Source: Actinomycetes bacterium (GTDB lineage Bacteria; Actinomycetota; Coriobacteriia; Anaerosomatales; JAGXFU01). Taken from it: a stretch of DNA of 64,000 nt. The translations under genes were made by a program, and so were the position numbers. The notes beneath the pieces are model-generated. The model did no database searches. It saw nothing but the letters and a program-made list of their open reading frames with translations, and was not told the origin of the DNA. The stretch spans positions 2,317-66,316 of the forward strand of contig JAGXFU010000010.1 in NCBI GenBank assembly GCA_024637115.1, in the 5' to 3' direction. This document shows, piece by piece, positions 1-64,000 of this stretch (within the stretch, counting starts at the first letter, position 1; every line of letters begins with the position of its first letter).

Positions 1-1188
1 ATGCAGGCTGGATTCGCGGCCGTTGAGGCTGGCTTCTGCCGGGCCAAGAACACAACCAACCTCATGATGAAGAACATGATGGACTTTGTGATGGGTTCGC
101 TTGGGTACTTCGCCGTTGGCTTTGCCTTCATGTACGGAGCCGATGCCGCAGGCATCATCGGTACCGACGGGTGGTTCATGGCAGGCGACTACTACGATGT
201 CACGATGTACCGTGACTTCATGTTCCAGGTCGTGTTCGCGGCCACAGCTGCAACGATCGTCTCCGGTGCGGTCGCCGAGCGTCTCAAGTTCAGCGCATAC
301 CTCGTGTACTCGATCGTTATCACCGCAGTCATCTATCCGATCTACGGTCACTGGGTATGGGGTGGCGGCTGGCTGTCCGCTCTTCCCTTTGGCGCCGGTC
401 ACGTTGACTTCGCCGGTTCCGGCGTTGTCCACGCTGTCGGTGGTTTCGTAGGACTCGCGGGAGCAATGGTGCTCGGACCGCGCTTTGGCAAGTTTGACAA
501 AGACGGTAAGCCTCGGGCCATCCCGGGTCACAACATCGCGCTTGCCACCATCGGCCTGTTCCTGCTGTGGTTTGGCTGGTTCGGCTTTAACCCGGGCTCC
601 ACGTTGTCCGGTACCGACCTCCGCATGGCGGTCATCGCTGTGAACACCAACATGGCTGCTGCAGCTGGCGCCGCAGTCGCGTTGTTGATCACCAAGTTCA
701 AGACAGGTATCTGGGACGTTGGTATGGGCATCAACGGTGCGCTCGCCGGCCTCGTTGGTATCACCGCTCCCTGTGCATTCGTAAGCGGTGTTGACTCGGT
801 CATCATCGGCGCCATCGCAGGTGCGATCGTGATCATCTCCGTCTACACCCTGGAGAACATGGGCATCGACGATCCGGTCGGTGCGGTCTCGGTCCACGGA
901 GTGAACGGCATCTGGGGACTCATTGCAGTCGGTCTGTTCGCCGATGGTACGTACACCGCATGGCCGGTCACCGGTCTCTTCTACGGTGGCGGCGCAGATC
1001 AGCTCATTGCACAGCTCATTGGTGCAGGCGTCGTTATCGCCTGGGCATTCGGCACCGGCTTCATCGTATTCAAGGTGATGGACATGGTCATGGGCATCCG
1101 CGTTTCGCCCGAAGAGGAGATCCAGGGTCTCGATCTCCAGGAGCATGGTTCATCGGCCTACCCGAACTTCCTGATCGTAGAAGAGTAG
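1..1188 (+). CDS. amtB: Ammonium transporter (Amt family), 5'-truncated by the window edge
   Basis: Motifs MQAGFAAVEAG, DFAGSGVVH, WFGWFGFNPGS, DDPVGAVSVHG (twin His); followed by a P-II gene. Confidence 0.96.
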   Translation: MQAGFAAVEAGFCRAKNTTNLMMKNMMDFVMGSLGYFAVGFAFMYGADAAGIIGTDGWFMAGDYYDVTMYRDFMFQVVFAATAATIVSGAVAERLKFSAYLVYSIVITAVIYPIYGHWVWGGGWLSALPFGAGHVDFAGSGVVHAVGGFVGLAGAMVLGPRFGKFDKDGKPRAIPGHNIALATIGLFLLWFGWFGFNPGSTLSGTDLRMAVIAVNTNMAAAAGAAVALLITKFKTGIWDVGMGINGALAGLVGITAPCAFVSGVDSVIIGAIAGAIVIISVYTLENMGIDDPVGAVSVHGVNGIWGLIAVGLFADGTYTAWPVTGLFYGGGADQLIAQLIGAGVVIAWAFGTGFIVFKVMDMVMGIRVSPEEEIQGLDLQEHGSSAYPNFLIVEE

Positions 1189-1216
1189 ATAATCAACCAC
1201 CGAGGAGGTGAAGACC

Positions 1217-1555
1217 GTGAAAAAGATCGAAGCAGTCATCCGCCCGGAAAAGCTCGACGCAGTGAAGGCCGCGCTTGATACCGCCGGATACCCTGGCATG
1301 ATGCTCACCCGCATCGAGGGGCACGGCAAACAGAAGGGCTTGATGCAGCAGTTCCGCGGTCGTTCGTACAAGGTGGAGATGCTGCCCAAGTACAAGATCG
1401 AAGTCATCTGCGCCGATGGTGAGTGCACCAAGCTCGCCGAGGCCATCATCAACGCCGCACGTACAGGCGAGGTTGGCGACGGCAAGATCTTTGTGAGCGA
1501 CATCTCTGACGTCACACGTATTCGCACCGGCGAATCCGGCGACGTGGCTATCTAG
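1217..1555 (+). CDS. glnK: P-II nitrogen regulatory protein (GlnK-like)
   Basis: KKIEAVIRPEKL, GHGKQKG, TGEVGDGKIF, RIRTGE; GGAGG SD upstream of GTG 1217; directly after amt. Confidence 0.93.
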   Translation: MKKIEAVIRPEKLDAVKAALDTAGYPGMMLTRIEGHGKQKGLMQQFRGRSYKVEMLPKYKIEVICADGECTKLAEAIINAARTGEVGDGKIFVSDISDVTRIRTGESGDVAI

Positions 1556-1566
1556 TTTCACACCCC

Positions 1567-1600
1567 GCAGAACGGGGGGTTTGCCGGCCCCCCGTTCTGC
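1567..1600 (+). other. 13-bp intercistronic hairpin without a U-tract (mRNA stability element or weak terminator)
   Basis: GCAGAACGGGGGG (1567-1579) / CCCCCCGTTCTGC (1588-1600). Confidence 0.6.
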
Positions 1601-1652
1601 ACCCCCCATCACACGGCCATCTGCCTGAGATTCGAACACCCTGGAGCTTCCA

Positions 1653-1991
1653 ATGAAGAAGGTCGAAGCCATATTTCGTCCAGAAAAGCTTGAAGGCGTG
1701 CGCGATGCGCTCGACCAGCTTGAGCGAGCCGGCCTCACGGTGATCGAGGTGAAGGGCCACGGCGTTCAGCGCGGCCTGACCCAGCAGTGGCGCGGAGGCG
1801 AGTACCATGTCTCACTCGTACCCAAGGTTATGGTGTTGAGCGTGGTACACGACCACGAGGTGCAGGAAACGATCGAGACGATCACCTCGGTAGCGCGCAC
1901 CGGACTCATGGGTGATGGAAAGATCTTTGTCACTCCCGTAGAACAGGCGATTCGTATTCGCACGGGAGAGACCGGGCCTCAGGCAATCTAA
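1653..1991 (+). CDS. glnB: Second P-II nitrogen regulatory protein
   Basis: KKVEAIFRPEKL, GHGVQRG, WRGGEY T-loop, GDGKIF, RIRTGE. Confidence 0.9.
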   Translation: MKKVEAIFRPEKLEGVRDALDQLERAGLTVIEVKGHGVQRGLTQQWRGGEYHVSLVPKVMVLSVVHDHEVQETIETITSVARTGLMGDGKIFVTPVEQAIRIRTGETGPQAI

Positions 1992-2029
1992 GCACGATCC
2001 GCAGACCGCTCACTGGTCTCGAGAAACAC

Positions 2030-2056
2030 AAAGACCCGCACATGCGCGGGTCTTTT
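2030..2056. terminator. Bidirectional intrinsic terminator
   Basis: AAAGACCCGC/GCGGGTCTTT stem with T-rich tails on both strands. Confidence 0.8.
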
Positions 2057-2081
2057 CATCTACCTGGGAAGTCCCTTGGAC

Positions 2082-2445
2082 AAGAAAAACCGGGATGGCC
2101 TTCGCACCGCCCGAGGATCCCCTGTAAAGGGATATCATTGAGAGCTCTCGGCCAAGTGAGCTGTTCTACCCTCTTGGCCTCACCCTCGCGTTATCCAGAG
2201 GCTTATGCCCGACTCTTCGGTGGCCCTGACTCATCTTCTCGAAACAACCTCTGCGTCTTCACTGTAGACGCACAATCGAACCGACAACTCTTTTCTTCAC
2301 GTACCAACTCATCCTCTTACGGCCAAACCGAAGGTCTTTATCTGCCATCCCGGCTTAATCCGTGATTCTCTAGCACTTAAGCGATCCTCACCTCTCTATG
2401 GCCGGATCACCACTCTCGGAATCGGTTCGGCTCCACCGACACCTA
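2082..2445 (-). ncRNA. Candidate structured non-coding RNA (~360 nt), family not recognised
   Basis: 10-bp long-range stem 2090-2099/2344-2353 ending in a U-run on minus, several internal hairpins, a cUUCGg loop, bounded by two terminators, no credible ORF. Confidence 0.55.
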
Positions 2446-2490
2446 CCTATATATACCCGCGTTTTCGTATTTCTCCCCATCTCAAAACGA

Positions 2491-2517
2491 CGGACGGCCC
2501 CGATATGGGGCCGTCCG
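2491..2517 (-). terminator. Intrinsic terminator of the rhodanese-thioredoxin gene
   Basis: CGGACGGCCCC/GGGGCCGTCCG 11-bp stem followed by TCGTTTT on minus. Confidence 0.8.
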
Positions 2518-2557
2518 ATACAGTTCTATCGACGAGCGGGTCAAAGCACGCGACGAA

Positions 2558-3271
2558 CTACTTGAGCGCGTCGAGCTGCTTGCGCATCGCGTCCTCGGAC
2601 TGCTCGCCCACCAGTTGTCCGGCGGCCGAACCATCGGTATTCACGAACACGAACGTTGGCACGTACTGCGCGCCATACTGCTCCATCAGAGCCTGTCCCT
2701 CGGCATCTTTGTCCACGTCGAACAAGCGGAACTCGACCTTGCCGTCGTACTCACTCTTTAGCCTGTCCACGACAGGCGCCATTGTCTGGCACGAGGGTCA
2801 CCAATCGGTGTAGAACTCGTAGAGTACGGGCGAATCGAGCGCGACTGCCGGCACGGGCGGCGCAACGGCGACAGCCGTACCGCGCTCAACGTCACCATTC
2901 CATGTGACCATACCTGCGTTGAGGTGGTATACCTCAGAGAACCCGAGCTGCTCGAGGGCCTGGACCGCACTCACGGAGCGCGATCCGGTGGCGCAGTAGA
3001 CAGCGACGGGCTGATTCGGATCCCACGCTGCTGCAGCCGTCGTAAACTCGTTGACAGGCACGTTCTCGGCTGTGGGGATATGTCCGGCCTCATACTCGCC
3101 CGAGGTGCGGACATCGATAATCCGAACCCCCTGTGCCACGAGATCCTGCATTTTGGCCGAATCGACGTTTGCGGTGCCTCCCGCGCCTTGAGGCGTGAAC
3201 AGCATCACGCCCAGGCCCACCAGAACCACCGCTCCGATAATCCAAAAGATCAACTTCTGATTCATTACCAC
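2558..3271 (-). CDS. Membrane-anchored rhodanese-thioredoxin fusion, predicted selenoprotein (UGA at 2798-2800 read as Sec)
   Basis: N-terminal TM; rhodanese DVRT..EY..GHIP and VYCATGSRS; then EFYTDW-TGA-PSCQTMAP in frame with the thioredoxin fold of ORF 2558-2782 (cis-Pro YVPTF). Confidence 0.88.
2761..2777 (-). promoter_or_regulatory. Putative bacterial SECIS hairpin
   Basis: GCCTGTC-GTG-GACAGGC perfect 7-bp stem with G-containing loop, starting 20 nt 3' of the in-frame UGA. Confidence 0.6.
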
Positions 3272-3333
3272 TCCTTGCCCTCCCGCATCCGGTGGAAGGT
3301 CCGGCTCTATGCATGCCCTAGGTTGTTCGAGAC

Positions 3334-3352
3334 ATTATACCCTTGGGGGTAT
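3334..3352 (-). promoter_or_regulatory. -10 TATAAT overlapped by a CsoR/CstR-like operator palindrome
   Basis: ATACCC-TTGG-GGGTAT at 3337-3352; TATAAT on minus at 3334-3339, upstream of the rhodanese-Trx gene. Confidence 0.5.
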
Positions 3353-3488
3353 TCATTCCACAACTTCCCGTCCTGGATGGTGCAGGTCGGGGATAATCAG
3401 GTTCATACGCGCCCTGTCCGTCAGAACAGCAAGTACGTTACCAACAATTAGACTGGGGCGTAGACCAACTACGGCCGAAGGGGACTTA

Positions 3489-6400
3489 GTGAGGATGTCG
3501 AGGCATGCACGCGACAGTGAGACCTCTCCGTTCAGGCAGGAATTCCTGAGCGCTGAAAGGCTAGCCGATAGAGCTCGCGAGCTCGCGGGGTCTCAGCCGA
3601 TGGACTTTGGCACCATCAAAGGGTCCACGCCGTTGAGCGCTCTGATCGAAACTGCGGCTACCTCGCTCTCAGAGCACAATGCCGTGCTCGCTCGCGCCGT
3701 GCGCTTGCAGCATCCGATATCGCCGGCCAGCGAGTGGTTGCTCGACAACTACTACCTGATCGAGGAACAGATCCATGCCATACGCGACGATCTGCCAACG
3801 GGATTCGGCCAGGAGCTACCCTTTCTCACCTCTGGTCCGTACACGCGGCATCCGCGAACCTACGAGGCAGTTGTAACACTCCTTGGCCATTCAGACGCAC
3901 GGGTGGATGAGGAGTATCTCCACCGCTTCATCGAGGGATACCAGGATGTCTCACCTCTCACGATCGGTGAGGTCTGGGCGATTCCGATCATGCTGCGCGT
4001 GGCGCTCGTTGAGAACCTGCGCCGTTTGTCCCATCGGGTGGTAGCAGCGCACAGCGCTGGTCGCGTGGCCGATGAATGGGCGGACCGACTGCTCCTTTCG
4101 GCTCAAGACGAGCCTGATGACCTTCACGATCTCATCGACCAGCTTGAGCACAGCCTCCCCGATGACCTGTCCACATTCTACGTGCGGATGTCTCTGCGCC
4201 TGAGCGGCCAGGACGTTGGCGTCGACCCGATCAACCACTGGCTCGATCGAATGCTGGAGGGAATCGAGCTATCCCTCGACACGCTGTCGCTGGAGCAACA
4301 GCAGATGCAGGCGGCGGACCAGGTCTCGATCGCAAACACGATTACCTCGATCCGCTTCCTCGACGCCTACGAGTGGAAGTCCTTCTTTGAGAAGGTCTGC
4401 TTTGTCGAACAGATTCTGCGACAGGACCCCGTCGGAGTCTACGAGCGCATGGACTTCGCGAGTCGAGACAGGTATCGGCATGCAGTCGAAGACCTCGGGC
4501 GGCGTTGTCCTCACTCCGAGATCGAAGTTGCCGAGGCGGCGATCAGCTGGTGCCTCAATGCCCTCGATGAACACGTCACCGACCCGTTACGCGGACATGT
4601 TGGACACTACCTGATCAGCGGGGGCCGACTGAGCCTCGAGCGCAGCATTGACTACAAACCGCATGGACGCGAGCTTCTCTACCGGGGACCGCTGAGTCAC
4701 CACGGCGTCTTCTACTGGGGACTGTTCGGCATAACGACCACGCTTCTCGCCGGAGTGCTTGCGTTCTGGATGGTCGCGGGCAATGCCTCGCCGGCGGCAG
4801 CGCTCCTGTTACTCATCCTCGCAGTGGTCCCGCTCTCCGATCTCGCGCTCAACATCACGAACCGCATATCCGCCTGGGTGTTCCCGCCTCGGATCCTGCC
4901 CAAGCTCGACTACCACCAGCCGATAGCGGAATCACACCGAACGCTCGTGATCGTTCCCGCACTCATGTCCTCCTCGAGTGCGGTACAGCACGTGATCGAC
5001 AACCTCGAAGTCGCCTATCTGGCCAATCGCGATCCCAACATCGCCTTTGGGCTCCTCGGCGACCTTAAAGGGGCGGCGAAGCAACACGTACCTGCCGATG
5101 CAGAGATCGTCGTTGCGGCCACACGCGGCATCGAGATGCTCAACGATCGCTACGAGGCCGAGCACGGACGACGCCCGTTCTGCCTGTTCATTCGCGGGCG
5201 ACGCCATAACGAGATAGAAGATGTGTGGATGGGCTGGGAGCGAAAGCGTGGCGCGCTGAGCGAACTCAACGCGGCGCTGCGTGGGTCGACCGAGACAAGC
5301 TTCACGGAACGCATCGGCGCATCTGAGTTCCTGGAATCCGTCACATTCGTTCTCACGCTCGATGCCGACACACAACTGCCCAGAGACGGTGCCGCCAAGC
5401 TGATCGCAACCATCTCGCACCCCCTCAACCGGGCACAGCTCGGCCACGACGATGAGCGCGTGCGTAAAGGCTACGGACTCGTGCAGCCCCGCGTGTCGAT
5501 GTCGCTACCCGCCTCGACCGAGTCCTTCTTTGCCTGGCTCTACTCCGGCGAGACGGGCGTCGATCCATACGCGGGTGCTGTCTCTGATACGTACCAGGAT
5601 GTCTTTGGCGAGGGCAGCTTCACCGGAAAAGGTATCTACGAAGTCAACATCTTCAATGCGGTGCTCGAGGGTCGTTTCCCCGACAACACCCTGCTCTCGC
5701 ATGACCTCATCGAAGGCAACTTCGCTCGCGTTGCCCTGGCAAGCGACATCGAAGTGTTCGACGACCACCCCGCAAGTTATCTGTCGCATATGGCTCGTCT
5801 GCACCGGTGGGTCCGTGGCGACTGGCAGACCCTGCCCTGGCTTCTTCTGCGCATACCCGCCAAGGGAGGACGTCACTCTCGCAACCCGCTCTCATCGCTG
5901 CATCGATGGAAGATGACGGACAACCTGCGACGAAGCCTCGTGGCGCCCACGCTTCTGCTGCTCATCACGATTGGCTGGCTGCTCGTGCCGGGCCCATCAT
6001 GGGCATGGCCGCTGGCAATGATGCTTGTGGTGTTCTTCCCGGTCTATTTCAGCCTTGCCGACTCCCTTGTGTTCCGCTCGCGGTCGTTCTCGTTCCAGGC
6101 GGCGGCCGGCACGATCTGGCGTGACTTTGGCCGGGACTCGGCTCGCGCGGTACTCTCGCTGACGCTGCTCCCCCATCAGGCATGGCTCATGACCGACGCC
6201 ATCGTTCGCGCGCTCTGGCGCATGAACGTTTCGCACCACAACCTGCTGGAATGGGAGACGGCCGCAGACGCTGATCGCAGGCTCGGCAACTCGCTCGCGG
6301 GCTTCCTTCGCAAGTTGCTGCCCTCATCACTCCTTGCGCTTGGCCTGCTTGCGATCGCCACTGTCGACCATCCCGGCCGCGCCGGAGTCGCTGCCGCTCT

Positions 6401-9400
6401 CGGACTCATCTGGCTCTCTGCTCCTGTGGTCGCCTGGTGGGTGTCGAGAAAGACCGTTCCGGCTCCTTTCGAGCTCACCGATTCCGATGCCCACGAACTG
6501 CGTATCGTTGCGCGTCGAACCTGGCGGTTCTTTGAGACGTTCGTGACCGAGGAAGGACATTACCTCGCTCCTGACAACTTCCAGGAGGATCCCGGGGCCA
6601 CGATTGCGTTCCGTACCTCTCCCACGAACATTGGACTACAACTGCTCTCGGGGCTCACGGCATACGACCTTGGCTACATCACCCTGCGCGGGCTGATGAT
6701 GCGCACCTCGGACACCATGAACACGATGGCTGGCCTTGAGCGCTTTCGCGGTCACTTCTACAACTGGTATGACACCCGCACGCTGCAACCGCTGCCGCCC
6801 AACTACGTCTCCACAGTAGACAGCGGCAATCTGGCGGGGCATCTGCTTGTGCTCCGCATCGGCCTCCTCGAGGCATCTGAGGGACCGCTCCTGGGCGCAC
6901 AGCTTCTGCATGGCCTCGTTGACACGGCCGACCTTGCCATCGACGACCTGCATACGGAGCGCGGAGACCTTCAGCCCGCGCCGATCGCCCATGCGCTGCG
7001 CGAACAACTCGAAGAGATTCGCCGGGACATCGAACTCGAAAATGAACCTGAGGATCTCGGCGAGTGGTATGCGCTGCTGCGTCGCCTCGACACGTTGGTC
7101 GCTGCCGCTACCGCATCCGTTGGCGAACTGGCTGATGGGCAAGAGACCGGCGAATCGCCCTTCCCTGTCACACCTGTTCAGCGGGTCCGCGCCTCAGTGC
7201 GCGCGCTCGAAAAGTTCACCCACGAAGCACACATGATGCTCCGAAACCTCGCCCCCTGGGCTCCGCTCATCACGAATGTTCCCGACGCCGTACTGCAAGA
7301 CGAACGCAGCAAGGACCTCCTGCCTCTCTTTGAATATGTCCCGAGCCTGGTCGGGCTGGCCGAGGGACTGGCCGAATGCCTCTCTACGCTCGACTCGATC
7401 GCCGCCTCACCTGCTGGCAGCTCTCCAGAAGACCAGGAGTCCGCGCGCGAGTGGGCATCCCGGGTGAGCGAGAGCATTCGCCAATCGCGTCCAAACTCGG
7501 TGGAACTCCTCGCCAGACTGCGCCTCACTGCCAACATGGCCCGTGAGATGTGGGAGCACACCGACTTTCGGATGCTCTTTGACTCTCAACGGTTGCTGTT
7601 CTCGATCGGCTACAACACCACCGAGGGACACCTCGACCCGTCGTTTTATGACATGCTCGCATCCGAATGCCGGCTTGCGAGTTTCCTTGCCATCGCAAAA
7701 GGGGACGTGCCGCAGGAGCACTGGTTCCGTCTTGGCAGATCGATCACGCAGACTTCGGGCGGGCGGGCGCTGCTTTCCTGGAGCGCGTCGATGTTCGAGT
7801 ACCTGATGCCGCTGCTCGTGATGAGAACCTGGCCCACAACCCTGCTCGACCAGACGTACCATTCAGTCGTTGAGCGGCAGGTCCAGTACGGACGCGAACG
7901 CAGTGTGCCGTGGGGCGTCTCGGAATCAGCCTTCAACGCCAAGGATTCTGAGCTCACGTACCAATATCAGGCATTCGGTGTACCCGGCCTGGGCTTGAAG
8001 CGAGGCTTGTCCGATGACATCGTCGTTGCTCCGTATGCGAGCGTACTCTCGTTGCCGATCGCGCCTCTCGAGGTACTCGCCAACCTGCGAGTACTTGCAG
8101 CGCAGGGCGTGCGGGGTCGCTACGGGTTCTATGAGGCAGTGGACTACACGCCCGGGCGTATCCCGGCGGGTGAATCGCGTGCCATCGTAAAGGCCTACTT
8201 TGCCCACCACCAGGGTATGAGCCTGCTCGCACTTGGCAACGAGCTCGCCGGACGCACGATGCGTGAGCGCTTCCATCGCGATCCAATGGTGACCACAGCA
8301 GAGCTCCTGCTGCAGGAACGCGTCCCGCACACCGTGCAGCTCGCCCATCCCAATGTTGAAGAAGTCAGGAGCGTGCGCTCGATTCGCGACCTGCCGCCGC
8401 CTGTTACGCGATCCTATCCACTGGCAGACACCCCGGTGCCCGCCACGCACTTCCTCTCCAACGGTGACTACTCCGTCATGATCACCAACGGCGGGGGTGG
8501 CTACAGCAGATGGCGCGGACTCTCTGTCACCCGATACCGGGAAGATGTCACACGCGACTCATGGGGGCAGTTCTTCTATGTGCGTGACGTCGACACCGGC
8601 GCCGTGTGGACCGCCGCCAACAATCCCGTGGTCAACGAGCCGGACGACTACCACGTGACGTTCTCTGCCGAAAAGGCCGAGTTCCACAGGCGGGATGGAG
8701 ACATCGAGACGAACACCGAGATCGCCGTCTCGCCCGAAGACGATGCCGAGGTTCGCCGCCTCACGATCGTCAATCACGGCCGCTCCGCGCGTCACATCGA
8801 AGTGACCTCGTACTTTGAGATCGCGATCGTCGAGCAAAACGCTGATCAGGCTCATAAGTCATTCTCGAATCTCTTCGTTGAGACCGAGGCCCACAGCGCC
8901 ACCAATACCGTGCTCTTCTCGCGTCGGCCCCGCTCTGAGCATGAATCCCGCCCATACGGATTCCATACACTCGGGTGCGAGGACAGAGACAGCTGTGAGT
9001 GGTCTTTCGAGACCGATCGCGTGCAATTCCTGGGGCGGCTCAATCAGTGCGACAACCCTGTCGCCATCAATGCCGGAGGAGAGCTCTCGTGTACGGTCGG
9101 CGCGGTCCTCGACCCGTCCTGCTCGATTCGCAAAGCCGTCCTCGTACCTCCCGGAGGAAGTGCTCGCCTCGTGTTCACCACCGGGGTTGCCGAAACGCGC
9201 GAAGAGGCCCTGCACCTCTCGGAGAAGTACCACGATATGCGCAGCGCGCAGCGCGCGATCGACCTTGGCTGGACGACCGCAAAGATCGAACTACGCGACC
9301 TGGGACTCTCCCCGCAGGAAGCGGTCGTGCTTCAGCGGCTCGCCTCGCGCCTCTTGTTGACCGATCCCCGATCGTTATTGAAAGTGAAGACGCCGGCTGA

Positions 9401-12284
9401 GAACGGGCTACGCATCGACGGACTCTGGTCGATCGGCATCTCCGGGGACAACCCGATCCTGCTCGTACGCGTCGATGAACTCGAACACGCACCCCTCGTG
9501 CGGCAGGCGCTGCTTGCCCACCAGTACTGGCGACACAAGGGCCTTGTTGCGGATATCGTGATTCTCAACACCCGCCCCACGGCCTATTCCGATGAACTCG
9601 ACAACAGACTACGGCTGCTTGTGCGAACCGGCCATGCACTGCAGCTCATGGACAAGCCGGGCGGTATCTTCCTGCGAAGATCCGATCAGATGCACCCCGA
9701 TGTTCTCAACCTGCTCCTGACCGTGGCGCGCGCGACCCTCGAGGGCGGCGGCGGCGGGCTTGAGGTGCAACTCAACCGCAGAGGGAAACGCCCTGATGAT
9801 CCTCCTGCTCTCGTTGTTTCACGCGCACCTGAGCACTTCGAGCATGCACCATTGGTGCGGCCTGATCTCGACTTCGACAACGGCCTTGGCGGATTCGATC
9901 CTGAGACCGGCGACTATGTGATCGTGCTCAAAGAAGGACAAACCACCCCAGCCCCCTGGATAAACGTCATGGCCACACCGGATTTCGGATGCATGGTGTC
10001 CGAGGCGGGCATTGGCTGCACCTGGGCAAAGAACAGTCACGAGAACCGCATCACGACCTGGAACAACGATGCGGTCTCAGACGGCACCGGCGAGGCACTC
10101 TACATTCGCGACGAAGAAACCGGCGAGTTCTGGAGTCCGACACCGCTTCCCGTCTGCGACGCCGAACCGTACGTTGTGCGTCACGGCAAAGGGTTCACCC
10201 GCTTTGAACACGCTTCGCACGGAATCGAGCAGGAGCTCGAGTGGTTCGTCCCAACGGCAGACCCGGTACGCGTGGCCCGTCTGACCCTGCGAAACGTGAG
10301 TGGCCGCGAGCGGCGTCTGAGCGTGACCCACTTCGTCGAGTGGGTGTTGGGCAGTTCGCGCAGTAAGGCACAGCACGTTGTGGTCACCTGGTTCGACGCG
10401 GAAACGGACATGTTGACCGCCCATAACCACTTCAACATGGACTTCCCCGGTCGTTCCGCGTTCATCGCATGCGACCGTGAGCTCCAGTCGTGGACCGCGA
10501 GCCGCACCGAATTCGTGGGCCGCAACCGCCGCCCTAACGACCCCATTGCGATGCATCGCTCTCGCCTCGATGGTCGTTCGGGCCGCTTCCACGACAACTG
10601 CGGCGCCCTCATGACCGAGATCGTACTGCCGGCGGGCGCCAGCGAGAGCGTCACATTCCTCCTCGGTCAGACCGATACGCTCGATGAAGCGCGCTCGGTG
10701 GTCGCGCGCTACCGGGAACCGGGCTGCGTCAACGATGCCCTCGTGGCGGTGCACGAACAGTGGGACGAGATCCTTGGCAGCGTCACGGTCAAGACGCCTG
10801 ATGCGTCGCTCGATCTCATGGTCAACGGCAATCTGCTCTACCAGTCAGTTGCGTGCCGTTTGTGGGGACGCACCGCCGCGTATCAGAGCAGCGGGGCGTA
10901 TGGATTCCGCGATCAGCTCCAAGACGTGCTGTGCCTCATGCTCACCCGACCTGACCTGGTGCGCGCGCAGATCGTGGAGGCCTCACGTCACCAGTTCGAG
11001 GAAGGCGACGTACTCCATTGGTGGCAGCCATTCTCCGGCCGGGGAGTCCGCACCCGCTTTACCGACGACCGTCACTGGCTGCCCTACGTGGTCGCCGAGT
11101 ATGTGAGCGCAACAGGCGATATGAGCGTACTCGACGAGTTGACGGCCTTCATCGACGGACCTGAACTCGCTCCGGGACATGAGGACAACTATCTGCAGCC
11201 TTCGATCTCCGAGAAAGCTGCAACCGTCTACGAGCACTGCGTTGCCGCTCTTGAATCCGCTCGGGGCACCGGCCCCCACGACCTGCCCCTCATGGGCGGG
11301 GGCGACTGGAACGACGGCATGAATCGCGTAGGACTCGGAGGGACGGGAGAGAGCGTGTGGCTCGGCTGGTTCCTCAACGTGGTCCTCACGCGCTTCGCCA
11401 CCGTCTGCGAGCTGCACGGAGAACCGGATCGAGCCGCGGAGTACCGAACCTGGGCGGCCACACTGATCGAGTCGATCGAGCAAGAAGCCTGGGATGGCGA
11501 GTGGTACCGCCGCGCGTACTTTGACGACGGGACTCCCCTAGGAACGAGCTCCGCCGAGGAGTGCCGCATCGGTGCGATCGCACAGGCATGGGCAACGATC
11601 TCCGGCGCCGGAGACCCGAAACGTGCGGAGCATGCGCTCGACTCAGTGGAGGAGAAACTGGTCCGCCGCGAAGACGGCCTCATCCGTCTGCTCACGCCGC
11701 CATTCGATCACATGCCCCACGACCCCGGCTACATCAAAGGATATGTGCCGGGTGTGCGGGAGAACGGCGGACAGTACACTCACGCCGCCATCTGGGTGGT
11801 GCTTGCACATCTGCTCAGGGGCAACGGTGACGAAGCGGCCGGCCTGTTCCGGCTCATAAACCCGGTCAACCACGGCACTACCCCGCAGGAGGTCGCGCGC
11901 TACAAAGTCGAGCCGTACGTTGTTGCAGCGGACGTGTATGCAGCAGATCCTCATATCGGGCGCGGTGGATGGACCTGGTACACGGGTTCGGCCGGATGGT
12001 TCTATCGCGTGGTCGTGCAGTACCAACTCGGGCTCTGGACCGAGGCAACCGCTGAGGGACGAGCGCTCAGGATCGATCCGTGCATTCCGAAGTCATGGCC
12101 TCGATTCGATATGGAATACCGCTTCGGCGACACGCTCTATCGAATCGCCGTCGAGAACCCCCGTGGAGTCAATCGGGGCGTTGAGCGCGTTACCGTCGAC
12201 GGCACGATCGTCCCCGATGGCCGAATCCCCCTCGATCCCGGCGGAGGGGTACGTGAGGTTCGCGTGACGCTGCTCGGCGGATAG
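3489..12284 (+). CDS. ndvB: Cyclic beta-1,2-glucan synthase (Cgs/NdvB/ChvB-like; GT84 + cyclising domain + GH94 phosphorylase), ~2930 aa
   Basis: EWLLDNYY, GWERKRG, TLDADT, SHDLIEG, RWVRGDWQ, APDNFQE, SWSASMFEYLMP, FRDQLQD, GDWNDG, ENGGQYTHAA, WTWYTGSAGW; start likely GTG 3489 or ATG 3495. Confidence 0.93.
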   Translation: MRMSRHARDSETSPFRQEFLSAERLADRARELAGSQPMDFGTIKGSTPLSALIETAATSLSEHNAVLARAVRLQHPISPASEWLLDNYYLIEEQIHAIRDDLPTGFGQELPFLTSGPYTRHPRTYEAVVTLLGHSDARVDEEYLHRFIEGYQDVSPLTIGEVWAIPIMLRVALVENLRRLSHRVVAAHSAGRVADEWADRLLLSAQDEPDDLHDLIDQLEHSLPDDLSTFYVRMSLRLSGQDVGVDPINHWLDRMLEGIELSLDTLSLEQQQMQAADQVSIANTITSIRFLDAYEWKSFFEKVCFVEQILRQDPVGVYERMDFASRDRYRHAVEDLGRRCPHSEIEVAEAAISWCLNALDEHVTDPLRGHVGHYLISGGRLSLERSIDYKPHGRELLYRGPLSHHGVFYWGLFGITTTLLAGVLAFWMVAGNASPAAALLLLILAVVPLSDLALNITNRISAWVFPPRILPKLDYHQPIAESHRTLVIVPALMSSSSAVQHVIDNLEVAYLANRDPNIAFGLLGDLKGAAKQHVPADAEIVVAATRGIEMLNDRYEAEHGRRPFCLFIRGRRHNEIEDVWMGWERKRGALSELNAALRGSTETSFTERIGASEFLESVTFVLTLDADTQLPRDGAAKLIATISHPLNRAQLGHDDERVRKGYGLVQPRVSMSLPASTESFFAWLYSGETGVDPYAGAVSDTYQDVFGEGSFTGKGIYEVNIFNAVLEGRFPDNTLLSHDLIEGNFARVALASDIEVFDDHPASYLSHMARLHRWVRGDWQTLPWLLLRIPAKGGRHSRNPLSSLHRWKMTDNLRRSLVAPTLLLLITIGWLLVPGPSWAWPLAMMLVVFFPVYFSLADSLVFRSRSFSFQAAAGTIWRDFGRDSARAVLSLTLLPHQAWLMTDAIVRALWRMNVSHHNLLEWETAADADRRLGNSLAGFLRKLLPSSLLALGLLAIATVDHPGRAGVAAALGLIWLSAPVVAWWVSRKTVPAPFELTDSDAHELRIVARRTWRFFETFVTEEGHYLAPDNFQEDPGATIAFRTSPTNIGLQLLSGLTAYDLGYITLRGLMMRTSDTMNTMAGLERFRGHFYNWYDTRTLQPLPPNYVSTVDSGNLAGHLLVLRIGLLEASEGPLLGAQLLHGLVDTADLAIDDLHTERGDLQPAPIAHALREQLEEIRRDIELENEPEDLGEWYALLRRLDTLVAAATASVGELADGQETGESPFPVTPVQRVRASVRALEKFTHEAHMMLRNLAPWAPLITNVPDAVLQDERSKDLLPLFEYVPSLVGLAEGLAECLSTLDSIAASPAGSSPEDQESAREWASRVSESIRQSRPNSVELLARLRLTANMAREMWEHTDFRMLFDSQRLLFSIGYNTTEGHLDPSFYDMLASECRLASFLAIAKGDVPQEHWFRLGRSITQTSGGRALLSWSASMFEYLMPLLVMRTWPTTLLDQTYHSVVERQVQYGRERSVPWGVSESAFNAKDSELTYQYQAFGVPGLGLKRGLSDDIVVAPYASVLSLPIAPLEVLANLRVLAAQGVRGRYGFYEAVDYTPGRIPAGESRAIVKAYFAHHQGMSLLALGNELAGRTMRERFHRDPMVTTAELLLQERVPHTVQLAHPNVEEVRSVRSIRDLPPPVTRSYPLADTPVPATHFLSNGDYSVMITNGGGGYSRWRGLSVTRYREDVTRDSWGQFFYVRDVDTGAVWTAANNPVVNEPDDYHVTFSAEKAEFHRRDGDIETNTEIAVSPEDDAEVRRLTIVNHGRSARHIEVTSYFEIAIVEQNADQAHKSFSNLFVETEAHSATNTVLFSRRPRSEHESRPYGFHTLGCEDRDSCEWSFETDRVQFLGRLNQCDNPVAINAGGELSCTVGAVLDPSCSIRKAVLVPPGGSARLVFTTGVAETREEALHLSEKYHDMRSAQRAIDLGWTTAKIELRDLGLSPQEAVVLQRLASRLLLTDPRSLLKVKTPAENGLRIDGLWSIGISGDNPILLVRVDELEHAPLVRQALLAHQYWRHKGLVADIVILNTRPTAYSDELDNRLRLLVRTGHALQLMDKPGGIFLRRSDQMHPDVLNLLLTVARATLEGGGGGLEVQLNRRGKRPDDPPALVVSRAPEHFEHAPLVRPDLDFDNGLGGFDPETGDYVIVLKEGQTTPAPWINVMATPDFGCMVSEAGIGCTWAKNSHENRITTWNNDAVSDGTGEALYIRDEETGEFWSPTPLPVCDAEPYVVRHGKGFTRFEHASHGIEQELEWFVPTADPVRVARLTLRNVSGRERRLSVTHFVEWVLGSSRSKAQHVVVTWFDAETDMLTAHNHFNMDFPGRSAFIACDRELQSWTASRTEFVGRNRRPNDPIAMHRSRLDGRSGRFHDNCGALMTEIVLPAGASESVTFLLGQTDTLDEARSVVARYREPGCVNDALVAVHEQWDEILGSVTVKTPDASLDLMVNGNLLYQSVACRLWGRTAAYQSSGAYGFRDQLQDVLCLMLTRPDLVRAQIVEASRHQFEEGDVLHWWQPFSGRGVRTRFTDDRHWLPYVVAEYVSATGDMSVLDELTAFIDGPELAPGHEDNYLQPSISEKAATVYEHCVAALESARGTGPHDLPLMGGGDWNDGMNRVGLGGTGESVWLGWFLNVVLTRFATVCELHGEPDRAAEYRTWAATLIESIEQEAWDGEWYRRAYFDDGTPLGTSSAEECRIGAIAQAWATISGAGDPKRAEHALDSVEEKLVRREDGLIRLLTPPFDHMPHDPGYIKGYVPGVRENGGQYTHAAIWVVLAHLLRGNGDEAAGLFRLINPVNHGTTPQEVARYKVEPYVVAADVYAADPHIGRGGWTWYTGSAGWFYRVVVQYQLGLWTEATAEGRALRIDPCIPKSWPRFDMEYRFGDTLYRIAVENPRGVNRGVERVTVDGTIVPDGRIPLDPGGGVREVRVTLLGG

Positions 12285-12342
12285 CGATCCGCTCGTGTCC
12301 AGCTCGACCAGGCTTCCCAAGGCACTGGGAACCGTCGTCGTC

Positions 12343-13167
12343 TTAGGCGTCGGTCCCCATCCAGCGCTTGTGAAAGAACCTCATCACCCGCTGATCGCCC
12401 AGAAGCCTTCTTGCGGCAAGAATCGGGCGCGCGTATGCAGCAACCGGATAGCGCATGCGGTCCCCCGAATCCTCTATCGCGCGGCGAATCTCATTCGCGG
12501 CTTTGGCGGGTGCCGTCCGGTCGTTGATCGACGTCTCGAATCGCATCATCGCGAGCTGATATGCGCGATACGGCTCAGAAACATCGAGCGCGTCTGCCGA
12601 GGAAGGCAGAGCCTTTCCCCAGATCGCGGTCTCAACGAAACCCGGTTCTATGGCGATCACACGGATTCCGAACGGCTTCAGTTCATGCCATAGCCCCTCG
12701 CTGAACCCCTCAAGCGCATGCTTGCTCGCATTGTAGGTCCCAAAGAACGGAAAGGTGATGCGCCCACCAAGCGACGTGACGTTCGCGATCGTGCCGCTAC
12801 CGCGTTGGCGCATCGCGGGCACGAGGGACATGGCGAGACCGATCTGTTCGAACACGTTGACCCGGAAGAGGTGCTCTATCTCCTCGGCAGATGTGTCTTC
12901 GACAGCTCCGAACTGCAGCATACCGGCGTTGTTGAGCAGCACGTCAGGGACTCCGTATCGCTCGATGACCCGTGCGCCCAGCTCTGCGCCGCTCCCCTGC
13001 ACGGCCAAATCGAGAGCCTCAAGCGCGACATCTCCCGGCCACACTCGATCGGCGAGCTCCCCGGGAGTGCGAGCGGTGCCGATCACGCGCCATCCCTCAC
13101 GGGCAAACAGTTCTGCGCAGGCGTGCCCGATACCCGAAGAGACCCCGGTGATCAAGATGCTTCGCAT
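12343..13167 (-). CDS. Short-chain dehydrogenase/reductase (SDR)
   Basis: TGVSSGIG, NNAG, YNASK. Confidence 0.93.
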   Translation of the reverse strand: MRSILITGVSSGIGHACAELFAREGWRVIGTARTPGELADRVWPGDVALEALDLAVQGSGAELGARVIERYGVPDVLLNNAGMLQFGAVEDTSAEEIEHLFRVNVFEQIGLAMSLVPAMRQRGSGTIANVTSLGGRITFPFFGTYNASKHALEGFSEGLWHELKPFGIRVIAIEPGFVETAIWGKALPSSADALDVSEPYRAYQLAMMRFETSINDRTAPAKAANEIRRAIEDSGDRMRYPVAAYARPILAARRLLGDQRVMRFFHKRWMGTDA

Positions 13168-13296
13168 GCCGCCCCCTTGTTCTGGCCGCTCATGGATCCT
13201 GCTGTGCGCAATCTTCCCCGTATGGGAAATATATACCTAATAGAGGCGCCGCATATTTCGGACGCCATTTCGTATCATCAATCCTGAGGGGGTCTC

Positions 13297-14673
13297 GTGC
13301 GCATCGCAGTCATTGGATCGGGAATCGCGGGAATCGGTTCAGCCTGGCTTTTGTCGCCTGATCACGAGGTGGACATCTACGAGGCGGCGGACTACCTTGG
13401 CGGTCACACGTGCACCATCGATGCCACCGTTGACGGCGTGACGTTTCCCGCTGATACCGGCTTCATGGTCTTCAACAAGCGCACGTATCCGAACCTCATC
13501 CGATTCTTTCGGGAGCTCGGAGTCGAGTGGTCGGAGTCGGACATGTCCTTCTCCGTTCAGGTACCTGCCGAGGACATCGAGTGGGCTGGAACCAGTCTGG
13601 ATAGCGTGTTCGCCCAGCGAAAGAACCTCGCGAACCCCAAGTTCCTCAAGATGCTCGCCGATGTCGTGCGGTTCAGCCATGATGCTGACCGGCTCCTGGC
13701 CGACCCGTCGATCGACAACCTCACGCTTGGCCAATTGCTGGAACGCGAGAAGTACAGCACCGGTTTCACCGATTGGTATCTCATCCCCATGGGCGATGCG
13801 ATCTGGTCGACCCCTCCGGGCGGCATGCTCGAGTACCCGGCCGGTACATTTCTGCGCTTCTGCGACAATCACGGCCTTCTGCACATCACGGGAAAGCCCC
13901 AGTGGCGCTCTGTCATAGGCGGCGCGCGCGAGTACATCCGGCGAGTCGTGCCTTCTGTCAGTGGCGAGATCCACAGTAACGAGCCGGTCGAGCGGGTGGA
14001 GCGCGCCAACGGGAAGGTCTCCGTATCGACCGCCGCGCGCAACGAGATCTACGACAAGGTCATCATCGCCACCCATCCTCCGCAAACGCTCGAGATGCTC
14101 GTCGATGCGACCGCACAGGAGCGCGCCACGCTGGGAGCGTTCACCTTCTGGGACAACGATGTCGTGGTACATACCGACACCAGTTTCCTACCCAAGAAGC
14201 GAAAGGCGTGGGCGGCGTGGAATTGGTATGCGGAAAACGGAGACGCCACCAAAGACATGCTCGTTCTCACCTATCAACTCAACTGGCTTCAACAGATTCC
14301 CGTCGAAACGATTGTCATGGAGACGCTCAATCGCGACCGTGAGCCGGCTCAAGGAACCCTACTTGCGAACTTGCATTTCGATCATCCCAACTTCTCACAT
14401 GAGGCGATTCGTGCGCAGGCCCGAATCCCTGAATTGCAGGGAACCGGTGGCGTGTACTTCGCCGGAGCATGGACCCGCTACGGGTTCCATGAAGACGGGC
14501 TTCTCTCGGCGGTGCGCGTAGCCGAGATGCTCGGGGCACCACCCCCCTGGGGTAGCGAACTCGACGCCACCCGGACCAAGGCACTTGTGGGCGAGGACGC
14601 CGGCCTGCAGCCCGTGCGCGACCCTGCGAGCGCGCCGGCTGCCATCGCAACAGAGGAAACGGACGCCTCGTGA
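13297..14673 (+). CDS. FAD/NAD-binding oxidoreductase (COG2907, UfaD-like)
   Basis: GSGIAG, DTGFMVFN..TYPN, AWAAWN, YGFHEDG. Confidence 0.88.
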   Translation: MRIAVIGSGIAGIGSAWLLSPDHEVDIYEAADYLGGHTCTIDATVDGVTFPADTGFMVFNKRTYPNLIRFFRELGVEWSESDMSFSVQVPAEDIEWAGTSLDSVFAQRKNLANPKFLKMLADVVRFSHDADRLLADPSIDNLTLGQLLEREKYSTGFTDWYLIPMGDAIWSTPPGGMLEYPAGTFLRFCDNHGLLHITGKPQWRSVIGGAREYIRRVVPSVSGEIHSNEPVERVERANGKVSVSTAARNEIYDKVIIATHPPQTLEMLVDATAQERATLGAFTFWDNDVVVHTDTSFLPKKRKAWAAWNWYAENGDATKDMLVLTYQLNWLQQIPVETIVMETLNRDREPAQGTLLANLHFDHPNFSHEAIRAQARIPELQGTGGVYFAGAWTRYGFHEDGLLSAVRVAEMLGAPPPWGSELDATRTKALVGEDAGLQPVRDPASAPAAIATEETDAS

Positions 14674-15434
14674 ACAGCTCCCTCTACAGAGGGCACGTTG
14701 CTCACGAACGGCACGCTCCTGTGCGCAATCGATTCCGGTACGGAATCTACTACCTGTACGCGGATCTGGGTGAGCTCGACGATCTGAGCCGGTCGTTGCG
14801 ACTCTTCTCACACAACGGTACATCCCTGGTCACATTCCAAGACAGGGACCACGGCCCGCGCGACGGTACGCCCTTGCGCCCGTGGATCGATGGCCTCCTC
14901 GCCCGAGCGGGGGTCGATCTCGAAGGCGGCGCGGTACGAATCCTCACCTTCCCGCGGGTCCTGGGGTTCAAGTTCTACCCCGTGGCGTTCTGGTACTGCT
15001 TTCATGCCGACGGCACGCCGCGGGCCGTTCTCGCTGAGGTGCAGAACACCTTTGGCGAGCACCACAACTACCTGCTGCACAAGCACGGAGAACCCATGGA
15101 TCTCGCCCATGAACGCCCCGGGGCGGTGAAGGCGTTCCACGTGTCGCCCTTCATAGAGCTGGACGCGCGCTACGAGTTTCGCTTCACCGAGCCCGGAGAC
15201 ACACTCGCCGCTTCGATCTACGACTATGTGAAAGGCCCGCTCCTCCTTGTCGCGGCGGTGAGTCTGGACCGCCGAGACCTCACCGATGGAGAGATCCTCC
15301 GGACGGTTCTGCGATACGGACCGATGTCGTTGCGCGCCTGGCTCCTGATCCACCTCCAGGCGATACGGATCGTGATGAAACGAATCCGGTATGTCCCGCA
15401 TACTCCTGCACCCGAAGAGGACACCTCGTTATGA
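14670..15434 (+). CDS. DUF1365 family protein (UfaO-like)
   Basis: GHVAHER..PVRNRFRY, EVQNTFGE, KAFHVSPF; overlaps both neighbours. Confidence 0.88.
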   Translation: MNSSLYRGHVAHERHAPVRNRFRYGIYYLYADLGELDDLSRSLRLFSHNGTSLVTFQDRDHGPRDGTPLRPWIDGLLARAGVDLEGGAVRILTFPRVLGFKFYPVAFWYCFHADGTPRAVLAEVQNTFGEHHNYLLHKHGEPMDLAHERPGAVKAFHVSPFIELDARYEFRFTEPGDTLAASIYDYVKGPLLLVAAVSLDRRDLTDGEILRTVLRYGPMSLRAWLLIHLQAIRIVMKRIRYVPHTPAPEEDTSL

Positions 15435-16630
15435 GTACCGCACCGCGAAACAGATCATTCAGTGAACGCGCCGTTGAGGCTCTTCTTTCGCGCATGGCCG
15501 TTGGAGAACTCACGCTTGAACGCCCCGACGGCTCGCTGACGGAGTTCGCCGGCTCTGAGCCGGGTCCCCACGCACGGGTTCGGATCGTTGATCCGGCTGC
15601 CGCGCGACGTATCCTGACCCGGGGAAGCCTAGGAATGGCCGAGGGCTACATGGAGGGCGACTGGGAGACTCCCGACCTGTGCGCACTGCTTGACCTCGGT
15701 ATCCAGAATACGAAGCACGAGAACGTGGGTCGAATTCCCTCACCACTGCGGCCCACGCAACGCCTGTGGCATCGAATGCGCTCCAACTCCAAGCGCGGCT
15801 CCAGGCGCAACATCTCCTACCATTACGACCTGGGCAACGAGTTCTACGGCCTGTGGCTCGACGACACGATGGCGTACTCCTCGGCACTGTTCTGCGAATC
15901 TGGGGACGCTCAGTGCGAAGATCTCCAGAGTGCGCAGCGCGCCAAATGGAACCGCCTGCTTGAGGTGCTGCAGCCATCCAGGGCCGATCATCTTCTTGAA
16001 CTCGGGTGCGGCTGGGGGGGCTTTGCCATCCATGCCGCCAAAGAAGCCGGCTGCAAGGTCACGGGTGTGACGATCTCCCGGGAGCAGTACGACTGGGCGC
16101 AGCGATACATTGCCCATGAGGGGCTCGAGGGACGGGTGGATATCCGACTACAGGACTACCGGGATATCTCCGAACAGTTCACGAGACTCGTTTCGGTCGA
16201 GATGTTCGAAGCCGTAGGAGAGAAGTACTGGCCGGTGTTCTTTGGCCGTGTGCGCGATCTGCTCGGTCGCGGGGGAAAGGCCGCCATCCAAACCATCACG
16301 ATTTCCGACGAAAGCTTCGAGCAGTATCGGGACAATCCCGATTTCATACAGCGCTACATCTTCCCGGGCGGCATGCTCCCGAGTCCCGAGCGCTTTTCTC
16401 TCCAAGCACATGAAGCGGGGCTGGTCATTGGCGAGCCGCACTTCTTTGGGTTGAGTTACGCGCGAACGCTTGAACGGTGGCTGGAGCGTTTCGATTCGGC
16501 GCGAGATCAAGTGCTCGACATGGGATTCGATGAACGTTTCGTACGCATGTGGCGATACTATCTGGCCTACTGCCGCGCAGGTTTCATGGCGGGAAACATC
16601 GACGTCATGCAGATCGAGCTCGAGCGCTAG
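15431..16630 (+). CDS. cfa: Cyclopropane-fatty-acyl-phospholipid synthase family SAM methyltransferase (UfaM/Cfa-like)
   Basis: HYDLGNEFY, LELGCGWG, EMFEAVG, FIQRYIFPGG, WRYYLAYC. Confidence 0.9.
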   Translation: MSTAPRNRSFSERAVEALLSRMAVGELTLERPDGSLTEFAGSEPGPHARVRIVDPAAARRILTRGSLGMAEGYMEGDWETPDLCALLDLGIQNTKHENVGRIPSPLRPTQRLWHRMRSNSKRGSRRNISYHYDLGNEFYGLWLDDTMAYSSALFCESGDAQCEDLQSAQRAKWNRLLEVLQPSRADHLLELGCGWGGFAIHAAKEAGCKVTGVTISREQYDWAQRYIAHEGLEGRVDIRLQDYRDISEQFTRLVSVEMFEAVGEKYWPVFFGRVRDLLGRGGKAAIQTITISDESFEQYRDNPDFIQRYIFPGGMLPSPERFSLQAHEAGLVIGEPHFFGLSYARTLERWLERFDSARDQVLDMGFDERFVRMWRYYLAYCRAGFMAGNIDVMQIELER

Positions 16631-16651
16631 CGCCACTTCCCTGCTACGCAA

Positions 16652-16684
16652 AGAAACCCCGCTCGCGAGAACGGGGTTTCTCTT
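16652..16684. terminator. Bidirectional terminator between cfa and tRNA-Ile
   Basis: AGAAACCCCG/CGGGGTTTCT stem. Confidence 0.75.
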
Positions 16685-16692
16685 GTTCTGGA

Positions 16693-16769
16693 TGGTGGGC
16701 CCGATTGGATTCGAACCAATGACCTCACGGTTATCAGCCGTGCGCTCTAACCAACTGAGCTACGGGCCC
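16693..16769 (-). tRNA. tRNA-Ile (GAU)
   Basis: GGGCCCGTAGCTCAGTTGGTTAGAGC..CT-GAT-AA..GGTTCGAATCC..GGGCCCACCA, encoded CCA. Confidence 0.97.
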
Positions 16770-16793
16770 GCGCGTTTGCAGAAACGCTTCGAT

Positions 16794-16822
16794 ACCTTAT
16801 TACAGCGCAGGTAGCGCGTCAA
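16794..16822 (-). promoter_or_regulatory. Sigma70-type promoter for tRNA-Ile
   Basis: TTGACG-17nt-TAAGGT on minus. Confidence 0.65.
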
Positions 16823-16839
16823 GAATTCCACCAGCGGCG

Positions 16840-17247
16840 CTAGCGGCTCGGTCCGCCATCGATCATCTGCACGACCACGCTCCGCGTTCGCGGGCCGTCA
16901 AACTCGCAGAAATAGATACCTTGCCAGGTTCCCAACACGAGAGACCCACCCGATACTGCGACAAGTTCGCCGGCTCCCACGAGTGAGGACTTGATGTGCC
17001 CGTCGGAGTTGCCTTCGCCATGTCGATACCCGCCTGCACGCGGGGCAATCCTTTCTAGCCCCGCCAGAACGTCCTCCACCACAGCAGGGTCGGCATTCTC
17101 GTTGATCGTCACGGCTGCGGTCGTGTGGGGCACAAACACGAGCACGGCTCCATCGCGCACTCCGTCCCGCTCCAACGCAGCGGCCACCTCACGCGTGATA
17201 TCGAGCATCTGCTCCCTGCGCGTTGTCTGGACTTCAAATCGTTCCAT
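16840..17247 (-). CDS. yjbQ: YjbQ/UPF0047 family protein
   Basis: PHTTAAVTINENADP, EGNSDGHIKS, LGTWQGIYFCEFDGPR. Confidence 0.92.
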   Translation of the reverse strand: MERFEVQTTRREQMLDITREVAAALERDGVRDGAVLVFVPHTTAAVTINENADPAVVEDVLAGLERIAPRAGGYRHGEGNSDGHIKSSLVGAGELVAVSGGSLVLGTWQGIYFCEFDGPRTRSVVVQMIDGGPSR

Positions 17248-17359
17248 CGCCCTGGCCCTCCCCTTGCTTGCTTCCCGTATCATAGTGGAACGTACTCACC
17301 AGGCGGCCGTCACAGATACAGACGCTCGTCTGCCCCCCGAAATGAAGGCGGTGTCCCTC

Positions 17360-17860
17360 ATGATTCACGTGCGCCTCGCATCGCTGAGTGTTGATGCCAC
17401 CACGAACCAGCCGGTCATCATCTTGCGGCCGATCGAACAGACGGCCGATCCGGTACGCATGCTACCAATATGGATCGGGCACCCCGAAGCGACCGCGATT
17501 CTTCTCGCGCTCCAAGGTGTGCAACCCCCTCGGCCCATGACGCATGACCTACTCAGAAGCATCGTCGAATCCCTCGACGCCGTCGTCGCCCGCGTGGAGA
17601 TCACCCGAGTCGAGTCCGGGACCTTCTTCGCATCGGTAGTCCTGCGAGCCGAGGAGCGCACCGTTGCCGTAGATGCCCGCCCCTCCGACTCGATCGCGCT
17701 TGCGATCCGCACCGGCTCCCCGATCTTCGTTGCCGAAGAGGTGCTCGACGCAGCGGCTGTCATCGAGGTCGAAGAAGAAGCGGGCGTGAACGAGGAAGCC
17801 GAGGTCGAGCAGTTCCGTGAGTTCCTCGACCATATCGACCCGAGCGACTTTCAGAGCTAG
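17360..17860 (+). CDS. Bifunctional nuclease family protein (DUF151)
   Basis: LPIWIG..EA, RPMTHDL, DARPSDSIALA, FREFLD. Confidence 0.92.
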   Translation: MIHVRLASLSVDATTNQPVIILRPIEQTADPVRMLPIWIGHPEATAILLALQGVQPPRPMTHDLLRSIVESLDAVVARVEITRVESGTFFASVVLRAEERTVAVDARPSDSIALAIRTGSPIFVAEEVLDAAAVIEVEEEAGVNEEAEVEQFREFLDHIDPSDFQS

Positions 17861-17881
17861 GGACGCTCGGCGCTGTCGTGG

Positions 17882-19072
17882 CTACTCGTAGCGCAGCGCC
17901 TCTATCGGATCGAGTCGCGATGCCCGATACGCCGGGTATACGCCAAAGAAGATGCCCACACCTGCGGAAAACAGGAACGCGAGGGCGACGGCCCAGGGCG
18001 TGATCTCGGTGGGAACAACGGTGCTCAAGGCTGCGGACCCGACCCATCCGAGTACGATGCCGATCACACCTCCCGCGACAGAGAGCATCACCGCCTCGAT
18101 AACGAACTGCGAGAGAATATCGTAGGTCTTGGCTCCCACCGCCTTGCGAATCCCGATCTCCCGGGTCCGCTCGCTCACGCTCACAAGCATGATGTTCATG
18201 ATGCCGATACCGCCGACCAACAGAGAGATGCCGGCGATACCTGCGAGCATGACAGTGAGCGTGCCGAGCAAGTCCGAGAGGATTCCAAGGGTTTGAGCTT
18301 GGGTGAACACAGAGAATTCCTCGCCAAAACGGGGCTTGAGGATGCGTTCGACCTGAGCCTGCACCGAGTTCACGTTCTCGGGATCTGCGGCTTTGATGAT
18401 GATGATACTGATGTCGGTGGTCCCGAGCAGGCGCTGGGCCGTAGTGACCGGCATGAACACCTGATTGTCCTGGTCGCCCGTGAGGGACCCACCCTGAGAT
18501 GCAACATGTCCGATTACCGTAAACCGCTGACCGTTGACGTCAACGGTCTCGCCTATGGGATCTCTCAGGGGGAACAGCTGATCTCGAACGCGTGAGCCCA
18601 AAATGACCACCCTGGAAGCGGCCTGCACTTCGCTGCGGCGATAACCCCTTCCGTCGACATAGTCGGCGGCGAACACTTCACCTGAGTACTCGTTGCCAGC
18701 TGCCACGGTAGTGCGCATTTCGCGATTTCCCACTTTGAGCGTGGCCGCGGCCTGGATGACCGGCACCACGATCTCGTCGGGTCCCAGCCTCCGGTCGATG
18801 AGGTCGGCATCCTCGATGGTGAACTGCTTGGTGATCGTACCGCCCGGCCCGCCGGCACCGCTTTCTTCGATGTTTCCCGGAAACGCGAACACGAGGTTCG
18901 AACCGAGTCCCTCGATCGAACCGGTTACTTCCTTCTGCACGCCCGTACCGATAGCCACGAGAAGGATAACCGCCGCAACCCCGATGATCACTCCGAGCAT
19001 CGTCAGGATGCTGCGAACCTTGTTGGCGTTGAGGGCGCGAAGGGCGATGCGGAAGCTCTCGAAGATATTCAT
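17882..19072 (-). CDS. MacB/FtsX-family ABC transporter permease
   Basis: RSILTMLGVIIG, VGGIGIMNIMLVSVSERTREIGIRKAVGA, LDPIEALRYE. Confidence 0.93.
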   Translation of the reverse strand: MNIFESFRIALRALNANKVRSILTMLGVIIGVAAVILLVAIGTGVQKEVTGSIEGLGSNLVFAFPGNIEESGAGGPGGTITKQFTIEDADLIDRRLGPDEIVVPVIQAAATLKVGNREMRTTVAAGNEYSGEVFAADYVDGRGYRRSEVQAASRVVILGSRVRDQLFPLRDPIGETVDVNGQRFTVIGHVASQGGSLTGDQDNQVFMPVTTAQRLLGTTDISIIIIKAADPENVNSVQAQVERILKPRFGEEFSVFTQAQTLGILSDLLGTLTVMLAGIAGISLLVGGIGIMNIMLVSVSERTREIGIRKAVGAKTYDILSQFVIEAVMLSVAGGVIGIVLGWVGSAALSTVVPTEITPWAVALAFLFSAGVGIFFGVYPAYRASRLDPIEALRYE

Positions 19073-19854
19073 CGATGGGCCTCTTCTGTGCTCAAGGCCG
19101 CCAACCGGTCGCGGGCAATGTAGCGCTCCTTGACGATCTCCTCCTCGACGATGCGACCGTCAGCGAGATGAACCACGCGTCTCGCATGCTTCGCAACGAG
19201 CGGGTCGTGGGTAACGAGTACGACCGTGATGCCCTGATCATTGAGGTCCTGGAGGATCTGCATGACCTCCATGCCTGAGCGAGAGTCGAGGTTGCCGGTG
19301 GGCTCATCGGCAAGCACGATGGATGGCTCGGTCACAAGTGCGCGGGCTATCGCCACACGCTGCTGCTGACCGCCCGACAGTTGACTGGGCAGGTGGCCGA
19401 GGCGATCCCCGAGCCCCACTCGCTCGAGTGCCTCGCGGGCCTTGCGCGCGCGCTCCGCCCCCCCGAGTCCCGAGTAGATGAGCGGAAGCTCGACATTCGC
19501 CTGAGCGCTTGTCCGAGCGAGAAGATTGAACGCCTGGAACACGAATCCGATCCGCTGATTCCGCACAGCCGCGAGCTCGTTTGGCTCCATGTCGGAGACA
19601 TCCTCGCCCTCGACCGTCACCGATCCGTTCGACGGATGATCCAGAAGGCCGATAATGTGCATCAGAGTCGACTTGCCCGACCCGGAAGGGCCCATAATCG
19701 AGAGCATCTGACCCTCGCATATCTGCAGGTCCACCCCGCGCAGGGCATGCACCTCAATCTCGTCGAGGGTGTAGCACTTGGAGACATCGCGGGCTTCGAG
19801 CACTACCCGCGCATCCAGACACATTGCCGCTACGCTGTCGTTATTCTCAACCAT
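19069..19854 (-). CDS. ABC transporter ATP-binding protein (MacB/LolD-type)
   Basis: GPSGSGKS, LSGGQQQR, LADEPTGNLD. Confidence 0.95.
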   Translation of the reverse strand: MVENNDSVAAMCLDARVVLEARDVSKCYTLDEIEVHALRGVDLQICEGQMLSIMGPSGSGKSTLMHIIGLLDHPSNGSVTVEGEDVSDMEPNELAAVRNQRIGFVFQAFNLLARTSAQANVELPLIYSGLGGAERARKAREALERVGLGDRLGHLPSQLSGGQQQRVAIARALVTEPSIVLADEPTGNLDSRSGMEVMQILQDLNDQGITVVLVTHDPLVAKHARRVVHLADGRIVEEEIVKERYIARDRLAALSTEEAHR

Positions 19855-19857
19855 GGG

Positions 19858-21345
19858 TTACTCGTTGGCTGAGATCTTCATGCCGTCGACCAACTCAGTT
19901 GGTCCCGACAGCGCCACGGTGGTGGCCTCCCCTATGCCCGAGGTGATCTGGGCACGGGTTTCCGTGATCGTCCCCACTTCGACTTGCGTTCGCACGAGCG
20001 TGTCGCCATCCACTACATACACGTATCCTGTGCCGCCTTCATCGAACAGCGCTTCGATGGGAACCGTGATGGCACCGGGCACCGAGGAGACCTCGATCTC
20101 AACATCGCCCTGCATGCCGATGAGGATGCCTTCAGCCGGTTCGTCTATCGCGAGGTGTACCGGGAAGATCGTGCCTCCGGTGAGCGTAAGCTGAGCTGCA
20201 GGCATGATCTCGGCCACCGAGGATTCAATCTGCCGCTCCGCAAAGGAGTCGAGGTTTATCAGGCCCGTCATGCCAAGCTCGATCGACGTGACATCAATCT
20301 GGTCGACCTCTGCCGAGAAGCGCAGCCCGTCAAGATCGACAACCGTGAAGACCGCCGACTGAGGCGCAACCGCAGCTCCCTCGGCGGCAACCGGAGTCCG
20401 ACCGTCTGCTCCGGGCGCCGCAAGCGCACTGAACAGTACAACGCCGTCGATGGGGGCGCGCAGTGTGGCCTTGCCCAGAGTCTCCTCGGCTGCCGCCAGC
20501 GCAAAACGCGCCTGATCGACTCCGGCTTGTGCTGCGCTGCGCTCGGCAGAGAGATTCGTTCCCTCCAGGCGTTCTTGCTGTGCCCGAGAGCTGAGGTATC
20601 CGGCGTAGGCCTGATCAGCTCCTGCCTGCGCCTGAGCGATTGCTTGCGCCCCGCTGTATGAAGTGAGTTGTTCCTGTGCGGACTTCGCCTGGAGGTACCC
20701 GGCGTAGGCTTGTTCCTTTGCGATCCGAAGCTGCTCGAGCTCTGCGAGCGCCGGAGGTACGGGAACCGCGCTGGCTTCGATTGATGCCTTGAGCGCGTCA
20801 TACGGCCTCTTTGCCAGGGAATACGAAGAGTAAGCCGCCGTAGTGGCAGCCTTGGCGGCGGCGATATCGGTGCTGCTTGGGCCTGCTGCCTCGGCGGAGT
20901 CGATTGCCTCAAGCGATGCCTCATACCCCGCCCACGCTGCGTTCGTCCCCGCTCGGGCTGCGGTCTCATCCCCGCATGAGGGCTCCTGCTTATTGACCAC
21001 AGCAAGCTGTGATTCCGCAGCCGCCAATGCCGCCGTAGCCTGCTTGACCTGCGCCTCAAGGGGCACCGTATCCATGAGGGCGAGCGGAGCGCCCTCCGTG
21101 ACCTGTTCGCCGTCCTTCGCATAGACGGTTGCAAGTGTTCCCACTGTTGGGGCAAACACATCAGCTCGCACTCCGGACTCGATACGCCCGGCTGCGGTTA
21201 TCGTTACAGCAAGGTCCTCTTGAACGGAGACCGCTACATCGACCGCGGTTCCGCCCCCTCCGCCACCGAGGGTTATTGCCAGCGCCGTCCCTCCGAGAAC
21301 GAACAGCGCCACAACTGCCAGAATGATCTTGGTCCTCGACGACAC
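19858..21345 (-). CDS. MacA/HlyD-type membrane fusion (adaptor) protein
   Basis: N-terminal TM, lipoyl half-motifs (APTVGTL..DGEQVTEG; LRAPIDGVV), long Ala-rich coiled coil. Confidence 0.88.
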   Translation of the reverse strand: MSSRTKIILAVVALFVLGGTALAITLGGGGGGTAVDVAVSVQEDLAVTITAAGRIESGVRADVFAPTVGTLATVYAKDGEQVTEGAPLALMDTVPLEAQVKQATAALAAAESQLAVVNKQEPSCGDETAARAGTNAAWAGYEASLEAIDSAEAAGPSSTDIAAAKAATTAAYSSYSLAKRPYDALKASIEASAVPVPPALAELEQLRIAKEQAYAGYLQAKSAQEQLTSYSGAQAIAQAQAGADQAYAGYLSSRAQQERLEGTNLSAERSAAQAGVDQARFALAAAEETLGKATLRAPIDGVVLFSALAAPGADGRTPVAAEGAAVAPQSAVFTVVDLDGLRFSAEVDQIDVTSIELGMTGLINLDSFAERQIESSVAEIMPAAQLTLTGGTIFPVHLAIDEPAEGILIGMQGDVEIEVSSVPGAITVPIEALFDEGGTGYVYVVDGDTLVRTQVEVGTITETRAQITSGIGEATTVALSGPTELVDGMKISANE

Positions 21346-21402
21346 GCTGCTACCTCCTTGGCAAGCACGCAGAACCGTACGGGTCAGTCTGCGAGCCGTG
21401 TT

Positions 21403-22137
21403 CTACTCTGTGTTTGTTCCACTTCCTCGCTGTCTCACCACATACTCATCGGCTGCCCCATCGAGCAAGTCGGGCAACTCCGAGATAGAAGAGAGGGCGA
21501 AGTCCGGGCCGGGCTCGAGAACCGCCTCTTCTGAGAACGCCCCCCATAGAGCGGCTACCGATATCGCTCCCCCGTTGATCGCCGCCATCATGTCAAAGGA
21601 ACTGTCGCCGATGTAGATACACTGGTCGAGGGGGACACCAAGTGCATCCGCTGCCTCATGCAGCGGAAAAGGATCCGGCTTGTGTACGTCAACATCATCT
21701 GCGCAGATCAGGACGTCGAAATATCCCCGCAGACCAAAGAGATCCATCCCCTGGCAGGCTATCCCGCGACTCTTGGATGTGACGATACCGAGAGGAATCT
21801 CCCGGCTCTTGAGCTCCCGGAGCACCTCGTCGACGCCCTCGTACTCCCTCACGAGGTCGTCGTGTACGGCCCGGTTGTGCACCCGATATGCAAAGACCAG
21901 CTCGTCCTCATGCTCTTCGGAGATTATCCGCATCTGATCCCAGAGCGGAATACCCACATTGAGCATCAACTCTTCGTCAGACAGTGAGATGCCGAGCACC
22001 TGTTCAGTCGCGTGTCGCAGCGACACAAGAATCAATGCCATCGTGTCTATGAGCGTGCCATCGAGGTCAAAGAGAACCGCGCGCACCTCACCGATGCGCG
22101 CGGTCAGTTCACTCAAGTGCGTGTCGTAGGACTCCAA
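21403..22137 (-). CDS. HAD-family hydrolase (PpaX/Gph-like)
   Basis: FDLDGTLID, VTSK, KPDP, IGDS..D. Confidence 0.9.
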   Translation of the reverse strand: MESYDTHLSELTARIGEVRAVLFDLDGTLIDTMALILVSLRHATEQVLGISLSDEELMLNVGIPLWDQMRIISEEHEDELVFAYRVHNRAVHDDLVREYEGVDEVLRELKSREIPLGIVTSKSRGIACQGMDLFGLRGYFDVLICADDVDVHKPDPFPLHEAADALGVPLDQCIYIGDSSFDMMAAINGGAISVAALWGAFSEEAVLEPGPDFALSSISELPDLLDGAADEYVVRQRGSGTNTE

Positions 22138-22146
22138 GGTCTTTGG

Positions 22147-24753
22147 CTACTCCTCGTCGCCTTCGACATCTTCGAACTCTTCGGCCGCCAATTCCTCGGC
22201 TGCCGACTCTCTGATATCTACAGGCTCGGTCCCGTTCGCGTCTGTTCCATCTTCAAGCAATGACGTCTGTCCCTCGGGAATCGCGACAGCAGGCTTTGCC
22301 TGTTTCTTTCGTGCACTCACTCGTGCGATCGCCACAACGCGATCAGCTCCACTTACGTTCATGACCTTCACGCCTTGTGTCGAGCGTCCGAGCTTCGAGA
22401 TATCGTTCGCGCTCACTCTGATGACAACGCCCTCTTCAGAGATCAGCATGAGCTCATGATGGGCCTGGACCACCTTCATTCCGGCGAGGAAGCCCTTCTT
22501 CTCTGTGATCTGAATAGTCTTGACTCCCATACCGCCGCGCTTCTGGAGCGGATAGTCGTCGAGAGCTGTGCGTTTGCCGTAGCCGCGCTCCGTCACCACA
22601 AAGAGTTCGCTGTTCTTGGGAACGATCTCCAGGTCGAGCACTGCCTCGTCCGCCTTAACGTTCATTCCTTTAACGCCCATGGTGTCGCGGCCCATCGGAC
22701 GCGCATCAGACTCGTCCCACACGATGGCCTTGCCTGCGGTCGATACCATGACCACGCGCTCGCCTTCATGGACCCTCCGCACCGCGATGAGCTCGTCGCC
22801 GTCGCGTAGGTTGATGGCGATGATCCCGTCCCTACGGCTTCTGTCGTACGCTTCGAGGGCCGTCTTCTTGACCAGGCCGTTCCTTGTAGCAAACAACAGG
22901 AAATCATCTGCGGCGAACGCCTTGGTTGAAATGACCGCAGCAATCGTTTCCGCTTGCTGGAACGGCAACAGGTTGACTGCTGCTGTGCCTCGCGCATGCC
23001 TGCTTCCCACCGGAAGCTCATGGACTTTGAGGCGATACACCTTCCCGTAGTTAGAGAAGAACAGCACGTAGTCATGCGTTGAGGCTACAAAGAGGTGCTC
23101 CACAAAGTCGTTCTCTTTGAGGTTGACTCCCGCCTTGCCCTTTCCGCCTCGCTTCTGCTGACGATATGTGGCGACAGGCAGGCGCTTCACATAACCCGCC
23201 TTGGTGATGGTCACAACCATGTCTTCTTCGGCAATGAGGTCTTCGACATCGAGGTCGCGAGCCGTGCCGGCAATCTCGGTGCGGCGCGGATTCGCGAACT
23301 TGTCGCGTACCTCGGCCATCTCCTCTTTGACGATCTTGAGCACCAGGTTGATGTCTGCGAGCACGCTCGTGTACCACGCGATCTTCGCCCGGAGTTCTGT
23401 GAGTTCCTCCTCGATCTTGTGACGCTCAAGACCAGTGAGTCGGCGCAAGCGCATCTCGAGAATCGCGTCAGTCTGCGTGTCTGAAAGACCAAAACGTGAT
23501 ACGAGCTTCGCTTTCGCCTCACGGTCATCGGAGCTCCCGCGGATTATCTTGATGACTTCGTCGATGTTGTCGAGCGCAATGACGTAGCCCTCGAGAATAT
23601 GTGCGCGTTCCTGAGCTTTGCGAAGCTCGTACTGGGTGCGCCGGGTGATGACTTCTTTCTGGTGCTCAACGTAGTACTTGAGTACTTCAGGAAGGGTCAG
23701 TGTGCGAGGGATACCGTCGACCAGGGCGATCATGATCACGCCAAAGCCGGTTTGCAGCGTGGTGTGCTTGTAGAGCTTATTGAGCACCACCTGAGGAATG
23801 CAGGTTGTCTTGAGCTCGACCACCACGCGCATACCTTTGCGGTCAGACTCATCGCGTAGATCAGATATCTCAGTGAGCTTCTTCTCTCGTACCAGATCCG
23901 CAATCTTGGTGACGAGTTTGGATTTGTTAACGGTGTAGGGAATCTCCGTGATGATGATTCTCGTGCGCCCGGTACTCGTCTGCTCGATGTGCGCTTTGCC
24001 GCGCACCTTGATCGAACCGCGACCGGTTTCATAGGCATCTCTGATGCCATCACTTCCCATGATAATGCCGCCGGTCGGGAAGTCAGGCCCAGGCATGACG
24101 GTCATGAGTTCATCGACTGTCGCCTCAGGATTATCAATGATCATGGACACCGCATCGATGGCTTCTCCCATGTTGTGCGGTGGGATGTTCGTGGCCATAC
24201 CAACGGCGATTCCGGACGATCCGTTGACAAGCAGGTTCGGAAAACGGGCCGGGAGCACAAGGGGCTCGAGAAGGGATTCATCATAGTTGGGACCAAAGTT
24301 GACTGTCTCTTTGTCCAGATCTCGCAAGAGTTCCATAGCGGTCTTCTGCAGGCGCGCCTCGGTATAACGCATGGCAGCAGCACGGTCGCCATCAACTGAA
24401 CCGAAGTTGCCGTGACCATCAACCAGCGGCGCCCGCATCGAGAAGTCTTGAGCCATGCGAACCATGGTGTCGTAGACAGCGGAGTCTCCGTGAGGATGGT
24501 ACTTACCAATGACTTCACCGACGGTCCATGCGGACTTCTTGTACGACCTGCCAGCCGTGAGGCCCGATTCGTTCATCGCGTAGAGGATGCGCCTGTGGAC
24601 GGGCTTGAGTCCGTCTCGAACATCCGGAAGCGCTCGAGAAACGATGACGCTCATCGAGTATTCCAGGAACGAACTCCGCAGTTCCTCCTGGATCTCTCTA
24701 GGAAGTACGGTGCTTCCGCTCATGTCCGTCATTCCGGTCATGTCGTCTGCCAC
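22147..24753 (-). CDS. gyrA: DNA gyrase subunit A
   Basis: [30 protein letters not shown], GyrA-box QKRGGKG, acidic tail. Confidence 0.98.
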
Positions 24754-25287
24754 TTAGAGCACTCCTCGCTGTTTGAGGCTGCGTACAGCCGTCCAAATGC
24801 CTAGCCCTACAAAGAGGCCGCCGAAGGCCATCAAAATCGTTGAACCCACTATTCCTGCAGGCCCGAGAGCGCCTGTGCGAACCATTGCAACGAAACCCCA
24901 CACAAGAAGCACGAGCCCTATTCCCACCGCGCCGACTGAGAACACAAGCCCGATCTTCCAAAGAGCACTACTGCTTTCAGGCTCCTCGATCTGGAGCTGA
25001 AGCAGCATGGCGGCCATGGCTTTCTCGTCTACTTCTGCTCCTCCTGGAGACTCCTTGCCTGGCGGCTCTTGTGTGGGAGCCGCTGCCTGCCCGAGGCTCT
25101 CTTGCGCTACATCGATCTTCTCTTCGACCACAAGTTCGGCCACGGACGAGGTTTGTTCGGGGAGTGTCTCCTCCGCGTGTTCTTGTGCTTGTTCCTCGCG
25201 TTTCCGTTGGAACTCCTCGAACTGCTCCCGCTCCCAAGGGGGTGGTTCAAACTGCCCCGGGTCGCGCTTGTTGGGCGTATCTATCAT
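24754..25287 (-). CDS. Hypothetical two-TM membrane protein with acidic N-terminus, between gyrB and gyrA
   Basis: 177-aa ORF filling the gap; its stop abuts the gyrA GTG; two hydrophobic C-terminal helices. Confidence 0.75.
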   Translation of the reverse strand: MIDTPNKRDPGQFEPPPWEREQFEEFQRKREEQAQEHAEETLPEQTSSVAELVVEEKIDVAQESLGQAAAPTQEPPGKESPGGAEVDEKAMAAMLLQLQIEEPESSSALWKIGLVFSVGAVGIGLVLLVWGFVAMVRTGALGPAGIVGSTILMAFGGLFVGLGIWTAVRSLKQRGVL

Positions 25288-25305
25288 CTCCGGTCACCCA
25301 TCGGC

Positions 25306-27267
<1,962 letters not shown>

Positions 27268-27361
27268 CTACCTACGAGATGTTGTGGTGCCCGAACTGAT
27301 TCTAACACAACAGAGGGGGTATAGAGCTGGATTTACCCTCCCTGACGGCCCCTATTGGCGT

Positions 27362-27883
27362 CTAGGACGTTTTGGGCCTTTCTTGACCCTTTTTCCACTC
27401 AAGGTCACGAATGGTCGCCCTGCGCGCCGCATCTCTTAAACCTTCGTTGGAAATAACAGCGACACTTCGCTCAATAGCGGCTCGCTCTTCGGGGGTGAGG
27501 GGTTCTGGGGTGACCTTCTCGCCGCCGTATCCGCGCTGGATTTCCTGCAGGTTTACGGATTCCTCTCGATTGCTGCGAACGTCCCGAGAGACAGTGAACC
27601 GAATGGACCCAACCAGATCCTGTCCAACCGCCGTATTTATTCTTTCTTTGAGTTCCTCGGCCATGAAAGAAAGCTCATTAGCCCACGCCGCTGAATCCGC
27701 GGCTACCAGGAGCTCTCGCTTTCTCACACCTATGACATATGTGTGATCACCAATATGATCTCCGACGACCGTTCTCCACACAGATATGACCGCAGCCTTC
27801 GGAAGTCCGTCTGAACGGTCTATCCGCTTGAGCACTCGCTGCAAGCCTGCGCCAAACTGGATCGGTCCGGTCCTCCTAGTCAA
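27362..27883 (-). CDS. dciA: DUF721 / DciA-like helicase-associated protein
   Basis: W..VVG..I..HT, SAAWANEL; canonical position between recF and gyrB. Confidence 0.82.
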   Translation of the reverse strand: MTRRTGPIQFGAGLQRVLKRIDRSDGLPKAAVISVWRTVVGDHIGDHTYVIGVRKRELLVAADSAAWANELSFMAEELKERINTAVGQDLVGSIRFTVSRDVRSNREESVNLQEIQRGYGGEKVTPEPLTPEERAAIERSVAVISNEGLRDAARRATIRDLEWKKGQERPKTS

Positions 27884-28973
27884 GACTGATCACCGCCCCG
27901 CTAGCAAGCAGACTGCTATCGAAATACGGGAGATTCGTTGTCGTGATCACGGTTTGTGTAGCGCGTTGAACCCGTGCAGTCAGAAGTGCCCTTCGGGTTT
28001 CATCGAGTTCTGACATCACATCGTCCAATAGGAGAAGGGGTTGGATTTTGAGAACCTCCTCGACAACATCTACTTCTGCAAGTTTCCAAGCGAGTGCGAT
28101 AGAGCGCTGTTGTCCTTGAGAGGAGAATACCCGGGCTTGCTTTCCTTCAAATACCACGTCGATCTCATCTCGATGTGGTCCAAAAAGAGATGTCTTCCGG
28201 CGCGCCTCTGCTGAATGAGCCTGCAATAATGCTTCCTCGAACTGGTGCTTCCACTGTTCCGGGGTTGAGGCGCTCGTATCGTTGGTGTCCCGGTTCCAAG
28301 ACGGCAGGTAGCGGACGTGTAGACCCGGGCTTCCTGTGGTCTCCAGGTGAATGGTTTCCAGCCGCCGTGCTAGTTTCTCTACGAGTTGACTCCTGTGTTT
28401 CATGAGTCGAGAACCGATCTGGACGAGCTGCGAAGTCCATATTTCCAACTCAGCCGGAGAACCCTCTTCCTTCAGGAGACTATTCCGTTGTCGGAGGATC
28501 CTCTGGTATTGCCGTCGCAGACTCCCGTAATTGACAGATAGTTGCTCTCCTAATGAGTCAACTGCCGCCCTTCTCTGCTCCGAGGACCCTTTCACGAGCC
28601 CGAGGTCTTCTGGCGTGAACAAGACGCTGGGGAGTGACCCGTTTGATCCGGAGATGCTCTTCTTGGGAGCCCCATTCACCGTGTACTGTCTGCGTTTGTC
28701 TTTCTTGAGGGTGAGATCGACTTCAAGAAGTCGTCTGTCTCCTTCGGCCGTCAGGGAGATTCGGGACTCGTTTGCCCCTTCACGGATGACATCATTCCAC
28801 GCCGGCCTGCGGAAAGAGTCCCCTGCGGTAAGGAGCTGCAACGCCTCGATGAGGTTGGTCTTTCCAACTGCGTTCGGTCCATGAATCACCGTGAGGTTCT
28901 CATGAAGCGCAAGCGTGAAGGCCTGGTAGTTTCGAAAATCCCTGACTGAGAGCTTCTTGACGCTAAGGCCCAC
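27876..28973 (-). CDS. recF: DNA replication/repair protein RecF
   Basis: FRNY, GPNAVGKTN, GPHRDE, SQGQQR, LLDDVMSELD. Confidence 0.96.
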   Translation of the reverse strand: MGLSVKKLSVRDFRNYQAFTLALHENLTVIHGPNAVGKTNLIEALQLLTAGDSFRRPAWNDVIREGANESRISLTAEGDRRLLEVDLTLKKDKRRQYTVNGAPKKSISGSNGSLPSVLFTPEDLGLVKGSSEQRRAAVDSLGEQLSVNYGSLRRQYQRILRQRNSLLKEEGSPAELEIWTSQLVQIGSRLMKHRSQLVEKLARRLETIHLETTGSPGLHVRYLPSWNRDTNDTSASTPEQWKHQFEEALLQAHSAEARRKTSLFGPHRDEIDVVFEGKQARVFSSQGQQRSIALAWKLAEVDVVEEVLKIQPLLLLDDVMSELDETRRALLTARVQRATQTVITTTNLPYFDSSLLASGAVISLD

Positions 28974-28980
28974 AGAACTC

Positions 28981-30084
28981 CTACCCTAGTCTTACCGGCA
29001 TCAGGAGATAGAGGAATCCCTCGTCTTCTGTGGCCGTAAGGACTCCTGGCTTCAAAGCGCTCACTAGTTCAAACGTGACGGTTTCAGCGCTCGTGGATGC
29101 GATTCCATCAGAAAGAAAACCGTGATTGAACGCAATCTCCACTGCCTCTCCGGCTACCGTGGCCATCAAGTCCTCGGATGCGTCACCGATGTCTTGAGTG
29201 GTGGCTGACAAGGAGAGGGTCTGGTCCTCTGAATTAAGCACCACTTTCAAAGGAGTGTTGTGTTGAGCCATCAATGAAACTCTCTTCACCGCCTGGTTCA
29301 ACTCTTCCTTCTTGAGCGTTGCAGTGGTCTGGATATCTTTTGGTATCAACTGTTTGTAGTTAGGAAAAGTGCCTTCGATCCGGCGAGATACGAACACGGT
29401 ATTTCCGGCAGTGAATACGACCTGATTCTCAGAAACACCGAGGGACAACTGTGATGATCCTGCAGCTAACTTCACAGCCTCTTCCAAAGCTTTCCCGGGA
29501 ACAACAACCTCGATATCTTCTGGGGATTCATCTTCGAGAGTTATCTCTTTGACGGCAAGACGATAGGAGTCAGTAGCTACCATCCGGAGAGTGTGTCCTT
29601 CAACCTCAAGAAGCACACCGGTCAGTATCGGGCGGGTTTCATCCCGGCTCACTGCACGAGATACATGAGATACCGCATTCACCATGATTGATGTATCCAG
29701 CAAGACAGTCTGTCTCGTAGATATCTCAGGGAACTTTGGGAAATCTGCTGCGTTCAGTGTCTTAAGGGTGAAGGAAGCTTGCCCACAAGAGATTAAGGCT
29801 ATCTCCCCATCGATTCTGATATTCATCGCCGCTTCAGGTAGTGAGCGCACAATGTCGGTGATGAGTTTGCCCGGGAGCACAACTTGTCCTTGGGTGTCGA
29901 CAGCTGCGGCACTTGAGGTCTTGATTGAAACCTCGAGATCGGTTGTTTGAATCGTTAAGGTTCCATCTTGATCAGCAGAGAAAAGGATTCCTGAGAGGAT
30001 GGGAAGGGTTGATCTTGAAGAGAGACCCTTTCCTACGGTTGAAAGCATGTTGAAGAGTTCCCCACGGGCTATGGTCAGTCTCAT
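28981..30084 (-). CDS. dnaN: DNA polymerase III beta clamp
   Basis: TDLEV, RPILTGV, ATDSYRL, FPNY, LLMPVR. Confidence 0.97.
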   Translation of the reverse strand: MRLTIARGELFNMLSTVGKGLSSRSTLPILSGILFSADQDGTLTIQTTDLEVSIKTSSAAAVDTQGQVVLPGKLITDIVRSLPEAAMNIRIDGEIALISCGQASFTLKTLNAADFPKFPEISTRQTVLLDTSIMVNAVSHVSRAVSRDETRPILTGVLLEVEGHTLRMVATDSYRLAVKEITLEDESPEDIEVVVPGKALEEAVKLAAGSSQLSLGVSENQVVFTAGNTVFVSRRIEGTFPNYKQLIPKDIQTTATLKKEELNQAVKRVSLMAQHNTPLKVVLNSEDQTLSLSATTQDIGDASEDLMATVAGEAVEIAFNHGFLSDGIASTSAETVTFELVSALKPGVLTATEDEGFLYLLMPVRLG

Positions 30085-30313
30085 TATTGTTATTTCCTCT
30101 CTAAGTATCTAAACAATCATAGTAGTAATAGGGGGTGTGGAAGATGTGGGTACCCCTACTTTCACCAGGTCATTGGCGGTGTGTCTATCTTGATAACCCT
30201 GTTGACCAAAAACGGTACTTATCCACACTATCCACACCATTGCTGATTCATCCACACCCATGACACCTTCTCCACAAGCTATCCCCCTACAAGTAACAAG
30301 ACTGTCCACATCC
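30085..30313. other. oriC (dnaA-dnaN spacer) with DnaA boxes and DnaA-trio unwinding element
   Basis: TTATCCACA 30219-30227; near-consensus boxes at 30136, 30145, 30228, 30248, 30268, 30302; TAGTAGTAATAG 30120-30131 next to GGGG and a box. Confidence 0.88.
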
Positions 30314-31747
30314 CTAACTCTTCTGGCGGATAGTGTTTGTGAGGGTTTGGATCTGATTGTAAACGTCCCGCTCAGCGTTGATCAGTTTTTCAATCTTAGC
30401 CTGAGCGTGCATAACCGTTGTGTGGTCTCGACCACCGAACTCGGCACCTATCCTTGGAAGAGATAGGTCGGTGAGTTCACGGGAGAGATACATGGCGATC
30501 TGCCGGGGATACACAATCGCTTGAGAACGCTTATTCCCCACGAGCTCAGAATGGTTGAGGGAATAGAATTTGCAGACCTCGCGCTGGATAGTGGTCACAG
30601 AGATCGGCTGCGCAGACCGTTCCGGGAAGATGTCTTTAAGGACATCACGGGCCAGGTCAAGACCGACCGAGTGACGGGTGAGAGAGCTGTATGCCACTAC
30701 TCTGATCAAAGCCCCCTCTAGTTCCCTGATATTCGAAGAGACTCTGTCAGCAACAAAAGAGAGCACATCATAAGGAACGTCCAGCTCCTCAACCTCTACT
30801 TTTCGTTTCAGGATGGCTATGCGGGTCTCAAGATCAGGTGGTTGGATATCCGTTATCAGACCCATTTCAAAACGAGAACGTAGCCGTTCTTCGAGCGCCG
30901 CAATGTCTTTAGGTGGTCTATCTGAGGAGAGGACTACCTGCTTGCCCGCTTGCTGCAAGGTATTGAATGTATGAAAGAACTCCTCTTGGGTTCCCTCTTT
31001 ACCTTTCAGAAACTGCACATCATCGACAAGCAGCACATCATTGGTCCGGTACTGTCTCCGAAATCCTTCGATGCGCTTCTTGTCTCCGATTGAATTAATG
31101 AAGTCATTGGTGAATTGTTCTGTCGAAACATACGTAACTTTAAGATGTGGAAAGCTCGACTGAACATAGTGTCCGATCGCCTGGAGAAGATGTGTCTTTC
31201 CCAGCCCGACTCCCCCATAGACGAAGAGCGGGTTATATGCTCGCCCGGGGGTCTCAGCCACAGCCAAGGCTGCCGCATGGGCAAACCGATTCGATGCACC
31301 AATGACAAAGGAGTCAAAGGTGTACTTCGGGTTGAAGTCACTCACTGTTCGACTTCCGGATGTCGACGGCTTGTCAGTTAGAGATCGCTCTCCGACATTG
31401 GCCCCACCTGATGTTTCCCGGTTGTCTATCAGTACTGGAGAATCCTCGTCTTTTCTAACCGGAACCTCGTAATCAGCGGGAACAGTGAATTCAAGAGACA
31501 GTGGTAATCCAGAGACCTCTTGAAGAGCGGATGTCAGAAGCCCGGAGTACCGTGACTCAAGCCAGTCTCGAGCAAAATCGTTCTGAACGGCGATTACCAG
31601 CCGGTCATCGACAATATCTACAGGAGTTGTGTGCTCGAACCACGTCTTAAATGTAGGGGTGTTGAGTTCGGTCTTCACGACATCAAGCACATCAGACCAA
31701 ATCGCCTGAACGTCTGATTTCGGCCCCGGTACTCCTATCTGCTGCAT
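30314..31747 (-). CDS. dnaA: Chromosomal replication initiator DnaA
   Basis: [41 protein letters not shown]. Confidence 0.98.
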
Positions 31748-31756
31748 CCGTACCGC

Positions 31757-32644
31757 CTAACTAAAGATACTGTCGAGGTAAGTAGTTCCTATATCTGAGA
31801 TGACACGTTTGCCAAATTCGTCGGACATGATCAAGCCGTTATCCTCTAGATACGCGAGATCACGGTAGGCCGTAGACAGACCCACAGACAGTTCTTTCGA
31901 AATCAGGGTCGGGCCGGCTTCTCCGAATTCCATCACGATCGAGAGGACTCGCTTCTGACGCGTCGAGAGCCTCGGTAGCGGCGCGATCATCACCTCATGT
32001 CCGACTGGCTCACCCGCCGTTGCTTCCTGGGACGAGTATGTGACTGCAGTTTCAGTCGAGTGAGCCCGCAAGGTCACCACCGTTCCGGAGCCAAGATTGT
32101 CTTCCAAGCTTAACGAGCCTCCCTGGTGAGAGAGGAATTCGCGAATCAACGGGAGACCGGAACCTACCCCCCGAATCACTTCCTTCATCACGCTTGAAGC
32201 CGTGGTGTAGCCGGGAAGCAAGGCGCGCTCCTTGTCTTCAATGCCCGGACCCTGATCCGAGAAGCGAACCGTGTTTCCATCATCAAGAACAGAGACCACC
32301 GGCTCCTTGAAGCGAGCATGAATCAGATTCTCAACAACCTCACGCAAGACCGTATACGGCAACCGGCCGTCCATGTCGTGGACCGTGCGATAGACGCGGG
32401 CCGAAAGCTCCTCAATGAATACATCAGGAGAAACCCCCTGGACCTCTTCGATTCGAGGAGCGGCAGCGAGCGAGTCATACACGGCAATCCGACCAACGAG
32501 ATGGCCGGATGTCTGGATCTCACTCTGTGAAGACTCAAGCGCCAGGGCTTTCGAGACCGGAGCCTCAGGCGATGCTGTTGTCAATACGACAGGCCCTGCG
32601 TCCTGATCAAAGAACGGTTTCACGTACCAACCCAACCTTTCCAC
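31757..32644 (-). CDS. GHKL/HATPase_c ATP-binding protein with C-terminal winged HTH
   Basis: EVVENLIHA, DQGPGI, GVGSGLP, GSGTVV; C-terminal LSTRQKRVL..ISKELSVGLSTAYRDLAYLED; ends 9 nt before dnaA. Confidence 0.82.
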   Translation of the reverse strand: MERLGWYVKPFFDQDAGPVVLTTASPEAPVSKALALESSQSEIQTSGHLVGRIAVYDSLAAAPRIEEVQGVSPDVFIEELSARVYRTVHDMDGRLPYTVLREVVENLIHARFKEPVVSVLDDGNTVRFSDQGPGIEDKERALLPGYTTASSVMKEVIRGVGSGLPLIREFLSHQGGSLSLEDNLGSGTVVTLRAHSTETAVTYSSQEATAGEPVGHEVMIAPLPRLSTRQKRVLSIVMEFGEAGPTLISKELSVGLSTAYRDLAYLEDNGLIMSDEFGKRVISDIGTTYLDSIFS

Positions 32645-33171
32645 TCATCCACACGGTTTTCAACAGGCACCCTGGTGGTTCATGCTTCCGCAAGCTCCTG
32701 TATATGACCGTATCTACCTCGGGTTATGGAATCCAACCCTTTCAAATGGAAGCCGTTGACGTGCGGCTTCCTGGCTTATCCACAAAGCTTTCCACATCTG
32801 TGGAGAAAACACCCTCAACCATCGCTCAAGTACGTCCCTATACCTGAGAAAACACGTTCATTTGCTTTCCAAAGGGCTTTCAAAGGGAAATCCGAGGCAT
32901 TCGAGATCCGGACCCCTGTGGAAACGGCTACATTTTCAGGAGCACGTAATCCTGCCCTGTGGAAACACGGCACCCCGGTAACGACCAAGCATTCGAGGAA
33001 ATCTACAAAAATACCCTTTGAGCATTGGTTTTCAACGCAAACACGGGTGTTGAACGATCTCCCCCCGAGTGCAATGGATGATACCAAACGAGTCGGAAGC
33101 CCTCAATGGAAGTGTGTGGGTTATCCACAGGTTCAACAGTCGTCAGTCCTGCGTTTTCCACATTATCCACA
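32645..33171. promoter_or_regulatory. Upstream DnaA-box cluster (second oriC part or dnaA autoregulation region)
   Basis: TTATCCACA at 32776, 33121, 33163; variants at 32645, 32788, 32799, 32917, 32958, 33115, 33154. Confidence 0.85.
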
Positions 33172-33268
33172 GATTCTGAACTATTTTGGAACGCGCGAGC
33201 GAGAGCGTCCTGAATGGGTCAATTGAGCGCGTGCGTGAGGAGTTGTTGGTGGGGCAACCAAGTCTTCG

Positions 33269-33297
33269 TTGACGACGTCTAAGTGCGCGGGTATACT
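33269..33297 (+). promoter_or_regulatory. Sigma70-type promoter of the rpmH operon
   Basis: TTGACG-17nt-TATACT. Confidence 0.75.
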
Positions 33298-33349
33298 CGT
33301 TTGGCTCTGCGCCCATTATGCGGGCGCCTGAACTGGAGGAAGAGTACAA

Positions 33350-33484
33350 GTGAAGCGGACTTATCAACCTAACACGCGCAAGCGTAGTAAGACACATGGT
33401 TTCCGCAAGCGTATGTCAACGGCAGCAGGACGCGCCGTGCTTGCGAACCGACGCCGCAAGGGCCGCAAGGTACTGAGCGCCTAG
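33350..33484 (+). CDS. rpmH: 50S ribosomal protein L34 (missing from the ORF track)
   Basis: [44 protein letters not shown]; GGAGG SD. Confidence 0.97.
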
Positions 33485-33511
33485 TTGGCGTATGAAGCAC
33501 CGGAGGCGGTT

Positions 33512-33853
33512 GTGGTGCTGAGTGTTATCAAGTCAACGCGCGAGATCGACGCTCTGTTCAGTGAAGGCGAACGTTCGTCTCACGCGCACATACTCGCTCT
33601 GGCGCGACACACGCCTGAAGGACGCGGCCCAGAGGGTCGCGTCGTCTTTGTTGCTGGCAAACGCCTTGGTGGCGCGGTCTTACGCAACCGCTCGAAGAGG
33701 GTATTGAGGGCCGCGGTGCATCGTTCGGGAGCCTCGTGGGATGGCTACGATGTAGCGCTGATCGCGAGACCTTCCACGGCTACAGCCTCCGAGGAGATTC
33801 TTGATCGGGCCCTACGGTCTGTCTTAAAGAAGGCCGGGCTCAGCGATGACTAG
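33512..33853 (+). CDS. rnpA: Ribonuclease P protein component
   Basis: RNR motif [17 protein letters not shown]; follows rpmH. Confidence 0.92.
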
Positions 33854-34067
33854 GTTTCCGCGACGCGTACTCATGGCAATTATCAAGGTGTATCAGGTTG
33901 CCATTTCTCCCCTCTTCCCCCCATCTTGTAGGTTCACGCCAACGTGCTCCTCGTATGCGCTAACATCAGTGGAGCGTTACGGGGTTGTGCGTGGTGGGTG
34001 GATGGCGCTCAGGCGGATCTCCCGGTGTCACCCGTGGAGCCCCGGCGGATACGATCCAGTTCCCTAA
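33846..34067 (+). CDS. yidD: Membrane protein insertion efficiency factor
   Basis: [24 protein letters not shown]. Confidence 0.95.
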
Positions 34068-34119
34068 GACCAGCTTGCCTGCGACTAAGCGGCAGTCTCG
34101 TCAGAGGAGGTAGTAAAGA

Positions 34120-34833
34120 TTGGCCATCTGGCAGGTGATCAAAGATGTCATCTTTGAGGCGCTGCAGTATCTACATGGAATAACAGGGGACTATGGCTTT
34201 GCCATTGTTCTGCTCACCGTGTCGATGCGGGCGCTCATGGTGCCACTTACTGCGAAGCAAACAAGATCTACGTACGAGCTGCAGAGGATCCAGCCTAAGA
34301 TCAAGGCGCTGCAGAAGAAGTACAAGAACGACAAAGAGAAGCTCCAAGAGGAGACTCTGAAGTTCTATCAGGAGAACAAGGTCAATCCTTTTGGCGGCTG
34401 CCTTCCTGTCCTGCTGCAGATGCCGATATTCTTGGCGCTGTTCCAGGTTCTCCAGAATGAGTTTCCGCAGTACCTGGAGTCGTTGGAACCCGTGGCTCAG
34501 GAGGCAGCAAAACAATTCTGGATAATTCTTCCAGACCTTACGGCAACCCCACAGTTCATGTATACAGAGCAAGGAGTTGCTGCCGCTCTCCCCTATCTCA
34601 CACTGGTAGCGCTGTTTGGGTTGAGTATCTGGTTGCCACAGCAGCTCATGCCGGGCGAGCAGCAGCAAAAGAACACTGCGGCTATCATGGGCGTTGTGTT
34701 CCTATACTTTGGATGGAATGTCCCGGCTGGCGTACTCGTCTACTGGGTAACTTCAAGCGTGCTGGGCATTGTCCAGCAACAAGTATCACTCAAGGTGTAC
34801 GCGGCAAGAGGGGAAACAGACAATGAGGCGTGA
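34120..34833 (+). CDS. yidC: Membrane protein insertase YidC (short monoderm type)
   Basis: NPFGGCLPVLLQMPIF, PAGVLVYW. Confidence 0.95.
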   Translation: MAIWQVIKDVIFEALQYLHGITGDYGFAIVLLTVSMRALMVPLTAKQTRSTYELQRIQPKIKALQKKYKNDKEKLQEETLKFYQENKVNPFGGCLPVLLQMPIFLALFQVLQNEFPQYLESLEPVAQEAAKQFWIILPDLTATPQFMYTEQGVAAALPYLTLVALFGLSIWLPQQLMPGEQQQKNTAAIMGVVFLYFGWNVPAGVLVYWVTSSVLGIVQQQVSLKVYAARGETDNEA

Positions 34834-35605
34834 GACGATCGCGGAAGGGCCCAGCGTGGCGGAGGCCCTGGATGTCGCTCTCGAAGAACTCGGCGTTCAG
34901 CAGGATGCTGTTGGCTATGAGGTCATCAACGAGGGTGGCAAGAGACTGTTCGGCCTTGGTAATGATAAGACAGCGAAGGTCAAAGTCTGGCTGAAGGAAT
35001 CGTTCGCCAATGAGATCGAGGATGCTAAGCGTTCGGCGCGCGATATGCTCGATGTTGACGAGTCTGAAAGCGACACGACTGAGCCGCCCGCCGAACTACG
35101 GAAAGACTCTTTCGAGCACAAAGAAGTCGGCGATCTTACCGACGAAGAGATGGATCAGGTTGCGGATGAGGCGGTCAGTGCCGTCCAGTCAATGCTCCAG
35201 GGTTTCGGGATTACGGCAAGTATTGAAGAGTACGAAGGGGACGACGGAGAGATCATCCTTGATGTCGTTGGAGATGACCTGGGCGTATTGATTGGTCGAC
35301 ACGGACGAACCCTCGACGCAATACAGACACTAGCGTCTGCTATCACTAATCGCCGACTCGGCTATCGCTATCCGGTGCTCGTTGACATCGAAGGATATCG
35401 CAACCGCAGGAGAGTGAAGCTTGAGGAGATAGGTCGCCGTGCGGCAGATCGAGCAGCTCGGCAGAGTGAGGACGTCAAACTGCGCCCCATGAGCAGTTAC
35501 GAGCGCAAGGTCATTCACATGTCGTTGCGGGAAGATCAGCGAATCGTTACTGCGAGCGAGGGTGAAGAGCCGTTCAGACAGGTCGTTGTCAGGCCGCGAG
35601 GATAG
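34823..35605 (+). CDS. jag: Jag/EloR (KhpB) RNA-binding protein
   Basis: Jag_N, KH (LIGRHGRTLDAIQ), R3H (PMSSYERKVIH). Confidence 0.93.
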   Translation: MRRETIAEGPSVAEALDVALEELGVQQDAVGYEVINEGGKRLFGLGNDKTAKVKVWLKESFANEIEDAKRSARDMLDVDESESDTTEPPAELRKDSFEHKEVGDLTDEEMDQVADEAVSAVQSMLQGFGITASIEEYEGDDGEIILDVVGDDLGVLIGRHGRTLDAIQTLASAITNRRLGYRYPVLVDIEGYRNRRRVKLEEIGRRAADRAARQSEDVKLRPMSSYERKVIHMSLREDQRIVTASEGEEPFRQVVVRPRG

Positions 35606-35629
35606 TCTCACTCCACAGAATAGTTCTTC

Positions 35630-35659
35630 ATGGGGTCCCGATGGGGCCCCATTTCATTT
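35630..35659 (+). terminator. Intrinsic terminator after jag
   Basis: ATGGGGTCCC/GGGGCCCCAT stem plus TTCATTT. Confidence 0.7.
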
Positions 35660-35674
35660 GTCAGATCTGCAATC

Positions 35675-35874
35675 CAAGAGACCGACTGACCACTATCGGA
35701 ATCGGACAGTCCTACAGTGCATCTGTGGCGCCGTGATTCGACAAGATTCCGCTAGTCGGGGATTCTTGTCCACGGGGCTTGTGACATATTACGTTGGGCG
35801 ACCCGAAGGCCTTCTGTACAACTTTCGGCCGATTCAAGCCGGTCAGGATTCTAATTGGGTATCTCGGTCTCTTG
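35675..35874. ncRNA. Candidate ~200-nt rod-shaped RNA (6S-like architecture), strand unresolved
   Basis: Nested inverted repeats 35675-85/35864-74, 35686-91/35841-46, 35699-705/35829-35, 35731-50/35760-75. Confidence 0.4.
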
Positions 35875-35906
35875 CGGCCAACTATTCCTCACTCCGGAGT
35901 GTGGTA

Positions 35907-35922
35907 TGTTTCACGTGAAACA
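35907..35922. promoter_or_regulatory. parS site 1
   Basis: Perfect TGTTTCACGTGAAACA. Confidence 0.95.
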
Positions 35923-35932
35923 AATCGACCTA

Positions 35933-35948
35933 TGTTTCACGTGAAACA
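35933..35948. promoter_or_regulatory. parS site 2
   Basis: Perfect TGTTTCACGTGAAACA. Confidence 0.95.
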
Positions 35949-35960
35949 TACAGGAGGCGC

Positions 35961-36668
35961 ATGGATTCACTGGCCCAACATCTCGCTCAGAGCAGTATCG
36001 AGATCTCAAGCGCCCACCTCGAGCTCATGGAGCGCCACGCTCGCATGGTTATCGCCGGGAACGAGTCGCTCAACCTCACAAGAATCGTGGAATGGCCTGC
36101 GGTGCTTCGTCTGCACATTCTGGATTCGCTCCTCGCCTTGCAAGAGGTAGATCTCGCGCCTGCCGGCAGCATGCTCGACTTTGGCTCGGGTGCCGGGTAC
36201 CCGGGTATCCCCCTAGGGATTGCTACGGGACGGCCCACATGTCTCGTTGAGTCGGTGAAGAAGAAGGCAGCCTTCCTTGCGTCGGTCTGTGACGAGTTGA
36301 GCCTCCAGAACATCACTGTTGAGGCTCTCAGGGTTGAAGAAGTGGCCGATCTCTCCGAATACAGCAAGAGTCAGGCTGTAGTTCTCGCCCGTGCAGTCAG
36401 TCAGCTGCCGTCTCTCGTCGAACTTGCGCGTCCGCTCCTTCTGAAAGGGGGGGTTCTAGTGGCTCTCAAAGCGAACGTCACCGATGAAGAGCTGCGCAGA
36501 GGAAGCCTGGTCGCATCACGCTTGGGGATGGCGGAGTCGTCGGTTCGCCGCCTGGTTCTGCCAGGAGGCAGTGAACAGAGGGCTCTTGTCAGCTATGTGT
36601 GTCGCGAGCCCTCCGGTGTCAGGCTTCCCCGCCGTGTCGGTCTCGCTCAGAATAGTCCTCTCGCCTGA
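35961..36668 (+). CDS. rsmG: 16S rRNA m7G527 methyltransferase
   Basis: NLTRI, HILDSL, DFGSGAGYPGIP, ARAV, PRRVG. Confidence 0.95.
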   Translation: MDSLAQHLAQSSIEISSAHLELMERHARMVIAGNESLNLTRIVEWPAVLRLHILDSLLALQEVDLAPAGSMLDFGSGAGYPGIPLGIATGRPTCLVESVKKKAAFLASVCDELSLQNITVEALRVEEVADLSEYSKSQAVVLARAVSQLPSLVELARPLLLKGGVLVALKANVTDEELRRGSLVASRLGMAESSVRRLVLPGGSEQRALVSYVCREPSGVRLPRRVGLAQNSPLA

Positions 36669-36733
36669 CTACTATACGATCGCTCGTTGTTCTATAATGC
36701 TTTGACTGCATAGCTCCGCGAGAGGGGGGTTTC

Positions 36734-37528
36734 GTGTTTGAAGACCATGAGCCACACAAAGGTGGCGCTGCTCGCGTTCTGGCTGTTGTAAATCAGAAGG
36801 GCGGGGTCGGAAAGAGCACCACGGCGGTGAACCTTGCTGCGTGCCTGGGCGGTTTGGGCAAGAAGGTGCTGCTGGTCGACCTGGATCCTCAGGGAAACGC
36901 AACATCCGGCTTTGGTTTGAATCGCGGAGAGCGTCAACAGTGCGTTTACGACGCGCTCCTGGGGGATGTCCCAGTTGAGCAACTGATTGAACCCGTTGAA
37001 GTCGAACACGTGTTCGTGATACCCGCAACGATCCAACTTGCCGGCGCGGAGATTGAACTCGTGTCCGCGTTCAGCCGAGAAGCCAAGCTCAAGAGCATGC
37101 TCGCTCCAATCAAGGATGATTTCGAGTACATCATCATCGACTGTCCTCCATCTCTTGGACTCCTCACCATCAACGCTCTTACTGCGGCGGAAGGCTTGCT
37201 CATTCCCATCCAGTGCGAGTACTACGCACTTGAGGGCCTTACAAAGCTCCTCGATAGTTTCCGGCTGGTCAGAACTCACCTTAATGCCGATCTGACCGTG
37301 TTCGGGGTTGTGATGACGATGTACGACTCCCGGACTCGACTGTCGCAGCAGGTTGTCGAAGAAGTTCGAGACTTCTTCGAGGACAAAGTATTCGATACGC
37401 TCATTCCCCGAACAGTGAGGCTCTCTGAGGCCCCAAGCTTTGGCCAGCCGATAACGCTCTATGATCCCACAGGGAAGGGTGCAGACGCCTACCGGAGCCT
37501 AGCAGAGGAAGTGGTGTCCCGTGTCTAA
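36734..37528 (+). CDS. parA: Chromosome partitioning ATPase ParA/Soj
   Basis: NQKGGVGKST, DLDPQGNA, IDCPPSLG, QCEYYALEG. Confidence 0.97.
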   Translation: MFEDHEPHKGGAARVLAVVNQKGGVGKSTTAVNLAACLGGLGKKVLLVDLDPQGNATSGFGLNRGERQQCVYDALLGDVPVEQLIEPVEVEHVFVIPATIQLAGAEIELVSAFSREAKLKSMLAPIKDDFEYIIIDCPPSLGLLTINALTAAEGLLIPIQCEYYALEGLTKLLDSFRLVRTHLNADLTVFGVVMTMYDSRTRLSQQVVEEVRDFFEDKVFDTLIPRTVRLSEAPSFGQPITLYDPTGKGADAYRSLAEEVVSRV

Positions 37529-38396
37529 GCGAGGACTAGGAAGGGGCCTTTCGGCGTTGATTCCCAACGCCGGGCAAGAGGAAGCCGCCCAAGAGCACGA
37601 GATGCCATTGGCGCATATCGAGCCTAACCCGGAGCAGCCAAGAACCGACATTAATGAGAGCGCAATCGCCGAGCTCGCCGATTCGATCAAGAAGGTTGGC
37701 CTGCTGCAACCCATCATCATCCGGCCCCATGGAGATAATTACCAAATTATTGCAGGAGAACGCAGATGGCGGGCGGCCAAAGCCGCAGGGCTGACTACGG
37801 TTCCCGTTCGGGTCATGAGCGTCGATGATACGAGTTCCCTGGAACTGGCGTTGATTGAGAATTTGCAGAGGCAGGACCTGAATGCCATTGAAGAATCTCG
37901 AGGCTACCGCAGACTCCTCACTGATTATCAAATGACTCAAGCTGAGCTCGCGGACAAGGTCTCCAAGTCCCGGTCTGCGATCACCAACGCTCTCAGACTT
38001 CTGGATCTTCCTGAGGAGATCCAGGAGCTTGTATACGATGGCAAGCTGTCGGCTGGGCACGCCCGTGCGGTTCTTGCCGTGCCTGACGAGGAACTCCGTC
38101 TCAAGTTGGGACGTAAGCTCGTTGACGAGGGTCTGTCCGTGCGGGAGGCGGAGAACCTGGCGCGTCTCTTCGCCGCTGGGCAAACCGAGCACGCTGCTCG
38201 TCCCCAGACCCCCAAGGCCTACAAGATCGCTGCCCGTAAGCTGCGGTTGGTACTCGGAACGAACGTCCGGGTACGCCAGACCCAGAAGAAGGGCAAGATA
38301 GAGATAGACTTTCATGGCGAGGAAGACCTTGAACGCATCTTCCGGCTTCTGACTGAAAGTGGAGAGGCCGCAGTTGAAGGGGGAGAAGCATCATGA
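37521..38396 (+). CDS. parB: Chromosome partitioning protein ParB/Spo0J
   Basis: GLGRGL, NPEQPR, AGERRWRA, ENLQRQDL. Confidence 0.97.
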   Translation: MSKRGLGRGLSALIPNAGQEEAAQEHEMPLAHIEPNPEQPRTDINESAIAELADSIKKVGLLQPIIIRPHGDNYQIIAGERRWRAAKAAGLTTVPVRVMSVDDTSSLELALIENLQRQDLNAIEESRGYRRLLTDYQMTQAELADKVSKSRSAITNALRLLDLPEEIQELVYDGKLSAGHARAVLAVPDEELRLKLGRKLVDEGLSVREAENLARLFAAGQTEHAARPQTPKAYKIAARKLRLVLGTNVRVRQTQKKGKIEIDFHGEEDLERIFRLLTESGEAAVEGGEAS

Positions 38397-38686
38397 GGCG
38401 CCTGGAATATTTTGTGATGGGGACGATCACGGGAATCGTTATCGGTGTGCTTGCGGGTCTTCTGTTTGCGCCTTCCAGCGGAGAGCGTACCCGCAGGCGC
38501 CTAGCTGATGAGGCGTTACGCGCAGCAGACGTGGCGCGTTCTGTCGCTGAACGAGCAGAGCACGCGGCCGAAGTGTTCGGTGGCCGTGTGGACAGGTACC
38601 TCGGGCGCGATGAAGAGGTCGCCTGGAAGAAGGTCCAGGAGATACGAGAAGGTGTCCAGCGCTACACTCAGGCCCAGACGTCTTGA
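38393..38686 (+). CDS. YtxH-domain protein
   Basis: GVLAGLLFAPSSGERTRRRL. Confidence 0.8.
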   Translation: MRRLEYFVMGTITGIVIGVLAGLLFAPSSGERTRRRLADEALRAADVARSVAERAEHAAEVFGGRVDRYLGRDEEVAWKKVQEIREGVQRYTQAQTS

Positions 38687-38736
38687 GTCATGTCAGACGT
38701 GCATGAGACGCTTCCCCTGAAAGGGGGTCGTGAGCC

Positions 38737-41526
38737 ATGCCGCTGACATTGATTACAGGAAGGGCTAACTCAGGCAAGACGGGTGAGCTCCACGCGGCGC
38801 TGAGAGAAGCGCTGCGACTCGGACAGCGTGCGGCACTTGTGCTGCCCAGTGCGCCGGATGTTGAGCGCGCAGCCGAGGAGTTCCACTCCGAACAGCTAGA
38901 GTCATTATCGATCGTTACCCTCGATTCCTGGATCATGGAAGTCTGGTCACTCTTTGGTGACGGTCGCAGATTCGTCGGCGACGTCACGCGCAAGGCGTTG
39001 CTCACTCAAGCTCTCGATGTCCCTCAGGATCTACATCTCGCTGCAGCGGTCCGAACACCCGGATTCCTCCAACTCCTCGGACAATTCGCGAGGGAAGCGA
39101 GTCCGAGCAGACGAGCAGAGCAGGCCGATGAGGTCACTGTGGTGATTAGGCGAACACTCGAAACATACTGGCAATTATTGTCAGATTCGGGATTGATAGA
39201 GCCGCTTGAGGCGGTTGAGGTACTCATCGCCCAGCCACCACGCATCGTGGATCTGGTCGTGGCGAATCGATTCACTGACTTGAGCGCGCTTCAGGAGGAA
39301 TTCCTGGTGGGTATGAGCCGTGAGATAGATGTGCGTTTGGCTCTTCCGTGGGAAAAGGCCTTTCCGGCCACAGAGGCGCTGGACTCCCTGGTTGGGCGTA
39401 TTTCCGCACTCGGATGTACGCGCCACATTCCGACACCACCGGCTCGTACGGAGTTGGAGCGACTAGAGAGCTTTCTGTATACATCGGTCTCCCAGCCGCT
39501 CACATCTGAAGGGCAGGTGCTCCTGGCCGAAGCAGCAGGAGAAGAGGCGGAGATAGCGCTGGCCACGGAAATCGTAGCCGATGAGATCGAAGCGGGTCGC
39601 TCACCGGATCGAATCGCGGTCGTATTCCGTGATGCTTCGAGCCGTCGCAACTCCCTGTTATCGGCCTTTGCGCATTCAGGGATACCGGTCTCCCTCGATA
39701 TCTCGAGGAGCTTCCGAGAAGGGGAGTACGGCCGTGCTGCGCTAGCGCTCCTGTCACAGTGTGGGGCGGGCCATCCAGAGCGCATATCATTACTCGGCTT
39801 TTTGCTGAGCCCATATTCGTTTGCCGCGTCCGAGGATGTTCAAGTACTCGACGCTCACTGGAGACGCAATCGCACTCAGGGAGGTGCGCTCATTGCGCAG
39901 GCAAAGCAGGCGCTCGGGAGGCGAACTGCTGCGCTCTTGGAGCTGGCGCACAACGTGATGAACTCGGCCGACGTGCATGGACATGATAGTGAATGGAAAG
40001 ATGTGGCAGGACTCATGTTCGCTTCTGCCGAGGAGCGCTTCAGGACTGATGAGTCGAGGCTGCGGAGAGATGCGGCGGCGCATCGGACGTTTTGCAGGGT
40101 CGTCTCCGAGGCGTGCGACGCACGCCGCTTATCCATCGGCCCGGCTGACATTGTTGCTGCGCTGCAGTCGGTTTCCGTTCATGAGCCGGTAGAGGAGGTG
40201 GGGAGTGCCGTTCTTGTCACCGAAGCGCACAGACTGCGGGCTCTTCGCTTCGATGTGGTTATCATCGGCGGTCTCACCGCCTCGGAGTTCTCCTCGGACA
40301 AACCTCCATCGCTAAAGAACGAATTGGCTGAGGGGGTCGGTGCAAAGCATATGGGAGAAGACCGATTGCGGGAGCGCCTCCTGTTCTACTCGCTGGCTTC
40401 ACGTGCCAAAGAGAAGCTGATTCTCCTTCGCCAAGTCGTGGATTCCGAGGGACAAGATCGACGACCCTCCGTGTTTTGGGATGAGGTTGTCGATCTCTAT
40501 TCGAGACCTGACGGAGATGAGGCCGGACCTCCGGTTCGTCGACTTACGATGATGGACGTGGGGAGTGCCGCGCCCGCGTATGCCAGGGGACGACGAAGTG
40601 AGCGCAATCGTGTCGTTCCACACAGCCTGCCTAACAAGGGGCTCATGGATGATGAGGTTCTTGCCTCGCTGGCATCGCTCGAGGAGTTCTCGATCACCGA
40701 GCTCGAGACATATCTTGCATGCCCGCGGCGCTGGTTTCACGAGAGGATGATCCGTCCTCGCGATCTTGATCGTGAATTCGATGCGCGTGAGGCAGGCAGC
40801 CTCGTCCATAGAGCAATGGCACGATTCTATGAACTCCTGCCGGGGGAGACCGGGGCAGCACGCGTCACGGCGGAGAATATTGAGCCGGCGCTTTCGCTCG
40901 CCGACACAGTACTGTCAGAGGTCAGCCAACGCTCGGTCACTGTTCAGACCCTGACAGAGGAGTTGGCTCTCGCTCGCGCGCACAAGCGCGTGAGAGCGGC
41001 GATACGACAAGATGCGGCTCTCTTGGCATCAATGGTCCCCGTATGCCATGAGTTGGCCTTTGGTGATGCGGTAGGTACCCCTGTCGACATCGGTGGGGCG
41101 CGACTGCGCGGGAGAATCGACCGAGTGGATCAATCCTCCGCCGGTGTTCTTGTGACAGATTACAAGACAGGTAGCGTTCGAGGGTGGAAGACGTTCGCCC
41201 AGAAGCAGTTGATCCAGGTACCGCTGTACGCATGGGTGGCCGGTCAGATCTACGAAACAGAGATACTCGGCGGTGTCTATCGGTCCTTTTCAAGTGGATC
41301 ACTACGGGGCTTCTGGCGCTCAGATGTGCTCGATCTGTGCGCCGAAGGCAGCGCTGTGGACGGTGTGGGGCGCGAGGAGATGGCAGCTGTGATCGCGGAT
41401 GCACTTGAATTGGCGAAGTGCGCCGTGGCAGGCATTAGAGCCGGAGAGATTCAGGCGTGTCCCGGCTCGAATATGGCGTGCTCTTTCTGCGAGCTGGCCA
41501 CCGTGTGCGAGGTGACGTGCCAGTGA
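38737..41526 (+). CDS. addB: AddB/AdnA-like helicase-nuclease subunit with C-terminal PD-(D/E)xK nuclease
   Basis: GRANSGKT, LETYLACP, LRGRIDRVD, DYKTG, QVPLY, CSFC..C. Confidence 0.85.
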   Translation: MPLTLITGRANSGKTGELHAALREALRLGQRAALVLPSAPDVERAAEEFHSEQLESLSIVTLDSWIMEVWSLFGDGRRFVGDVTRKALLTQALDVPQDLHLAAAVRTPGFLQLLGQFAREASPSRRAEQADEVTVVIRRTLETYWQLLSDSGLIEPLEAVEVLIAQPPRIVDLVVANRFTDLSALQEEFLVGMSREIDVRLALPWEKAFPATEALDSLVGRISALGCTRHIPTPPARTELERLESFLYTSVSQPLTSEGQVLLAEAAGEEAEIALATEIVADEIEAGRSPDRIAVVFRDASSRRNSLLSAFAHSGIPVSLDISRSFREGEYGRAALALLSQCGAGHPERISLLGFLLSPYSFAASEDVQVLDAHWRRNRTQGGALIAQAKQALGRRTAALLELAHNVMNSADVHGHDSEWKDVAGLMFASAEERFRTDESRLRRDAAAHRTFCRVVSEACDARRLSIGPADIVAALQSVSVHEPVEEVGSAVLVTEAHRLRALRFDVVIIGGLTASEFSSDKPPSLKNELAEGVGAKHMGEDRLRERLLFYSLASRAKEKLILLRQVVDSEGQDRRPSVFWDEVVDLYSRPDGDEAGPPVRRLTMMDVGSAAPAYARGRRSERNRVVPHSLPNKGLMDDEVLASLASLEEFSITELETYLACPRRWFHERMIRPRDLDREFDAREAGSLVHRAMARFYELLPGETGAARVTAENIEPALSLADTVLSEVSQRSVTVQTLTEELALARAHKRVRAAIRQDAALLASMVPVCHELAFGDAVGTPVDIGGARLRGRIDRVDQSSAGVLVTDYKTGSVRGWKTFAQKQLIQVPLYAWVAGQIYETEILGGVYRSFSSGSLRGFWRSDVLDLCAEGSAVDGVGREEMAAVIADALELAKCAVAGIRAGEIQACPGSNMACSFCELATVCEVTCQ

Positions 41527-44500
41527 CACTCTCCCTCAACACCGAACAACTGAAGGCGGCCGAGGCTCTCGACGGGCCGGTCATGATCAACGCGGGCGCC
41601 GGCACCGGAAAGACGCGCACGCTGACAGAACGTCTGGTCCGCGCTGTGGTGCCCGACGCTATTGCGGGTTGGCTCTCGGTCGATACGAGTGAGGTTGTAG
41701 CGATCACCTTCACAGAGAAAGCCGCCGGCGAACTCGGCGAACGCGTTCGCGGGACCCTGCGTGACCTGGGCCGGAGCGACCTCGCTCGTGGCGTCGATAC
41801 GGCTTGGATATCCACGATCCACTCGTTCTGCAGTCGAATCCTACACAGGCATGCGCTTGAGGCTGGCATTGACCCCGCGTTCACCGTGCTGCGTGGGGTG
41901 CGTGCCGGAACGGCCCGGGAGAAGGCATTCGAGGATGCCGCTCGCGAACTGCTGCAGTCGCAGCAGGGGGCTGACTTGCTTGATGGGTACTCGTACGGAG
42001 CTCTCTATCAGGCTGTGGAAGGCGTGCGGTCGGCGGTGTTTGCGCACGGGCTGGATCTCTCGCACGTGGTGGCCGAAGAGATGCGCCGGCCGTCGGACCT
42101 GCTTTCAGAGGCCCGTAGTTACTTCACGCAGGCACACGAGGAACTTCAAACATGTGAGCTCAAGAGCGTGTCTATGTCCGCACACGCTGAGCAGTGCGAA
42201 TCAACCAGCCGAGCGCTATTTGAGATTCCGGATGATGCTGATGCGGCTCAGGTAGGAGCTCTAGTTGGTCGAGCTCTTGGCAACTACGCACAGAAGCGAG
42301 GCGTGAAGGCGCATGCTGACCTGTGTGCCGACATCGTGGAGACCCGCGCGCGACTCGCGTCTGAGGCTGCTGCGCTTGAAGCCCATGACAGCGTAGACGC
42401 ATTCATTCAACTCGCGCGGCTATATACCGTTCGCTACAGCGCAGAGAAGAACGAACTCAGCGCGCTTGATTTCGATGATCTGCAGAGCCTGACGCTGCAG
42501 TTGCTCAACGAGCGCCCTGAGATCGCTGAGAAGTACAGACACCTGTTCAAACTCGTCATGGTCGATGAATTCCAGGATACGGACAGACTTCAACTCGCCC
42601 TCATCCGAGCGGTGACTCAGGAGAACCTGTGTACCGTTGGCGACGAGCGGCAGTCGATCTATAGATTTCGCGGGGCGGACGTACATGTGTATCGCGCCCA
42701 CAATGATGAGATGAGACGTCGGGGCGCTCGTGAGATCGCGCTCACGGTGAACTATCGCTCTCACCCGGGTGTCATCGCGTTCGTCAATCAGCTGTTTGGA
42801 AGTAGGGAGCTATTCGGGCCGGATGGCCTGATCGAACTACACGCCGGCAGGACAGAGCCTGAGATCCCCGCGTTTGGCACGAAAGAACCCCGCTGCGAAC
42901 TGCTGCTCGTTGACCAGACGAGCAGTTCGCGGGGACCGGCGCGTCATACAGAAGCCGACGAGGTTGCCACGCGCTTCAAGTCGCTTCTCGGCAGATTCGC
43001 ACCGTCACAGATGGTGATACTGCTGCGCTCGTACCGACACGCGGCGGTATATGCCGAGGCGTTGCAGAAACAAGGCATTCCCGCGCTCATTGTGGGCGGT
43101 AGCAGGTTCTTCGGGCTAGCGGAGGTCTCGTACTTGCGGGCGCTGGTCAGGCTCCTGGCTAATCCACACGATGACGCTGCCTTCGTGCGGTTTCTCGAGT
43201 CTCCGCTCGTCGGGCTGAGCCCGGACGGCCTCTGGAGATTGGCGGCCGGAGTCGCCGACAACTCCGGCTCGGGCGGGATGTGGGCGGCGGCACCGTCCAT
43301 TACAGGCCTTGTCGCTGCCGATGAGGTGGCGTTGAGCCGCGCCTGTAAGACCTTGCGTCTGGCGCGAGAGCGGGTTGGATCATGCGGGCTCGACGAGATC
43401 ATCTTGAGAGTTGTCGAGGAGTTGGACTACGACAGATATCTCCTCGGGAGTGGCGACGTGGGACGGCAAACGTACGCAAACGTCCTAAAGTTTGCCAGGA
43501 TGGCCGCCGAGTTCGATCGTCTTGAGCGGGGTGGGCCTGCGGCTTTCGGCGCTCATCTTGATGCGAGCGAACGACTCGGCGAGCACGAGAGCCCGGCTGC
43601 CTTGTCAGACGATCGTTCGCCCGCAGTGAGAATCATGAGCGTTCACGCATCCAAGGGCTTGGAATTCCCCGTGGTCGCGGTGGTGGAGCTTGCAGGAGGC
43701 GTGCGCGGTGATGAAGGTATCGTGCGGTGTCGGCGCGAAGGAGATCTCCTTCGGGTTGCTCTCTCCGTTGCTTCGTGGGATGGCGAGTCGGTGCCAAAGA
43801 GCCCGCTGTTCGAGGAGATCTCCAAGACCTCCAAGGAAGAGGAGATCGAAGAGGTCAAACGGGTCTTGTATGTGGCGTGCACCCGCGCTCAGGAGTTCTT
43901 ACTTCTCTCAGGAAGCACAGGTCTGTCCAAGCCTGCGACCCAAGAGGCCCCTATAGCGTGGATTCGGCGCGCGTTTAGCCTGGACGCGTGTGCGGGGGGC
44001 GTCGAATCGATTATCAACCTGGAGGCAGGACAGACCGTGCGTGTGAGGTCTGTGCCGGAGGCACCCGTCGAGCAGGACGTGCAAATGCTCACTGCGGAGA
44101 CGAACGATCTTCAGCGAGCTGGCGACATACCGACCCCCTCACGAGAGGTCGCTCCTGCGCTCGCCGTTGATCTAAGCCCCAAACCGCATCTTCAACACAT
44201 TACCTACAGCGACATCGGAGAGTTCGAGACGTGCGCCCTGAAGTATCGAGCGACTCGGCAGTGGCGACTAGGAGCGATCGATTCTGGCGCGGGCTCCGGG
44301 CATCCTCTTGCGTTCGGCTCGGCCCTTCACGCGGTACTTCAAGTGGTGATGGCCGGTCTGGCTCAGGCGGGGGAGCGGACGGATCAGATCGCCCGATATC
44401 ACGGCCTCGCGGACGAGGACCTCGACCGTCTCAAGCACGCAGAGCGAGCGTTCGTTCAGTCGCAGTTGGCGCGGAGCATTCGAGCCTGTGATCAGGTGGT

Positions 44501-44942
44501 GACCGAGGCACCCTTTGCCGTTGAACTTTGCGCGGACGGCGGAGGCCGATTCATGCTGACGGGTTCGATCGATCTCCTGGGTTGGGCTGGTGATCGAATC
44601 ACCATCGTCGACTACAAGACAGGCGTTTCGGGCGAAGAGAGCGAACTTGCCGAGCGGTATCGCACCCAAGCCCGTTGCTACGCGCTTGCCGCACTCAGTC
44701 AGGGAGCTGCCTCTGTGGAGCTGCACTTCGTTCGACCGGAAGTGCTGGCAGATGACGGCGAGCCGCAGAAGGTGACCTTCGAGTTCCACACCAAGGACAT
44801 CGATGAACTCACGGCATACGTCGTGGATGCGTATCGAAAGTTGGATGCGGGTGTGTATGAACCGCTCAGCGTGTGGAATGAACGATCGTGCGGATCCTGC
44901 CCCATTGCCGGAAACGTGTGCCGGGTTTCGCGGCGTACGTGA
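41523..44942 (+). CDS. addA: AddA/AdnB-like UvrD helicase-nuclease subunit
   Basis: AGAGTGKT, TFTEKAA, VDEFQD, GDERQSIYRFRGA, HASKGLEF, LYVACTRA, GSIDL..DYKTG. Confidence 0.88.
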   Translation: MTLSLNTEQLKAAEALDGPVMINAGAGTGKTRTLTERLVRAVVPDAIAGWLSVDTSEVVAITFTEKAAGELGERVRGTLRDLGRSDLARGVDTAWISTIHSFCSRILHRHALEAGIDPAFTVLRGVRAGTAREKAFEDAARELLQSQQGADLLDGYSYGALYQAVEGVRSAVFAHGLDLSHVVAEEMRRPSDLLSEARSYFTQAHEELQTCELKSVSMSAHAEQCESTSRALFEIPDDADAAQVGALVGRALGNYAQKRGVKAHADLCADIVETRARLASEAAALEAHDSVDAFIQLARLYTVRYSAEKNELSALDFDDLQSLTLQLLNERPEIAEKYRHLFKLVMVDEFQDTDRLQLALIRAVTQENLCTVGDERQSIYRFRGADVHVYRAHNDEMRRRGAREIALTVNYRSHPGVIAFVNQLFGSRELFGPDGLIELHAGRTEPEIPAFGTKEPRCELLLVDQTSSSRGPARHTEADEVATRFKSLLGRFAPSQMVILLRSYRHAAVYAEALQKQGIPALIVGGSRFFGLAEVSYLRALVRLLANPHDDAAFVRFLESPLVGLSPDGLWRLAAGVADNSGSGGMWAAAPSITGLVAADEVALSRACKTLRLARERVGSCGLDEIILRVVEELDYDRYLLGSGDVGRQTYANVLKFARMAAEFDRLERGGPAAFGAHLDASERLGEHESPAALSDDRSPAVRIMSVHASKGLEFPVVAVVELAGGVRGDEGIVRCRREGDLLRVALSVASWDGESVPKSPLFEEISKTSKEEEIEEVKRVLYVACTRAQEFLLLSGSTGLSKPATQEAPIAWIRRAFSLDACAGGVESIINLEAGQTVRVRSVPEAPVEQDVQMLTAETNDLQRAGDIPTPSREVAPALAVDLSPKPHLQHITYSDIGEFETCALKYRATRQWRLGAIDSGAGSGHPLAFGSALHAVLQVVMAGLAQAGERTDQIARYHGLADEDLDRLKHAERAFVQSQLARSIRACDQVVTEAPFAVELCADGGGRFMLTGSIDLLGWAGDRITIVDYKTGVSGEESELAERYRTQARCYALAALSQGAASVELHFVRPEVLADDGEPQKVTFEFHTKDIDELTAYVVDAYRKLDAGVYEPLSVWNERSCGSCPIAGNVCRVSRRT

Positions 44943-44951
44943 ACCCCCGGT

Positions 44952-45998
44952 CTAGTTCCCCACGTGTTTCTGACTCAGCTGTCCGCACGCCGCGTCGATG
45001 TCCGCGCCACGTTCGGTTCGAATGGTTGCTTCTGTACCTGATTTGTCCAGGAGGCGGACGATCTCAGCTGCCCGCTTTGTAGAAGCCGGCGAATGGCGGG
45101 AGTGCGCGACTGGATTAAGTGGGATCAAGTTCACATGGCACAGCAGACCGCGTGCGAAGTTGCGCAGTGAGTCGATCTGCTTCGGCGTGTCCGTCACTCC
45201 GGCCATGAGCGCGTACTCCAATGACACACGCCGACCTGTCGCTGCGGTGTAGTCGACGATTGCTGCTCGTAGTTGATGAAGGTCGCTCGCCTTGACCCCT
45301 GGCATAAGTTCATCGCGTGTTTCCTGAACTGCGGAATGCAACGATATCGCGAGGGTGAATTGCTCGGGCTCACCTGAAAGCCTCTGGATGCCCGGTACGA
45401 GTCCGCACGTGGAAACCGTGAGGTGACGGGCACCGATACCAAGGCCGTCGGGGCTGTTCATGAGGCGAAGAGCGCCCATGACCGCATCGTAGTTTGCGAA
45501 TGGTTCACCTTGCCCCATCGCGACGGCGTTGCTCACCCGACTGCCAAAATCCTCGCCAACGAGGCGCACCTGGTCAACGATTTCCCCGACTGCCAGGTTG
45601 CGTTTGAGGCCGCCTGCACCCGTTGCGCAAAAACTGCACCCCATGCCGCAGCCCGCCTGGGTGGAAAAGCAGACAGTGAGTCTCTCGGGTGTGGGAAGGC
45701 CCACGCTTTCCACCGTCGCACCGTCACCAAGGCCCCACAGGTACTTACGGGTGCCATCGACGGCGGAGACTTGTCTGTCGAGCAGGGTGGGCACGGGCAG
45801 GGTGTAGCGGTCAGACAGTCGCTGGCGGAGAGAAGCAGGTACATCGGTCATCTCATCCCAGCTGCCCGCTCCTTTGCCATAGAGCCAGCGCACTATCTGG
45901 TGTGCCCGATATCGGGGTTCTCCGAGTTCGGAGATAAGGCGTTCGAGCCCGCTGGGCCCGAACGCCTTGATTCCCGCGATAGTCGAGAGATTCGTCAC
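44952..45998 (-). CDS. rlmN: 23S rRNA m2A2503 / tRNA radical SAM methyltransferase
   Basis: CGMGCSFC, MGQGEP, ISLH, DIDAACGQL; start likely GTG 45998. Confidence 0.92.
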   Translation of the reverse strand: MTNLSTIAGIKAFGPSGLERLISELGEPRYRAHQIVRWLYGKGAGSWDEMTDVPASLRQRLSDRYTLPVPTLLDRQVSAVDGTRKYLWGLGDGATVESVGLPTPERLTVCFSTQAGCGMGCSFCATGAGGLKRNLAVGEIVDQVRLVGEDFGSRVSNAVAMGQGEPFANYDAVMGALRLMNSPDGLGIGARHLTVSTCGLVPGIQRLSGEPEQFTLAISLHSAVQETRDELMPGVKASDLHQLRAAIVDYTAATGRRVSLEYALMAGVTDTPKQIDSLRNFARGLLCHVNLIPLNPVAHSRHSPASTKRAAEIVRLLDKSGTEATIRTERGADIDAACGQLSQKHVGN

Positions 45999-46002
45999 GA
46001 TT

Positions 46003-46515
46003 CTATGATTCGAGATCCTCAAGAGCGGAACGATACTCGTCTCGATGCTCTGTCTCGAAGCTCCCAACAGAGCGGAAGTAGAACGCTATGTCATCAAAGC
46101 CCTCGGCCTCCGCGGTCTCAGCAAAGCCGGGATACATGTCCGTGCTCTCGAAGTCCTCACCACCGACGGCGGTGGCTAGATTCTGCGCGGTGGTGCCGAA
46201 CCCGCCCATATACGCGAGGTGTCCCAGGGCATGCGCAGTTTCTTCACGCGCCGCCCGGTCGAACGCATCGAGTACCGACTGCGGGGCACCTTCGAGTTCC
46301 GCGATGCGCCGGAACAGCGTATACATGCGATTCGCCTGGGACTCGCCGGCGAAGGCCGCCTGGAGGTTTTCAAACGTCTTAGTACCCGAGAGATCGCCCT
46401 CGACACCCGAGTATTCGACGAACATTGTGCGGGGCGCCCCGCAAACGGGGCAGCTCTCAGGTGCACGGCCTATGTGAAAGTAGCCGCAACCTTTACAACG
46501 ATACGATTCCACCAT
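46003..46515 (-). CDS. Reverse rubrerythrin (N-terminal rubredoxin plus diiron domain)
   Basis: CKGCG..CPVCG, then AFAGESQA, EETAH, ETEH. Confidence 0.9.
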   Translation of the reverse strand: MVESYRCKGCGYFHIGRAPESCPVCGAPRTMFVEYSGVEGDLSGTKTFENLQAAFAGESQANRMYTLFRRIAELEGAPQSVLDAFDRAAREETAHALGHLAYMGGFGTTAQNLATAVGGEDFESTDMYPGFAETAEAEGFDDIAFYFRSVGSFETEHRDEYRSALEDLES

Positions 46516-46679
46516 GTTTCTCTCCTTACGGCCCTACGGTCGGGAGTTGCTAGGATACATTACGTATGACGGTCTATTCCCAACGGGAGCGTTTTTGGTG
46601 GGCAGAGCGGGTAGAAGGAGTCATCCGCGCAATCAGAAACGTCCTTGAGTTGCTGGCGATGCCGGAATGGAGAATACGA

Positions 46680-48047
46680 ATGAGGTCTACTACACGATTG
46701 TTTCTTCTCGCTGTAATCGCAGGAACGGTATTCCTGGGCTCGGGCTCGGCCTACGCACTTCCTGAAATAGGATCAGAGGCCTTTCTTCCCGTCACGGGCT
46801 GCGGCTGTCACTCGAGTCTCATAGAGGATTGGCAGCCGTCGATGCATGCAAAGGCCCTGAGCGATCCGCTGTACATGCTCAAACGGGATGAAGCAAACCG
46901 GGCAACAGACGGAGAGCTGGGTGAATTCTGCGACTCGTGTCATGGGCCGATCGCGGTAATGTCCGGCGAGAATGCCGATCTTGCCACGGCCAGCCCTCAG
47001 AGCCTCCAGGGCGTTGTGTGCGATTTCTGTCATCAGGTCACCGGCACCAACGATCCGCTGGGCAACGTATCCCAGATTCTTGAGGCCGATGGTACTAAGC
47101 GAGCCCAGTTTGACGATGCGAATTCGCCGGCGCACGAGACGGCGTATTCGGCCTTTCACGAGAGCGCACAGTTCTGCGGAGCATGCCACAATGTCGATCA
47201 TCCCACGAATGGCCTGCATCTCGAGTCGACGTACACCGAGTGGAGTGAGGGGCCGTACGCGGCCGAGGGAATCGTGTGTCAAGACTGTCACATGACGTTT
47301 GGTCCCGGAGTCACCAAACCGTATCCGGGAACCGCTGCCGCAGGTGGGCCACAGCGAGATCACGTGTATCTCATGACGTTCGTTGGCGGTAATGTGGGTC
47401 TGGGTGATTCCGTCCTTGCCGAGGAGCGACTGAAGGCAGCGGCTACCCTTACGCTCTCCGTCGACGAGATCGTTGCCCCGGGCGATATGGCCGAGATCGC
47501 AACTACGATTACGAACGTTGGAGCGGGACACTACATCCCAACAGGTCTCACCGAGGTCCGGGAGATGTGGCTCGAGGTCAAAGCCGTGTATCCCGATGGA
47601 GTCGAGGAGGTCCTCGGCACGCATGAATTCGGAAGCATCCTGAAGGATGCCGAGGGCAACTCCCCCGCTGAACTCTGGGAAGCGGTGGCGTTCGAGAAGG
47701 ACGATCGAATCCCCCCCAGGGAGTCGGTCACAGACACCTTTGAATTCACCATGCCGGAGCGCGATGAAGCAGAGATTCAGGCCGCGCTCTTCTATCGTTC
47801 ATGCTCCGAAGAGATGGCCGAGAAGGCGGGCGTTGAGATTCCCACAACGACCATGGCCTCGGCATCGCAAGCGGTGTATGGGTCAGACGCTATCGCCTCG
47901 GCTGCAAAGACATCTGAAGGCGGCGGGGACGGCGGCTCGAACGGACTGCTGTTGAGCATGGCTGTCGTGGGTCTGGCGCTTGGCGTGGGGACCGTTGGTT
48001 GGTTTGCTCTTCGTGGTCGCAAGGGGAGCTCCTCGGCGGAAGGGTAA
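46680..48047 (+). CDS. Secreted, C-terminally anchored multiheme cytochrome c (c554-like; 4 CxxCH plus 1 CGCH)
   Basis: Signal peptide ending AYA; CGCH, CDSCH, CDFCH, CGACH, CQDCH; GAGHYIPTG; C-terminal TM plus RGRK. Confidence 0.88.
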   Translation: MRSTTRLFLLAVIAGTVFLGSGSAYALPEIGSEAFLPVTGCGCHSSLIEDWQPSMHAKALSDPLYMLKRDEANRATDGELGEFCDSCHGPIAVMSGENADLATASPQSLQGVVCDFCHQVTGTNDPLGNVSQILEADGTKRAQFDDANSPAHETAYSAFHESAQFCGACHNVDHPTNGLHLESTYTEWSEGPYAAEGIVCQDCHMTFGPGVTKPYPGTAAAGGPQRDHVYLMTFVGGNVGLGDSVLAEERLKAAATLTLSVDEIVAPGDMAEIATTITNVGAGHYIPTGLTEVREMWLEVKAVYPDGVEEVLGTHEFGSILKDAEGNSPAELWEAVAFEKDDRIPPRESVTDTFEFTMPERDEAEIQAALFYRSCSEEMAEKAGVEIPTTTMASASQAVYGSDAIASAAKTSEGGGDGGSNGLLLSMAVVGLALGVGTVGWFALRGRKGSSSAEG

Positions 48048-48091
48048 GCCGGACATACGCTACGTGAGTCACCAGAGGCAGAGCGTACAAA

Positions 48092-48121
48092 GAGAGACCC
48101 CGCAGGATGGCGGGGTCTCTC
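48092..48121. terminator. Hairpin terminator between the convergent cytochrome and htrA genes
   Basis: GAGAGACCCCGC/GCGGGGTCTCTC 12-bp stem. Confidence 0.7.
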
Positions 48122-48161
48122 GTAATGTAGCGGCTGTGCGTATCGCCTGAACCGGAGCGTC

Positions 48162-49496
48162 CTATGGGGTCTCACTTGGTGAGGACTCTTGTGACGGAGC
48201 CAGATCCAGATTGTCGGGTTTCACCCCGACCTCCATCTCGACTTCCATCCTCTCGCCATTTCGATAGAGGGCGATCGTGACGATATCGCCGATCTCATGT
48301 CGTCGCACCTGGAGAATGAGATCCTCCATAGACAGGATAGGATCATCGTTGAGCATCACGATGACATCGCCCGGCAAGAGGTCCGCCTTCTCGGCGTTGG
48401 TGCCGGGGGTGATGTCAACGATATACGCGCCCTCCTGAACCGGAAGGTTCTCTTCTTCAACGAGCACAGGGTCCACATCTCTTCCAAGGATGCCAAGGAA
48501 GGGGTGTTCAGCTCTGCCATTCTCAACGAGGTCGTTCGCGATGCGCACGGCGGTGTTCACGGGAATCGCAAATCCAATCCCCCCGCTGGATCCGGTGTCC
48601 GAGTAGATAGCGGCGTTGATTCCGATCAGCGCGCCGTAGCGATCGACCAGGGCACCGCCTGAGTTGCCGGGGTTGATCGCTGCGTCGGTCTGGATGACGT
48701 CAACGAGGGGGTAGACGCCCTCCTCGCCGTTGAGCGGGGTCGTGAGCGCACGTCCAAGTGCGCTGATGACCCCCGCGCTCACGGAATGCTCGAGTCCGAA
48801 CGGAGAGCCGATAGCAACGCTTGACTGCCCGACCAGGAGGTCATCTGAATCGCCGACCTCGATCAAGGACAGTTCGGCATCGATCTCAACAACCGCGATG
48901 TCCGTTTCTGTATCCACGCCAATGACTGTGCCAGCGTGGTGCTCACGGTCTGTGCCGGTCACGGTGATCTTTGTTGCGTCTGCCACAACGTGCGCGTTGG
49001 TGATGATGTATGTTCCACCGTTGTCAGTGTGCGTCCAGGCCACCCCTGAACCATTGCCCATGACGGGTACACCGGGATGCCCCTGAGGGAGTTCTCCGTC
49101 TTCCTGCGCAACAGCGTCTCCTGAGATGTCTATGTTGACGACTGCCGGTAGCGCAGCTGCGGCCGCAGCTGCAATCGGTTCTTCGGTATCAGACGGGATC
49201 ACCCGGATGGTTTCGGGGGTGGAGGTGATTCCGCCGCGTGATGCGAGCCATTGGCCCGCGTAGCCCGCGAGGCCGCCCGCCAACGTCCCAACGATCAGCG
49301 CGGCGACAAGTGCGATGGTGATTGCGCCTCCAAGCGAGACACCGCTCGCAGGTGAGGATGCAGGGGGTACGGGTACCACCGGGGTTGAATGTTGAAAGGG
49401 CGTCTCGGTGGGGTCCTCGGTCACAGGTGTGTCGCTCTCGTCGGGAACAACGGGCAGAGCTGTTTCATCTGACGGTGAAGCGGAGTGTTCGTCCAT
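48162..49496 (-). CDS. htrA: HtrA/DegP-family serine protease with PDZ domain
   Basis: TNAHVV, DIAV, DAAINPGNSGG, N-terminal TM. Confidence 0.94.
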   Translation of the reverse strand: MDEHSASPSDETALPVVPDESDTPVTEDPTETPFQHSTPVVPVPPASSPASGVSLGGAITIALVAALIVGTLAGGLAGYAGQWLASRGGITSTPETIRVIPSDTEEPIAAAAAAALPAVVNIDISGDAVAQEDGELPQGHPGVPVMGNGSGVAWTHTDNGGTYIITNAHVVADATKITVTGTDREHHAGTVIGVDTETDIAVVEIDAELSLIEVGDSDDLLVGQSSVAIGSPFGLEHSVSAGVISALGRALTTPLNGEEGVYPLVDVIQTDAAINPGNSGGALVDRYGALIGINAAIYSDTGSSGGIGFAIPVNTAVRIANDLVENGRAEHPFLGILGRDVDPVLVEEENLPVQEGAYIVDITPGTNAEKADLLPGDVIVMLNDDPILSMEDLILQVRRHEIGDIVTIALYRNGERMEVEMEVGVKPDNLDLAPSQESSPSETP

Positions 49497-49641
49497 GTGT
49501 CACCTCTAGCTTGTTGGTCCATGCACGTGCAGCTTGGTATTCATAGTACGCTCAGAACATATGCCCATGGTCTGTGCGGGGGAAAATGCACAAAAGCAGC
49601 ACACCGATACAGAGAGCCACGTGAGAGAACGTCAGGGCGAG

Positions 49642-51069
49642 ATGTCTCAAGACACCTGCTACCACGACCCAAACCCGCGCATCGTGCTCGGCATTCTCAT
49701 TGCCGGCACATTTCTGGCTCCCCTCGATTCTTCGATCGTAAACATCGCGCTGCCCGCCATTGCGGCGGACTACGGAGCGAGTATGACTTCGGTGGGCTGG
49801 GTGGCCACGGCTTACTTGCTCACCAACGCGTCACTTGTGTTGAGCATGGGGCGCCTGGGTGACATCTGGGGTCTGCGACGCGTCTACGTGGCGGGTTTCG
49901 TTGTATTTGGCACAGGATCTCTTGCCTGCGCGGTGTCTCCGAGTTTGATCGTGCTCATCCTGAGTCGAGTTGTTCAAGCGGTTGGTGCATCGATGATGTT
50001 TGCCGCCGGACCTGCGTTGGTCACGAGGGCGTTCCCTCCCGAGACACGAGGGCGAGCCCTGGGATGGATATCGCTTTCGGTGTCTGCGGGGCTGACGGTA
50101 GGCCCGAGTCTGGGAGGTTTTCTCCTTGGGGCGTTGGGCTGGCAGGCAGTGTTCCTGATCAACATCCCGCTCTCGATCATCGTTGCGGTCGCGGCCGCCC
50201 GCAAACTGCCCAAGGATTGTCCCGAGCCCGAGGCATTCGATCTCGTAGGCGCTCTTCTCGGAGCAATCGCGCTGACCCTTCTGCTCCTTGCGTTCTCGGC
50301 TACTGAGCACGTTGGTCTGTTCTCGGGACTTGTTATGGGACTACTTGCGGCAGCGATCGTCGCGGGGTGGTTGTTCGTTCGAACCGAGTTGACGGTGCCG
50401 CACCCCACGCTTGACTTCGGCCTGTTTCAGTCACGGACGTTTCGCGCAGGGGTCGGTTCGGCGGTACTTGCCTACATGGCTCTCTTTGCGGTGACCTTCA
50501 CGATGCCGTTCTACTTGTTGAGGGTGTTGGGGATCGACCCTGCGGTGGCGGGCCTTCTGCTCACGGCCACACCGCTGAGTATGGCCGTATTCTCTCCGGT
50601 GGCCGGCCGCCTGTCAGATAAGTACGGGAGTCGCGGGCTTACCACCGGCGGCCTCTCCGTGCTGGCATCTGCGCTCCTGGCTGCGTCCTTCTTTGGGGCG
50701 GCAACGTCCACCGTCACGATCGGGATCGTGCTCGTGGCAGTCGGAACCGGTCTGTCGTTCTTTGGGGCCCCGAACTCCGCCGACGTCCTGCGGGCGACTC
50801 CGAGAACACGCGTTGGAGTGGGCTCCGCATTGATCGGCCAGGCCCGCAATCTTGGTATGACTCTCGGCATCGCAACGACTGCGGCGATCATCGCGGCAGG
50901 GCTGGACGGAGCGGCTCTCATGGACTCCACGCAGGCGCTGAACCCGGCCGAGGCACTGCAGTTCGTCTCCGCGATGCGACCGGCATTCATAGCTGCAGCC
51001 GTGATCGCAGTGGTTGGGGCGGCTGTCTCCTGGAGCAGGGGCGCACATAAAGCGCCGTATAGTGGTTGA
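49642..51069 (+). CDS. MFS transporter (DHA2 family)
   Basis: LDSSIVNIALP, GRLGDIWG, GRLSDKYG; many TM segments. Confidence 0.9.
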   Translation: MSQDTCYHDPNPRIVLGILIAGTFLAPLDSSIVNIALPAIAADYGASMTSVGWVATAYLLTNASLVLSMGRLGDIWGLRRVYVAGFVVFGTGSLACAVSPSLIVLILSRVVQAVGASMMFAAGPALVTRAFPPETRGRALGWISLSVSAGLTVGPSLGGFLLGALGWQAVFLINIPLSIIVAVAAARKLPKDCPEPEAFDLVGALLGAIALTLLLLAFSATEHVGLFSGLVMGLLAAAIVAGWLFVRTELTVPHPTLDFGLFQSRTFRAGVGSAVLAYMALFAVTFTMPFYLLRVLGIDPAVAGLLLTATPLSMAVFSPVAGRLSDKYGSRGLTTGGLSVLASALLAASFFGAATSTVTIGIVLVAVGTGLSFFGAPNSADVLRATPRTRVGVGSALIGQARNLGMTLGIATTAAIIAAGLDGAALMDSTQALNPAEALQFVSAMRPAFIAAAVIAVVGAAVSWSRGAHKAPYSG

Positions 51070-51100
51070 GGCCGTACTGCAGGTACCGTAGACTGCCAGC

Positions 51101-51673
51101 ATGACTGAGGACACACAATCACCCGAACTCATCCCTGCCGAGGAGCCCCAACCTGCTCCCGAGCCGTCCACCAAGGTCGTAGCCGAACCGGCGAAGGCCG
51201 AACTGCCCGCATCAGAAGAGGGCCCCGCGCCTGAGCCGTCCGTGGCCCTATCCCCTGAGCCCGCCGACGTCCCGGCGCCCGAATCGGAGATCAAGCCTGT
51301 CCGGAGACCCTCGCGTATCGCGTGGTGGCCCTTCATCACCTACTCGGTGCTGTGGGTCGGACTGATCGTGTTCACAGGATATCTGCTCGCCCGTGGCCCT
51401 CAGGCAGCCCTTCCCTCTGTCTCCCAGGATCTCTATCCTTCGCTCCTGCTCGCCGCTCTCGTGATGACGCTGCTGGGTCCGTTGCTTGCCATGTTCATGT
51501 GGTTCATCGCGTGGCTATCGGCCGAGAAGCATGCTCGCGGCGGGTTGTTCACCATTTCGTTCGTTCGCGCATCGATACTCACATTTGTCGGCGTAGTCTT
51601 GTGGTACGGGGTGCTGGTGGCTGTCGATGCCGTGCGCCTCGGACTGATCACACTACCCGCCGGCCTGTCATAG
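51101..51673 (+). CDS. Hypothetical membrane protein (Pro/Glu-rich N-terminus, 3 TM)
   Basis: Fills the MFS-ddl gap, same strand. Confidence 0.7.
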   Translation: MTEDTQSPELIPAEEPQPAPEPSTKVVAEPAKAELPASEEGPAPEPSVALSPEPADVPAPESEIKPVRRPSRIAWWPFITYSVLWVGLIVFTGYLLARGPQAALPSVSQDLYPSLLLAALVMTLLGPLLAMFMWFIAWLSAEKHARGGLFTISFVRASILTFVGVVLWYGVLVAVDAVRLGLITLPAGLS

Positions 51674-51682
51674 GGAGTCGGA

Positions 51683-52609
51683 ATGTCCGAAGCTCTCAAG
51701 GTCCTCGTCCTCAAAGGTGGGCGTTCGGCCGAGCGCGAAGTCTCACTCAATACCGGCTCGCAGGTTGCCGAAGCATTGAGAACCCAGGGACACTGCGTTG
51801 TCTCAGTCGATGCAGCAGCTCCCGACTTTATCGAGCAGATCAAATCGCACAAAGCCGACGTGGTGTTCATCTGCCTGCATGGGCGATTTGGAGAGGACGG
51901 CACCGTCCAAGGATTGCTCGAACTCCTCGGAATACCGTACGTGGGATCAGGGGTTCTGGCCTCCGCGCTCGCGATGGACAAGGTCATGTCCAAGCACATC
52001 TATGCCCATGCGGGGTTGCCGACACCCGACTATGTGGTGCTGCGTGCCGGTGAACCCTGGTCTGCCGAGGAGATCACTGAATTCCTGGGACCCAAGACGG
52101 TGGTCAAGCCAGCTAACGAAGGGTCTGCGATCGGAGTCACCATCGCCCACACGCCAACCGAGCTCCCGGCGGCTGTCGAGGCGGCGTTCGAATTCGATAC
52201 CAATGTGCTCGTTGAGAAGTTCGTAGAAGGAGTGGAGGGCACCGTTGGAGTTATTGGCAACGACTCATTGCTCGCGCTTCCTATGATTGAGATCGTTCCC
52301 GAACACGAGTTCTATGACTACGAGTCCAAGTATGTTCCCGGTATGAGTCGGCATATCATCCCCGCTCGGGTCAGCCCCGAAGCGTTGGTCGAGTGTGAAC
52401 GCGTTGCCCTGGAGGCGCACCGTGTCTTGGGTTGTCGGGGGATGTCGCGTTCAGACACGATGATCGAGCCCGATGGCTCGGTACTCCTTCTTGAGACAAA
52501 CACGATTCCGGGAATGACGTCCACGAGTTTGCTTCCCGATGCAGCTCGTGCTGCGGGAATCGAGTTTCCTGACTTGTGTGATCGGCTCGTGAGGCTGGCG
52601 CTCGCCTAG
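51683..52609 (+). CDS. ddl: D-alanine--D-alanine ligase
   Basis: GGRSAEREVS, LHGRFGEDG, FYDYESKY, ETNTIPGMT. Confidence 0.96.
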   Translation: MSEALKVLVLKGGRSAEREVSLNTGSQVAEALRTQGHCVVSVDAAAPDFIEQIKSHKADVVFICLHGRFGEDGTVQGLLELLGIPYVGSGVLASALAMDKVMSKHIYAHAGLPTPDYVVLRAGEPWSAEEITEFLGPKTVVKPANEGSAIGVTIAHTPTELPAAVEAAFEFDTNVLVEKFVEGVEGTVGVIGNDSLLALPMIEIVPEHEFYDYESKYVPGMSRHIIPARVSPEALVECERVALEAHRVLGCRGMSRSDTMIEPDGSVLLLETNTIPGMTSTSLLPDAARAAGIEFPDLCDRLVRLALA

Positions 52610-54735
52610 GTGTCGGTTTCTGTGTCCGTCGGAGCGAGTGGCAGCGAGACCACGAAGCGCGCGCCGAGCCCGGCCGGCCGGGCTTCGACAAACACTCTTC
52701 CGCCGTGGCTCTCCACGATTGCACGCACGATGTAGAGTCCGAGTCCCACGCCGGGGTGCCTCGCGCCGGTATCGCTCTCAAGGCGGGCAAACCTCTCGAA
52801 TATCGCTTCTCTCATCTCTTCAGGAACACCGGATCCTTCATCTTCGACTGTGATTGTTGCCAGATGATCGTCGCACGAGAGTGAGATGAAGATATTCGTG
52901 TGGGCAGGGGAGTACTTCATTGCGTTTGTAATCAGGTTGACAAGAACCTGGCGCAGGCGGCGCTCCTCGCCAAGCACGATAGCGCTGCAGCCTGCTTCAA
53001 GATGCAACTCGTGCGGTGAAGTGTGCTCGAACGAGGACGCCGTATCTCGAGCGATCTCACTCATGTCAACGCGAAGCAGCTCGATCGGAGAGAACATCTC
53101 TTCGGCTCGGGTAGCTGCAAGAAGATCTTCGAGCAACTCCTGCATGCGCTGAGCGGAACGCTGAGCGGAGGTAATCGCCTTGATGCGGGCACTCTCATCG
53201 AGATTCCGGGTCATGAGATCGAGGTAGCCGCTAATCACCGTCAGAGGAGCTCGGAGGTCGTGAGACACGAGCCCAACGATCTCGGTCCGAAGGTCATCCA
53301 GGCGGCGATTGTCGGTCACGTCACGAGTGGTGACCAGCATCGTGCCGTCTGTCTGCGAATGGGGAACGGTCTTGATCTCCAGCCAACGAGTGCCGCGACC
53401 CTCACGCTCGAACATGAGAATCAGACTGCTGTCGATTGCTGCGTCGGGAATGGTCGAAGAGTCCACGAGAGTGCCGTTCACATCTGTGAATGCTCCGGAG
53501 GAAAACGCGGCAGCCGGAGGCTGCCCGAGGGCGTCCTCGGGCTCGATCCCAAGGTGCGTGGCTGCGGCGGGATTGAATACGGTGATGAGCCCGTTGTGAA
53601 CGAGCACCTTTCCCTCAAGAGAGTCCTGAACCGCGATATCCAGGGATTTCTTTGACGCGTCGGCCTCTTCTATTGCAGTGGCGAGTGCGACTTGATGGAG
53701 CTGGAGTTCATCGAATGTGGAGTTGAACACCTCTATGAGATGGGAGAACTCATAGGGCAGAAGCGGGTCAATGGGAAGGGGCCCGATTTCATGACCCGCG
53801 AGAGCGTCGGCCCTACGTTTTGTGATGTGATTCGACAGACCCGTGATCGGACGTGCGATCGCCCTGGCCACGAGCAGACCCACACCAAGGCCGATGACGC
53901 TTGCGAGAACAGTAATGAAGGCGATGAACACGCCAAAGACGCTGGCGATAGGTTCGACGGATAGCGAATCAAGATAGGTGACTGTTGAGGCGGCTCGTCC
54001 ATCGACACCGGGGATCTCGGCTTCGAGCCTGAAACTGTTGCCTTCGGAGACGATAGCCACATCATCGAATGCTTCGTTGTCCAAGATCCGGCTATCCGAG
54101 CCAACCTGGGCGGATGCCTCGGGAGCTTCGAAGGCGAGCTCTCCGGACAGAGAGATTGCGTCGACATCGAGCGGGGCGGCGACAACGAGCTGGCCGACCG
54201 GTGGATCTCCCGGGTCGATCCCAACGATATCCTCGCGGGCAACGAGAGTCGGAGTTCCCTGAAGGTCGATCGGCCCGTACGTCCACGCGAAGTCAAGCTC
54301 ACGAAGTAACAACGCCTCGATCGCCGCTATGTGTCCGGGTTCGCCGAACGAGTAGACTTCGTTCCCGTTGGTGTCAAGGAATACGATGGCCGACACGCCG
54401 ATCTGACGGGCGTATGCATCAAGGGTATCGGCCATATCCGGCGCGATGATTCCGCTGACTGCCGCTTCGCGCATTCGATAAGCTGCTCCAAAGGGGGCTG
54501 TGGACCCGTGCAGCGCGGCTCCCTGTTGGCGAACGCCCTGATCGACGTGGGTGAGAGCTTCGCGTGCAGCTTCGTCTTCGTAGAGTGGGCGCGCGGCTTG
54601 AGCGGCGAGCACGACGCCCACTCCCGCCACCGCAAGTACAACGAGGCTGGTCAGAAGGATTGTCAGAGTGATGCGCGAACCCAGCCGTGAAGGCAGAATC
54701 CGTGCAAGAAGCATTCTGTTGCCCTGACCGTTCAT
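52606..54735 (-). CDS. Membrane sensor histidine kinase (extracellular domain, HAMP-like, PAS, HisKA, HATPase)
   Basis: SHDLRAPLT, NLITNAMKY, DEGSG, GVGLGL; two TM segments. Confidence 0.9.
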   Translation of the reverse strand: MNGQGNRMLLARILPSRLGSRITLTILLTSLVVLAVAGVGVVLAAQAARPLYEDEAAREALTHVDQGVRQQGAALHGSTAPFGAAYRMREAAVSGIIAPDMADTLDAYARQIGVSAIVFLDTNGNEVYSFGEPGHIAAIEALLLRELDFAWTYGPIDLQGTPTLVAREDIVGIDPGDPPVGQLVVAAPLDVDAISLSGELAFEAPEASAQVGSDSRILDNEAFDDVAIVSEGNSFRLEAEIPGVDGRAASTVTYLDSLSVEPIASVFGVFIAFITVLASVIGLGVGLLVARAIARPITGLSNHITKRRADALAGHEIGPLPIDPLLPYEFSHLIEVFNSTFDELQLHQVALATAIEEADASKKSLDIAVQDSLEGKVLVHNGLITVFNPAAATHLGIEPEDALGQPPAAAFSSGAFTDVNGTLVDSSTIPDAAIDSSLILMFEREGRGTRWLEIKTVPHSQTDGTMLVTTRDVTDNRRLDDLRTEIVGLVSHDLRAPLTVISGYLDLMTRNLDESARIKAITSAQRSAQRMQELLEDLLAATRAEEMFSPIELLRVDMSEIARDTASSFEHTSPHELHLEAGCSAIVLGEERRLRQVLVNLITNAMKYSPAHTNIFISLSCDDHLATITVEDEGSGVPEEMREAIFERFARLESDTGARHPGVGLGLYIVRAIVESHGGRVFVEARPAGLGARFVVSLPLAPTDTETDT

Positions 54736-54868
54736 AGTCTCCCATTCGTAACATACCGATTATCGGCATATTCCCACGAAGAATATAACCTGTCTAACGG
54801 GCGGACGGTAAATATTGAATGACGAACGGTCATGAGATGGTGTCCATGCGATGGGGTACCATCATCGT

Positions 54869-54971
54869 TGAAGGGGAGTAGCTACCCGGCGTTGTCGGGG
54901 AGGCAGGCCGTCATCACGGGCATGGAGCCCCGGCGCTGCCACGAGGGACATCCTCATGTGCCAGACCTTCA
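54869..54971 (+). promoter_or_regulatory. yybP-ykoY (Mn2+) riboswitch
   Basis: TGAAGGGGAGTAGC..CCGTCATCAC..CCGG..AGACCTTCA, with P1 TGAAGG/CCTTCA; upstream of a P-type ATPase. Confidence 0.85.
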
Positions 54972-55008
54972 CGGTGGATTGTCCCTTGCGTGAAGAGGTG
55001 GAGGCAGG

Positions 55009-57654
55009 TTGTCCATACAGCAATTGACTCAGACGAATACCGACGCTTACATGCACGCGGCGGATGATGTCCTCGACGCTCTCGAGACATCTCCGCAAGG
55101 CCTGGGCGCCTCCGAGGCGTCGCGTCGTCTTGAGACCTTAGGTCCCAACGCTCTTCCCGATGGCAAGCAGCGGTCGATCCTTGCCATGATCGGCGCTCAG
55201 TTCGCCGACTTCCTCATCCTGCTGCTGATCGGTGCCGCGGTGATCTCCGGTCTTCTCGGCGAAGTGGCCGACACGGTGGCCATCATCGTGATCGTCGTAC
55301 TCAATGCGGTGATCGGCGTGGTGCAGGAGTATCGAGCGCAGCGTGCGATGGAAGCGCTCAAGAAGATGGCGTCGGTTGTCGCGGCAGTGAGACGAGACGG
55401 CGTTGTGGTGGAAATCCCGGCCGATGAGATTACGGTGGGCGACATTGTTCTGCTTGATGCAGGCAGAGTCGTGCCTGCTGACTTGCGGCTCATTGAGTCT
55501 GCTCGACTGAGCATTGCAGAGGCTGCGCTCACCGGAGAATCCCTCCCGGTCAATAAGACGATCGCACCGATTACGGATTCGCAGGCTCCTCTCGGGGACC
55601 GCCTGTGCATGGCATATCGAGGTACGCAGGTGGTCAACGGTCGCGGTGTCGGCGTGGTGACGGCAGTCGGGCTCCAGACGGAGCTCGGCAAGATCGCGGG
55701 TCTGCTTGGCGAGACCGGCGAGGTCAAGACCCCGCTCCAGAAACGACTCGCTCAGTTCGGAAAGTGGCTTGGCGTGGCCGCACTTGGTCTGTGCACACTC
55801 GTGTTCGTGGTCGGACTGCTGCGTGGTGAAGATGTGCTCGTCATGTTTCTCACATCTGTCAGCCTCGCGGTTGCTGCCGTTCCCGAAGCGCTTCCTGCGG
55901 TCGCCACGATCTCTCTGGCATTCGGGGCGCGCAAGCTCGTTCGAACCAACGCTCTCGTGCGCCGTTTGCCCGCAGTCGAGACACTCGGCTCGGTCACGTT
56001 CATCTGTACCGACAAGACCGGCACGCTCACGCTCAACCAGATGGCCGTCGAGCGAATCAGCACGACCGGTCCTGCCGAGGACGGACTCACCGGCACGCAC
56101 CTTGAGAGCGACGGAGCCTGGATGTGGCTCGCACGTGCGATGTGCCTGTCCAACGACGTTGAGGGATTTGCCGAGGGTGAACTCGTGGGCGACCCGACCG
56201 AAGTGGCGCTGGTCAACTCGGCCATTGGCGCAGGGGTTTCGGTCTCTGAACTCAGTCAGTCGCTGCCGCGTGTCGCAGAACTGCCGTTCGACTCCGACCG
56301 AAAGCTCATGACAACGGTTCATGAGAATACCTCAGGCGGATTTGTCGGATTCACCAAAGGAGCAACCGAATCGGTCGTGGCCCGCTCCCGGATCGCGATG
56401 GATGAAGCAGGCCATGAGGTGGCTCTCGAGCGCGAAGCGATACTCGAGCGCGCCGATGAGTGGTCCGCCCGTGGCATGCGGGTCCTGGCATTTGGCATGC
56501 GAAAGCTCGCGTCGGTGGCCGAGGAGCCCGAGGAGTCGGACCTGGAGAACGACCTGCTCTTCCTGGGCCTCGTGGGCCTGGTAGATCCACCGCGACCGGA
56601 AGCGGCCGAGGCGGTCGCCCTGTGCATCGAAGCAGGGATCGTTCCGGTCATGATCACCGGCGACCACCCCGCGACAGCGTTTGCGATTGCGAAGCGACTT
56701 GGAATCTGCGACGACCCTGACCAGATGATCACGGGTGTTGAGCTCGATGCCCTCGATCTGCACCATTTCGAGCAGCGCGTCGAGGACCTGCGGGTATATG
56801 CGCGCGTTGCTCCCGAACAGAAACTCAAGATCGTGGAGGCGCTTCAGGATCGCGGCGAGTTTGTAGCCATGACCGGCGACGGAGTGAATGACGCTCCTGC
56901 GCTTGCCCGCGCAGACATCGGTGTGGCGATGGGCATTGGCGGTACCGATGTGGCCAAAGAGGCCGCGGACATGATTCTTACCGACGATAACTTCGCCTCG
57001 ATCGTCTCGTCTGTGCGTGAAGGGCGTCGCGTATTCGACAACATACGCAAATTCATCAAGTACACGATGACCAGCAATACGGGTGAGATATGGACGATTC
57101 TGTTCGCGCCCTTCTTTGGTCTTCCTATTCCGTTGCTTCCGATCCATATTCTTTGGATCAATCTGGTGACCGACGGGCTTCCCGGACTCGCATACGCAGC
57201 TGAGCCTGCAGAGGGTTCGATCATGCAGCGTGCCCCACGACCACCAAAAGAAAGCATCTTTGCCGAGGGGCTCGGCTTTGACCTTGTGTGGGTCGGACTC
57301 CTTATGGGCTCGGTCTCCCTCGTAACGCAAGCCGCGGCCATCGAGCTTGGCTGGCATTGGCAGACGATGGTGTTCACGGTTCTGTGCTTTAGCCAGCTGG
57401 GCAACGCGCTTGCAATCCGCTCGGATAGGGAGTCCCTCTTTACCCAGGGAATGTGGTCGAACCGTCCCATGCTCGGAGCGGTGCTGCTCACTCTGGCGGC
57501 GCAGCTGGCAACGATCTACGTGCCGATTCTGCAGGGGGTGTTCAAGACCAAGCCGCTTACCGGAGCCGAGCTCGGCGTGGCTCTTGCGATGTCCACGGTT
57601 GTCTTCTGGGCCGTTGAGGTCCAGAAGGTGTGGAAGCGCAGAACCGGTCGCTAG
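55009..57654 (+). CDS. P-type (P2A, Ca2+/Mn2+-type) cation-transporting ATPase
   Basis: LTGES, AVPEAL, DKTGTLT, TGDGVNDAP, WINLVTD; TTG start after GGAGG. Confidence 0.93.
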   Translation: MSIQQLTQTNTDAYMHAADDVLDALETSPQGLGASEASRRLETLGPNALPDGKQRSILAMIGAQFADFLILLLIGAAVISGLLGEVADTVAIIVIVVLNAVIGVVQEYRAQRAMEALKKMASVVAAVRRDGVVVEIPADEITVGDIVLLDAGRVVPADLRLIESARLSIAEAALTGESLPVNKTIAPITDSQAPLGDRLCMAYRGTQVVNGRGVGVVTAVGLQTELGKIAGLLGETGEVKTPLQKRLAQFGKWLGVAALGLCTLVFVVGLLRGEDVLVMFLTSVSLAVAAVPEALPAVATISLAFGARKLVRTNALVRRLPAVETLGSVTFICTDKTGTLTLNQMAVERISTTGPAEDGLTGTHLESDGAWMWLARAMCLSNDVEGFAEGELVGDPTEVALVNSAIGAGVSVSELSQSLPRVAELPFDSDRKLMTTVHENTSGGFVGFTKGATESVVARSRIAMDEAGHEVALEREAILERADEWSARGMRVLAFGMRKLASVAEEPEESDLENDLLFLGLVGLVDPPRPEAAEAVALCIEAGIVPVMITGDHPATAFAIAKRLGICDDPDQMITGVELDALDLHHFEQRVEDLRVYARVAPEQKLKIVEALQDRGEFVAMTGDGVNDAPALARADIGVAMGIGGTDVAKEAADMILTDDNFASIVSSVREGRRVFDNIRKFIKYTMTSNTGEIWTILFAPFFGLPIPLLPIHILWINLVTDGLPGLAYAAEPAEGSIMQRAPRPPKESIFAEGLGFDLVWVGLLMGSVSLVTQAAAIELGWHWQTMVFTVLCFSQLGNALAIRSDRESLFTQGMWSNRPMLGAVLLTLAAQLATIYVPILQGVFKTKPLTGAELGVALAMSTVVFWAVEVQKVWKRRTGR

Positions 57655-58511
57655 AGAGCTGCTTCTTTGGCCAGTGCGCGTCCGGTCGGAGTAGCCGCGA
57701 GACCGCCGAGTGCGGTCTCGCGAAGAGACGGCGGCAGTGAGCGTCCGATGTGAGCTGCCGCCGTGGCGACCTCATCGAACGGAACCGGAAACTCTACACC
57801 GGCCAGGGCCAACTCGATTGCTGCCAGCGCCACGGCGGCGCCCGTTGCGTTGCGCGCAACGCACGGCACTTCCACAAGTCCTCCGATCGGGTCACATACC
57901 AGGCCAAGCAGCCCTTGCAGCGCGAGGGAGGCCGCGTGTCCGGCCTGTTCGGGAGTTGCTCCCAGCATCTCCGCACCAGCTGCCGCCGCCATCGCTGCCG
58001 CCGAGCCGATCTCTGCCTGGCATCCTCCGGCAGCGCCGGAGAGCGTTGCACGGGCTGCGAGCACCGCCCCTACAGCCGATGCGGTGATAAGGGCATCGAC
58101 AAGGTCATGGTCGGCAATCTGGTGTTCCTCCGCGATGGTCAAGAGGACTCCCGGTAACACACCTGACGCGCCGCCCGTAGGGGCTGCCACGATGCGGCCC
58201 ATGGCCGCGTTCACTTCACCCACGGCAAGGGCCCGCGCAATCGCGTGTGCAAGCACGGTGCCCGATGCGTGCGAGGGGGACTCCGCAACCCGCTTGGCAT
58301 CGCCGCCCACAAGACCGGAGCGTGAGCGAGCGTTGCCAGCAAGACCTTGGGCGACCGATTCACGCATCACCTCGAGCTGGTCTGCCATGGTGGCTCGAAT
58401 CGAGTCGGGCGAAGCATCGGTTTCTTGGTACTCACGGGCGATCGCAGCGTGCGAAAGAGAGCCCGCAGAGACGCTGGCTCGAAGCAGTTCATCGAATGAG
58501 GCGTATGCCAT
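57651..58511 (-). CDS. sdaAA: Fe-S L-serine dehydratase alpha subunit
   Basis: NAAMGRIVAAPT, GGCQAEIG, LGLVCDP.GGLVEVPC, LRETALGGLA. Confidence 0.94.
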   Translation of the reverse strand: MAYASFDELLRASVSAGSLSHAAIAREYQETDASPDSIRATMADQLEVMRESVAQGLAGNARSRSGLVGGDAKRVAESPSHASGTVLAHAIARALAVGEVNAAMGRIVAAPTGGASGVLPGVLLTIAEEHQIADHDLVDALITASAVGAVLAARATLSGAAGGCQAEIGSAAAMAAAAGAEMLGATPEQAGHAASLALQGLLGLVCDPIGGLVEVPCVARNATGAAVALAAIELALAGVEFPVPFDEVATAAAHIGRSLPPSLRETALGGLAATPTGRALAKEAAL

Positions 58512-58593
58512 GGGTCCTCCAATAGAGACGGGTGGCTAGTGCGATTGTATCCTCTGCGCCAGCGCGTAACACAGCCGGGTCGCACGCAATACC

Positions 58594-58653
58594 TTGACGA
58601 TACGTTGGCACGGAAGTAGCATACACGCTACATGAGTCTTAGTATCCACTAAG
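58594..58653 (+). promoter_or_regulatory. feoA promoter with downstream DtxR/MntR-like operator
   Basis: TTGACG(58594)-17nt-TAGCAT; palindrome CTTAGT-ATCC-ACTAAG at 58638-58653. Confidence 0.6.
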
Positions 58654-58679
58654 TATTGCGACCGCAGGGAGTGCCTCCA

Positions 58680-59033
58680 ATGAACCAGAGTCACCGCAGA
58701 ACACACGGGGTGGGCCACTTCATTGATTTCGCTCGTGGCCGAGGAGGGCGCGGTTATCGCCGCATACCCGTCGATGGAATCGACACGTGCACGCTGGATG
58801 CAGTGCGCGGAGGCGACGTGGTCGAGATCGTGGGTGTCGATGATCAGGGCGCGCGTATCCATGCTCTGCGCTTTGGCATGGCGGAGGGATCTCAGGCACG
58901 TTGCGTAACGCGCATCCCTGCCGGGCCCATCGTCATGCGCTCAGGGCGCCAGGAAATCGCTGTCGGGCGCAAGCTGGCCCAACGCATTCGCGTGCGGCGT
59001 ATTGACACCGGAGATATCAGGAAGGCTGGCTAG
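58680..59033 (+). CDS. feoA: Ferrous iron transport protein A
   Basis: ALRFGMAEG, PAGPI, IAVGRKLAQRI; precedes feoB. Confidence 0.88.
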   Translation: MNQSHRRTHGVGHFIDFARGRGGRGYRRIPVDGIDTCTLDAVRGGDVVEIVGVDDQGARIHALRFGMAEGSQARCVTRIPAGPIVMRSGRQEIAVGRKLAQRIRVRRIDTGDIRKAG

Positions 59034-59035
59034 AG

Positions 59036-60919
59036 ATGGCTGCGGATACGAGCAAAGCCGGAAGCCCAGTGGCTCACTGTCATGCGCCAAACTCCCTCAT
59101 AGCACGTGAGGACGTTGAGCAGGTCGTACTTGTCGGCAATCCGAATGTCGGTAAGTCCGTTGTGTTCAACGCGCTCACCGGAATCTACGTTGACGTGTCG
59201 AACTACCCCGGCACGACCGTCGAGCTGACCCGGGGGCAGATTGGAAATCGTGACCTGGTCGATACTCCCGGTGTATATGGGGTCTCAAGTTTCAACGATG
59301 AAGAGACTGTTGCGCGGGACGTCATCCTTGATGCCGATACGGTCATCAACGTGGTCGATGCGGTGCATATCGAGCGCGATCTCTTTCTCACGCTGCACTT
59401 GCTCGATATGGGTAAGCGCATGGTAGTTGCTCTCAACATGGCTGATGAGGCCCGTGCTGCGGGCGTCGTGATTGACAGGGACCTGCTAGAGGATCTCCTC
59501 GGCGTTCCGGTGATTGAGACCGTGGCCGTAAAGGGTCTGGGAATTGATGCCCTCGTAGAGGCACTCGGTTCCGCACGAACGGGACACGGAGATCGCGAGC
59601 TCGATGTCGAACTGCTGGAGATGGCCGCTCGCTGCGGCACCCGAGCAGAGGCGCTCATGGTGCTTGAGGGCGATGAGACGGTCGCTGCCCGTCACGGACT
59701 TGATCCGGCAGATCTGCGCGACGGGATCTACACTCGCCGCCGCTCCCGGGTCAACGATCTCGTGGGGCATGTCCTCACCGAAACAACCCAGGGAGTCAAT
59801 CTCAAGTCACGGCTCTCGTTTGCCATGATGCATCCGGCTACTGGCCTGCCGCTGCTGGGCCTGCTTCTCTGGGGCATGTATGTGGTTCTCGGTCAGTGGG
59901 TGGCGGGCGGAGTCGTTGGCGTGCTTGAGGAATCCGTCATGCAGGGCTACTGGGAGCCACTGGTACGCACCGTAGTCAGTTCAGTGTTCGCGGTCGGATC
60001 GCCGATCTACACGATTCTCGCCGGCGAATTCGGCGTACTCACACTGACCCCCACGTATCTCATTGGTGTCATCTTGCCGCTCGTTACTGCGTTCTATCTC
60101 CTTCTTGGATTGCTCGAGGACTCAGGGTACCTGCCAAGGATAGCCGCGCTGGCTGACCGATCTCTAACCGGAATCGGACTCAATGGCCGTGCGGTGATTC
60201 CTCTGATCCTCGGCCTCGGCTGCGTGACCATGGGTACGCTCACAACGCGCATTCTGGGCAGTCGGCGTGAGCGCTTCATTGCGACCGCCCTCATGGCGAT
60301 TGCGGTTCCCTGTTCCGCTCAAATCGCTGTCATTGCTGCGCTCATGACCAGCACGGGGCCGCTGTACGCTGCAGGCTATATCGGGGCGTTACTTCTGATT
60401 TTTGTTGCCGTTGGCACCGCTCTCAACAAACTTACCCCCGGAACTTCAACCGATCTGCTTATTGATATCCCGAGTCTCAGGCTGCCGCGCGCTGACAACG
60501 TTGTGCGAAAGACGGTGACCAAGGTGTGGCACTTCATGAAAGAAGTAGCACTCTTCTTCCTTGCGGGAGCCCTCATCATCTCCGTGCTCGATGTGACCGG
60601 CGCACTTGCATGGATACAGGAGGCGCTCATTCCCCTGACGGTCGGGTGGCTCGGTCTGCCCCCAGAGGCTGCCACCGCGTTCGTCATGGGATTCGTTCGT
60701 AGAGACTTTGGAGCCGCGGGCTTCTTCACCATGAGCCTTTCCTCGGCACAGCTGCTTGTGGCCATGGTCACCATCACGCTGTTCGTGCCGTGCATTGCAA
60801 GCATCATGGTGATCGTGAAGGAGCGCGGGTGGGGCTACATGGCAGGTCTGTTTGCCGGTTCTGTCAGCATCGCATTTCTGGTGGGTGGCCTACTGGCGCG
60901 ACTGCTTGGGGTGGTATAG
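59036..60919 (+). CDS. feoB: Ferrous iron transport protein B
   Basis: GNPNVGKS, NYPGTTV, DTPG, NMAD, EDSGYLPR, GLGC, VPCSAQ. Confidence 0.96.
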   Translation: MAADTSKAGSPVAHCHAPNSLIAREDVEQVVLVGNPNVGKSVVFNALTGIYVDVSNYPGTTVELTRGQIGNRDLVDTPGVYGVSSFNDEETVARDVILDADTVINVVDAVHIERDLFLTLHLLDMGKRMVVALNMADEARAAGVVIDRDLLEDLLGVPVIETVAVKGLGIDALVEALGSARTGHGDRELDVELLEMAARCGTRAEALMVLEGDETVAARHGLDPADLRDGIYTRRRSRVNDLVGHVLTETTQGVNLKSRLSFAMMHPATGLPLLGLLLWGMYVVLGQWVAGGVVGVLEESVMQGYWEPLVRTVVSSVFAVGSPIYTILAGEFGVLTLTPTYLIGVILPLVTAFYLLLGLLEDSGYLPRIAALADRSLTGIGLNGRAVIPLILGLGCVTMGTLTTRILGSRRERFIATALMAIAVPCSAQIAVIAALMTSTGPLYAAGYIGALLLIFVAVGTALNKLTPGTSTDLLIDIPSLRLPRADNVVRKTVTKVWHFMKEVALFFLAGALIISVLDVTGALAWIQEALIPLTVGWLGLPPEAATAFVMGFVRRDFGAAGFFTMSLSSAQLLVAMVTITLFVPCIASIMVIVKERGWGYMAGLFAGSVSIAFLVGGLLARLLGVV

Positions 60920-61135
60920 ATGGCCTCGGTCACTCCGTGCCCGGCTTGCGGACTCACGACACCATCAGCCGAGATTCGCTGTCCACGGTGCAACGCCCTG
61001 AAGCTGACGGCCTGCAGCGGTGCATGCTTGTTGTGCGCGTCCAAGTGCAGCACGTCATCCAACCCTGCCAAGGGCCGGGAGTTCAGACTAGCTGAGCCAG
61101 AACAGAGCGATGATGGCCCATCCGATCAGGAATAG
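60920..61135 (+). CDS. Small Cys-rich protein coupled to feoB
   Basis: ATG immediately after the feoB stop; CPAC, CPRC, CSGACLLCASKC. Confidence 0.65.
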   Translation: MASVTPCPACGLTTPSAEIRCPRCNALKLTACSGACLLCASKCSTSSNPAKGREFRLAEPEQSDDGPSDQE

Positions 61136-61248
61136 CGTGAACAAGATGCCGCAACCCACGCGGAATGCGCGGACGAGTTCGCGGTCGGGGTCATACTGTC
61201 CTTTGGCGAGCGGGGCCATTCGATTCTCCGAACGAGTGGGCGGTTGGC

Positions 61249-61917
61249 CTAGACAGCGGCAACACGTCTAACCGAGGTGATGGTCGGGACTCTGTTCAGG
61301 GTGTCAACGACTTCATCAGGTGCCGGTGTATCCGTTTCGATGACCATGAGCGCACGGGCACCTCGGGCTTCACGTGAGACGCGCATGGCAGCGATGTTGA
61401 CGCCGCTCTCTGCCAGCACGCTTGAGACGGCCGCGATTTCCCCCGGGCGGTCAACATGTTCGACCACGAGCGCGGGTAGTTCGCCGGTCATCTCAATCTC
61501 AAAATCATCGATAGCCACAAGCAGCACGTCGCCGCCTCCGAGAGACGCGCCCTGGATTCGCATCCGTCTCTCACCTTCTGCGAGCTGAAAGACAGCCGTG
61601 TTCGGGTGGACCTCGCCCAGGTCGATGGTTTCAAAACTGACCGAGAGACCCGCTTCGCCCGCGAGCGCGATCGACCGTCTGATATCGGGATTGTCGGGTG
61701 CCATTCCAAGGAGCCCCGCCACGAGGGCCAGGTCGGTTCCATGACCATGACCTGTGGTCGCAAATGAACCGTGCAATCCAATGTGAGCGCTCGTGGGCGC
61801 TGCACCGAATACCGCGCGCGCAAGAGCGCCAAGTCGAACCGCTCCTGCGGTGTGGCTGGAGGACGGTCCGATCATGATGGGACCGACGATGTCGAAGATG
61901 CTGCGTTGGCGTGCCAT
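61249..61917 (-). CDS. sdaAB: Fe-S L-serine dehydratase beta subunit with ACT domain
   Basis: IFDIVGPIMIGPSSSHTAGA, HGSF..TGHGHGTD, DRPGEIA. Confidence 0.94.
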   Translation of the reverse strand: MARQRSIFDIVGPIMIGPSSSHTAGAVRLGALARAVFGAAPTSAHIGLHGSFATTGHGHGTDLALVAGLLGMAPDNPDIRRSIALAGEAGLSVSFETIDLGEVHPNTAVFQLAEGERRMRIQGASLGGGDVLLVAIDDFEIEMTGELPALVVEHVDRPGEIAAVSSVLAESGVNIAAMRVSREARGARALMVIETDTPAPDEVVDTLNRVPTITSVRRVAAV

Positions 61918-62041
61918 TCGCTAAGTGTACTCCGCAAGAAGGCTGTTTGCTGCAGGCGCGTTGCGCATCTGCGGCAGCGCACGATACGATGTGCGCGCGC
62001 ATCCGCGTTGTTCAGGCAAGCGTCACGAAAGGATTCAACAC

Positions 62042-62587
62042 ATGTCGGAGCTCACACAGAACAAGCAGGTGACCATCCTGCTCGCCGTAGTGGCTGTATT
62101 GCTTGCGGCGATCATTGGTCTCCTCGTCTGGCAAAACACCCGTCTACCGGACCCGGATCCCAGTGCAGTCGCGGCCCAGCAAGGCGCAGTGACCGATCCT
62201 GCTGCCAACCCGAGCCCGGCCACTCCCGCCGTTGGTGGGGACTTTGATCCTGCCACCGCACCTGCGGTGCCCGCAGAGCAGACTCCGGAGCAGTACGTCA
62301 ATGCGTACTACGAGGCTTGTCAGGCCGGCGACTACGAAGCCGCCTTCGTCATGCTTCCAACGGCCACTCAGACCTACTACGGCGATTCTGCTGGTTTCGC
62401 CTCAACCCTGCAGGGCTACGGTGTTACCGGTTTTGCGGTACAGCCGCAGGTAGAGGTGGATGCTGAGACGATCACGGTTGTTGGCGCCCAGGATGCTCAG
62501 GGCATGTCATTCCCCTATACATGGACGTTCAAGTTGGGCGAGAACGGTTCGTGGCTTTGCGCCAGTCGTGACATGGGTGGCGTGTAG
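62042..62587 (+). CDS. Hypothetical membrane-anchored protein (TM, Pro/Ala linker, globular C-terminal domain)
   Basis: AAGGA SD before ATG 62042; TPEQYVNAYYEA..GDYEAA. Confidence 0.7.
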   Translation: MSELTQNKQVTILLAVVAVLLAAIIGLLVWQNTRLPDPDPSAVAAQQGAVTDPAANPSPATPAVGGDFDPATAPAVPAEQTPEQYVNAYYEACQAGDYEAAFVMLPTATQTYYGDSAGFASTLQGYGVTGFAVQPQVEVDAETITVVGAQDAQGMSFPYTWTFKLGENGSWLCASRDMGGV

Positions 62588-62727
62588 CACCGAGTAGCCT
62601 TACCCGCGCGCTGCAATTTTGCGACGCCCCGTGTTTTCGGGGCGTCGCTGTGCATTGCGCCGGCAACGATGGGAACCCGCTCACAGAGAGTCGGCACCGC
62701 GTCACTTCTGCGTGCTAGTCTGGGCGG

Positions 62728-64000
62728 ATGATGACGCAGGAGCTCACCCGACTGATCGTGCCGGGCACCGATCCAGATATCGTCGAGGCGTACGCTTCGC
62801 TCGCCGAGCGCGCGCTCGATACGGTCTTTGGGTTCGAAGAAGAAGTCATCTACGTAGACATCGAGACTACGGGCTTCGACCCCAACCATGATGCCATCAT
62901 TGAGATTGCAGCGGCCCGGGCAAAAGGTCCCGAGATCGTTGAGCGCTTTCACACGATGGTTCACCCGGGGCAATCGGTCCCGCTTGAAATCACGCAACTG
63001 ACCGGCATCGATGATGCGATGCTCAAGGGAGCCCCGGGGCCGGAGGCAGCGGCGATTCGACTTGCGGAGTTCGTGGGGGGCCGCGATATCGTTGCCCACA
63101 ATGCATCGTTCGATCGCGAGTTCCTGTTGCGCGCGGGCGGCACCTCGCGGTATCCGGGCGCATGGATCGACTCTCTTCAGCTCGCATTGATCGGTCTGCC
63201 CCGACTGCGCAGTCACCGGCTCGTTGACCTTGCCAGCGCGTTTGGAGCGTCCGAGCCGACCCATCGTGCCACCGCTGATGTCGAAGCTCTTGCCACGATC
63301 TACCGGGTCGCCCTTGTGGCACTCTCTGATTTGCCATCAGGCCTTCTTGGCAGAGTGGCGGGGCTGGCGCCGGAGACGGACTGGGCCGCCCGACCCATCA
63401 TTTCCCACATAGCGGCAGGCGCTCATGCGACCACGCACGACCTGAAGGAGACCCGGAGGCATCGCGTATCAGCGGACAAGGCTGATGCGCTCTTTGATGC
63501 CGACGATGTCGAGTGCGTATGCCCGTCGGCAGAAGATGTCATGGCCGAGTTCTCGCCCGAAGGAATCGCCGGGCGGATGTACTCAGGATTCGAGCCTCGA
63601 GGTGAGCAAGCTCGGATGGCCCAAGAGGTACTGGGGGCGTTCGGTGAGCGCAGGCACGTTGCGATCGAGGCCGGAACCGGTGTTGGAAAGTCGGTCGCCT
63701 ACCTCGTTCCTGCCGCGAGATTCGCGCTGGAGAACGGCGTGAGCATCGGAATCGCCACCAAGACGAACTCGCTTATGGACCAACTTGTGTACGCGGAACT
63801 CCCCGCTCTGTGTTCGGCGCTGGCCGCCGACAGCGACAGTGAGGCGGAGCCGCTCGGGCCGTTGCGATACGTATCGCTCAAGGGCTATGACCACTATCCG
63901 TGTCTACGCAAGCTTGAGAGACATGCGGCGGGACTCGCCGGGGTCAGAGAGCACGAGCTTGTGAGTATCGCGGCACTCCTCGCATGGATCGAGCAGAGCT
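62728..64000 (+). CDS. dinG: DEDDh exonuclease-DinG family helicase fusion, 3'-truncated (missing from the ORF track)
   Basis: VDIETTG, AHNASFD, HRATAD, EAGTGVGKS, LKGYDHYPC; reading frame appears to run off the window end. Confidence 0.9.
   Translation, partial: MMTQELTRLIVPGTDPDIVEAYASLAERALDTVFGFEEEVIYVDIETTGFDPNHDAIIEIAAARAKGPEIVERFHTMVHPGQSVPLEITQLTGIDDAMLKGAPGPEAAAIRLAEFVGGRDIVAHNASFDREFLLRAGGTSRYPGAWIDSLQLALIGLPRLRSHRLVDLASAFGASEPTHRATADVEALATIYRVALVALSDLPSGLLGRVAGLAPETDWAARPIISHIAAGAHATTHDLKETRRHRVSADKADALFDADDVECVCPSAEDVMAEFSPEGIAGRMYSGFEPRGEQARMAQEVLGAFGERRHVAIEAGTGVGKSVAYLVPAARFALENGVSIGIATKTNSLMDQLVYAELPALCSALAADSDSEAEPLGPLRYVSLKGYDHYPCLRKLERHAAGLAGVREHELVSIAALLAWIEQS

Follow-up and report, generated by a model that had tools for sequence, protein, structure and literature searches.

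Two groups are among the described RNAs closest to the one reported here. The raiA motif RNA (RF03072) is reported to occur in Actinomycetota, including Coriobacteriia (PMC10861870), and OLE, grouped here with ROOL and GOLLD, is described as working as a ribonucleoprotein (PMC9723947, PMC12054373, PMC12286853). The present RNA was found in a 64,000-nucleotide stretch of contig JAGXFU010000010.1 (the window, whose positions are used throughout). Its minus strand, from about 2441 to 2084, probably carries a gene of its own for a stable, highly structured non-coding RNA, about 270-360 nt long, whose family is previously undescribed. Like the raiA motif RNA (roughly 200 nt), it is a stand-alone, multi-helix bacterial RNA with many invariant bases and an undefined biochemical role. 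Unlike raiA, to which it has no sequence or model similarity (the raiA RNA of the same genome is unrelated by eye), it has a much narrower range, as sampled within one phylum. It shares with OLE, ROOL and GOLLD the character of a conserved, complex-folded, stand-alone RNA of anaerobes or extremophiles that became known before its function, whereas those RNAs measure about 600 nt or more against 150-290 nt for its core. None of their models matches it, and it is not accompanied by an adjacent partner-protein gene conserved across lineages.

The core of the RNA gene occupies positions 2084-2357 of the minus strand, and is supported by BLAST, nhmmer and covariance-model matches and by the consensus fold; it is 274 nt long here and 149-290 nt in homologues. 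It lies in a spacer between a P-II gene, which ends at 1991, and a thioredoxin-like ORF on the minus strand, which ends at 2558. As the first-pass annotation had noted, this spacer lacks a convincing ORF and is flanked on both sides by terminator-like hairpins (2030-2055 and 2491-2517). The first is a two-way terminator (2030-2056, both strands) common to the RNA gene and the convergent P-II gene, and the second, on the minus strand, terminates the upstream rhodanese-thioredoxin gene and parts it from the putative promoter box of the RNA. A hairpin followed by a T run was seen by eye upstream of the RNA in at least 8 of 18 homologous intergenic sequences.

A search of Rfam 15 returned no family at its gathering score in the window, so the RNA retains its undescribed status. 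Lowering the threshold to E≤10 over 1950-2620 brought up terminator hairpins only and nothing meaningful, and no Rfam 15 family matched the RNA in 10 homologous loci. The earlier failure to recognise a tmRNA, RNase P, SRP or raiA RNA was borne out, and the genome has genuine copies of all four elsewhere: RNase P, small SRP and tmRNA were found above their cut-offs, and a raiA RNA scoring 167 bits lies on another contig. At the locus itself ARAGORN finds nothing, RF00023 has no match either, and RF03072, with a gathering score of 101.3 bits, is not matched even at E≤10. The annotation had also proposed that the RNA binds RNA polymerase. Ms1-type RNAs exist in Actinomycetota, and the size and probable abundance of the RNA would be compatible with a 6S-like or Ms1-like role, but nothing beyond this speaks for it. 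A canonical 6S RNA is encoded elsewhere in the genome (53.8 bits, above cut-off), RF00013 does not match the locus even when the threshold is E≤10, and in place of the rod with a central bubble expected of 6S the RNA has a branched fold built on a three-way junction; we regard such a role as very improbable. Full-text searches for non-coding RNAs of Anaerosomatales and Coriobacteriia found no paper that describes this RNA. The main text of a 50-genome survey of non-coding RNAs (PMC11109978) contains none of the terms Coriobact-, Actinobacteria, Actinomycetota, rhodanese or thioredoxin, and its supplements may list the motif under another name.

The minus strand folds better than its shuffled versions (z -3.4, none of 100 shuffles as good), and the plus strand gives a weaker signal (z -2.2). 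In the consensus fold of 51 sequences 94.1% of cells are paired and 30 of 49 pairs show double-sided changes, and in a wider set these values are 92.9% and 40 of 49, with none of 500 shuffles as good in either case; the alignments used for these pair counts were fitted to the model and favour its own structure. Slid-alignment controls for the 51 sequences reach 30-53% of cells paired. The architecture comprises a closing helix P1, a three-way junction of P1, P2 and P3, and a distal P4-P7 arm. About 40 bases are invariant, mostly in the joiners and P3.

P1 is a helix of 12 bp between 2344-2355 (5' strand) and 2088-2099 (3' strand), both on the minus strand like all elements of the RNA below, and its 3' strand runs into a U-rich stretch at 2087-2080. 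The 10-bp long-range stem that had been noted at 2090-2099 and 2344-2353 is part of this helix and covaries: 96.7% of P1 cells are paired, and double-sided changes occur in 7 of 12 pairs, or 11 of 12 in the wider set. The purine-rich joiner J1/2 (2337-2343) reads AGAUAAA here against a consensus of AGAUGAA, and its columns are invariant or nearly so in sets of 20 and 38 sequences. In the consensus fold P2 pairs 2327-2336 with 2211-2221, with double-sided changes in 8 of 10 pairs and in all 10 in the wider set. Its two strands contain the ACC-UUCG-GU and CCGA-AGAG-TCGG elements, which had been taken for local hairpins and belong instead to this covarying long-range helix. The 5' strand of P3 (2195-2208), which carries the invariant motif GGCAUAAG, pairs with 2104-2116; GGCA.AAG in this strand is invariant in all 38 diverse sequences. 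The same holds, in 38 of 38 sequences, for the CG.UGC.AAGG motif formed by the 3' strand of P3 and J3/1 (2100-2116).

The P4-P5-P6 arm spans 2140-2187. P4 pairs 2187-2182 with 2145-2140 and shows double-sided changes in 4 of 6 pairs, and P5 pairs 2179-2173 with 2156-2150 and shows them in 4 of 5. The GGCCAAG/CTTGGCC hairpin of the first-pass annotation (2150-2156/2173-2179) corresponds to the covarying helix P5, and its ATCCC/GGGAT hairpin to P7 (2120-2131), which is supported by the covariation counts. P7 is extended by one further covarying pair, which ranks first in mutual information. Mutual information with APC correction over 60 distinct sequences was also used to look for a pseudoknot, and it returned only pairs of the known helices and the P7 extension; a few column pairs in loops and joiners co-vary in parallel register and look phylogenetic. 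A pairing between GAGGU of the leader and ACCUC of the core was likewise rejected: no covariation links the two, since the leader motif never changes while the core site takes several forms (AACCUC, CGACUC, GCCUC and others).

A variable, dispensable peripheral domain (2222-2326) is inserted within P2. It includes the TGCGTCT/AGACGCA hairpin at 2252-2272, which exists as had been proposed, and a GGUUCGA-like motif. Homologues have anything from almost none of it to about 130 nt, and it splits into sub-families; no order-wide common fold was found for it in 46 sequences analysed with MAFFT and RNAalifold. The core shrinks to as little as 149 nt with the invariant joiner bases retained. The 29-codon ORF at 2259-2348 had been raised as perhaps the sole conserved feature of the region. 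It is present in the window and is not conserved: among 60 distinct homologues its start codon is missing in 15 (GCG, ACG or a gap), changing along with its P1 partner, its length varies from 7 to 57 codons, and no similarity persists after residue 7. These data refute a small-protein gene. The related reading, that the RNA is the 5' leader or riboswitch of a downstream gene, could draw on the few relatives in which a same-strand gene follows. Against it, downstream genes differ between loci and are often convergent, terminators follow the RNA, and no platform for alternative pairing was seen, so that this reading deserves almost no credence. Tiny ORFs behind the Shine-Dalgarno-like GAGGUGA of the leader were also considered and set aside, as their frames and lengths differ by eye between loci.

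The possible -10 element suspected at 2450-2458 is real in the sense that GGGTATATA stands there on the minus strand and is conserved among homologues. Its core, GGGTAYA, shows no change or at least 90% conservation across all 35 leaders of homologues that were aligned. In the same genome an identical GGGTATATA is found some 70 nt ahead of the tmRNA gene, and boxes like it also stand before the RNase P, SRP, 6S and raiA genes. A generic sigma-70 scan did not find a full -35/-10 promoter at the RNA locus. Placed from the -10-like box, the transcript would start at about 2441, in good agreement with the extent of 2082-2445 given in the first-pass annotation. The segment between this putative start and P1 (2356-2441) forms a 5' leader specific to the order. 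In the 35 leaders aligned, a hairpin of variable sequence is followed by the near-invariant GAGGUGA (2394-2388), about 35-50 nt before P1. This leader is missing from the minimal 149-nt form and from distant homologues, in which some 20-25 nt separate the -10-like box from P1. The tmRNA gene of the genome resembles the new gene in its identical GGGTATATA, its leader of about 70 nt, its single copy and the pairing of its 5' and 3' ends; unlike tmRNA, the new RNA has neither a tRNA-like domain nor a tag reading frame.

At the other end, the RNA has a terminator of its own, the hairpin at 2030-2055 here and a hairpin with a T run, or a U run, in homologues. In most homologues within the order, printed folds inspected by eye place a strong hairpin and then a T run 10-40 nt after P1. 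In low-GC distant homologues a U run follows P1 directly, and P1 itself looks like a terminator stem. Contigs of 200-320 nt from four runs of four studies filed as metatranscriptomic fall on 2090-2373, in libraries labelled as RNA that carry no strand or end information and may include DNA carry-over; one of these runs (X1) is flagged as probably DNA. One contig of 269 nt differs from the locus at 2 positions, and contigs of relatives from RNA-labelled libraries reach 38-80 nt past P1 on the leader side. The four runs gave no contigs over 1200-2087 or 2384-3400 and are uninformative on the expression of the neighbours. The earlier proposal of an undescribed large non-coding RNA on the minus strand is thus well supported by the lack of an Rfam match, by conservation across the order and beyond, by strong covariation, and by the -10-like box and terminator.

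A specific function had been proposed for this RNA, that of a protein sponge presenting repeated GAG or GGA motifs in the manner of CsrB. The count of 19 GAG triplets on the minus strand within 2145-2433 was correct; the plus strand has 2, not about 5. When the minus strand is shuffled by mononucleotide, the mean is 9.8 (sd 2.9), and 6 of 2000 shuffles reach 19. Across 84 aligned homologue rows the mean falls to 7.7 on the sense strand versus 5.1 on the antisense strand, and there is just a single GAG position that at least 70% of sequences retain. A search of the 92%-complete genome for CsrA (PF02599) came up empty, with positive controls in E. coli, B. subtilis and T. maritima. The likeness to CsrB and RsmZ, a purine-rich RNA rich in GAG and GGA, thus holds in the source genome alone, whereas the motif repeats are not conserved and the fold is a fixed, branched, multi-helix one in place of repeated loop motifs. 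The sponge idea fails because GAG-richness is a trait of a single sequence, not of the family, and because no CsrA was found; we consider it largely refuted and give it only a slight residual probability.

The conservation check that had been suggested revealed homologues across the order and beyond. The RNA is single-copy in the source genome, and BLAST found a match in 31 of 41 related genomes, the source genome counted. Of 68 genomes sampled from the order, 62 have a single copy according to R1, a covariance model of the RNA, and the same count was obtained with R2, a model with only 7 base pairs built from a shorter alignment of the 3' domain. Turning the filters off revealed a diverged copy, at 50.5 bits, in one of the six R1-negative genomes. 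No copy was seen in the remaining 5 of the 68, so that the RNA may be dispensable. In 83 genomes from the remaining orders of the class the covariance model found no copy. Outside the class, in other deep lineages of the phylum, diverged full-length homologues of about 190-230 nt were found in at least 17 genomes from at least 8 families, with R1 scores of 17-54 bits. Among 54 public contigs retrieved with a pattern of the 3' end, 51 match R1, and the other 3 are chance hits in other phyla. A two-motif pattern hit 35 of 401 genomes of the phylum, about as often as its reversed control, and 7 of 24 two-motif loci re-scored with R1 with filters off are real. Viral contigs contain at least 120 two-motif loci, which we attribute to chance since none of 80 among the matches listed fits R1.

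The gene upstream of the RNA on the minus strand, a syntenic neighbour outside the RNA, encodes a rhodanese-thioredoxin fusion (2558-3271) with an in-frame TGA at 2798-2800. In 34 of 38 loci of the order this selenoprotein gene precedes the RNA on the same strand, and the TGA, at a W-U-x-x-C motif, is kept in 18 of 19 examined loci. The downstream neighbour varies within the order (amt/P-II, Mnh, EamA, DNA-alkylation repair, tRNA). The arrangement convergent with the amt-P-II operon, by which the first-pass annotation had characterised the RNA, is not a conserved feature, as the operon takes that place in just 9 of 20 loci. Outside the order the neighbours are unrelated (trp/VanZ, tsaE/UDG, Lon, 16S rRNA), and in some relatives tRNA or 16S rRNA genes adjoin the RNA gene. 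Because the neighbours outside the order are unrelated, the RNA would appear to act in trans.

That the RNA so regularly follows the same protein gene within the order could instead point to a role in cis, or one tied to the locus, and not to a general role in trans. The RNA would then be an element of the rhodanese-thioredoxin gene, a 3'-UTR-like product of read-through or processing through which the stability, localisation or UGA recoding of that mRNA is controlled. This is consistent with an upstream gene that stays while the downstream neighbour changes, and with the retained TGA. Moreover, among five R1-negative genomes of the order that were re-checked, 3 also lack the fusion gene, and the one with the full gene carries a diverged copy of the RNA. 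However, a terminator and the conserved -10 box separate the gene from the RNA, and within 1,200 nt of upstream flank two loci of the order (L104 and L112) have the RNA without the fusion gene. Likewise, the fusion gene was not found in 5 tested distant RNA-carrying genomes, which gave only thioredoxin-domain matches. In bacteria the SECIS element immediately follows the UGA, and this gene has a candidate hairpin 23 nt downstream of its TGA; the RNA begins more than 440 nt past that TGA, about 200 nt after the stop codon and beyond the terminator. We therefore hold a cis function to be unlikely.

If the RNA is real, the reading we prefer, albeit tentatively and at somewhat less than even odds, makes it the RNA subunit or the scaffold of a ribonucleoprotein whose partner is hypothetical. 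Its function would reside in the invariant junction core, that is, GGCAUAAG paired with CG.UGC, AGAUGAAG and GAAGG, which may constitute an active site or a site of specific binding. The variable domain and the leader would merely stabilise or process the RNA. The next most likely reading, a ligand-binding or catalytic RNA, has the three-way junction as an aptamer pocket or active site with no dedicated protein, for example in a sensor that alters its own stability or in a ribozyme. The closing P1, invariant junction and joiner bases and variable peripheral helices are typical of aptamers, such as three-way-junction riboswitch aptamers, and of small ribozymes, and the 149-nt minimal core still holds P1 and the invariant joiner bases. 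P1 doubles as a terminator stem in low-GC homologues, so that core folding and termination could be coupled. Unlike riboswitch aptamers, however, the new RNA does not lie in a 5' UTR, and no expression platform or conserved, regulated downstream gene was found. The neighbourhood offers no clue to a ligand, no riboswitch or ribozyme family of Rfam matches, and no cleavage site is evident in sequence or fold. We rate a stand-alone RNA of this type as possible but doubtful.

To our knowledge, few bacterial RNAs combine such size, invariant bases and covariation, and the comparable ones that we know of proved to be ribozymes, riboswitches or ribonucleoprotein cores, or remain open problems (raiA, OLE, ROOL, GOLLD). 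The RNA would add a new family to these, from little-studied anaerobes of subsurface and sediment, in Coriobacteriia and neighbouring deep Actinomycetota lineages. As a whole, we can only speculate that it represents a new functional class, be it ribonucleoprotein subunit, ribozyme or aptamer, that is ancestral to anaerobic, small-genome, deep-branching Actinomycetota and was lost in other, partly host-associated orders of Coriobacteriia, and that in the Anaerosomatales-like order it is coupled to the exported rhodanese-thioredoxin selenoprotein and so to sulfur or selenium redox chemistry. Its patchy spread, near-universal in one order and not found in the 83 sister-order genomes, is informative in itself, and together with the tight linkage to a conserved selenoprotein gene it provides handles for finding the function. 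The natural size variants of 149-290 nt already delimit a minimal core and, since cultured members of the order exist (PMC9686372), they make the question directly testable.

No convincing ORF occurs in the spacer that separates the thioredoxin-like ORF (2558-2782, minus strand) from the second P-II gene (1653-1991, plus strand). A terminator-like hairpin flanks it on each side, one at 2030-2055 and the other at 2491-2517. The first-pass annotation had proposed a stand-alone structured RNA here, and its long-range stem, GGCCAAG/CTTGGCC hairpin, 2252-2272 hairpin and GGGTATATA box were each found where it placed them. The folding energy is -153 kcal/mol (z -3.4) for the minus strand and -115 kcal/mol (z -2.2) for the plus strand. 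Within 2145-2433, the minus strand carries the 19 GAG triplets originally counted, versus 9.8 +/- 2.9 expected from shuffles, whereas the plus strand carries 2 and not about 5. This excess had led to the proposal of a CsrB-like sponge RNA presenting repeated GAG motifs. However, GAG-richness is not conserved among homologues and no CsrA gene was found in the genome, which leaves the sponge very improbable.

We compared the locus with the 4227 families of Rfam 15. At gathering scores, the sole match in the window is a tRNA located elsewhere, with none at the RNA locus, and at E<=10 the region 1950-2620 shows weak matches to the two terminator hairpins only, in agreement with the earlier claim of an undescribed RNA. 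ARAGORN found nothing on 1900-2700, and the RNA from ten homologous loci of other lineages gave no Rfam match. The RNase P RNA, small SRP RNA, 6S RNA, tmRNA and raiA RNA of the source genome are localized on other contigs and all exceed their family cut-offs; we consider a 6S-like identity for the present RNA highly unlikely. The raiA RNA is a bona fide raiA motif (contig C10, 34351-34575, or 1501-1725 of locus L150; 167 bits, above cut-off) with a GTGGTAGAAT -10-like box just upstream. A full-text search, covering ncRNA surveys by their main text, revealed no paper describing the RNA. Given the lack of both an Rfam match and such a paper, we therefore rate the RNA as a new family, a claim tempered by the fact that conserved structured bacterial ncRNAs of unknown function are a familiar kind of object.

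The RNA stretch is single copy in the source genome, and BLAST detected it in 31 of 41 genomes (the source genome and 40 relatives), the conserved part corresponding to about 2088-2361. Twenty homologues were aligned (alignments A1 and A2) to build a covariance model, R1, of 270 positions and 49 pairs. A degenerate 26-nt pattern taken from the RNA's 3' end retrieved 54 public contigs, 51 of which match R1 with 125-246 bits; we take the other three, titled Bacteroidales, Neomegalonema and Tahibacter, as chance matches. The matching contigs are titled Coriobacteriia, Anaerosomatales, Actinomycetota or similar, and the order of the RNA-bearing genomes was placed from these titles. In a sample of the class, R1 matched 62 of 68 genomes of this order, with one copy apiece, and none of 83 genomes of other orders save for one 44-nt fragment at 19.9 bits. 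A second model, R2, which covers the 3' domain and was built from more diverse sequences, also matched 62/68 genomes in the order and 0/83 outside it. When five of the six unmatched order genomes were searched again they remained negative, and one of these five harbors a diverged copy in the expected place (50.5 bits with R1, filters off).

The consensus fold, predicted by RNAalifold on A1, lies on the minus strand and comprises helices P1 to P7. P1 closes the structure (2355-2344 with 2099-2088), P2 encloses a variable domain (2336-2327 with 2221-2211) and P3 contains an AA bulge (2208-2195 with 2116-2104); P4, P5 and P6 form a distal arm, and P7 is a hairpin. In two alignments that were fitted to the model, and so are biased toward its structure, 94.1% of cells are paired with double-sided changes in 30 of 49 pairs (51 independent public sequences), and 92.9% are paired with such changes in 40 of 49 pairs (8 short forms and 13 distant homologues). 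For the 51 sequences, none of 500 shuffles equals the alignment on any of five measures, and pairing falls to 30-53% when the partner is shifted by 1-3 columns. Compensatory changes in 25/49 pairs were already present in the initial RNAalifold prediction, which used a plain MAFFT alignment. Mutual information added one pair, extending P7, and revealed no pseudoknot.

The variable domain differs in length among homologues, from almost nil to about 130 nt, and has no common fold across the order; in a natural 149-nt form P2 is wholly absent. The invariant bases cluster in the joiners J1/2 and J3/1 and in the P3 strands. AGAUGAAG and GAAGG probably face each other beside P1, where tandem sheared G-A pairs could form. 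For the 29-codon ORF, the codon homologous to its ATG in 60 distinct sequences is ATG (36), GTG (9), GCG (7), ACG (5) or a gap (3). This start codon is not kept and co-varies with its P1 partner, and homologous ORFs span 7 to 57 codons; the ORF was rejected as a gene, and a coding role retains only a slight probability.

In a sample of the phylum, two further lineages had R1 matches that were weak yet spanned the full length. Searches focused on those lineages, a two-motif pattern search and R2 yielded additional distant homologues, with candidates checked by R1. Within the phylum, homologues of 185-230 nt are present in 17 genomes from at least 8 families outside the class (17-54 bits with R1), sharing P1, the joiner AGAUGAAG, GGCA.AAG, the P7 hairpin and CG.UGC.AAGG. 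Beyond these 17, three weak R2 matches (families f33, f48 and f65) are candidates, as is what may be an additional, shorter copy of the 3' domain in one distant genome (G307:C43:100129-100225; R2 33.8 bits). The RNA gene occurs in almost all sampled genomes of one order and also in related deep lineages.

An alignment of 35 leaders from the order shows two motifs ahead of P1: GGGTAYA, invariant or almost invariant, at a distance of about 95-110 nt, and a near-invariant GAGGUGA at about 35-50 nt. The same GGGTATATA box lies ~70 nt upstream of the source genome's tmRNA gene (locus L024), with a leader likewise of ~70 nt, which suggests that stable RNAs of this organism may share a promoter type and precursor processing; its other stable-RNA genes are preceded by comparable -10 boxes. 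The minimal form and the distant homologues have a TATAAT-like box about 20-25 nt before P1, and the leader is therefore an order-specific addition. Most members of the order carry a strong hairpin and a T run within 10-40 nt after P1, and in low-GC distant homologues a U run follows P1 itself. A terminator separates the upstream gene from the -10 box in the window; visual inspection of 18 relatives showed one in at least 8.

A public-run index listed 16 runs holding part of the RNA stretch, 15 of them filed as RNA. Contigs from the best 4 of the 16 (four studies, one run flagged 'probably DNA') were compared with 1200-3400, and those of 200-320 nt fall on 2090-2373. A 269-nt contig spans 2105-2373 with 2 differences, and a 253-nt contig spans 2095-2347. 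Other contigs match at the conserved ends only and differ in the middle; these come from relatives, and beyond P1 they reach 38-80 nt in the 5' direction and no more than 23 nt in the 3' direction. The pattern is compatible with a discrete RNA and its leader, as weak evidence, since contigs reveal nothing of strand or of true ends.

Upstream of the RNA, and on its strand, is a gene for a membrane-anchored rhodanese-thioredoxin fusion (2558-3271, minus). The rhodanese ORF, with its N-terminal membrane anchor (2798-3271), and the thioredoxin-like ORF (2558-2782) form one frame joined by an in-frame TGA (2798-2800) in a W-U-P-S-C motif. Of 19 loci examined, 18 retain the TGA, and the fusion likely contains selenocysteine. 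A hairpin with a GUG loop begins 23 nt downstream of this codon, the source genome encodes SelA, and several thioredoxin-like genes of distant genomes also have an in-frame TGA. Right after this divergent gene lies a single 2,991-codon ORF (3309-12284, plus).

Of 38 order loci, 34 have the fusion gene upstream of the RNA. Among the other four, two have <300 nt of flank, and L104 and L112 are real exceptions (1,200 nt of flank, no fusion-gene match at E<=1e-3). It is also absent from 3 of 5 re-checked order genomes without the RNA. In five distant RNA-bearing genomes, the search for the fusion gene gave thioredoxin-domain matches only, and the RNA genes there adjoin trp/VanZ, tsaE/UDG or Lon genes. 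Genuine as it is inside the order, the linkage thus does not characterize the RNA family. A role specific to this locus and linked to the selenoprotein gene is unlikely. In three of five genomes of family f56 (L125, L126, L127), the RNA lies 220-520 nt upstream of a 16S rRNA gene and shares its strand; the flanks of the other two (L291, L292) showed no rRNA.

Downstream, a convergent amt/P-II neighbor occurs in 9 of 20 loci, the remainder having Mnh, EamA, DNA-alkylation repair, BNR and other genes. In the window, a G/C-rich inverted repeat (CAGAACGGGGGG ... CCCCCCGTTCTG, 1561-1605) between the tandem P-II genes (1208-1555, 1653-1991) may act as a terminator or attenuator inside the amt-P-II-P-II operon. 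In one order genus (L019, L037, L068), a tRNA gene with its own TATACT-like box, identified by eye, follows the RNA on the same strand; Rfam identified a tRNA at L103:2476-2548. In a small class around genome G170 (L098, L100, L101; about 1060-1393, minus), a T-box leader (94-111 bits) precedes a tryptophan-pathway or PLP-enzyme operon, divergent and about 110 nt from the RNA gene.

The RNA gene is single-copy, independently bounded and strongly covarying, and represents an undescribed family. It probably acts in trans through its invariant junction core, and the peripheral domain and the leader would be accessory. The reading we tentatively favor is a ribonucleoprotein scaffold. A ligand-binding or catalytic RNA is a possible but rather improbable reading, and what credence is left falls on a real RNA with some other mechanism.

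Follow-up and report, generated by a model that had tools for sequence, protein, structure and literature searches.

A candidate membrane-anchored selenoprotein that joins a Cys rhodanese to a thioredoxin domain with selenocysteine predicted at its attacking position

Two open reading frames on the minus strand of the window (the whole 64,000-nucleotide stretch of DNA analyzed here), at positions 2798 to 3271 and 2558 to 2782, share a common frame whose sole interruption is a TGA at positions 2800 to 2798. The question raised by this locus is whether that TGA is a stop codon or is read as selenocysteine (Sec) within a single longer gene. The original prediction was that the two frames are one gene joined at the TGA and that the UGA takes the place of the attacking first residue in the W-x-P-S-C motif of a thioredoxin. 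Both features are seen in the read-through product, ...PVLYEFYTDW-U-PSCQTMAPVVDRL..., encoded by a frame that runs from 3265 to 2558 and is interrupted only at this codon. A fusion protein of about 237 amino acids had been proposed; the single read-through chain stands, but its start is moved from GTG 3271 to ATG 3265, which gives a full coding sequence of 235 codons including Sec156 (2558 to 3265, minus strand), with a TAG stop codon at 2560 to 2558. ATG 3265 is the likely start, based on the spacing of a Shine-Dalgarno-like AAGGAG 5 nt upstream of it (3271 to 3276, minus strand, read from the sequence) and on alignment with the starts of homologues. The stop codon is followed, at a distance of about 40 nt, by an intrinsic-terminator-like hairpin (2491 to 2517, minus strand) that has an 11-bp stem containing 10 G-C pairs and then TCGTTTTGAG, and a consensus scan of positions 1900 to 3700 found no sigma-70-like promoter. 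The gene is apparently monocistronic and has its own terminator.

The read-through protein has one transmembrane helix, a hydrophobic N-terminal anchor at residues 5 to 23 (LIFWIIGAVVLVGLGVMLF; 3197 to 3253, minus strand) with a mean Kyte-Doolittle score of 2.77, which is preceded by a basic N terminus. The N-terminal flank is net positive in all 19 aligned homologues, and the positive-inside rule, applied here by charge counting alone, thus predicts an N-in/C-out orientation. Residues 41 to 123 from the ATG (2897 to 3145, minus strand; residues 43 to 125 when counted from the start of the open reading frame) match the Rhodanese domain (PF00581, 2e-19, 70.3 bits versus a cutoff of 22.2). Sulfurtransferase-type rhodaneses carry a catalytic Cys in a six-residue loop ending in Arg, and this protein contains such a loop, C91-A-T-G-S-R96, within C-A-T-G-S-R-S (Cys91, codon TGC, 2993 to 2995, minus strand), so that sulfurtransferase activity is predicted. 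After an Ala/Pro-rich linker of about 20 residues, the Thioredoxin domain (PF00085, 4e-16, 59.3 bits versus a cutoff of 23.5) covers residues 144 to 232 (2570 to 2836, minus strand; residues 146 to 234 from the start of the open reading frame) and spans the UGA. Based on the sequence and on the homologue alignment, the UGA (2798 to 2800, minus strand) is assigned as Sec156 of W-U-P-S-C. The resolving Cys159 of U-x-x-C (codon TGC, 2789 to 2791, minus strand) is an invariant column, and the cis-Pro lies in an invariant P-T-F column (P203). Thioredoxins in the PDB match profile positions ~138 to 232. The PDB matches are single domains or multi-rhodanese proteins, with no solved structure among them that has both domains in one chain.

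Conservation of the TGA among relatives is extensive. Of 93 genomes sampled from the same order, 73 carry a full-length homologue with exactly one in-frame TGA, while none of 108 genomes from elsewhere in the class gives a match at E ≤ 1e-30. A smaller sample gives a similar picture, with a match of at least 200 residues, 41 to 100% identity, and exactly one in-frame TGA in 48 of 61 genomes. The TGA is at the same column, in the context [WST]-U-P-x-C, in all 20 fetched loci, and this column is identical in 37 of 37 named species-representative loci. Four genomes have the thioredoxin part alone, also with the TGA. Two gammaproteobacterial matches of ~30% identity (L076 and L077) were set aside, as they are 140-amino-acid anchor-plus-rhodanese proteins and not fusions. 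These two have an acidic or neutral N terminus and adjoin an ArsR-like gene and, judged from sequence, a SecB-like gene.

The closest Cys form (P0003) is a 238-amino-acid protein with the same fusion, 62% identity, and the motif WCPSC, and it is nested among the Sec forms in the tree, beside L023. Eighteen further single-chain Cys fusions of 228 to 265 amino acids occur among the 150 best library representatives; they run from a signal sequence through a rhodanese domain to a thioredoxin domain with Cys-x-x-Cys, and many have lipoprotein leaders. The expected Sec/Cys pairing is therefore borne out, since the TGA column is Cys in P0003 and in the 18 others, with conserved flanks on both sides and the same fusion. 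These exported Cys-type fusions are 27 to 38% identical to P0003. In the tree, which cannot be rooted, the Bacteroidota-like Cys forms sit on a long branch (1.73) whose placement was flagged by the tool, and we therefore take no position on which of Sec and Cys came first. The rhodanese Cys and loop Arg are invariant in all 19 Cys forms and are retained in 18 of the 19 rows of our main alignment (18 Sec forms plus P0003). Their retention across distant phyla argues for a catalytic role. In one Sec form (L027), Tyr replaces the rhodanese Cys and Sec is kept, which may mean that the rhodanese chemistry is dispensable or may be a wrong base call.

Bacterial SECIS elements are stem-loops that lie close to the UGA on its 3′ side and have G or U in the apical loop. 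A perfect 7-bp hairpin beginning 20 nt past the A of the TGA had been noted in the window, and we find it as described (GCCUGUC-GUG-GACAGGC; 2761 to 2777, minus strand). The family consensus is GCCUGU-GGUCG-ACAGGC, a 6-bp helix; most sequences have the loop GGUCG, and the window has GUG. Single-sequence folding of the 63-nt stretch gives a z score of −2.2, with 1 of 200 shuffles folding equally well. Comparative evidence comes from 41 distinct homologous sequences, in which all 246 cells of the helix columns (24 to 29 with 35 to 40) are paired. There are compensatory changes at two pairs: 27-37 is UA in 27 sequences, CG in 13, and GC in 1, and 28-36 is GC in 35, CG in 5, and AU in 1. None of 500 shuffles reaches the observed covariation score, only 21 to 52% of cells pair in a control in which the partner is slid by 1 to 3 columns, and RNAalifold predicts the same helix independently. 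The hairpin lies inside the coding sequence, where it is encoded by the conserved peptide P-V-V-D-R-L. One change, in L061, is synonymous on both sides of the helix (Pro CCG with Arg CGG), which indicates that the hairpin is an RNA-level signal. Since the TGA column and the hairpin are present in all 41 distinct sequences, their recurrence is beyond chance. The genome also encodes a paralogous lipoprotein Sec-thioredoxin (C9), and there this hairpin recurs with an identical offset. An Rfam search of the whole window matched no SECIS family, its sole match being a tRNA at 16696 to 16769. The hairpin of this family, within a conserved coding stretch and with compensatory changes of which some alter amino acids, is a clean case of RNA and protein constraint acting on the same bases.

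The prediction also depended on the Sec decoding machinery, and this is present, with every component above its curated cutoff. Profile searches of the genome identify selA (607.9 bits versus a cutoff of 267.9), selB (370.7 versus 242), and selD (368.6 versus 125), the last of which carries one in-frame TGA itself. There are two tRNA-Sec genes (Rfam scores of 73.4 and 67.6 bits versus a cutoff of 47), for both of which ARAGORN reports the anticodon TCA. The sel cluster is on a different contig from the window gene. Based on the reading frame, the homologues, the hairpin, and this machinery, we conclude that the locus is almost certainly one gene, predicted to encode a genuine Sec selenoprotein composed of an anchor, a Cys-rhodanese, and a Sec-thioredoxin.

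The point in favor of a true stop codon is that database annotation agrees with it. As had been anticipated for gene callers that split the gene, 68 of the 70 top database matches are rhodanese-only products of 151 to 182 amino acids. Under this explanation the product would be a membrane rhodanese of 155 residues, and the thioredoxin fragment behind it would be a gene of its own or a dead remnant, or else the TGA would be an assembly error. However, the thioredoxin domain spans the TGA, protein conservation continues in frame on both sides of it in 73 genomes, and the hairpin covaries. Several homologues have no ATG downstream of the TGA (e.g., ...EVKPV and ...EIEPV), and the Cys forms are single proteins, which is inconsistent with two separate genes. 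The same TGA in 37 of 37 independent assemblies excludes an assembly error. We consider a true stop or an assembly error very improbable. Organism-wide reassignment of UGA to Trp or Gly (genetic code 4 or 25) draws on the open reading frame itself and nothing more, and we give it hardly any weight. Among the 20 aligned homologous genes, 4 terminate in TGA, so TGA remains a stop codon in this lineage; no homologue has more or fewer than one in-frame TGA, and it always falls at the column of the redox-active Cys; that column is Cys, not Trp or Gly, in the Cys-form homologues; and the genome has the full Sec machinery. A pseudogene, an assembly error, two separate genes, and a reassigned code are thus rejected on the basis of TGA conservation, the domain span, covariation, and the use of TGA as a stop.

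If the locus encodes a selenoprotein, the UGA would be decoded by SelB with Sec-tRNA(Sec), directed by the hairpin 20 nt downstream inside the coding sequence. The N-terminal signal-anchor helix would place both domains outside the cytoplasmic membrane. We regard this outward orientation as probable, based on the basic N-terminal flank in 19 of 19 homologues, the signal or lipoprotein leaders of the Cys homologues, the DsbD_TM/CcdA gene directly downstream in 2 of 6 loci of the paralogue clade (L067 and L071), and the three CcdA-like genes in the genome. The rhodanese Cys could then accept sulfane sulfur donated by thiosulfate, polysulfide, or persulfides, or possibly selenium, as a persulfide. 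The adjacent Sec would attack this persulfide and release sulfide, and the resulting Se-S bond with Cys159 would be reduced by electrons carried across the membrane by a CcdA/DsbD-type transporter. No CcdA gene adjoins the window's own gene. The likeliest role, which we infer from these features, is that the protein would reduce rhodanese-bound sulfane sulfur or disulfides on the cell surface, a CcdA-type transporter supplying the electrons. The specific persulfide-reduction chemistry is a tentative proposal, with somewhat less than an even chance of being correct, and we hold with moderate confidence to the package as a whole, an anchored, outward-facing Sec selenoprotein with this chemistry. 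A cell-surface module for transfer and reduction of sulfane sulfur or selenium would be compatible with all of the observations.

A possible but rather unlikely alternative is that the selenoprotein is genuine and its thioredoxin domain serves broadly as a thiol-disulfide reductase outside the cytoplasm, similar to ResA or DsbG, acting in cytochrome c maturation or in the repair of oxidized exported cysteines. The rhodanese would then be an accessory or client whose Cys is kept reduced and which carries no sulfur. Several observations fit this explanation: the anchored, thioredoxin-only Cys-form relative P0068 and the C9 lipoprotein, the four genomes with the thioredoxin part and TGA alone, the retention of Sec in L027, the CcdA genes downstream in L067 and L071, and the multiheme cytochromes described in the order (PMC9686372). 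However, a client rhodanese is hard to reconcile with the retention of its Cys and loop Arg in nearly all Sec and Cys forms, and a separate TlpA-like candidate selenoprotein that adjoins ccdA on contig C1 would be better suited to the ResA role. A cell-surface role in handling selenium or another thiophilic metal or metalloid (Se, Te, Cu, or Hg) appears improbable, for example one in which selenite is reduced and held as perselenide for uptake. Rhodaneses can carry selenium. Thioredoxin-dependent selenite reduction is described as a first step of selenoprotein synthesis (PMC8538045), and cupredoxin, HMA, and P-type ATPase genes are neighbors both of L072, a paralogue locus, and of the CcdA loci in the genome itself. 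On the other side, neither a transporter nor a sel gene adjoins the window gene, the sel cluster being on another contig, and the cultured members of Anaerosomatales, probably the order in question, are reported not to grow by selenate or selenite reduction (PMC9686372).

The two cultured Anaerosomatales are reported to differ in their metabolism, the first reducing sulfur compounds and the second only Fe(III) (PMC9686372); the genomes of these two were not identified among those searched. Since the gene is found in most genomes of the order, yet the cultured members differ in sulfur reduction, the protein is unlikely to serve sulfur respiration specifically. The conserved neighbor of the window gene is a divergent GH94/cyclic-glucan-synthase-like gene, which is found in 30 of 37 loci and is not explained by the persulfide-reduction model. 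A more far-reaching interpretation, which we regard as speculative and unlikely to hold in full, is that this is an order-wide, almost obligately Sec-dependent, single-chain outer-face persulfide/polysulfide reductase of a Gram-positive lineage (probably Anaerosomatales/OPB41), in which the rhodanese Cys would capture sulfane sulfur or selenium, the fused Sec-thioredoxin would resolve it with electrons from CcdA, and the near-constant divergent pairing with a giant GH94/cyclic-beta-1,2-glucan-synthase-like gene would mean that the making of envelope glucan is functionally connected with sulfur redox chemistry outside the cytoplasm.

Nearly all database entries of this order-wide Coriobacteriia family are truncated at the Sec codon and named "rhodanese-like domain-containing protein," and no NCBIfam model recognizes the family. 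As a result, the selenoproteome of a widespread subsurface lineage is undercounted, and a curated model would correct on the order of a hundred records. With Sec at the attacking position of a fused rhodanese and thioredoxin, the family would also be a natural system for studying the contribution of Sec to persulfide and disulfide reduction outside the cytoplasm.

Sec-containing thioredoxin is small and soluble and consists of one domain. A selenoprotein table in PMC13188914 gives it (Trx, PF00085, UxxC) as verified by experiment, with Kim et al. 2015 as the source. The window protein has the same Pfam domain and Sec at the same first UxxC position, but the table entry lists PF00085 only, whereas here there is a membrane anchor and an N-terminal rhodanese, predicted to face outward, and the protein scores 56.4 bits against the TrxA equivalog TIGR01068 (cutoff, 96.8). 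The same table lists TsoB, a rhodanese/DsbD fusion-like selenoprotein with two Sec residues in UxxxxU (NF045694; Haft & Tolstoy 2025). TsoB is also a selenoprotein with a rhodanese and a thioredoxin-like module, and the C-terminal part of its model matches residues 143 to 217 here. In contrast to TsoB, the window protein has a Cys rhodanese, a single Sec in the thioredoxin, and a single transmembrane helix rather than a DsbD membrane core, and it scores 45.6 bits versus a cutoff of 805; a separate CcdA gene lies downstream in L067 and L071 only, which are loci of the paralogue. Rhodanese selenoproteins of forms 1 to 4 (PF00581 or NF041203), as tabulated in PMC13188914, share the rhodanese domain but have Sec within it. 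Here the residue in the rhodanese loop is Cys rather than Sec (no CxU), and the NF041203 score is 33.3 bits versus a cutoff of 115. The exported Cys-type fusions are of similar length and have their modules in the same order, with a leader, a rhodanese with Cys and loop Arg, and a thioredoxin with W-C-x-x-C and cis-Pro, and differ in having Cys in place of Sec; one member of their cluster is named "thioredoxin [Bacteroidota bacterium]," and the literature search found no experimental study of them.

The same two activities cooperate elsewhere as separate proteins. Escherichia coli PspE with DsbC/DsbD and Bacillus ResA with CcdA are such cases, and GlpE works with thioredoxin. In plants, the interaction of a sulfurtransferase with thioredoxin is likewise between separate proteins (PMC4618214). 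The periplasmic systems also share a transmembrane electron supply. All of these are separate Cys proteins, whereas here both activities are predicted in one fused chain in which Sec would be the attacking residue. In the article text searched, including that of the deep-Sep paper, we found no description of a fused rhodanese and thioredoxin in which the thioredoxin carries Sec. UxxC thioredoxin-fold selenoproteins are the commonest kind. We conclude that this form, which lacks a curated model or published description within our search, is a variant of the known UxxC thioredoxin-fold selenoproteins and not a new principle.

The two minus-strand ORFs at 2798-3271 and 2558-2782 lie in a common frame whose sole break is the TGA at 2800-2798, and translation through it gives ...PVLYEFYTDW-U-PSCQTMAPVVDRLKSEY... 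Pfam matches place a rhodanese domain at read-through residues 43-125 (2e-19) and a thioredoxin domain at residues 146-234 (4e-16); since the latter match covers these residues, the thioredoxin domain spans the TGA, which occupies the position of the first Cys of the W-C-x-x-C motif. The hairpin GCCUGUC-GUG-GACAGGC (2777-2761, minus strand) begins 20 nt past the UGA. The original prediction had described just this arrangement, with two ORFs in one frame, a UGA at the nucleophilic Cys of WCxxC, and a 7-bp hairpin 20 nt downstream, and the frame, the Pfam span, and the hairpin position agree with it. The locus is one gene. Its start codon is probably ATG 3265; an AAGGAG (3276-3271) sits 5 nt 5' of this codon, and homologues start at the equivalent Met. 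Past the gene, at 2517-2491, lies a strong hairpin of the terminator type with 11 bp, 10 of which are G-C pairs, and the gene therefore looks monocistronic. The ~500 bases between this terminator and the PII genes (2000-2490) contain no convincing ORF and no Rfam match; two further terminator-like hairpins are found on the minus strand at 2055-2030 and 2272-2252.

The TGA is conserved in most genomes sampled from the order, which is probably Anaerosomatales (OPB41), given that L042, the one MAG named so, matches G042, a genome of the order. A match spanning 200 residues or more, at 41 to 100% identity and with a single in-frame TGA, occurs in 48 of 61 genomes (the genome holding the window plus 60 relatives, drawn from 25 families of the order); three of the 48 have two copies. 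The two long matches that are free of stops, in G030 (26% identity) and on contig C21 of G007 (35%), are distant, different proteins. A wider sample covered 93 genomes of the order: 73 contain a full-length match, each with one TGA and no more, and four others have the thioredoxin part only, with the TGA present. None of 108 genomes from the class's other orders has a match at E <= 1e-30. The TGA aligned at [WST]-U-P-x-C in all 20 relatives' loci compared, and 4 of these 20 genes terminate at TGA, so this codon is not generally reassigned. The species-representative collection holds 37 full-length loci, all from MAGs (titled mostly Coriobacteriia, Actinomycetota, or Actinobacteria, with one Anaerosomatales and three Eubacteriales), and the TGA is at the active-site column in 37/37, including L074, in which an N in the linker shifts the frame.

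In protein databases, this conservation is hidden. A search returned 77 matches, and 68 of the best 70 are rhodanese-only proteins of 151 to 182 residues, truncated at the TGA; where a name is given, which is rare, it is "rhodanese-like domain-containing protein," "rhodanese-related sulfurtransferase," "phage shock protein E," or "hypothetical protein." Also within the best 70 are two proteins with Cys at the Sec column: P0003 (238 aa, 62% identity), a full-length fusion with W-C-P-S-C, and P0068, which has the anchor and thioredoxin. In a maximum-likelihood tree, P0003 is nested in the Sec forms, beside L023 (support, 99/76). When the best 150 matches of a profile search against 1.84 billion representatives were inspected, 18 were single-stretch matches of 228 to 265 aa with a leader, a rhodanese, and a thioredoxin with Cys-x-x-Cys. 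The sole named member found for these 18 is "thioredoxin [Bacteroidota bacterium]." The rhodanese Cys, the loop Arg, both thioredoxin Cys residues, and the cis-Pro are invariant in these 18 and P0003.

An ungapped alignment of 41 distinct 63-nt stretches, each running from the UGA onward, has a helix at columns 24-29/35-40 that is paired in 246/246 cells. Pair 27-37 is U-A (n = 27), C-G (n = 13), or G-C (n = 1), and pair 28-36 is G-C (n = 35), C-G (n = 5), or A-U (n = 1). None of 500 shuffles matched the observed covariation score, sliding the 3' partner by 1 to 3 columns left pairing in only 21 to 52% of cells, and RNAalifold independently predicted the same helix. Position 3 of a Pro codon covaries with position 1 of an Arg/Gly codon (CCU/AGG, CCC/GGG, and CCG/CGG), the CCG-with-CGG change being synonymous on both sides, and Val/Leu/Ile covaries with Asp/Glu in the coding stretch of the hairpin. 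Constraint on the protein alone does not account for these codon patterns. The loop is GGUCG in most of the 41 sequences, with G31 and U32 invariant; the window hairpin has a seventh pair and a GUG loop. The UGA at the thioredoxin active site is thus conserved jointly with a covarying hairpin.

The window lies on contig C15 of a 2.3-Mb assembly with 92% completeness, and this genome has the full Sec machinery in a single cluster on contig C1. Two tRNA-Sec genes (C1:89187-89279 and C1:91494-91586; 73.4 and 67.6 bits versus a cut-off of 47), both with anticodon TCA, differ at 3/97 positions and are followed by selB (370.7 bits), selA (607.9 bits), a 120-codon ORF, and selD (C1:95476-96390; 368.6 bits). 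Between the tRNA-Sec genes lies a 642-codon gene (C1:89459-91387, plus strand) whose product starts with a CxxCH heme-binding motif. selD, too, contains an in-frame TGA (...SSKAG-U-AAKWGP...), with the hairpin GGGGUCC-GGC-GGACCUC after it, which indicates that SelD is itself a selenoprotein. A second thioredoxin selenoprotein of this genome is an unannotated paralogue at C9:19967-20248 (minus strand), with a lipoprotein-like leader (...AMSGCAS...), the motif S-D-U-P-V-C, and a hairpin (GCCUGU-GGUCA-ACAGGC) at the same UGA offset as in the window gene. A candidate TlpA/ResA-like selenoprotein (F-A-V-W-U-P-T-C; L121:2136-2660, minus strand, on C1) is less certain, because a clear hairpin was not seen (single-sequence fold z = -0.21); it lies just upstream of a CcdA-like gene (C1:125728-126342), in an apparent operon. 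Based on the conserved UGA, the covarying hairpin, and the Sec machinery, we regard it as very likely, with strong support, that the window gene encodes a selenoprotein. The original prediction is supported in this reading and was right in expecting gene callers to split the gene; the sel genes that it proposed to look for are present (selA, selB, selD, and both tRNA-Sec genes), and its question of Cys or UGA in homologues is answered by UGA in 37/37 loci and Cys in P0003 and 18 others.

The window protein has a 19-residue hydrophobic stretch at residues 5-23. The flank N-terminal to it carries a net positive charge in 19/19 aligned homologues; counting Lys, Arg, and the N-terminal amine, 18 of these have 2 to 9 positive charges and L036 has 1. 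In 18/19 the 15 residues past the stretch have at least as many acidic as basic residues. The positive-inside rule predicts topology from such flank charges, here N-in, C-out, and the two domains would thus face outward. Outward orientation is also suggested by the signal or lipoprotein leaders of the Cys forms, by CcdA genes next to paralogues, and by the genome's three CcdA-like genes, one of which is that preceded by the TlpA-type candidate. The paralogues (L067 to L072) form a distinct clade (motif S-[ST]-U-P-[TV]-C; support, 100/99), and a DsbD_TM/CcdA gene is directly downstream in 2 of 6 loci (L067 and L071). At L072 and L119-L120, a paralogue selenoprotein and CcdA/DsbD_2 genes stand beside cupredoxin-like, HMA, cytochrome c, and P-type ATPase genes, which hints that, in the order, genes for thiol redox chemistry outside the cytoplasm are linked to copper or to other metals. 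The homologue in G040 (L023:1501-2277, minus strand) has an N-terminal extension of K-A-N-T-like repeats (MKNKNTKANTKANAKANTKANTKANTK) ahead of the anchor helix.

The window gene is divergent from a giant plus-strand ORF (3309-12284; 2,991 codons, true start probably near 3495) that resembles cyclic-beta-1,2-glucan synthase, based on its GH94 supersandwich, GH94 catalytic, and glucoamylase-like domains; such a gene is unusual in a Gram-positive lineage. The pairing is kept in 30/37 loci and is absent from the six paralogue loci and L075. Downstream lie an ammonium transporter gene (Amt) and two tandem PII (GlnB/GlnK-like) genes, named from their translations (1-1991, plus strand; PII at 1208-1555 and 1653-1991). 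At least 13/37 loci have Amt in this arrangement, and at least 16/37 have PII, so local gene order is generally conserved in the order, and we treat the glucan-synthase pairing as unexplained and not as functional evidence.

For the fusion, the following putative biochemical role is plausible. Rhodanese Cys91 would form a persulfide from thiosulfate, polysulfide, or like donors; Sec156 would attack this persulfide and release sulfide, and the resulting Sec156-Cys159 Se-S bond could then be reduced via a CcdA-type transporter. The rhodanese loop, C-A-T-G-S-R, has six residues, as in rhodaneses of the sulfurtransferase type. As the chief rival reading, the thioredoxin would serve as a general reductase outside the cytoplasm, with the rhodanese as its client or accessory. 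Thioredoxin-only relatives favor this rival, as does one homologue (L027:622-1326, minus strand, in G006) that keeps Sec but carries Tyr where the others have the rhodanese active-site Cys (VAVYYATGSRS); in L027, either rhodanese catalysis has truly been lost or a base was called wrongly. Outside L027, however, the rhodanese Cys and Arg are strictly conserved, which speaks for catalysis. A tie to sulfur respiration alone is unlikely, because the gene is in most genomes of the order. The two cultured Anaerosomatales are both described as Gram-positive anaerobes; sulfur and thiosulfate are reduced by one of them, and Fe(III) only by the other (PMC9686372).

Compared with known systems, the fusion is a new version of a well-known kind of selenoprotein. 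A 2026 review of prokaryotic selenoproteins describes five rhodanese forms whose Sec lies within the rhodanese domain, as well as TsoB, a rhodanese/DsbD fusion with UxxxxU, and a fusion of rhodanese to a Sec-containing thioredoxin is absent from its table (PMC13188914). No NCBIfam model matches the read-through protein over its curated cut-off: it scores 45.6 versus 805 for TsoB, 33.3 versus 115 for NF041203, and 56.4 versus 96.8 for the TrxA equivalog. In the full-text articles searched for such a fusion, we found only a "rhodanese-thioredoxin system" of separate proteins. Selenoproteins are classed by domain and motif in the reviews represented by PMC9312934, and under that convention the window protein falls under Trx/UxxC, as a fused and anchored form new to that family. 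Its main worth lies in annotation and in providing a natural rhodanese-thioredoxin fusion that carries Sec.
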